Positions 1-32,000 of a stretch of DNA of 32,000 bases are shown here, in pieces (position 1 is the stretch's first letter; the number at the start of each line of letters is the position of its first letter). Made by a program: the position numbers and the translations under genes. The stretch lies in the NCBI RefSeq assembly GCF_000012805.1, contig NC_007484.1, positions 1,230,001 through 1,262,000 of the forward strand. The letters are read 5' to 3'. The notes below the pieces were generated by a model. The model had not been told where the DNA came from. It did not search any database and worked only from the letters and a program-made list of their open reading frames with translations. This DNA is from Nitrosococcus oceani ATCC 19707 (GTDB lineage Bacteria; Pseudomonadota; Gammaproteobacteria; Nitrosococcales; Nitrosococcaceae).

Positions 1-288
1 CGCCCCCCCATACCCTATCCAGCCTGTTTCCCGGAATGCCACTGCCCAGGCGAAAATAAAAGCCGCTTCCATATCGAAAATGACGAATAAAACAGCCACT
101 AAATAAAATTTAGCAGGAAAACGCAGGCGGGCAAAACCTACCGTCACCACGCCGGATTCGAAAGGTTCATCCGTCGCCCTTTCCCTAGGACGCTGGCCTA
201 AAATGTAGGAGAACCCCACTATCAGCGCGACTAATACAAGGACCATACCCGCGTAGAGAATAAAAGGCCAAAATTCAGTAAATTGCAT
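1..288 (-). CDS. nuoA: NADH-quinone oxidoreductase subunit A, N-terminal ~96 codons (3' end lies beyond the window edge)
   Basis: My own reverse-strand translation from ATG (rc of 286-288) reads MQFTEFWPFILYAGMVLVLVALIVGFSYILGQRPRERATDEPFESGVVTVGFARLRFPAKFYLVAVLFVIFDMEAAFIFAWAVAFRETGW... This carries the NuoA/ND3 hallmarks (PFESG, ARxRF..KFYLVAxxFxIFDxE). It is absent from the ORF track because it is open at the window edge. Confidence 0.85.
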   Translation of the reverse strand, partial: MQFTEFWPFILYAGMVLVLVALIVGFSYILGQRPRERATDEPFESGVVTVGFARLRFPAKFYLVAVLFVIFDMEAAFIFAWAVAFRETGWIGYGGA

Positions 289-424
289 TGTGGGTATAAA
301 TTTTTAAAAGGCTTTCATTAAAACGTAGGTGAAGAAAGCGTTGAGTGCAAGACTGGAGACAGAACGGTTGCCATGCTTATAGATAAATATCCAAGGAAAC
401 CAAAGGGTATTTTTAAACCTAGAA

Positions 425-661
425 TTAGGTTTTTTTCTCTGCGGGGATCCCCTTCGGGTGAGTGGATAGCCATTGTTCAAATTCTTTGATGGATTGTTCA
501 AAGAGGGGTTTATAGTTTTTTTGGGAAGCATGATGGGCCGGGCTAGCGACTGCTTTACGATAGCTATTGAGCGTTCTCTCCACCCAATTTCGAGTCGCTT
601 CTAATCCGTCACGTTGCAGGAGTAAATTGATTCTCCCCTTTTCGGAGTTAAGTGGCTGCAT
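425..661 (-). CDS. hypothetical small protein (78 aa), helical-looking, no family recognised
   Basis: Track ORF. An AAGGA Shine-Dalgarno-like motif sits a few nt upstream of the ATG (rc of 662-670 reads CCAAGGAAAA-ATG). The composition is protein-like. It lies directly upstream of nuoA on the same strand. Confidence 0.4.
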   Translation of the reverse strand: MQPLNSEKGRINLLLQRDGLEATRNWVERTLNSYRKAVASPAHHASQKNYKPLFEQSIKEFEQWLSTHPKGIPAEKKT

Positions 662-1196
662 TTTTCCTTGGAGTGCGAGTTAAAGTTATTTTATGGGAAT
701 ATAGAAATTACAATGGATATTGTCTATGAGCATTTCCGTGTCCTTGTAATATTTGATAGATGGCCGTAACCGGTGCTTCCAGCGGGGTAGGCGCCGGCGC
801 CAGGCAGACTTGAGTTGCTTTGTCGTCTGGGTTTGCGCCGATAATCGTGCCGCCGAGGACGGTGAATTTCGCCCCAGTTTTTTCATCAGGGTTGCCCCAT
901 TCTGTTTTATTTAACCCTTACCCTGTGACTCTTTTCAGCGTCTTTGCCGAAGAGTCTGGTAACCGGTTTTATATGGTGTGCCGGAATCTGGTTTCCGTCG
1001 CGGCTACCGATTGAGCAGCTATTATTTAACTAGCCACGTGCAACTAGTGGCTATGGTAATCGAAAGCGATCTGAAAGCCGTGGGTGCTATATAGAAGATA
1101 GGGAAGGTCGTCAGCTCACGGATCATGACAAAGCAGCTACCGCTTAATTCCAGCACTGGGTAGCAAAGATACCTAATTAATGGGAGGTAAGGTACC

Positions 1197-1955
1197 ATGA
1201 AGATAACAGGATGTAATCTTAGCCGGCGACGGATGCTCCTTCTAACCGGGGTAACGGCCGCATCACTGGTGATGGGAAAACGTGTGAGTGGACAATCCAT
1301 GCCTAGAACCCCAACGCAAACACCGCTCAAGCGGGCAATGGTGGTAATGCCTTCCTGCGTGGTGAGACCCCAGCAAACGGAAGGGCCCTATTTCGTAGAT
1401 GAGAAGCTCAACCGTTCCGACATCCGGTTCGAGCCATCGGACCATTCGATGAAAAAAGGGGTTCCGCTGCGCTTAGTATTTCGTGTCTCCCAGCTAGAGG
1501 GGAATGTATGCACGCCCTTAAAAGGTGCAATAGTGGATGTTTGGCAATGTGACGCGCTAGGGGTTTACTCGGGTTTTCAGGATATCAACGGGTTATTCGA
1601 TACCCGGGGGAAGAAGTTTTTGCGGGGATATCAAATAACGGATGCTATTGGGAAAGCCGAGTTTGTTACTATTTATCCGGGGTGGTATCCGGGCAGGACG
1701 GTCCATATCCATTTCAAGATTCGCACCGATTCCGCTTCGCCACAGGGCCATGAGTTTACCTCGCAGCTTTACTTCCATGACTCCATCACTGATCGAGTAC
1801 ATGCGCAGGCGCCCTACGCCACGAAAGGGCGGCGTAATTCGAGCAACGAAGACGATCGCATTTTCCAGCGGGGTGGCAGCGAGCTGATACTCCCGTTAGC
1901 CAGGGAGACAGCAGGCTATGTTGGAACATTCGATATCGGACTTCAGATGACTTGA
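1197..1955 (+). CDS. intradiol ring-cleavage dioxygenase-like protein with a twin-arginine (TAT) signal
   Basis: The N-terminus LSRRRMLLLTGVTAASLV fits the S-R-R-x-[FL]-L TAT motif plus an h-region. The body has TEGPYFVDE, GVPLRLVFRV, IVDVWQCDALGVYSGF, YPGWYPGRTVHIHFKI, typical of the protocatechuate/catechol intradiol dioxygenase fold family. A GGAGG-like motif (gggaggtaagg) lies upstream. Confidence 0.85.
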   Translation: MKITGCNLSRRRMLLLTGVTAASLVMGKRVSGQSMPRTPTQTPLKRAMVVMPSCVVRPQQTEGPYFVDEKLNRSDIRFEPSDHSMKKGVPLRLVFRVSQLEGNVCTPLKGAIVDVWQCDALGVYSGFQDINGLFDTRGKKFLRGYQITDAIGKAEFVTIYPGWYPGRTVHIHFKIRTDSASPQGHEFTSQLYFHDSITDRVHAQAPYATKGRRNSSNEDDRIFQRGGSELILPLARETAGYVGTFDIGLQMT

Positions 1956-1993
1956 AATAACTCTCCACACCTTTGCTTTCTTAAGGAAACTCC

Positions 1994-3100
1994 ATGGCTA
2001 GACTTATCTTGCTGATGACTTGCCTGCTGGGCGGTCTGGTCAATATGTCTGCCGTGCTCGCACAACCCCAAACACCGCCGCCCAGCGTTATGGTCAGCGA
2101 AGTGCATAAACGCGATATTACTCCCACCCTTGAGTTACTAGGTCGGGTTGAGGCACGGGATGAAGTAGCCTTGCGGGCGCGTATCGAGGGTGTACTGGAG
2201 CAGCGTAACTTTGAAGAAGGCGGTTTGGTGGAGCAGGATCAGCTGTTGTTTGTCATCGAGAAACGGCCCTTTGAGGTTCAGGTGCAACAGGCAAAGGCCG
2301 AACTCGCCTCCGCCCAAGCTAGTTTGAAAAATGCCCAGGCTAACTTGAGGCGATTGCAGGAGTTGCATGACCGCAAACTGGTATCGGCTGCGGATCTGGA
2401 TACCGCTCAGGCCGAAGCCAGTATCGCTGAAGCCAATGTATTCAAGGCTCAAGCGGCGCTGGAGGGCGCTGAGCTAAGCTTAAGTTATACCGAAATTCGC
2501 AGTCCGATTCGTGGGCGCATCAGTGGAGCGACTTACAGCGTGGGTAACCTGGTCGGCCCAGGTAGTGAACCATTGGCGACTGTATTTAGCTTTGATCCTA
2601 TCCACGTCAGCCTAGCGGTCAGCGATAAAGTGCTGCTCAATGCCCGTCAGCAAGGGATTATTGCCTCCGGCGATCCCCCCGTCGCACCGTCCCTGGTGCT
2701 CTCCGACGGCAGTTTGTATCCTAAGCGGGGGCGATTTGACTATCTTGCCCCGGAAGTTGATCGCAGTACCGATACCGTCCAGGTGTGGGCGCTGTTCCCC
2801 AATTCCAAAGAAATTTTGCTACCGGGCCAGTTCGTCAACGTGCTGATTCGCCGGAAACAGCCGATCACCGCATTGATAGTGCCCCAGACGGCGGTGCAAC
2901 AAGATAAGCAGGGATTTTTTGTCCTTGTGGTCAATCGCGCCAATCAGGTCGAGGTGCGCCGTATTGTCACTGACCGCCAGGTGGGCAACGACTGGGTTGT
3001 CGAGTCCGGTTTGGCCGCCGGTGACCGGGTCATCGTCCAGGGGGTGCAGAAAGTACGGCCTAATATGTCCGTCAATCCGGTCACTGCAGACGAACCCTGA
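1994..3100 (+). CDS. RND efflux periplasmic adaptor (membrane fusion protein, HlyD/AcrA family)
   Basis: Signal/anchor MARLILLMTCLLGGLVNMSAVLA. A coiled-coil hairpin region (AKAELASAQASLKNAQANLRRLQEL...AQAEASIAEANVFKAQAALEGAELSLSYTEIRSPIRGRIS) carries the MFP lipoyl/beta-barrel signature. It ends 3 nt before the pump gene. Confidence 0.9.
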   Translation: MARLILLMTCLLGGLVNMSAVLAQPQTPPPSVMVSEVHKRDITPTLELLGRVEARDEVALRARIEGVLEQRNFEEGGLVEQDQLLFVIEKRPFEVQVQQAKAELASAQASLKNAQANLRRLQELHDRKLVSAADLDTAQAEASIAEANVFKAQAALEGAELSLSYTEIRSPIRGRISGATYSVGNLVGPGSEPLATVFSFDPIHVSLAVSDKVLLNARQQGIIASGDPPVAPSLVLSDGSLYPKRGRFDYLAPEVDRSTDTVQVWALFPNSKEILLPGQFVNVLIRRKQPITALIVPQTAVQQDKQGFFVLVVNRANQVEVRRIVTDRQVGNDWVVESGLAAGDRVIVQGVQKVRPNMSVNPVTADEP

Positions 3101-3103
3101 GCC

Positions 3104-6100
3104 ATGTTTTCAGCGTTTTTTATTGACCGGCCTAAGTTTGCCCTAGTTATATCGCTGGTCATGCTGCTGGTCGGCGGTATTGCCCTCAGCCTGATTCCCG
3201 TGGCTGAATTTCCTGAAATTACCCCGCCCCAGGTAACAGTATCGGCCAGCTATCCCGGCGCCAACGCCGAGGGTGTGGAGCAGTCGGTTGCTGTCCCCAT
3301 CGAGGAGCAAGTCAACGGCGTCGAGGGCATGAGCTATATGTCCTCAACCAGTTCCAGTGATGGCAGCTACCAGTTGAACATCACTTTCGAAGTCGGTACC
3401 GATGCAGATATCGCCGCGGTCAATGTGCAAAATCGGGTTGCCGTAGCCAATACCCAGTTGCCCCAGGAGGTCATCCGCCAGGGCCTGACCACCCGCAAGC
3501 AGTCCCCTAATATGTTGTTGATCGTCAATCTAATTTCACCCAAGGGTTCACGGGATAGCCTGTTTCTCAGTAACTATGCCTCGATTTATCTACAGAACCC
3601 CCTGGCGCGGATTTCTGGCGTGGGCGATGTTTCCCAATTTGGGGTCCAGGATTACGGTATGCGGGTGTGGCTCGACCCTGATCGGCTGACTGCGTTGGGT
3701 TTAACCGCAAGCGATGTTGTCAAGGCTATTGAGGAGCAGAATATTCAAGCGTCCGCTGGCAGCCTAGGGGCGCCACCATTCACCAAGGCGCCGCAATTCC
3801 AATATACCTTGCAGGCCAAGGGGCGGCTAGCAACGGTCGAGGAATTTGAGGATATTATTGTCCGGGCCAGTGCCGATGGTTCCCTTGTGCAGCTTAAGGA
3901 TATTGCTCGCCTTGAGTTGGGTTCGCAAAGCTATAACGCTATTTCCAAACTTAATAGCCAACCGGCAGCCTCCATAGTGGTCTATCAATCCCCAGGCGCC
4001 AATGCACTACAGGTTGCCAATCAGATCTACGCTGAGTTGGAACGCCTGGCGCAAAGCTTCCCCCCAGATATGGAATATCACATTCTGTACGATACCACTC
4101 AGGCGGTGCGGGCATCGGTACAGGAAGTCATCAAGACCTTGTTGATTACTTTTGTTTTGGTTGTGGCGGTAACCTTCCTGTTTCTGGCCGACTGGCGTTC
4201 GACCCTGATACCGGTTTGCGCGATTCCGGTTTCCCTGGTGGGCGCTTTCGCTGCCATGTACGTGTTGGGATTTTCTGCCAATATCATTACCTTGTTCGCC
4301 ATGATTCTGGCTATTGGTATCGTGGTTGATGATTCCATTGTCGTGGTGGAAAATGTCCAGCGTATTATGCGGGAGAATGCCCTAGAGGCGCGTGAGGCCA
4401 CCCGTCGCGCCATGGCCGAGATCACCGGGCCGGTCATTGCTACCACTCTGGTGCTGCTTGCTGTCTTCGTGCCGGTATCGTTTATGCCTGGTATCACCGG
4501 CCAGCTTTACCAGCAGTTCGCGGTAACTATTTCGGTGGCGGTTGCGATCTCCTCCCTCAATGCTTTAACCCTGTCACCCGCCCTGTGCCGGTTATTGCTT
4601 AAGCCTGATTCTGGCCAGACGCATGGGCTATTGCGCGCTTTCGCGTGGTTGGTGAACAGATTACGCAACGGTTATGTTCGGGTTTGTTCTCTGATGCTGC
4701 GCCATTTACGGATCTCGCTGCTGTTGGTGCTGACCTTCGTGATAGTCACCGTATTTTTGTTTCAGCGTGCGCCTAGCGGTTTTTTGCCGACCGAGGACAA
4801 GGGCGTACTAATGGTCAATGTGCAGCTACCAGACGGTGCTTCCCTGGCGCGCACAGAAGCCGTAATAGATGAGATAACCCAGATGACGCGCGATACTGCC
4901 GGTATCACTGATGTGATCTCGGTGACTGGTTTCAGTATTCTTGGCGGCGCGGCCTCTAATGCGGGCCTGGTTATTCCGATTCTTGCTCCTTGGGATGAGC
5001 GTAGCAGTCCTCAATTGCAATGGGAGCCTATTCTCGGCCATCTTAATGCCTCTTTGGCTAGCATCGCTGCCGCTGAAGCCTTCGCCTTTCCGCCGCCGCC
5101 GATCACGGGGCTAGGTACCGGTGGTGGTATCGAGGCGCAGCTGCAGGATCTCGGTGGCGGCAGCCCGCAAGAGTTGGCCGCCGCCATGGGTAGCCTAGTA
5201 TTCGCGGCTAACCAGCATCCGGCTTTGATGGGGGTGTTTAGCACCTACTCGGCTAGTGCGCCACAGCTCTATTTGGATATCGACCGTGAGCGGGCAAAAG
5301 TGCTCGGGGTTTCCATTGCTGATGTATTTACCACCCTGAGTGCTAATTTGAGTTCGCTCTATGTCAATGATTTCAATCTGTTTGGCAAAAGCTACCGGGT
5401 TATGGTGCAAGCCGAGGCCGAATACCGCAATGCTATTAAGGACATTGGCAATCTGTATGTGCGCAGTGGCCCTGGTGAAATGGTGCCGCTGCGAGCACTG
5501 ATCGACGTTGAACCCGTTTTGGGGCCGTTGTCGATTACCCGTTACAATCAATTTAAGTCGGCCGCCATCACTGGTAATCCGGCTCCTGGTTACAGCTCCG
5601 GCGAGGCCATCGCCGCGCTGGAGCAGGTCGCCGCCGAGGCTCTGCCCGAAGGTTACCGCATCGAGTGGACCGGTACCTCCAAGGAAGAGCTGGCCGCTGG
5701 TGCGCTGGTCATTTACATTTTTGCACTTGCTATCGTTTTCGCTTATTTATTTTTGGTGGCGCAGTATGAATCCTGGACTTTGCCCTTGGGGGTGATAAGT
5801 TCGGTGGTTTTCGCTCTGTTCGGTGCTCTCTTGCCGGTGGTAATGTTGCCGTTTCTGGACAATAATCTGTATGCGCAAATCGGTATCGTGATGCTGATCG
5901 GCTTGGCTAGCAAGAGTGCGATTCTGATCGTCGAATTTGCCAAGGAGCGGCGCGAGCAGGGGCTGAGTACCCATGAGGCGGCGCTGACGGCGGCACGCCT
6001 GCGATTTCGAGCAGTATTAATGACGGCCTTGTCGTTTATTCTCGGTGTCAGTCCGTTGTTGTTCGCTAGTGGCGCTGGTGCCGCCAGTCGAACTTCAGTG

Positions 6101-6283
6101 GGCTTCGTAGTGTTTGGCGGTATGCTTGCCGCCACGGTGATCGGGATTTTCTTTATCCCGGTGCTCCATGTGTTGTATCAGGACATACGTCTATCCGTCC
6201 CCCGTGTCTGGCAGAGGCCTACCCTGAGACCAGCAAAACTAGTGCCAAAAGAGACGGAGCAATCCGATGATGAGCAGGGTTAA
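3104..6283 (+). CDS. RND multidrug/hydrophobe efflux permease (AcrB/HAE1-like, 1059 aa)
   Basis: The N-terminus [53 protein letters not shown] is the canonical AcrB-family start. Two large periplasmic loops and a 12-TM layout are present. The conserved [12 protein letters not shown] motif is in TM4. Confidence 0.95.
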
Positions 6284-6598
6284 AAGGTAGCCCGAAGCTC
6301 TACGGTACGGCGTTTAATCGCCCCTGCCGTTTTACAGTAAAGCTATATTCCTCCTCCCCCTAGGAAGTCATTGCACCTCTTTAGATCTCTTCAAAATAAA
6401 ATTTACGAATTTTAGACTAAACTGGAATTCATAGAGATCGGTTCAGATTAGATCGGTTTGACAAATCACTTTTTTGTTCTGATGGTGAGTAGATGGCTAT
6501 CGTTGCTTTAAGGCTTTATTGAGGAGAGAAAGTCTACAGGGAAAGGGTAGCAAATTTCTTTTTAGTATTCTTTATCTGCTGTGTTTATCGAGGTGACT

Positions 6599-7330
6599 AT
6601 GCTGCATATTATGAGGAGAATCCAAGATCTGAAAAGTTTCACGCTACATGCTAAAGATGGAGAGCTGGGTAGACTCCGAGAAGTTTTTTTCGATGATTCC
6701 TCATGGAGAGTGCGCTATTTAGTTGTGGAAACGGGTCACTGGCTCGTAGGACGTCAGGTGCTGATTACTCCCGAGGCGTTAGGCTCTATCCATGAAGAAA
6801 AATGGACTCTGCAAATTGAATTAACCCGAGAGCAAATAGAGACTAGCCCGCTCATGGATACGAAACAGCCACTATTATCACGGCAACAGGAAGAGGAATA
6901 TCACCGGCACTATAATTGGTTGCCTTACTGGAGAAGTGGTTTGTTGGGTTATCTGGGTCGGAGCTATGAAAACAAAGACAAGGGGGAAGAAACCGAAGAT
7001 CCCCATTTGCGTAGCAGTGACGAAGTCTCAGGGTACCAGGTTGAGGCCCGCGATGGTGAGGTTGGATATGTCGAGGATTTTGTCATCGACGAGAAGGATT
7101 GGGTCATTCGGTATTTGGAAATTAGCACCCATCGCGGGTGGTTTGGAAAGAAAATCCTCCTGGCGCCCACCTGGATTGAACAAGTTGATTGGGAGGACCG
7201 CAAGGTGCGGGTAGATCTTTTGCGCGAAGTTATTCGCTCAGCGCCAGAATACGAAGAGGGGCAGCTTATTGGCCGCGACTATGAAATTAACCTTTATAGC
7301 CACTATGGCCGCAACCAATATTGGGAATGA
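6599..7330 (+). CDS. tandem PRC-barrel domain protein
   Basis: Two copies of the PRC-barrel pattern: LKSFTLHAKDGELGRLREVFFDDSSWRVRYLVVETG...VLITPEAL and VSGYQVEARDGEVGYVEDFVIDEKDWVIRYLEIST...ILLAPTWI. I prefer the ATG at 6599, preceded by GAGGTG, over the track GTG at 6581. The start is uncertain by a few codons. Confidence 0.8.
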   Translation: MLHIMRRIQDLKSFTLHAKDGELGRLREVFFDDSSWRVRYLVVETGHWLVGRQVLITPEALGSIHEEKWTLQIELTREQIETSPLMDTKQPLLSRQQEEEYHRHYNWLPYWRSGLLGYLGRSYENKDKGEETEDPHLRSSDEVSGYQVEARDGEVGYVEDFVIDEKDWVIRYLEISTHRGWFGKKILLAPTWIEQVDWEDRKVRVDLLREVIRSAPEYEEGQLIGRDYEINLYSHYGRNQYWE

Positions 7331-7419
7331 AAAATAGATTTGAGAAGCGCCTTAATTCAATTAAACCCTCATCCAATCAGGGAATAAGAGAAGAGGTTAT
7401 TTGATGCACGCTAATTCAA

Positions 7420-7443
7420 AGAGGGGGATGACAATCCCCCTCT
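7420..7443. terminator. perfect 9-bp-stem hairpin between convergent genes (probable terminator)
   Basis: AGAGGGGGA-TGACAA-TCCCCCTCT lies between the PRC-barrel gene (+) and the carbonic anhydrase gene (-). On the minus strand it is followed by TTTGAATT. There is no long U-run on the plus side. Confidence 0.5.
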
Positions 7444-7495
7444 AGCAATGCCATTAACTACGCGGGTAAAAGCTCTTTAATTTTTTTGGCAAGTG

Positions 7496-8443
7496 CTAAA
7501 AATCGCTGTTGTCAACGGTATCAAAGTAAACCTGACGTCCGTTTAATGGCTGGGTAGGGCGGTTGTTATTAGAGCAGCAGACATGCTGCGTGATATTTCT
7601 ATATTTTTCTATTTGCTCTGCTGACATCTCGATTGGTTCTCTGAGTATTATCCAGCGGACTCCTTCTGTGCAAGGGGGGGTGGTAAATGAACCTCGATAG
7701 CGATAGGAGCGCCGATCTGAAGGAAGCGCGTCCATAGCATTGAAAGAACTTTCAGCTGGGAGGAAAACTTCTTGCCCTATATTTTTTGGCATATTATCCC
7801 ATATTTCTTTTAAGGCTTGATTTTCCTCCCCCTGGCGGATTAACAAGGTAACGACGACGACTTCTCCGTCTATGCTAGTATGCACTAAATGCATTTCTAT
7901 ATTGAAATGAGCGCCGAAAGCTAAGGTATGTTCGCTAACGCTATGAAAATGAAATTGCTGGAGATCATATTCCCTCTCATCACCATCGATTGTGATAAAA
8001 CTGCCTGAATCGTATGTCCCTTGAAGTGTGTTGTGGCCATTATTAACAATATGAACGGAGGTTGGTTGATAAAAGTATCGGACGTCGGGCAAATCTGCGG
8101 GGATAACTTCCATCGGCTTAATATCGATGGGGGACTGCTCCATACCATTGGAACAAAGCTGAAAATCAGGATCTAATTCGCCCCATTTATCCGGCCCATT
8201 AATTGGATTTTCGTAACCGAAATCACCTTCAGAACTCTTGTTTTTCTTGTTTTGATGCGTATTCTCGGATTCTTGCACTAATTCAACACTAGCATTGATA
8301 AGTAGATTCTGAGAGGTCTGGTTTCGATCTGCGTTAGCGGGACTAATACCTAATGCTAAAAGTATTATTAATGATATTAATTGTGTTTTTTTTTCACAAT
8401 TATTACCTCCTTCTTTCTTTATCCTGGAATATTTAGTCAGCAT
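7496..8443 (-). CDS. secreted alpha-class carbonic anhydrase
   Basis: Signal-like LISLIILLALGISPANA. Alpha-CA signatures are present: QSPIDI, LQQFHFHSVSEHT (His ligands), EMHLVH, YRGSFTTPPCTEGVRWIIL. Confidence 0.9.
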   Translation of the reverse strand: MLTKYSRIKKEGGNNCEKKTQLISLIILLALGISPANADRNQTSQNLLINASVELVQESENTHQNKKNKSSEGDFGYENPINGPDKWGELDPDFQLCSNGMEQSPIDIKPMEVIPADLPDVRYFYQPTSVHIVNNGHNTLQGTYDSGSFITIDGDEREYDLQQFHFHSVSEHTLAFGAHFNIEMHLVHTSIDGEVVVVTLLIRQGEENQALKEIWDNMPKNIGQEVFLPAESSFNAMDALPSDRRSYRYRGSFTTPPCTEGVRWIILREPIEMSAEQIEKYRNITQHVCCSNNNRPTQPLNGRQVYFDTVDNSDF

Positions 8444-8803
8444 AAATTACCTTAAATGCTACCGATCGTTATTTCTATATAGTTAGATATGCTGAATTTT
8501 AAAAATAAGCTGCTAGACATAGCGCTGTTATGAGCAGCATTTTCTGGTGGAAGCGAATTTCATGCCATTTTAATTGAGATTATAGATAATCATCTAATTC
8601 CAATTAAAAAAAGAGATAAAGGTGATTTTCTGACATGACAGGATGAGGGAAATTAGTGGATTTGCACCACCTATGTGGGGGGATTTCAACTGTATTAGGC
8701 TAAATAAATTTTGCCAGGAGATGGCGGCGTCCTTGCCTGCCTACATATAGGGTATGTTTTCCTGTTTTTTACAAAAGTGCTAGCGATAATTATGAATAAT
8801 TCT

Positions 8804-9169
8804 TCATCCTGGCACAGGTAATCCCATAATGGATTCAGAGTGCATTTTCTCTTGCTCCAGGATTTGTTCTATCATTTGCTGCATTACATCCATCCTCTGC
8901 TCTACGTTTTGCCTCCATTGCTGGGTATCTTGAGGTCTATTTTCGTGACTCAGCATGTGATGCATCTCCTGCATTTGCTCAAGCATCAATTGCATGTGTT
9001 CTCTCATGAGTCTATTGCGTTCATTCCCCTTTGCCGCGTGTGCCTGATCCATTACGGCTTCCATCTTTTGAAGACGTTGCTGCATACGTTCCATATTTAT
9101 CTGTGGTTCGGCGCCATAAGCAGGCCCTATGGCAAGTATGATGACAGGGATTATGTAATAAGCTTTCAT
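8804..9169 (-). CDS. secreted Met/His/Gln-rich helical small protein (121 aa); possible periplasmic metal (Cu) binding protein or chaperone
   Basis: Sec signal MKAYYIIPVIILAIGPAYGA|EP. The mature part has Met at i/i+3/i+4 spacing (MREHMQLMLEQMQEMHHM, MERMQQRLQKMEAVM, RMDVMQQM). I count 16 Met and 6 His. No family was recognised by eye. Confidence 0.65.
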   Translation of the reverse strand: MKAYYIIPVIILAIGPAYGAEPQINMERMQQRLQKMEAVMDQAHAAKGNERNRLMREHMQLMLEQMQEMHHMLSHENRPQDTQQWRQNVEQRMDVMQQMIEQILEQEKMHSESIMGLPVPG

Positions 9170-9750
9170 ACCAGAACTACCTCATTATTAGTATGGGATC
9201 AAAGTAAAGCATAGTCATTTTATAGGATTATTGTCTATTTATCACATTGAGTTTAATGTGTAAACGCAACTCTGTGGTGCTGATAAGAGGGTAAGCTGCG
9301 GTAGCATGGATGCTTTATCGTATCGACCCAAAGCAAGGAAAAGTATCTTCAAAAAGAACGATACTAAATTTAAGCGTTCAAAAAAGCCGCTCATAATAGA
9401 GCTTTTAGGAATAGGGAGTAGTATAAGTATGAAGCCAAGGGGTGGAGAGGGCCTATAAACTTTTCTCTAAGGAGAAAAAACAGATTTGTGAAAAACGCCA
9501 TCTTGCCTAAATACCTCGAAACTTTCCGAGAAAGTTATAGGCTCAATAGTTATGAGCATGGCAATTCGTGTTGCGCCACCTAAGACACTGGGCATTTACT
9601 GCAAAACGGCTTCTATTGTTGGCAGGGGGATCTTTATCGATCATTGGATGGTGGTGTTGCGGTAGGTGCCCTTACCTAATACCAAGGTCCCCTCACCTCA
9701 ATCGGTTACAAAAACTGTTCAAAACATTGAATAAAGAAGGAGTTCATTAT

Positions 9751-10365
9751 ATGAGTGCCCCCAAAAATTTTTCCCGCTGGCGTCCTCATCCTTGGCATGG
9801 GTTGGAAACGGGCTTGTATCCACCAGAACGTGTCTATGCTTATATTGAAATCACTCCCTTTGATTTGATGAAATATGAGATCGATAAAAATACGGGCTAT
9901 CTCCGGGTTGATCGCCCTCAGCGTAGTTCTTCCCTTCCCCCCTCCCTGTATGGTTTTATTCCAAGGACCTATTGCGGAGATCTGGTGGCAAGCCTTTGTG
10001 AGGGAGCGGAGGAGGGGGATGAAGATCCCTTGGATATTTGTGTGCTCAGTGAAAGGCCCATTAATCGTTCAGAAGTAATTTTGAGTGCTAGAGTAGTAGG
10101 GGGGCTACAAACCATTGATCAAGGACAGATCGATGACAAGATTATCGCCGTACTAGAGAAAGACGATTCTTTGAATACTGCTAAGGATATTTCCGATCTT
10201 CCGGTTATCTTAATTGAACGGCTGCGCCACTATTTTTCTACCTATAAGATGATACCAGGCGAGACTTCGCTCGTTTCCCTAGGCGAAATTTATGGCCGCG
10301 AACATGCTTTCCAAGTGGTGGCCGCATCCATGGAGGATTATGCTAAAGAATATACCCGTTCATAG
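9751..10365 (+). CDS. ppa: inorganic pyrophosphatase (family I)
   Basis: PHPWHGLE...[28 protein letters not shown]...[16 protein letters not shown]...[20 protein letters not shown]. The ATG at 9751 has GAAGGAG 8-9 nt upstream. The 61 extra N-terminal codons of the track ORF (from 9568) look non-coding. Confidence 0.9.
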
Positions 10366-10997
10366 CTGGTGCAGACGGCTGGCTTATACAGGGACATCGT
10401 AAAAAATGCACCGCAATACCTAATTCGCCATTGCTAAAGGAAATTTTTGAAATAGTCTCTAAGCTCGATTTATACATTTTTTAGCGGATTTTCGGCTCAA
10501 CAAACTTATCCCCTATAGTAGATCGCCCAATGTTCATCGAGGTGATTTTTAAGGAGTGTTGTGCCTAATAGACATAGAGGTACAGCATCAGTATCTGAAT
10601 AAGGCTATCGGTTGCTTGTCATCCTAGAGCTATTATTCCTAAGTCATTTAGCGCCTTAATACTAGTGCGTTATGTCCACCGATCTTGCACAAATTCGAAC
10701 TAATCATATTGAGTGTTAGAGCGGTTCACCAGCTTTATTGGTAAAAAAGCGCAAGAGCAGTGAATAGCATTCCCCATTTTTCCACAAAAAATTCTTTAAA
10801 TCCTTCACTTACTGAATTAGGTGACGATAACTCGGTAAACCGTGGAGTGGCTACGGCCTTGAGACGGAGGCTAAGATCTTGGTAATTATGAGAAATAGTT
10901 ATCGGAAAAAGCCAAGCAAGGGTTAAATACTAGGAACAGAATATATAAATATTCCGATCTATACTCATAATATCAAGCTCTGTTGAGGTGAAGCATA

Positions 10998-11216
10998 ATG
11001 ATTACCGTCAATGAAAGATCTTTTGAATTAGTCCGCGAAGCGCGGGAAGAAGCCTTTAGAATGAATATTCCTGAGCAAACAATGAATATTTTTTTTATAT
11101 TTTATCTGGCTAATTACGCAGCAAAGTTAGAAAAAACGCTAAGTCACTCTATTGAAGAAAAAACTGGAGAGATGATAGAAAGAAGTAGAGAGATGTCTTT
11201 GAGATCTCCGGATTAA
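10998..11216 (+). CDS. hypothetical protein (72 aa)
   Basis: ATG preceded by GAGGTGA with ~6 nt spacing. It lies in the AT-rich islet. No recognisable family. Confidence 0.35.
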   Translation: MITVNERSFELVREAREEAFRMNIPEQTMNIFFIFYLANYAAKLEKTLSHSIEEKTGEMIERSREMSLRSPD

Positions 11217-12075
11217 CGTTTCTTTTGCCACTTCTCGTTCTACTTTCTTAGGGAAAACCTGCTGGGATTCTGCAAAGGGAGTTACGTAACATTTGATTTA
11301 TTGGCGCCCTATTGTGGAAGTATCCAAAATTATTCGCATTGCGCCACCACCAGGTGAGCGGGCGGTTTTCGAGGCAACCTGAGAGTGCGGCAATACTGTC
11401 TGACCTGCAGTCTCCGTCGAGGCGGACAGAGGCAGATATATTGATGAAAGCGAGTTTTCCCAGGATATGCTGCGCCCCATGGCGAGGCGTTCAAGGCTTT
11501 AGTGCTAAAAACTGGCAGGCCAAAGGCTTGCATCCATACAATGGCGCATTCATCGGTAAAATGTTGCTCAGCGCTGCTTTAAAGAGAAGTTAGGCCCAGA
11601 GTTTGAATATTTCTTACCAATATGAAGCCCAAAAAAGGGGGCGGGCGGGGATTTTACCACTCGGGGCCGGGACGCAGCGCCGCTGAGAGCAAGGATATAT
11701 TTTCCTGCTTATTGGCTACTGGCAGATCGATTTATTATGTGAGTTGTAAGTTTAGGGTTAATATTATTATTTTTCTCGCAAGCACCACTGATCTATGTTT
11801 CCAGTACTGACCATATAAAGACTTTGTGTCCGCCTCCCTAGTTTATGCCGATCCCTTCAACCAAATAATAGCTCCTCAAACCACATTGTCAGATCCTACC
11901 ACGCTAAAATCCCCATTTTACTCTGCATTTGCTATAAATCCCTCTCAAAAACATCCCCCTATACGAAAGACCTGCACTCTTAAGTTCTCAGTGTTGGTGC
12001 CGTTATTTTTGCCGCGCCCTGCACGCAGGGCACATGCGCTTGCATATATAAACGCATAATAATACGGCTATTATC

Positions 12076-12963
12076 ATGAAAAATAAGCTACGAACCCATT
12101 ACACTAATCTCCAGGTTATTGAAAATGCTAGCGATGCGGTAATCAAGGGTGCGTATAAGTACCTTTCTCAGAAGTGGCATCCTGATAAAAACCCAGGGTG
12201 TCGTGAGAAAGCCGAACAAATCTTGCGCATTATAAATGCGGCATACGAGGTCTTATCAGATCCTGAAAAGCGCCGAGTGCATGATGAGTGGATTTACAAG
12301 CAACGGAAAAAGCAAGAGGACGCGCAAAGTAAAAAGGAAGGAAATAAAGGGGAAAACCAAGAGCACGAACGAACACAAGAAGAAATAGAAAGGGAAAGAG
12401 CACGGCAAGAGTGTGAAAGGCAGCAAGCGGTAGCACGTGGGTACGAGAGAAGGGCAACAGGAAAAAGTTTTAACAATGTGGGAGCGACGCTAATCACCCT
12501 TGCTATATACGGTTATCTGATGCTGCAAATCGATCCTCGGCCGGGAGCGTCCTTTGGCTTCCTAGTTGGACAGTTCATCGGTGCAACTACTCCCATACTA
12601 GTTTTTGGAATGACACTAGGTCTTTTGCTGTTTGGAATGGGGCGCTTCTTCATTGGTACACGCGGGCCGAGGTATTCAACTGTGGTATTCATTAGCACTG
12701 TTCTCGTATGTGCAACCCTAGTTGGAGTACGGTATGTGGTTGGGCCTAGCCAGAAGACGTTCACCTCCACACCGTCTTCCTATGATAAATCGCTTGGAGA
12801 CTATGAAAAAAGATATCTCAAAGCCAATTCTCTGCACGCAGAGAAAATGCAAGTGCCTTTTTATACTCCGCCCATTACAAGTGCTCCAGGAAGACGCAAT
12901 TGTGAGTTTAAATCCGTTATGACAGATGAAGATTACCGGGCGTGCGAGATTACACCACCATAA
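12076..12963 (+). CDS. J-domain (DnaJ-like, HPD motif) multi-pass membrane protein
   Basis: N-terminal J domain: THYTNLQVIENASDAVIKGAYKYLSQKWHPDKNPG...INAAYEVLSDPEKRRVHDEW. A K/E/R/Q-rich linker follows. Then hydrophobic segments ATLITLAIYGYLMLQI, FGFLVGQFIGATTPILVFGMTLGLLLFGMG, VVFISTVLVCATLVGVRYVV. The soluble tail has NCEF...RACEI. Confidence 0.85.
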   Translation: MKNKLRTHYTNLQVIENASDAVIKGAYKYLSQKWHPDKNPGCREKAEQILRIINAAYEVLSDPEKRRVHDEWIYKQRKKQEDAQSKKEGNKGENQEHERTQEEIERERARQECERQQAVARGYERRATGKSFNNVGATLITLAIYGYLMLQIDPRPGASFGFLVGQFIGATTPILVFGMTLGLLLFGMGRFFIGTRGPRYSTVVFISTVLVCATLVGVRYVVGPSQKTFTSTPSSYDKSLGDYEKRYLKANSLHAEKMQVPFYTPPITSAPGRRNCEFKSVMTDEDYRACEITPP

Positions 12964-13089
12964 GCCCGTTACTCAATGAATGAAGGAGTTCTAGCTCCCG
13001 TAAAAATAACAATAAGTTACTGATAACCAATTTGAGCTCATTTCCGGATTCTTATCAAAGGGCCGCTTTAAAGCCTGCGAGGTATTAAA

Positions 13090-13674
13090 ATGAACAGTGA
13101 ATTAAAACGCCTGATCAAAATAGCTGGCACTGCTCTCGAAGCTGAAGACAGGTTTCTACGTGAAGCTATTGCGAAAAACCGAACTGCCTACCCCAGCGAA
13201 AAATGCGGAATTTTAAGAAACAACAATGAACGCTACTACCAGTTTATTATCTGGCGTGCCCTTGTATCGTCTTTTCCATTTACCGCTAGAATTGAAATTC
13301 AATCACACGATCTTGTACTTAACTATCCAGACGATGCATCTAAGTGGTTTGCAGTTATAGAAATGAAGCGGTGGATGAGTTCTACGGGTGAGGTGGAAAT
13401 TCCAGGAATTATTCGAGACATCAACGATAAACTTCGCCCTTCTCATGCTAAAAACACTCTCATGCTAATTTTCTCAGCAGGACCATCTGGCACAATAAAC
13501 ACTGAATTTGGTTGGCTATCAAAGCGGCTTGGAATTTCTCAGGTAGAGGACTGCTCCGCGTGGGAAAATTATTATTTTCCCACAGTGAATAGGGTGGGGG
13601 AAGATGTTGATTTTTGGTTAGCTGGCTACCAGGTTAACCGTGCCAATATGGCGTCGGAGAATTATGAAACTTGA
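13090..13674 (+). CDS. hypothetical protein with a PD-(D/E)xK nuclease-like core (194 aa)
   Basis: GAGGT Shine-Dalgarno 6 nt upstream of the ATG. Motif order is helix with Glu (NNERYYQFIIWRAL), strand SHDLVLNY (Asp), strand WFAVIEMKRW (E-x-K), helix IPGIIRDINDKL, strand TLMLIFSAG. The fold call is by-eye pattern matching only. Confidence 0.6.
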   Translation: MNSELKRLIKIAGTALEAEDRFLREAIAKNRTAYPSEKCGILRNNNERYYQFIIWRALVSSFPFTARIEIQSHDLVLNYPDDASKWFAVIEMKRWMSSTGEVEIPGIIRDINDKLRPSHAKNTLMLIFSAGPSGTINTEFGWLSKRLGISQVEDCSAWENYYFPTVNRVGEDVDFWLAGYQVNRANMASENYET

Positions 13675-14002
13675 AGAAGCAATAAGCATAATGAAATCAG
13701 CTTACTGATGATATAGATCCTAAAGCAGGAGAACCATTTCCGGAAGATAGCCCCTATCATTATCCCGATACTATTCGCGCTCTTTTTTTCTCTTCTTTTC
13801 GCAATAAATAACATACATGTTGATAATACTAAAAACCCACTTGCAGGCACTAGCAGATAAAATCGTATTCAGGGCGGGATAGCGAAAGTGCTAGTCCTAT
13901 AAGCTCAATCAAGTCCTGCTACGCATCAAGGACTTTCTAGGCGCTTAACAGGTTGCAAGGGGTGCAAGACCATGAAAATAGTTCTGAACGGCGTCTGATA
14001 AA

Positions 14003-14555
14003 TCAAATACCGAGTCTTATTACTGTATTTTGAACACAGAACGCCGCAAAAAATTTTAGTCCCCCACCACCTTGGGTCCCTCCCCCCAGCCTTTCAGAAA
14101 ACCACCCCCCCTTCGGATTTTGCTTTTCAGATCTACGCAGGGAAACCCAAGCACCGCAAATTTTTCCAACCCACACTAGTCCCATCCGCTTTAGATGTTC
14201 ATCCACCCGTGCCGAGAGGGTAGTGGCTTCCTGGGTGAGTTGCGGCAGCGACTCGGCGTAGCGCTTTTCCAGCTCCTTGACCCGACCAGCGAGCGCCTTG
14301 GGTGACCCGCTTCATCTCAGCGATGATTTGCGCCCCGATGGCGGTCCGTTCCCGGACAAAGTAGTGGGCGATGATAAGTATTGGGGGGATAAGGTCGGTC
14401 TTGTATTTCTTTTTATAGATGACCAGATCCAGAGTCTCCTTGGTTTTCTTGCCCCTTTTCTCCGCCAGGCGGCTGATGGTGGTGTTGATCTGGTCGCTGA
14501 TTTCCTTATTGCCCCTGAACTTGAGCATGTCGGCAAAGGGGCCGCCCGCGGGCAT
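14003..14555 (-). pseudogene. hsdM: 3'-terminal remnant of a type I restriction-modification methyltransferase gene (hsdM-like), 5'-truncated, frameshifted and internally deleted
   Basis: Two minus-strand frames read ...RGKKTKETLDLVIYKKKYKTDLIPPILIIAHYFVRERTAIGAQIIAEMKRV and then, after a frame change near 14285-14295, KALAGRVKELEKRYAESLPQLTQEATTLSARVDEHLKRMGLVW. From memory, both resemble the conserved C-terminal extension of large HsdM proteins (DLIPPxLxxARYF ... LAxRVKELExRYxxPLPxL...HLKKMG). No methylase catalytic domain is present upstream, where the tRNA-Asn gene lies instead. Confidence 0.55.
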
Positions 14556-14576
14556 AATGGTAAGCCTTTGAATTAT

Positions 14577-14652
14577 TGGCTCCCCGGGACGGGCTCGAAC
14601 CGCCGACCTAGTGATTAACAGTCACCCGCTCTACCAACTGAGCTACCGGGGA
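14577..14652 (-). tRNA. tRNA-Asn (anticodon GTT), CCA encoded
   Basis: The reverse complement reads TCCCCGGTAGCTCAGTTGGTAGAGCGGGTGACTGTTAATCACTAGGTCGGCGGTTCGAGCCCGTCCCGGGGAGCCA. It forms a cloverleaf with acceptor TCCCCGG/CCGGGGA, anticodon loop CTGTTAA and T-loop GGTTCGAGCC. Confidence 0.9.
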
Positions 14653-14717
14653 AGAATAGCTATATCCTAATAATCCTGGCCGCTTTCGTCAACTTATCAA
14701 TTTATTCCAATCGCCGC

Positions 14718-15905
14718 TTATCTCTTAAGAAAAGTGGCAATACGTTCAAGAGCCTGTTCCAGGTTCTCCATACTGGTAGCGAAAGAAAGGCGCAGATGCC
14801 CCGGCGCGCCAAAGGCTGATCCCGGTACCACGGCAACACCCGCCGTATTAAGCATACTCTCGGCAAGTTCTACGTCATCTTTAATATCCGCTCGTGAGGC
14901 GATAGCTGCTTGGAGGTTGGGGAAGGTATAAAAAGTTCCGCTTCCAGCTAAAGTTTGCACTCCAGGGATGCCGTTAAGTTGTTCGAGCACAAAATCATGG
15001 CGGTTTTTAAATTCTTGGCACATGGCCTTAACGCAAGCCTGCTCTCCCGTGATCGCTGCTTGCGCGGCTACTTGAGAAATAGAGGTAGGATTCGAGGTAC
15101 TCTGGGATTGAATGGCTTTCATTGCTTTGATGAGTGTTGGCGTGCCCGCCACATAACCAATACGCCAGCCCGTCATGGAGTAGGCTTTGGAAACACCATT
15201 AAGCACCAGGGTACGCTCATAAAGGTCGGGGCAGGCATTTAAAATGTTGCAAAAAGGCGTTTCGCCCCAATAAATATGCTCGTACATGTCATCGGTGGCG
15301 ATAAGTATTTGGGGGTGGCGGCGCAGGACTTCCCCTAGCGCGGCGAGTTCATCGCTCCTGTAAGCGGTGCCCGTCGGATTGGAGGGGCTATTGATAACCA
15401 GCAGCCGGGTAAGAGGGGTGATGGCGGCTTCTAGCTGCTCTGGGGTAATTTTGAATTCTTGCTCCTGGGGTGCGGCGATGATAACGGGTATGCCTCCTGC
15501 CAGGAGGACCATATCGGGATAAGAGACCCAATAGGGCGCTGGAATGATAACTTCATCCCCTGGATTCAGCAGGGCCTGGGCTAAATTATAGAAACTTTGC
15601 TTACCGCCCACAGAGACCAGAATCTGATTGAGTTCGTACTGGAAGCCATTTTCCCGGGAAAACTTGGTGATAATGGCCTCTTTCAGGCTGGGGATGCCGT
15701 CAACGGCAGTGTATTTGGTAAAGCCGTCTCGAATGGCTTGAATAGCCGCTTCCTTGATGTGCTCTGGTGTATCAAAATCGGGCTCGCCGGCTCCCAGACC
15801 GATAATATCTTTTCCTTCAGCCCGAAGGGCTTTGGCGCGGGCGGTGATGGCAAGGGTAGGAGAGGGCTTAATTTTTTGAACGCGGTTAGAGAGGGTGATG
15901 TCCAA
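14718..15905 (-). CDS. pyridoxal-phosphate-dependent class I aminotransferase (aspartate aminotransferase type)
   Basis: LGAGEPDFDTPEHIKEAA, YWVSYPDMV, INSPSNPTG, and VLNGVSKAYSMTGWRIGY with the PLP-lysine SKxxxMTGWR motif. Length is 395 aa. Confidence 0.95.
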   Translation of the reverse strand: MDITLSNRVQKIKPSPTLAITARAKALRAEGKDIIGLGAGEPDFDTPEHIKEAAIQAIRDGFTKYTAVDGIPSLKEAIITKFSRENGFQYELNQILVSVGGKQSFYNLAQALLNPGDEVIIPAPYWVSYPDMVLLAGGIPVIIAAPQEQEFKITPEQLEAAITPLTRLLVINSPSNPTGTAYRSDELAALGEVLRRHPQILIATDDMYEHIYWGETPFCNILNACPDLYERTLVLNGVSKAYSMTGWRIGYVAGTPTLIKAMKAIQSQSTSNPTSISQVAAQAAITGEQACVKAMCQEFKNRHDFVLEQLNGIPGVQTLAGSGTFYTFPNLQAAIASRADIKDDVELAESMLNTAGVAVVPGSAFGAPGHLRLSFATSMENLEQALERIATFLKR

Positions 15906-15997
15906 TTGGGGCCGTCCTAATTTTAAGAAAATGTTACGATAACTTTGAAGTCTAATATAGCGAATTTGTGTTTTTTCAGAAAGGCTTTAATTGAGCA

Positions 15998-18061
15998 GTG
16001 AAGGATATATTTCAACTGGTGAGTGATTATCAGCCGGCAGGGGACCAGCCGGAGGCGATAGAACGGTTGACGGAAGGTCTAGCGGCGGGGGAAATGTATC
16101 AGACCCTGCTGGGGGTTACCGGCTCGGGCAAAACCTTCACCATAGCCAATATGATCCAGCAGGTTCAGCGGCCGACTATTGTCTTGGCGCCTAATAAGAC
16201 TCTAGCAGCCCAACTCTATAGCGAGATGCGGGAATTCTTCCCCCGCAATGCAGTGGGTTACTTCGTGTCTTATTACGATTATTATCAGCCAGAGGCCTAT
16301 GTGCCAGCTTCTGATACTTATATTGGGAAAGACGCTTCGGTTAACGATCATATAGAGCAAATGCGGCTTTCCGCGACTAAGGCATTTCTGGAGCGGCCCG
16401 ATGCCATTGTGGTGGCAAGTGTCTCCGCTATCTACGGTCTTGGCGATAAGGATAGTTATCTGAATATGGTACTGCACCTTATGGTGGGTGATACGGTAGA
16501 TCATCGGGGAATATTACGCCGCTTGGCGGAGTTGCAGTATCAGCGTAACGATAGGGAACTGTACCGGGGCACCTACCGGGTGCGGGGAGAGATTATTGAT
16601 ATCTACCCTGCCGAATCGGAGCAAGAGGCTATCCGGGTAGAACTTTTTGACGATGAGATAGAGAGTCTCTCTTATTTTGATCCCTTAACAGGTGAAATAC
16701 TGCACCGAGTTTCCCGCTTGACTATTTATCCAAAGACCCACTATGTGACGCCCCGAGAGGTTCTGTTGCAAGCAGTCGATGAAATTAAGATTGAGCTTGC
16801 TGAACGATTGGAACAGCTTTATGGCGCTAATAAGCTTGTTGAAGCTCAGCGCCTAGAGCAACGGACCCGTTTCGATATCGAGATGATATTAGAGCTAGGT
16901 TACTGTACGGGCATTGAAAATTATTCCCGTTTTCTATCCCGAAGGCAGCCTGGGGAGGCGCCGCCAACCCTGTTTGATTATCTCCCCAAGAATGCTTTGC
17001 TGGTTATTGATGAAAGCCATGTGACGGTGCCCCAATTGGGCGCTATGTACCGGGGCGATCGGGCCCGTAAAGAGACCTTGGTTGAGTATGGTTTCCGCCT
17101 ACCTTCGGCCTTGGATAACCGGCCCTTAAAATTTGAGGAATGGGAACAGCTAGCACCCCAGACTATTTTTGTTTCAGCTACGCCTGGACCCTATGAACAG
17201 CAGCATTCTGGGGCTGTGATTGAACAGGTAGTACGTCCCACGGGTCTGGTTGATCCGGCGGTGGAGGTGAGGCCCGCCGGTAGTCAGGTAGATGATCTGC
17301 TCTCGGAGATCCGTCAGCGGACAGCGGCGGATGAGCGGGTGTTGGTGACGGTCCTTACCAAGCGTATGGCGGAGGATCTGACTCAGTATCTGGAGCAGCA
17401 TGAGGTTCGTGTGCGCTACCTCCATTCGGACATTGACACGGTAGAGCGGGTAGAAATTATCCGCGATCTGCGGTTAGGTAAGTTTGATGTGTTGGTGGGA
17501 ATCAACTTGCTACGGGAGGGATTGGATATTCCGGAAGTGTCTTTAGTAGCTATTTTGGATGCGGACAAGGAAGGTTTTCTCCGCTCAGAGCGATCCCTCA
17601 TTCAAACGATAGGACGGGCCGCACGCAATTTACATGGAAGAGCCATTCTTTATGGGGATAAGGTCACAGGCTCGATGGGCCGGGCCATTGCCGAGACAGA
17701 AAGACGGCGGAAAAAACAGCTTGCTTTTAACGAAACCCATCGTATTATCCCTCGTGGTATACAAAAAGCGGTGCGGGAAATCATTGATGGTGTCTATACG
17801 CCAGGCTCTGGTAAAGGCCACCGCTCCCCTGACCGGGTGGAGGAGAAAGCCGCCGAGTACACTCGCCTGCCACCTCAACAATTGGCTAAACGCCTACAAC
17901 AACTAGAGCGGCAGATGCATAAGCATGCCCAGAATTTAGAGTTTGAACAAGCCGCCCGGTTGCGCGATGAAATCAAAAGAATTAAGGGCTGGGTCTTTAA
18001 CGGAGCCGATTCCGCCTCTGCTCCGAGGCAGGAGAATTCTCAAGCGAGGGCAATTTGCTAG
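15998..18061 (+). CDS. uvrB: excinuclease ABC subunit B
   Basis: [17 protein letters not shown], Walker [13 protein letters not shown] box (VIDESHVT), and the C-terminal UVR motif [17 protein letters not shown]. The GTG start at 15998 is as in the track. Confidence 0.97.
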
Positions 18062-18127
18062 GGGGAAGGTAAACGCCGCCCGTTGCGAAACTGAGTATGC
18101 CATGGTAAATTGATCGTCTGTTTTTAC

Positions 18128-18204
18128 AGGCGCGTAGCTCAGCTGGTTAGAGCACCACCTTGACATGGTGGGGGTCGTTGGTTCGAGTCCAATCGCGCCT
18201 ACCA
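18128..18204 (+). tRNA. tRNA-Val (anticodon GAC), CCA encoded
   Basis: AGGCGCGTAGCTCAGCTGGTTAGAGCACCACCTTGACATGGTGGGGGTCGTTGGTTCGAGTCCAATCGCGCCTACCA, with acceptor AGGCGCG/CGCGCCT and anticodon loop TTGACAT. Confidence 0.9.
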
Positions 18205-18214
18205 TTACACTTGC

Positions 18215-18243
18215 AAGGCACTGCGACGGTGGTGCCTTTTGTT
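18215..18243 (+). terminator. hairpin plus T-run after tRNA-Val (in the thrS leader)
   Basis: AAGGCAC-(10 nt)-GTGCCTT followed by TTTTGTT, 42 nt upstream of the thrS ATG. Confidence 0.5.
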
Positions 18244-18284
18244 CAACCGGCCTCTTGTATGGGCCATGAACAGGATTTTATCAC

Positions 18285-20219
18285 ATGCCTGTTATTACCC
18301 TTCCAGATGGTAGCCAACGCAGTTTTGACCATCCTGTTACCGTTTATGACGTAGCGGCCGATATCGGCCCGGGTCTAGCGAAGGCAGCCCTTGGGGGCAA
18401 GATCGAAGGCCGTTTGGTCGATAGTTCTTATCCCCTTGAGAAGGATACGAAACTTACCATTATTACCGAACGGGACATGGATGGCTTGGAAATTATCCGC
18501 CATTCCTGCGCGCATTTGCTGGCCCAAGCGGTCAAGGCGCTTTATCCGGAAGCCCAAGTGACTATCGGACCGGTGATTGAGGATGGCTTCTATTATGATT
18601 TTGCCTACCCTAAGGGGTTCACCCCAGAGGATCTTGAAGCCATTGAAGCCAAAATGCGAGAATTGGTGGAGCAAGATCTTTCGGTTCATCGAGAGTTGAA
18701 GTCCCGCGAGGAAGCTGTCTCTTTATTCCGCCGGATGGGGGAAGAATATAAGGCTGAGATTATCGCTTCTATCCCCTCGGAGGAGGAAATTTCTCTTTAC
18801 CGACAAGGGGATTTTGTGGATCTTTGCCGCGGGCCCCATGTGCCTTCGACCGCTAGGCTCAAAGCCTTTAAGCTTACCAAGGTGGCCGGCGCTTATTGGC
18901 GGGGTGATGCCAATAACGAGATGCTGCAGCGTATTTATGGCACCGCCTGGCCTGATAAAAAAGCCCTTAAGGCTTATCTCCATCGTCTTGAAGAAGCTGA
19001 AAAACGGGATCACCGCCGGATTGGCGCTGATTTGGATCTGTTTTCCATTCAGGAAGAAGCGGGTGGCGGCTTGGTATTCTGGCATCCCATGGGGGCGCGT
19101 ATCCGGCGGGTGATAGAGGATTTTTGGCAGGAGCGTCATACGGCGGCAGGCTATGAAATGCTCTATACGCCCCATATTGCTCACGAGGAATTATGGCAAA
19201 CTTCCGGGCATACGGATTTTTACCGAGAGTCCATGTACCAGCCCATGGAGGACGACCACCAACTTTACCAGCTTAAGCCCATGAATTGCCCTTTTCATGT
19301 GCTGATATATCAAGGTCGGCTGCGCTCCTATCGGGAATTGCCCATCCGCTGGGCGGAACTGGGTACCGTTTACCGCCATGAAATGTCTGGTGCTCTGCAT
19401 GGGTTGATGCGGGTGCGGGGGTTTACTCAGGATGACGCGCATATTTTCTGTCGCGAAGAGCAGATTGAGAATGAAATTCTGGGTATCCTTGATCTGACTC
19501 TAGAAATGCTAGCGGCGTTTGGTTTTGACCGTTATGAAATTGACCTTTCTACGCGGCCGGAAAAATCGGTGGGGCCGGAAGCAATTTGGGAGCAGGCAAC
19601 CCAAGCGTTGCGTTCAGCATTGGATAAGAAGGGCTTGGATTACGCTGTGGACGAAGGCGGTGGTGCTTTCTACGGCCCCAAGATCGATATTAAAATCGAG
19701 GATGCCATTGGCCGTAAATGGCAGTGCTCTACGGTCCAGCTAGACTTTAATCTGCCGGAGCGTTTTGCGATGGAGTATGTGGCCGAGGATGGCGCTCGCC
19801 ATCGTCCTATTATGATCCATCGAGCGGTGTTAGGTTCTTTAGAACGTTTTTTTGGTGTACTTATTGAGCACTACGAAGGTAAATTTCCGCCTTGGCTCGC
19901 GCCTGTACAGGTTGTCGTGATGAGCATCACTGATCGGCAGGAGGGATATGCCCGCCAAGTGGAAGAAGCGATGAGAAATAAAGGTTTTCGTTCTCTTTTG
20001 GACTTGAGAAATGAGAAAATCGGTTTTAAAATCCGTGAGCACATTTTGCGCCGGATTCCTTATTTGTTAGTCATTGGAGATCGGGAGGTGGCAAACCAGA
20101 CCGTGGCCGTGCGTACCCGATACAGTCAGGATCTGGGGGCGATGAGTCTTGATGCCTTTATGGAGCATCTTAGCGTTGACGTTGCTCGTCTTGGTCATAA
20201 CATTTCTGAGGAGGATTAG
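18285..20219 (+). CDS. thrS: threonine--tRNA ligase
   Basis: TGS domain start [10 protein letters not shown]. The editing domain has [11 protein letters not shown]. Class II motifs are FRESMYQ..., [21 protein letters not shown]. Length is 644 aa. Confidence 0.97.
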
Positions 20220-20222
20220 AAT

Positions 20223-20738
20223 ATCGCTGTAAAAAAGAGCACGCGCCTGAACGAAGAAATTACTTCTCCAGAAGTTCGCTTGATTGGCGTTGATGGCGAA
20301 CAAATTGGGGTCGTTTCCATTGAGGAGGCGCTGCATGTAGCGGATGAAGCAGGTGAGGACTTAGTGGAGATTGCTCCGCAGGCCGAGCCCCCCGTGTGCC
20401 GAATTATGGATTATGGCAAGTATCTGTTTGAGGAGAATAAAAAACGTCAGGCTGCAAAAAAGAAACAAAAGCAGATACAGATCAAAGAAGTTAAGTTCCG
20501 GCCAGGGACTGAAGAAGGGGATTATCAGGTCAAACTGCGCAACCTGGTACGTTTCCTGACAGAAGGGGATAAAACCAAAGTGAGTCTGCGTTTTCGTGGA
20601 CGGGAATTGGCCCACCAAGAATTGGGGCTTAAATTGCTAGAACGGGTCCGTAACGATTTAGAGGAATATGGAGTCGTTGAGCAACACCCAAAACGGGAGG
20701 GCCGGCAAATGGTCATGGTTTTGGCCCCTAAAAAGTAA
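20223..20738 (+). CDS. infC: translation initiation factor IF-3, probable non-AUG (ATC) start
   Basis: The body reads [47 protein letters not shown]...[17 protein letters not shown]. The reading frame is open back to the thrS stop and encodes [20 protein letters not shown], which is IF3 N-terminus-like. GAGGAGGA (20208-20215) lies 7-8 nt before ATC 20223. The track TTG at 20280 would cut off the conserved N-terminus. Confidence 0.85.
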
Positions 20739-20801
20739 CTAGGGTGTCTGCGCTCAGAGGTTAGACGCCTTTCCTTTAAATTAAATGCGGAGTATTCAAG
20801 A

Positions 20802-20999
20802 ATGCCCAAGCTGAAAACCAACCGCGGTGCCGCCAAGCGTTTTAAGCGCACGGCTAGCGGTAAATTCAAACACGCCCAGAGCCACCATAACCACATTCTT
20901 ACTAAAAAGAGCAGCAAACGTAAGCGTAATTTGCGCCCTTTAGCAGTAGTGAGTGCAGCGGATGGTCCTAGGTTAGATCGTATGTTGCCCTACGCTTAA
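20802..20999 (+). CDS. rpmI: 50S ribosomal protein L35
   Basis: [42 protein letters not shown], the canonical L35. Confidence 0.95.
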
Positions 21000-21011
21000 A
21001 GGAGACGGGTT

Positions 21012-21371
21012 ATGCCTAGAGTAAAACGAGGAGTAACGGCCCACGCCCGGCATAAGAAGGTGATTGCTCAGGCCAAGGGCTATCGCGGCCGGCGCAAAAA
21101 CGTCTACCGTGTTGCGAACCAGGCGATCACTCGTGCCAGCCAGTATGCCTACCGTGACCGGCGCCAACGCAAACGGCAGTTCCGCGCTCTTTGGATCGTG
21201 CGTATTAATGCTGCTGCCCGCGAGTGCGGTCTTTCCTATAGCCGCCTTATCAGTGGATTGAAACGGGCTGCAATTGAGATTGATCGTAAGGTGCTTGCCG
21301 ATCTTGCTGTCAGAGATAAGGCAGCTTTTACCACCATCGCCGAGCAAGCTAAAGTTGCGCTATCGGATTAG
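21012..21371 (+). CDS. rplT: 50S ribosomal protein L20
   Basis: [70 protein letters not shown], the canonical L20. Confidence 0.95.
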
Positions 21372-21414
21372 CGTCTCTAGTGAGATAGGGAGCTAGTTTA
21401 TAGGGTTAGATTTG

Positions 21415-21445
21415 AAAAGGGGGAGGCAAGCTGCCTCCCCCTTTT
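21415..21445 (+). terminator. strong rho-independent terminator/attenuator between rplT and pheS
   Basis: AAAAGGGGGAGGCA-AGC-TGCCTCCCCCTTTT has a ~10-bp GC-rich stem (14 bp counting the A/T extension) followed by TTTT-CAATTT. Confidence 0.75.
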
Positions 21446-21453
21446 CAATTTAG

Positions 21454-22515
<1,062 letters not shown>

Positions 22516-22539
22516 AATTTAAATGATTGCCAGTAAACC

Positions 22540-24921
22540 ATGAAATTCAGTGAAGCCTGGTTACGAACATGGGTTGATCCAGATATCAGTAGAGAAACCC
22601 TGGTTGAACGGCTCACGTTGGCCGGGTTAGAAGTAGAAAGTACCGAACCAGTAGCAGCCCCTTTTAAGGGCGTTAAGGCTGCTAGGATAGTGGCTGTGGA
22701 GCCTCATCCCAGCGCCCCTCGTCTACAGGTTTGCCAAGTAGATATCGGGAGTGGTTCCCTCTTGACGGTGGTATGCGGCGCGCCTAATGCTCGGGCTGGG
22801 CTATGGGCGCCGCTTGCCATCATTGGCGCCCAATTACCGGCTGGTATAAGGATTGAGCTGGCGAAATTGCAAGGGGTAGAATCCTTTGGAATGCTTTGTT
22901 CTGCGGCGGAACTGGGTCTTGCTGAGCAATCAGCAGGATTATTGGAGTTACCTGAAGGAGATTTTCCTGGCGTCGATCTCCATGAATTTTTGCAATTCGA
23001 TGATATCAGTATTGAGGTTGATTTGACCCCCAACCGCAGCGATTGCCTAAGCGTTGCCGGGATTGCCCGGGAAGTGGGCGTGCTCACCCAGTCTCCCGTA
23101 ACGGAACCTGCCATCGAGCCTGTGACGGCCCAAATTGGAGATATCTTCCCGGTCACTGTAACGGCGCCAGCGGCTTGTCCCCGCTATTTAGGGCGGGTTT
23201 TAAGGGGCGTCAACCCCCAAACGCAGACGCCTTGGTGGCTCCGGGAGCGGCTTCGGCGCAGCGGTATTCGGAGTTTAGGACTGGTAGTCGATGTGACTAA
23301 TTATGTCATGCTGGAGTTGGGACAGCCAATGCATGCCTTTGACCTGGAACGGCTGAAAGGTGGCATTCAAGTGCGTTATGGGCAAGCCGACGAGGCGCTT
23401 ACTCTGTTGGATGGCACCCATTTACGGTTGGATGAAGAAACTTTGATCATTGCGGATCAGCAGCGAGCGCTTGCCTTGGCAGGGATTATGGGAGGCGAAG
23501 AATCAGGCATTAATAACCAGACTCGGCATCTATTTTTGGAGAGCGCTTTTTTCAACCCGAGCGTTATTGCAGGTCGCGCCCGCTTTTATGGTTTGCATAC
23601 GGATTCTTCCCACCGCTTCGAGCGTGGAGTTGATCCCGAATTACCGCGGCGGGCCATGGAACGGGCTACAGCTTTGCTGCTAGAGATTGCAGGGGGGCAG
23701 GCGGGACCGGTGATCGAGGTGGCAGACTCATCCCAGCTTCCTCCTCAGGCAACGATAATTTTGCGGAAGGCCCGCATTCACCGGGTTCTTGGAGTTGAGA
23801 TTGCTGAGAGCCGTATTACTGAACAATTGACTCGGCTTGGTCTGAAAGTGGAAAGAATTGAAGAGGGCTGGGAAGTGAAGGTGCCGAGTTTTCGCTTTGA
23901 TCTTGCCTTAGAGGTGGACCTTATTGAGGAATTAGGACGCTTATATGGTTATGATCGCCTTCCTAGCACCCGGCCCGTGGGGCAAATCCAGCCTGTGCTG
24001 AAAACAGAAGCGGGAGCTTTTATTGATCGTATTCGCCAGGTGCTGGTAGATCGGGACTATCAGGAGGCGATTACCTATAGTTTTGTGGACCAAGAGCTAC
24101 AGCAATTATTGGACCCTGAGGGGAGCCCGCTGGTTTTGAATAATCCGATTTCCACAGACATGGCAGTTATGCGTACTACTCTGTGGACGGGGTTAGTTCA
24201 GGCGCTGCAGTATAATTCATATCGCCAGCAAGAGCGGATTCGTTTTTTTGAATATGGTCTTACATTTAATGGCCAGTTGGCTGATCTTAAACAGGAAAGA
24301 ACGATCGCTGGTCTTATTTCAGGGGCTAGCTATCCGGAACAATGGGGATTAGTGGGCCGACCGGCCGATTTCTTTGATCTCAAGGGAGATGTGGAGGCGA
24401 TATTATCATTGGTGGGGGAGCAACGAAATTGCTTTGAGTTCATGGCGGCCTCTCACCCTGCTCTGCATCCAGGGCAGAGTGCTCAAATTCTTCGGGAAGG
24501 CCAAGCGGTGGGGTGGCTAGGCGCTTTGCATCCGTGGTTGGAGAGTAAATTGGACTTGAGCAGCCGTGCCTACTTGTTTTCCCTTCAGCTTGAGGCAGTC
24601 GAGCGGGGTAGCTTACCTGTTTTTCAGTCTTTATCTAAGTTTCCAGCGATTCGCCGGGATATTGCCTTTTTAGTGAATGCTAATATTCCCGTGCAGGTAG
24701 TTTTTGATTGCCTTAAGGGGTGCGAATCGGATATTCTTAAAGAATTCCAACTATTTGACGTTTATACGGGGAAGGGTATTGATCCTGATAAAAAAAGCCT
24801 TGCTTTAAAATTGATTCTGCAGCACCCTTCCTACACGCTGACAGACGATAGGGTTAATATCTTTATAGAACGAGTGATGGCGCTGCTAGTAACCGAACTT
24901 GGCGCCATTATTAGGGAGTGA
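22540..24921 (+). CDS. pheT: phenylalanine--tRNA ligase beta subunit
   Basis: MKFSEAWLRTWVD start, tRNA-binding domain, B3/4 and B5 domains, and a ferredoxin-fold anticodon-binding C-terminus (FPAIRRDIAFLV...FDVYTGKGI). Length is 793 aa. Confidence 0.97.
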   Translation: MKFSEAWLRTWVDPDISRETLVERLTLAGLEVESTEPVAAPFKGVKAARIVAVEPHPSAPRLQVCQVDIGSGSLLTVVCGAPNARAGLWAPLAIIGAQLPAGIRIELAKLQGVESFGMLCSAAELGLAEQSAGLLELPEGDFPGVDLHEFLQFDDISIEVDLTPNRSDCLSVAGIAREVGVLTQSPVTEPAIEPVTAQIGDIFPVTVTAPAACPRYLGRVLRGVNPQTQTPWWLRERLRRSGIRSLGLVVDVTNYVMLELGQPMHAFDLERLKGGIQVRYGQADEALTLLDGTHLRLDEETLIIADQQRALALAGIMGGEESGINNQTRHLFLESAFFNPSVIAGRARFYGLHTDSSHRFERGVDPELPRRAMERATALLLEIAGGQAGPVIEVADSSQLPPQATIILRKARIHRVLGVEIAESRITEQLTRLGLKVERIEEGWEVKVPSFRFDLALEVDLIEELGRLYGYDRLPSTRPVGQIQPVLKTEAGAFIDRIRQVLVDRDYQEAITYSFVDQELQQLLDPEGSPLVLNNPISTDMAVMRTTLWTGLVQALQYNSYRQQERIRFFEYGLTFNGQLADLKQERTIAGLISGASYPEQWGLVGRPADFFDLKGDVEAILSLVGEQRNCFEFMAASHPALHPGQSAQILREGQAVGWLGALHPWLESKLDLSSRAYLFSLQLEAVERGSLPVFQSLSKFPAIRRDIAFLVNANIPVQVVFDCLKGCESDILKEFQLFDVYTGKGIDPDKKSLALKLILQHPSYTLTDDRVNIFIERVMALLVTELGAIIRE

Positions 24922-24924
24922 CTT

Positions 24925-25224
24925 ATGGCTCTAACCAAGGCCGATATGACTGAAACCCTTTACCAGGAGCTTGGTCTTAACAAGCGGGAGGCCAAGGAGA
25001 TTGTAGAAATGTTTTTTGAAGATATTCGTTGCGCTCTAGAACAAGGAGAAGCGGTTAAGCTTTCCGGCTTTGGTAATTTTGAGCTTCGTGATAAAGGAGA
25101 ACGGCCAGGGCGCAACCCTAAGACGGGTGAAGAAATTCCTATCACTGCACGACGTGTGGTAACTTTTCGGCCTGGACAAAAACTTAAGGCGCGGGTAGAA
25201 GCCTATGCTGGAGGCAAGCAATAA
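24925..25224 (+). CDS. ihfA: integration host factor subunit alpha
   Basis: [35 protein letters not shown]...[45 protein letters not shown]. Confidence 0.95.
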
Positions 25225-25561
25225 TAACGAATTACCGCCGATACCTGGAAAGCGTTATTTTACTATCGGCGAGGTCAGTGAGCTGTGTCATGTAAAGCAA
25301 CATGTTTTGCGTTATTGGGAACAAGAGTTTCCACAGCTTAAACCAGTGAAACGACGCGGCAACCGACGCTACTATCAGCGTCAGGATGTCATTATGATTC
25401 GTCAGATTCGCAATCTTCTTTACGAGCAAGGATTTACTATAGGGGGGGCCCGGCAAAAACTCTCCAGTGCCGAAGCCAGGGAGGATAGCACCCAAAGCAA
25501 ACAAATTATACGCCAGCTCCGCTTAGAGCTTGAAGAGATTATGAGTTTGCTTAAAACTTAA
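25205..25561 (+). CDS. MerR-family HTH transcriptional regulator (the small MerR-like gene commonly found after ihfA)
   Basis: [45 protein letters not shown] is a MerR-type wHTH. It overlaps the ihfA 3' end by 20 nt. Confidence 0.85.
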
Positions 25562-25606
25562 GACTTCTTCAGTTATGGAGGGTTTTAAGTTATCATACAT
25601 ACATAA

Positions 25607-25684
<78 letters not shown>

Positions 25685-25816
25685 TAGTGTACCGATATAA
25701 TTAGAACATTCACCTTGCGCCTTTCTAAGAATTGGGGCTACTTGCCTAATTTAATTGGTACCAAAGCCCTTTGCCGGTTAGTTAATAAGCGGTTAAATTA
25801 AGCTGGATAGATAAAC

Positions 25817-25838
25817 TTCTTAAAAGGTATTTTAAGAA
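25817..25838 (+). promoter_or_regulatory. perfect 9-bp-arm inverted repeat overlapping the ribosome-binding region of the acyltransferase gene
   Basis: TTCTTAAAA-GGTA-TTTTAAGAA ends 2 nt before the ATG at 25841. The only purine-rich SD-like element (AAGG) sits at the arm/loop junction. Confidence 0.4.
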
Positions 25839-25840
25839 AT

Positions 25841-26605
25841 ATGAGCAATTTAATCGCGGTGTTCAATAAATACTTCGAGGTTGTCCCTGCAAAAACAGCT
25901 GATCTTAAGAACCAATTTTTCCATTTGCGTTATCAAGTTTATTCCCAAGAACTTCAATTATCAGATTTTGAGTCTTGGCGTTACCCAGACGGCCACGAGA
26001 CTGATAAATACGACAAGCGGTCAGTATATTCCCTTTTACGTCACCGGCGGACTAAACAAATAGTGGGGGGACTGCGCCTCGTATTATGCGATTCCGTTGA
26101 TCCACTTCAACCCTTTCCTATCGAGGAGCATGCTGGGCACTACTTTGATGCTCAATTGATTGAGCCTAGCAAATTGCCGCGCCGTAATATTGCTGAAGTT
26201 TCTCGTTTGATGATAGCAAAAAATTTCCGCTGTCGTGGAAAAGAAGTGCTTTATGCTCATGGAATGGATGATTCCAGCTTCGAGGATAGATCACATACTC
26301 GGCGGCAATTTCCTCATCCGATACTAGGTCTTTTAGTAGCATTGGTGCAAACCTCCTCAGAGTATGGTATCACCCACTGGTACGCGATTATGGAACCAGC
26401 GCTTAATCGCCTTCTAGGACGGTTTGGTTTCGACCTAGAGCCGATAGGTCCAGAGGTTGATTATTATGGTATCCGGCAACCGTGCTTACAAAATATAGAC
26501 AGCGTATTAGCGCGAGTGTTCCAAAAAAACCGAGATATTTGGGAGTTAGTCACTGAATCAGGGAGAAAAGAAGGAATAGCCGAATCCGTAAGAGGAGGCG
26601 GTTAA
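25841..26605 (+). CDS. LuxI/N-acyl-amino-acid-synthase-like GNAT acyltransferase; resembles the PEP-CTERM/exosortase-associated acyltransferase family
   Basis: FEVVPAKTADLKNQFFHLRYQVYSQEL...DKYDKRSVYSLLRHRRTKQIVGGLRLVL...IAEVSRLMIAKNFR...THWYAIMEPALNRLLGRFGF. The E-x-SR motif and overall layout are like autoinducer/N-acyl amino acid synthases. The family assignment is from memory (TIGR03694-like) and was not searched. Confidence 0.75.
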   Translation: MSNLIAVFNKYFEVVPAKTADLKNQFFHLRYQVYSQELQLSDFESWRYPDGHETDKYDKRSVYSLLRHRRTKQIVGGLRLVLCDSVDPLQPFPIEEHAGHYFDAQLIEPSKLPRRNIAEVSRLMIAKNFRCRGKEVLYAHGMDDSSFEDRSHTRRQFPHPILGLLVALVQTSSEYGITHWYAIMEPALNRLLGRFGFDLEPIGPEVDYYGIRQPCLQNIDSVLARVFQKNRDIWELVTESGRKEGIAESVRGGG

Positions 26606-26693
26606 GTAATACCCGAAGCACAGCTTCCAATTAGACTAAGGTGGAAGTTTGCCTTACGCACAAAGGGACTGCGATCTTACAACACGAATAATT

Positions 26694-27155
26694 ATGCGCT
26701 TGTCTACTGTGCATCCTTGGAAGTGCCAGGTTGTTATTCGCTCTATATTTATAGCATTCATTTTTTTTTCTGTAATACAAGAAGTCAACGCCCAGCAAGT
26801 TGTCGTCAATTCAGATGTTCCAGAAACGAACTTGACTCGGGGCGCCCTTCGCGCAATTTTTAGCATGCGCCTGCGAACTTGGCCTGACGGATCGCTGATC
26901 AAAGTGTTTGTGCTGAGCGATAACTCTCCGTTACATATACAATTTTCGAAAAAAATTCTCAATATTTTCCCTTACCAGCTTCGTAGAACATGGGACCGGC
27001 TAGTTTATTCAGGTACCGGGCAAGCTCCTATTGAAGTTAACTCCATTAAAGAAATGGGCAGCAGGGTAGCTTCTACGTCGGGCGCTATTGGTTATTTACC
27101 CACTGAAAATTCGAATTCCCAGGTGCGTACGGTAAATATAGTACGGGTGAAATAG
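26694..27155 (+). CDS. secreted half-size PstS/phosphate-binding-protein-like (type 2 periplasmic binding fold) protein
   Basis: Signal IRSIFIAFIFFSVIQEVNA|QQ. The body reads LTRGALRAIFSMRLRTWPDGSLIKVFVLSDNSPLHIQFSKKIL...WDRLVYSGTGQAPIEVNSIKEMGSRVASTSGAIGYLP, which resembles one lobe of PstS-family binding proteins. I prefer the ATG at 26694 over the track TTG at 26649. Confidence 0.65.
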   Translation: MRLSTVHPWKCQVVIRSIFIAFIFFSVIQEVNAQQVVVNSDVPETNLTRGALRAIFSMRLRTWPDGSLIKVFVLSDNSPLHIQFSKKILNIFPYQLRRTWDRLVYSGTGQAPIEVNSIKEMGSRVASTSGAIGYLPTENSNSQVRTVNIVRVK

Positions 27156-27159
27156 CAAC

Positions 27160-28368
27160 GTGATTAAAGGAGCTAGAAAACCATGGTATAAGAAGAGAGC
27201 ATTTAGTGCCATGCTGCTATTGCTGGTAAATCCGTTACAGGCTGAATGGAAACTTCCCGACTCTTTTCAGATTCATGGTTTTGCCTCGCAAGCATTCATA
27301 TTGAGTACAGACAATAATTTTTTTGGCGGCAGTAAGGATAACGGGACATTTGATTTCAGAGAATTGGGGATTAATGCTTCTTGGAGGATTTTGCCCAGGC
27401 TTCAGGTTGCGGCTCAGGGGGTTGCACGCTGGGCTGGCGAGAATGACGAAGGCAGCCCAAGGTTAGACTACGGCTTGGTTGACTATGCTTTCGTGAGTAA
27501 TGCTAAGAACACTTGGGGCCTGCGGCTTGGCCGTGTAATTAATCCTATTGGTTTTTATAATGATACCCGCGACGTGGCTTTTACTCGGCCAAGTATTTTT
27601 CTACCCCAATCCATTTACTTTGATCGTACCAGAGATGTAGCACTGTCGGCGGATGGCGGCCAAGTTTATGGTGAACAGCGTACCAGCATAGGAGATTTTA
27701 TCCTCCAGTTCAATATCGCAAAACCAAGGGTTGGTACACGGGAAGAGCGGGCTTTACTCAGCCATGACTTCCCTGGTCAACTTAAAGGAGATACATCTGT
27801 ATTTGGGCGTCTCTTGTATGAGAAGGATGGGGGAGGTATTCGGTTGGGTTTTTCCTCCTTCTGGGCTAATTTTGATTTTGACTCTGCGTTGTCCACAGAC
27901 TCGATTTCTTCGGGATCAATCGAGTTTTCTCCTTTGATATTTTCAGGCCAATATAATGGGGAGCGGTTGAGTCTGACAAGCGAGGTTGCTCTAAGACATT
28001 TTAGCTATTCTGATTTTGGACCTCGTATTCCAGATACCGATTTCACTGGCCTGAGCTGGTATTTTCAAGCCACCTATCGTTTTACACCCCGCTGGTCAGC
28101 TGTCGCCCGTTTTGATAGTCTTTGTACCGAGCTTGGTGATTGTAACGGAGAAGATTTTGCTGCTAAAACCGGACAACCTGCACATCGCCGGTTTGCAGAT
28201 GATTGGATGGTAGGCCTACGTTGGGATGTGACCTCTTCCATCATGGTGAGAACAGAGTTCCACCATATTAGGGGTACTGCTTGGATAACCACTGAAGATA
28301 ATCCAAATATTAATGATCTCCACGAGGACTGGAATATGTTCTCCCTTCTGGTTTCATTTCGTTTCTAG
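27160..28368 (+). CDS. outer-membrane beta-barrel (porin-like) protein
   Basis: The GTG start is 4 nt after the previous stop. The signal is MIKGARKPWYKKRAFSAMLLLLVNPLQA|EW. Alternating amphipathic strands run throughout. The C-terminal ...MFSLLVSFRF ends with the terminal aromatic signature of OMPs. Confidence 0.7.
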   Translation: MIKGARKPWYKKRAFSAMLLLLVNPLQAEWKLPDSFQIHGFASQAFILSTDNNFFGGSKDNGTFDFRELGINASWRILPRLQVAAQGVARWAGENDEGSPRLDYGLVDYAFVSNAKNTWGLRLGRVINPIGFYNDTRDVAFTRPSIFLPQSIYFDRTRDVALSADGGQVYGEQRTSIGDFILQFNIAKPRVGTREERALLSHDFPGQLKGDTSVFGRLLYEKDGGGIRLGFSSFWANFDFDSALSTDSISSGSIEFSPLIFSGQYNGERLSLTSEVALRHFSYSDFGPRIPDTDFTGLSWYFQATYRFTPRWSAVARFDSLCTELGDCNGEDFAAKTGQPAHRRFADDWMVGLRWDVTSSIMVRTEFHHIRGTAWITTEDNPNINDLHEDWNMFSLLVSFRF

Positions 28369-28563
28369 AGATTTTTTCCGCTTAATTTTACCCCTCTATA
28401 CGTATAAACACTTATTTACTGCCTTCGCTCTTAAGTCTAATCTGTGTATGAGTGATATTCATTTGGTGCGATATAGCGCTGGCGAATATTCTCTCCATAT
28501 TTACAGCAGGTAAATAGATTCTCCGTAGGTGTACCTTATATAAGGTAGCTATCCGACGGTTTA

Positions 28564-28592
28564 GGCAGCATAGGGATGTGCTGCCAATTTTT
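28564..28592 (+). terminator. hairpin plus T-run about 200 nt downstream of the OMP gene
   Basis: GGCAGCA-TAGGGATG-TGCTGCC followed by AATTTTT. Confidence 0.5.
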
Positions 28593-28888
28593 AGCTTCCG
28601 CTCCTCACTGTCTTCTTTTCCATCCTTTACTGACTCATTGGTTATTTTATTAAGTTTTTGATTCAGTATTGGAATATTTACACTATTTTGATGGGCAAAA
28701 TGCCAATTGTATTGGATCTAAATCGGTTCACTCCATGAGAGCTAAACTCGGCAGCGTAGCTGTACCGTCCCTTTTTTCTACTAACGCCAGCCATAAAATA
28801 AAACCCTGCAATGGGTGTGTGGTTAGCTAAGAGAGTAATATGCTTCATAATTGTTATTTAGTGCCCTAATAAGCGTTAAAAATAAATT

Positions 28889-30103
28889 ATGGAGAGTATA
28901 AAGATGCTAACCAATGATCAAAGCAAGTACGATTTTGCTACGCTGGCAGTGCGAGCGGGGCAGCAACGTACTGGTGAGGGTGAACATGCCGAGCCTATAT
29001 TTCCTACTTCCAGCTTTGTGTTTGAAAGTGCTACAGAAGCTGCTGCTTGTTTCGCAGGAGAAATAGCAGGAAATATTTATTCCCGATTTACTAACCCTAC
29101 GGTCCGGACTTTTGAGCAACGCCTTGCAGCTTTAGAAGGGGGTGAGCGTTGCGTGGCGACTTCATCGGGGATGGCGGCTATCCTTGCGACTTGTATGGCG
29201 CTGTTGAAGGCAGGAGATCATATCGTTTCCTCGGAGAATATTTTTGGAACGACGCGGGTTCTCTTCAATAAATATCTGGCCCGCTTTGGCGTAGAGACCA
29301 CCTTTGTTCCTCTCATTCAGTTGGAAGCCTGGGAAAACGCCTTGCGTCCCAATACTCGCTTACTATTTCTGGAAACGCCTTCCAACCCTCTGAATGAAAT
29401 AGCAGATATCGTTCAACTATCCAGTCTGGCGCAGGCCCATGGTTGCTTATTAGTGGTGGATAATTGTTTTTGTACTCCTGCTTTGCAGCGCCCTTTCGAG
29501 CTAGGGGCGGATCTTGTTATTCACTCTGCCACCAAGTACCTCGATGGCCAAGGGCGGTGCGTGGGGGGCGCCGTAGTGGGTGATGGGCAACGGGTAGGAG
29601 AGGAAATCTTTGGCTTTTTGCGTACTGCGGGTCCAACAATGAGTCCCTTCAATGCCTGGGTTTTTCTTAAAGGTTTAGAAACCTTGCAATTGCGGATGGA
29701 AGCGCTGAGTCGACAGGCTCAGGCTTTGGCCGAATGGTTGGAAGCGGAGCCAAAAGTTTCAAGGGTATATTATGCAGGTTTGCCTTCCCATCCTCAACAC
29801 ACGCTGGCCTCGAAGCAACAGTCGGGCTTTGGTGGCCTGGTCGCATTCGAGCTAAAAGGAGGGAAGGCGGCCGCCTGGAAACTTATCGATTCTCTCAAGT
29901 TTATCTCTATTACTGCTAATCTTGGGGATGTGAAAACCACCATTACTCACCCGGCTACCACGACCCATGGTCGTTTAACGGAGGAGGAGCGATTGGCAGC
30001 AGGTATCAGCGATGGTTTGGTACGAATCTCCGTGGGTTTAGAGTCCCTTGAGGATATTAAAAAAGATTTACAGCGGGGTTTGGATAGGATGGCCCAAGGT
30101 TGA
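28889..30103 (+). CDS. metZ: O-succinylhomoserine sulfhydrylase (Cys/Met-metabolism PLP enzyme)
   Basis: [28 protein letters not shown]...[25 protein letters not shown]...ETPSNPL...[12 protein letters not shown] (PLP lysine)...[20 protein letters not shown]. The start may instead be the ATG at 28904, which has GGAGAG 7 nt upstream. Confidence 0.9.
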
Positions 30104-30149
30104 AAATATCCTTGTTGAATGTCGCGGCGATTTTGAAAGGAGCCTAAAC

Positions 30150-30569
30150 ATGAAAAGTTATCGTAAGGAACTTTGGTTCAATGTGCCTAACCGCCGGGGG
30201 TTCGTCAATATGACCCCCCAGGTGGAGGAGTGTCTGGGCGAAAGCGGCGTAAGGGAAGGTTTAGTGCTTGTTAATGCAATGCATATCACCGCCAGCGTTT
30301 TTATTAACGATGACGAGCCTGGATTACACCATGATTATGAGGAGTGGCTAGAGAAGCTTGCACCCCATGAGCCTATCCGGCAGTACCGGCACAATGATAC
30401 CGGAGAAGATAATGCCGATGGCCACATGAAACGCCAAATCATGGGCCGGGAAGTCGTGGTTGCCGTGACCGAGGGGCGCTTGGACTTCGGACCTTGGGAG
30501 CAGATTTTTTATGGTGAGTTTGATGGTCGCCGGCGTAAACGGGTTTTGGTCAAGATTATCGGAGAATAG
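30150..30569 (+). CDS. yjbQ: YjbQ/UPF0047 family protein (secondary thiamine-phosphate synthase-type)
   Basis: [27 protein letters not shown]...[31 protein letters not shown]...[47 protein letters not shown] lies 8 nt before the ATG at 30150. The track start at 30048 would overlap metZ. Confidence 0.9.
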
Positions 30570-31455
30570 GCTTTTTCTGGGTTTCTCTCAAATCCTCCAA
30601 AATATCGTTTATGTGGTTGATGAGCAGAGAAAAATGACCTTCATTAGGGAGATAATGGGCCTGGACGGTGGGTAGTATTTTTGCCAGGTACCGGGCATGG
30701 GAGAGGGGTACCGTTGCATCGGCTTCCCCCTGCCATAGCTGAATGTTTAAATTAATTTCTTTTAGCAGGAATCCCCAAGGGTGAGCATAGAGCTTAAAAT
30801 CTAAAAGCGCGCCTTTGGGACCATTGCGAAAGGCTTCTTGTATGGACACCAAGTGAAATCTTTTCATATCGTGGCGTTTTAGCGCTTGGCTGTCTGCCTC
30901 TGGGGCGGAAATGGTTAATAAAGATTGGGTTAGCCGGGGGAACCAGCACAACGCTCGGGCAATGATTCCTCCATAGATAAAGGGTAAGAGCCAGGATGCA
31001 CGTTTAGCTAAGCCGAATCCCAAGCGAGCGGGCCATTTCATCTCACGGGCTGCCCAAGGTTCATATACTGGCCCGAGGCCATTAACGATGCTAACTCCCC
31101 GAAGGCAAGAAGGGATTCTCCAGGCGCAGGCAAGAGCATAGGGGCCACCTCCTGACATTCCCAAAAGGGAAAAAGAAGAAATACCTAGGATATAAGCGAG
31201 TTCAGCCACATCATCAGGCCAATCAAGAATGCGCCGTTTGGGCTTGAAATCCGATAATCCATAGCCTGGGCGATCGATAGCAATAATACGCCAGCGATTT
31301 TTTCTTGCCGGCGCATCAATGATTTTGGCTTCCAGCCGGGAGGCCGGAAAACCATGGCAATAAAAGAGAGGCTCGCCTTGAAGATCACCGTATTCGGCAT
31401 AGCCGAGACGGCGGCCGTCCTTGAGTATCACGTGTTGATTGCTGAGATGAGTCAT
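30556..31455 (-). CDS. alpha/beta-fold hydrolase
   Basis: HGFPASRLE, nucleophile elbow [11 protein letters not shown] (G-x-S-x-G), and C-terminal NEGHFSL (catalytic His region). It is convergent with yjbQ and overlaps its 3' end by 14 nt. Confidence 0.85.
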
Positions 31456-31573
31456 TATTAACTATTACTGTTCTTAATGTAAGTTTTTGATTCGAAATAT
31501 TCTACCGCTTGTAACGTCTGAGTGGACAGAGACTTGTCAGATGGCTTCCCGGTACGTAGAATTAACCTTAATT

Positions 31574-31647
31574 GCGGGTGTAGTTCAATGGTAGAACCTC
31601 AGCTTCCCAAGCTGATGACGTGGGTTCGATTCCCATCACCCGCTCCA
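31574..31647 (+). tRNA. tRNA-Gly (anticodon CCC), CCA encoded
   Basis: GCGGGTGTAGTTCAATGGTAGAACCTCAGCTTCCCAAGCTGATGACGTGGGTTCGATTCCCATCACCCGCTCCA, with anticodon stem TCAGC/GCTGA and loop TTCCCAA. Confidence 0.9.
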
Positions 31648-31790
31648 GAAGTTAAAGGCTTACGGGAAATCCAAGCGCATTTTTTTCCTTGCTTTTTGTT
31701 ACACTTCTCCGCCGAGCCCTATAGTTCCTTGGATAACAGACGAAGTAATTCTCACGCAAAGGATCTAAGGCAGGGGGATCGGCTGATACC

Positions 31791-32000
31791 ATGAATGCTA
31801 TAAACTGTATCTGGGCATTGACTAGATATAGTCTCCTAGGGACAATATTAATTGTAGGTGTTGCCTGTTCTTCTGGCGGCTCTCCCGAGCTATCGAAGTT
31901 ACCTCCTAATGGAATTATCCTAGCTTTTGGGGACAGCCTTACCTATGGTACGGGGGCAGGGGGTTCCCAATATAGCTACCCGAGCATTCTTGCAGAAAAG
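31791..32000 (+). CDS. SGNH/GDSL-family hydrolase lipoprotein (arylesterase/TesA-like), N-terminal 70 codons only
   Basis: My own translation reads MNAINCIWALTRYSLLGTILIVGVACSSGG...GIILAFGDSLTYGTG. It has a lipobox (VGVAC) and GDSL block I. It runs off the window end, so it is not in the ORF track. Confidence 0.8.
   Translation, partial: MNAINCIWALTRYSLLGTILIVGVACSSGGSPELSKLPPNGIILAFGDSLTYGTGAGGSQYSYPSILAEK

Follow-up and report, generated by a model that had tools for sequence, protein, structure and literature searches.

A J-domain protein gene and a PD-(D/E)xK-like gene in a decayed tRNA-Asn islet of Nitrosococcus oceani are most likely independent accessory genes

The 32,000-nucleotide stretch of DNA analyzed here (the window) comes from Nitrosococcus oceani ATCC 19707, and the two open reading frames (ORFs) under study are Noc_1135 and Noc_1136, both of which are present exactly where the first-pass annotation of the sequence had placed them (Table 1). 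Noc_1136 lies on the same strand as Noc_1135, 126 nt downstream, and is preceded by its own GAGGT Shine-Dalgarno sequence, as had been claimed. Because the genes are co-oriented, separated by this distance, and without a terminator-like site between them, they are possibly co-transcribed, which counts against their independence; no convincing promoter-like sites were found upstream. The GC content of the islet is 0.41–0.46 vs 0.50–0.55 in its flanks. The description of the pair as the only intact genes in a stretch of debris was borne out, as no other ORF longer than 118 amino acids (aa) occurs between positions 10366 and 14576 and the 118-aa ORF is an hsdM remnant. The remnant, which had been named as one boundary of the islet, is real: in tblastn searches against plasmids it aligns with the C-terminal ends of annotated type I M subunits at 40–53% identity, with E-values as low as 8e-12. 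The other boundary was said to be the 3' end of a tRNA-Asn gene; this end does point toward the islet, but the gene is complete rather than a 3' fragment. Within the window, we found neither a second copy of the tRNA-Asn 3' end nor remnants of the integrase, PrimPol, D5, and toxin-antitoxin genes of Nitrosococcus wardiae, and six-frame translation of the debris to the left of the J-domain gene (10366–12075) produced no match to NCBIfam.

The 7-bp-arm inverted repeat upstream of Noc_1135 is also present, but the suggestion that it serves as an operator was rejected on the basis of its chance frequency and non-conserved position. The islet holds three distinct inverted repeats of such kind compared to 1.8 ± 1.7 in shuffled sequences, which is the level of chance, and in N. 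wardiae one arm of the repeat is mismatched and an insertion of ~225 bp separates it from the start of the J-domain gene. A repeat finder reported no longer inverted repeats.

Table 1. Features of the islet and their positions in the window
Feature	Position	Strand	Basis and remarks
Block common to N. wardiae	11589..14169		blastn; ~2.6 kb, 81–88% nucleotide identity
Inverted repeat GCCCTGC-AC-GCAGGGC	12016..12031		Sequence; upstream of J-domain gene
Noc_1135	12076..12963	+	295 aa; ABA57639.1, annotated "Heat shock protein DnaJ-like"
J domain, aa 8–70	12097..12285	+	PF00226
Hydrophobic region, aa 134–224	12475..12747	+	Kyte-Doolittle; 3–4 predicted membrane helices
Cys276-x13-Cys290 tail motif (CEFKSVMTDEDYRAC)	12901..12945	+	Common to N. 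wardiae P0064 and metagenomic P0065
Shine-Dalgarno GAGGT	13078..13082	+	7 nt before Noc_1136 ATG
Noc_1136	13090..13674	+	194 aa; ABA57640.1
Third-gene remnant, frameshifted and deletion-truncated	13664..13845	+	tblastn of N. wardiae 225-aa protein
hsdM remnant, type I restriction-modification M subunit C-terminus, frameshifted	about 14171..14429	-	tblastn
tRNA-Asn (GTT), complete	14577..14652	-	ARAGORN; 3' end faces islet

Noc_1135 is composed of a J domain, a charged helical linker, three to four hydrophobic helices, and a C-terminal tail. The N-terminal J domain is genuine, as first proposed: it matches PF00226 with 66.9 bits (cut-off 27.8; E = 1.7e-18) over profile positions 2–63 of 63, and its HPD tripeptide (H35-P36-D37, nt 12178–12186) is invariant among seven aligned relatives. 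In the AF2 model, the tripeptide is located between helices 20–33 and 40–61, where the pLDDT is 87–92; elsewhere in the protein, the model cannot be relied on (mean pLDDT 57.7). The charged linker spans aa 73–132. The earlier count of about four hydrophobic helices falls within the three to four segments obtained from hydropathy, but the AF2 model has three long helices, at low confidence. The Cys pair of the tail was corroborated, with Cys276 and Cys290 conserved in both of the only two full-length relatives. The hydrophobic region is specific to the lineage and differs by indels from that of N. wardiae, and no homologues of the membrane and tail part were found outside Nitrosococcus, apart from a 20-aa Cys motif, by searches whose word index is insensitive here, given that the C-terminal 170 aa retrieved only the N. 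oceani fragment and missed N. wardiae.

Because only the J domain finds a match, with none to PF00684 or PF01556, Noc_1135 was assigned to class III (type C) of J proteins. The match to TIGR02349 scores 61 bits vs a cut-off of 377. Placement among the class I or II DnaJ proteins (DnaJ/CbpA) was considered and rejected, as a G/F-rich region is lacking and neither the CxxCxGxG zinc finger nor the C-terminal substrate-binding domain was matched. J domains of the same clade (60–76% identity) are fused to many different membrane tails (RDD, CD225, DUF805, and DUF1036 among them). At the locus of the metagenomic relative P0065 (L024), the gene next to the J-domain gene is of nuclease type (an SNase fragment), and a gene for a weakly TIR-like protein comes after it; that a second J-domain gene likewise precedes a nuclease-type gene speaks against independence of the two N. 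oceani genes.

The AF2 model of Noc_1136 is of high confidence (pLDDT 94.5) and contains a helix (47–61), three strands (65–70, 73–79, and 82–94), a second helix (104–115), and a further strand (122–131). This gives the core the order alpha-beta-beta-beta-alpha-beta, with D74 at the start of strand two and an ExK in strand three. The key residues are E47, E69, D74 (nt 13309–13311), and E91-M-K93 (nt 13360–13368), and the SHDLVL, AVIEMK, and LMLIFS motifs noted previously are real and map on D74, E91, and K93. In an alignment of 105 sequences (mean column identity 18%), D74 is invariant and E47, E91, and K93 are conserved in at least 90%, in agreement with the D...ExK signature that had been proposed. 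The PD-(D/E)xK-like order of the core was thus upheld by the AF2 secondary-structure order and this signature, the core having been judged by the order of its elements only. Together, these features suggest that Noc_1136 is a stand-alone PD-(D/E)xK-like protein with a putative nuclease fold.

Comparisons with known structures and families gave weak signals. A Foldseek search of the PDB, which the first-pass annotation had put forward as a check, yielded no match to Noc_1136 with E < 1e-3; the hits to Alba/Pop6, methyltransferase, and GNAT-like proteins were rejected as noise, their TM-scores being 0.34 or below (best 0.34). In BFVD, weak structural matches pointed to viral proteins, among them a PD-(D/E)XK nuclease (E = 5.5e-3) and a protein with an Mrr domain (TM 0.41), and HMM profiles searched against PDB sequences returned nothing relevant, only de novo TIM barrels and amylases. 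Pfam matches among the 105 members were all sub-threshold and consisted of PDDEXK_9 (11 members, best E = 7.9e-4), Mrr_cat (3), and HSDR_N (2), with every other Pfam family matching a single member. No match to Noc_1136 was found in NCBIfam or PHROGs. Searches gave no hit in the phage collection and a single one in the plasmid collection, on pKAZ2, which has the same transposon-like segment as the metagenomic loci L015–L018. Overall, the family comprises 63 clusters and 301 representatives among 1.84 billion, almost all members being 170–200 aa in length and free of fusions. Noc_1136 retains every conserved family residue, and when scored with a family HMM from which it had been left out it came out highest of 106. 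The family is small, rare, and without a name; it is not represented in Pfam, NCBIfam, PADLOC, or PHROG, nor is there a solved structure close to it. Neither Noc_1135 nor Noc_1136 belongs to a family in PADLOC-DB v2, consistent with the earlier remark that no named system with this architecture was known, and a PADLOC search of 56 family members returned only scattered noise. As the pair matches no PADLOC system, a two-gene system, if real, would be undescribed.

The block shared with N. wardiae is interrupted in that species by an IS and a ~225-bp insertion, and hsdM/HsdR, toxin-antitoxin genes, and an integrase-AlpA-PrimPol-D5 element lie near the pair there. In both species the pair represents the only intact ORFs amid decay, which could reflect joint selection and in that respect counts against independence. 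Between the two species, dN/dS is 0.135 for the J domain, indicating purifying selection, 0.43 for the linker, and 0.55 for the tail of the J protein; for the 194-aa gene it is 0.83, a noisy value based on only 44 differences. Such a value could mean relaxed selection, which would speak against a working gene. The two genes differ 3.5-fold in dS (0.32 vs 0.09), which hints that they may have had different histories. In N. wardiae, the ATG of the 194-aa gene is missing, and the NCBI annotation covers only 140 aa. This comparison also revealed a third gene. In N. wardiae, an intact gene overlaps the 194-aa gene by 11 nt and encodes a 225-aa protein in which an HTH-like region precedes a highly acidic tail; residues 60–126 match a PHROG D5-like regulator. 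The N. oceani remnant is 86% identical to this protein, in two frames, and its ATG at 13664 overlaps the stop codon of Noc_1136.

The genomic context of homologues was then examined for conserved pairing, as the first-pass annotation had proposed a coupled J-domain sensor and nuclease effector. None of the 16 independent contexts of the 194-aa family outside the Nitrosococcus pair contains a J-domain gene, and no neighbor of any kind is conserved around the family in these contexts. Conversely, the 194-aa gene is absent from four contexts of the J-domain clade (L024, L025, and L027 among them), which are unrelated and include a Rhodanobacter chromosome, where the gene lies between two-component genes, and a Haliea mobile element. 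Besides N. oceani, co-occurrence of the two genes was seen only in the closely related N. wardiae; the pair is in none of the contexts examined outside Nitrosococcus, an outcome that the first-pass annotation had itself named as refuting its model, and the proposed coupling is not supported.

The claim of a classic defense island was upheld only in part for the family: the closer homologues of Noc_1136 are found in integrase and transposase islands (near integrases, transposases, PIN_12, WYL, ClpP-AAA, and DUF4145), while the distant ones reside among housekeeping genes (near YdjC, GT2, FAA hydrolase, glpX, mnmE, and AhpC); both sets of neighbors are descriptive observations. No methyltransferase adjoins Noc_1136 in the window or its homologues in any context examined, and a type II restriction-modification system was rejected because no cognate DNA methyltransferase is adjacent. 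At the metagenomic locus L019, the homologue is the first ORF after a divergent tyrosine recombinase, with a repeated attC-like site (GTCTAAC...GTTAGGC) behind it, so that by its layout it looks like a single-gene integron cassette. Since the DNA folding energies of the attC-like sites are no better than those of shuffled sequences, this call depends solely on the integrase context and the repetition of the core motifs; Rfam gave no match at these sites.

Because the two genes were never seen together outside Nitrosococcus, they are most likely accessory genes independent of each other rather than a new two-gene defense system. The explanation in its entirety, namely an independent class III J protein beside a solo nuclease-like protein whose adjoining third gene has been lost, appears moderately probable. 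Noc_1135 and Noc_1136 would have become neighbors in an ancestral Nitrosococcus mobile island, and the pair would have persisted in N. oceani within the decayed tRNA-Asn islet. As expected from its family, the cytoplasmic J domain of Noc_1135 would bring host DnaK to the inner membrane and stimulate it there, with the lineage-specific hydrophobic region as the presumed tether. Given that members of its family travel as solitary genes, at least one of them as an apparent integron cassette, Noc_1136 would work alone. Its most plausible role is that of a Mg2+-dependent DNA endonuclease with no need of a cognate methyltransferase, which may be modification-dependent (type IV-like) or structure-specific. 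The third gene, encoding the HTH/acidic-tail protein and translationally overlapped with Noc_1136, has been destroyed in N. oceani.

A further reading extends this explanation. The 194-aa protein could found a so far undescribed family of minimal restriction-like nucleases, each encoded by a single gene and independent of a methyltransferase, that spread via integrase islands or integron cassettes and by themselves make the host resistant to phages or plasmids, the Nitrosococcus member having been secondarily wired to a membrane J protein and an HTH/acidic-tail partner. We regard this reading as unlikely.

It is improbable that both ORFs are leftovers turning into pseudogenes with no current function in N. 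oceani. The debris of the islet (the hsdM remnant, the broken third gene, and the lack of any other ORF longer than 118 aa), the elevated dN/dS values outside the J domain together with several indels, the missing start codon in N. wardiae, and the lack of convincing promoter-like sites upstream would all fit such decay. However, both frames (295 and 194 codons) have stayed intact, purifying selection clearly acts on the J domain, and Noc_1136 matches its family better than any other member while keeping all conserved residues; moreover, the high dN/dS of its gene is not only noisy but also typical of conflict genes.

Slightly more doubtful is an ancestral unit made up of the 194-aa nuclease and the overlapping 225-aa protein as a regulator or antitoxin-like inhibitor, with the J-domain gene a bystander and the partner lost in N. 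oceani. The gene overlap in both species and the HTH-like segment, which resembles phage D5-like regulators and precedes the acidic tail, are consistent with such a unit, as is the presence of a tightly spaced or overlapping small ORF downstream of several other homologues (such as the 4-nt overlap in L015–L018). These downstream ORFs, however, are homologous neither to each other nor to the 225-aa protein, and Noc_1136 is intact in N. oceani although the partner has been destroyed, from which it follows that the partner is not needed to tolerate Noc_1136.

A defense system of two genes (three with the lost gene), in which the membrane J protein couples DnaK to infection sensing and controls the nuclease effector, is very unlikely: although the genes are co-oriented and adjacent with no terminator between them, are kept in two Nitrosococcus species in an island context, match no PADLOC system, and have a precedent for chaperone-linked phage sensing in bNACHT25, which uses host DnaJ (PMC12169576), they do not co-occur beyond one genus in either direction of the search, the part of the J protein that would do the sensing is an orphan sequence in which the two species already differ by indels, one homologue is an apparent single-gene cassette, and the dS values of the two genes are far apart.

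If conserved as a module, the pair would have represented the first defense system with its own J-domain adaptor for DnaK, and the evidence against such a module saves the cloning effort that the two-gene hypothesis would have entailed. What is left is a rare, confidently modeled, solitary-gene family of ~180 aa with a PD-(D/E)xK-type signature. Minimal solo nucleases would be cheap candidates for single-gene defense screens and for the smallest functional restriction-like enzymes.

Class III (type C) J proteins that are anchored in bacterial membranes include DjlA and DjlB/DjlC of Escherichia coli, and DjlA has its transmembrane segment at the N-terminus and its J domain at the C-terminus. 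Noc_1135 resembles this class in having a single HPD-containing J domain without a G/F region, zinc finger, or substrate-binding domain, and in its hydrophobic-helix tether, which by analogy is expected to localize DnaK-type Hsp70 activity to the membrane. Unlike DjlA, it carries the J domain at the N-terminus and three to four helices toward the C-terminus (the NCBIfam DjlA match reaches only E = 0.0022). It also differs in its orphan membrane and tail part with a C-x13-C motif and has no adjacent dedicated Hsp70 gene such as hscC. The nearest Pfam families to Noc_1136 are PDDEXK_9 (PF08011) and Mrr_cat (PF04471) of the PD-(D/E)xK superfamily, all at sub-threshold scores. It shares with this superfamily the acidic D74, the E-x-K in strand three, and the conserved Glu in the preceding helix. 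Beyond the core, it has an additional conserved helix at the N-terminus (with E19/D20) and two strands that extend the C-terminus. Fusions to a DNA-recognition, ATPase, or winged-helix domain are absent, in contrast to Mrr or the PDDEXK_9 proteins linked to an AAA-ATPase. With respect to chaperone-linked sensing, the comparison with bNACHT25 is limited in that there a housekeeping DnaJ serves the NACHT protein and no J protein is encoded by the system, and no NACHT or STAND gene is present at Noc_1135/Noc_1136. Integron cassettes that provide phage defense with a single gene have been described (bioRxiv 10.1101/2024.07.02.601719; PMC12614218). Although the N. oceani copy lies outside any integron and the likeness to these cassettes is one of gene layout alone, the family shares with them a small, self-contained gene, which at L019 lies between an integrase and a repeated attC-like site.

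The evidence gives no support to the two-gene module that was proposed, while the observation behind it is confirmed and its component annotations are correct: both ORFs were recovered exactly as the first-pass annotation had drawn them. Noc_1135 (ABA57639.1, annotated 'Heat shock protein DnaJ-like protein') carries a J domain (PF00226, residues 8–70, 66.9 bits against a Pfam cut-off of 27.8) with the HPD tripeptide at residues 35–37. As zinc-finger and DnaJ C-terminal domains were absent in Pfam and NCBIfam profile searches, the protein is a class III J protein, and it adds to the membrane-anchored kind. A helical linker rich in K/E/R/Q, hydrophobic segments within residues 134–224 (three to four, where about four had been read) and a Cys-pair tail (Cys276-x13-Cys290) are likewise present; the AF2 model is untrustworthy beyond the J domain. 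Full-length resemblance is limited to the N. wardiae protein (68% identity) and a metagenomic relative, P0065 (34%), and a search with the C-terminal 170 residues returned no other homologues. The J domain itself falls in a tight clade (60–76% identity) in which it is joined to many differing membrane tails. Locus L024 (ENA ERZ27309208 k141_558255) holds the only other full-length relative, which shares the Cys tail; a second J-domain gene precedes it, and downstream lie a 91-aa SNase fragment and then a 261-aa protein that weakly matches a CAP12/Pycsar-type TIR (E=9e-4).

The second ORF is Noc_1136 (100% identity), with its GAGGT SD 7 nt before the ATG and no family match in Pfam, NCBIfam, PADLOC or PHROG. 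Its family is small: a search of 5.8 billion sequences yielded 63 clusters, and one of 1.84 billion yielded 301 representatives at E<=1e-3. Nearly all members are of 170–200 aa and free of domain fusions. Across 105 aligned members (mean column identity 18%), D74 never varies, and conservation reaches at least 90% at L16, E19, D20, G40, E47, Q51, E91, K93, D110 and F163. The confident AF2 model (pLDDT 94.5, pTM 0.89) comprises a helix (47–61), three strands (65–70, 73–79 and 82–94), a second helix (104–115) and a fourth strand (122–131), which is the alpha-beta-beta-beta-alpha-beta order of PD-(D/E)xK enzymes and agrees with the nuclease-like core read earlier; D74 opens strand 2, and strand 3 carries E91-x-K93. 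Sub-threshold Pfam matches across family members were to PDDEXK_9 (11), Mrr_cat (3) and HSDR_N (2), all PD-(D/E)xK families, each other family being matched once only. In BFVD, Foldseek weakly matched the model to an Mrr-domain protein (TM 0.41), a PD-(D/E)XK nuclease and an endonuclease; in PDB it gave no significant match, and PDB sequence profile searches gave nothing relevant. A PD-(D/E)xK-type fold is likely, short of proof, and would make Noc_1136 a new, unnamed branch of this kind.

Coordinates of the features discussed
Feature	Sequence	Position	Strand
Low-GC stretch (0.38–0.46)	window	6000–10400	
249-aa ORF	window	6581–7330	
315-aa ORF	window	7496–8443	
Inorganic pyrophosphatase ORF	window	9568–10365	+
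Block shared with N. wardiae	window	11589–14169	
Inverted repeat	window	12016–12031	
Noc_1135 (295 aa)	window	12076–12963	
Noc_1136 (194 aa)	window	13090–13674	
Third-gene stub	window	13664–13845	+
Third-gene deletion	window	between 13845 and 14023	
hsdM remnant	window	about 14171–14429	−
tRNA-Asn	window	14577–14652	−
Segments compared for dS	window; L023 (N. wardiae)	12076–13674; 8001–9636	
P4-like element and two IS copies	L023	1–7481	
~225-bp insertion	L023	7757–7979	
Third gene, intact	L023	9626–10303	
Island with P0017	L014	1441–6564	
J-protein relative locus	L024	1–4520	
Cassette-like region	L019	4685–7860	
attC-like elements	L019	6579–6669; 7755–7854	
attC-like site	L010	7025–7117	

What remains of interest is a solo nuclease-like family. 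Sixteen independent genomic contexts of this family were compared, consisting of nine genome loci and seven contig groups (L010/11, L012/13, L014, L015-18 with plasmid pKAZ2, L019/20, L021/22 and L029), and an all-against-all comparison of neighbouring ORFs found no conserved partner of any kind. The suggested defence-island context is borne out only in part: closer homologues (>40% identity) lie in variable regions bearing an integrase or transposase, beside PIN_12, WYL-WCX, ClpP + AAA, DUF4145 and SUKH-type genes, and more distant ones (31–41% identity) among ordinary metabolic genes. On L019 (JGI 3300005989 Ga0075154_10000125), and also on L020, the homologue is the first ORF past a divergent tyrosine recombinase; on L019 an attC-like element (GTCTAAC...GTTAGGC) comes after it and appears again, nearly identical, 1.2 kb on, and L010 has a similar site. 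The L019 homologue is probably a single-gene integron cassette, an arrangement which argues that the 194-aa protein functions alone. P0030, an Acinetobacter-type homologue (L015–L018), is found on >100 contigs, in a conserved segment that it shares with IS elements and a three-gene tyrosine-recombinase unit; the conjugative IncC plasmid pKAZ2 (KR827391.1, L028) carries it too, unannotated. P0017 (49% identity) lies in an island that likewise starts at a tRNA-Asn gene, and elements that carry family members may integrate repeatedly at tRNA-Asn. A methyltransferase adjoined no family member in any context examined. Noc_1136 would act alone as a Mg2+-dependent endonuclease; as neither a methyltransferase nor any immunity partner accompanies it, the most coherent guess is an activity that is either modification-dependent (type IV-like) or structure-specific. 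Through its HPD J domain, Noc_1135 would tether DnaK activity to the inner membrane.

That both genes are instead decaying leftovers is improbable, yet the best placed of the alternatives. The islet is lower in GC than its flanks, as had been noted, and from the end of the pyrophosphatase gene to tRNA-Asn it has no other long ORF apart from the C-terminal, frameshifted remnant of hsdM, a type I R-M methylase gene. The remnant directly adjoins tRNA-Asn, which is a complete gene rather than the 3' end alone; neither hsdS nor hsdR left an identified remnant. The low-GC stretch starts some 4 kb to the left of the debris and holds intact, ordinary-looking genes, namely the 249-aa ORF, a putative carbonic anhydrase (the 315-aa ORF, read by eye) and the pyrophosphatase gene, so low GC by itself does not delimit the islet. 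The pyrophosphatase ORF spans 265 aa at its maximum, and its Pfam match starts only at residue 92; translation probably begins at an internal Met, with the N-terminal extension an ORF-calling artefact. Compared with N. wardiae, dN/dS is 0.135 in the J domain, 0.43 in the linker, 0.32 in the membrane region (with 10-aa indels), 0.55 in the tail and 0.83 in the 194-aa gene, whose N. wardiae copy is without an ATG start and annotated as 140 aa. Noc_1136 nonetheless retains all conserved family residues and is the top scorer among 106 against a family HMM from which it was left out, and the gene therefore looks intact; within Nitrosococcus its evolution is either relaxed or diversifying. The 3.5-fold difference in dS between the J gene (0.32) and the adjoining 194-aa gene (0.09) points to separate histories, for instance through a recent exchange of the nuclease gene, or to constraint at the nucleotide level.

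Slightly less probable still is an ancestral unit of the nuclease and an HTH/acidic-tail protein. In N. wardiae an intact third gene overlaps the 194-aa gene; its 225-aa product ends in a very acidic tail and has an HTH-like segment similar to phage D5-like regulators. Of this gene only a frameshifted stub is left in N. oceani, its ATG overlapping the Noc_1136 stop codon. The N. wardiae island around the block contains integrase, AlpA, PrimPol, D5_N, insertion sequences, BrnT, HicAB and HsdR, and none of its other genes has a remnant within the window. Upstream of the block are two IS copies and a P4-like integrative element (integrase, AlpA, PrimPol, D5_N). The inverted repeat (7-bp arms) that had been read as a possible operator exists, but at chance frequency, and in N. 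wardiae it is imperfectly conserved and not fixed in position; an insertion carrying a duplicated J-gene leader parts it from the J start.

The coupled J-protein/nuclease system put forward in the first-pass annotation is very unlikely: the two genes occur together only in N. wardiae, inside the one shared block (81–88% nucleotide identity), and the pairing fails the decisive test because none of the 16 contexts of the 194-aa family contains a J domain (tblastn with Nitrosococcus and E. coli DnaJ J-domain queries) and the J-clade loci, in unrelated settings (L024, L025 and L027), lack the 194-aa gene.

As had been predicted, no named system in PADLOC v2 matched, and no system-encoded J-domain defence component was found in the literature. 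The nearest case is bNACHT25, which uses host DnaJ (PMC12169576). Integron cassettes are already known to harbour single-gene defence functions (bioRxiv 10.1101/2024.07.02.601719; PMC12614218).
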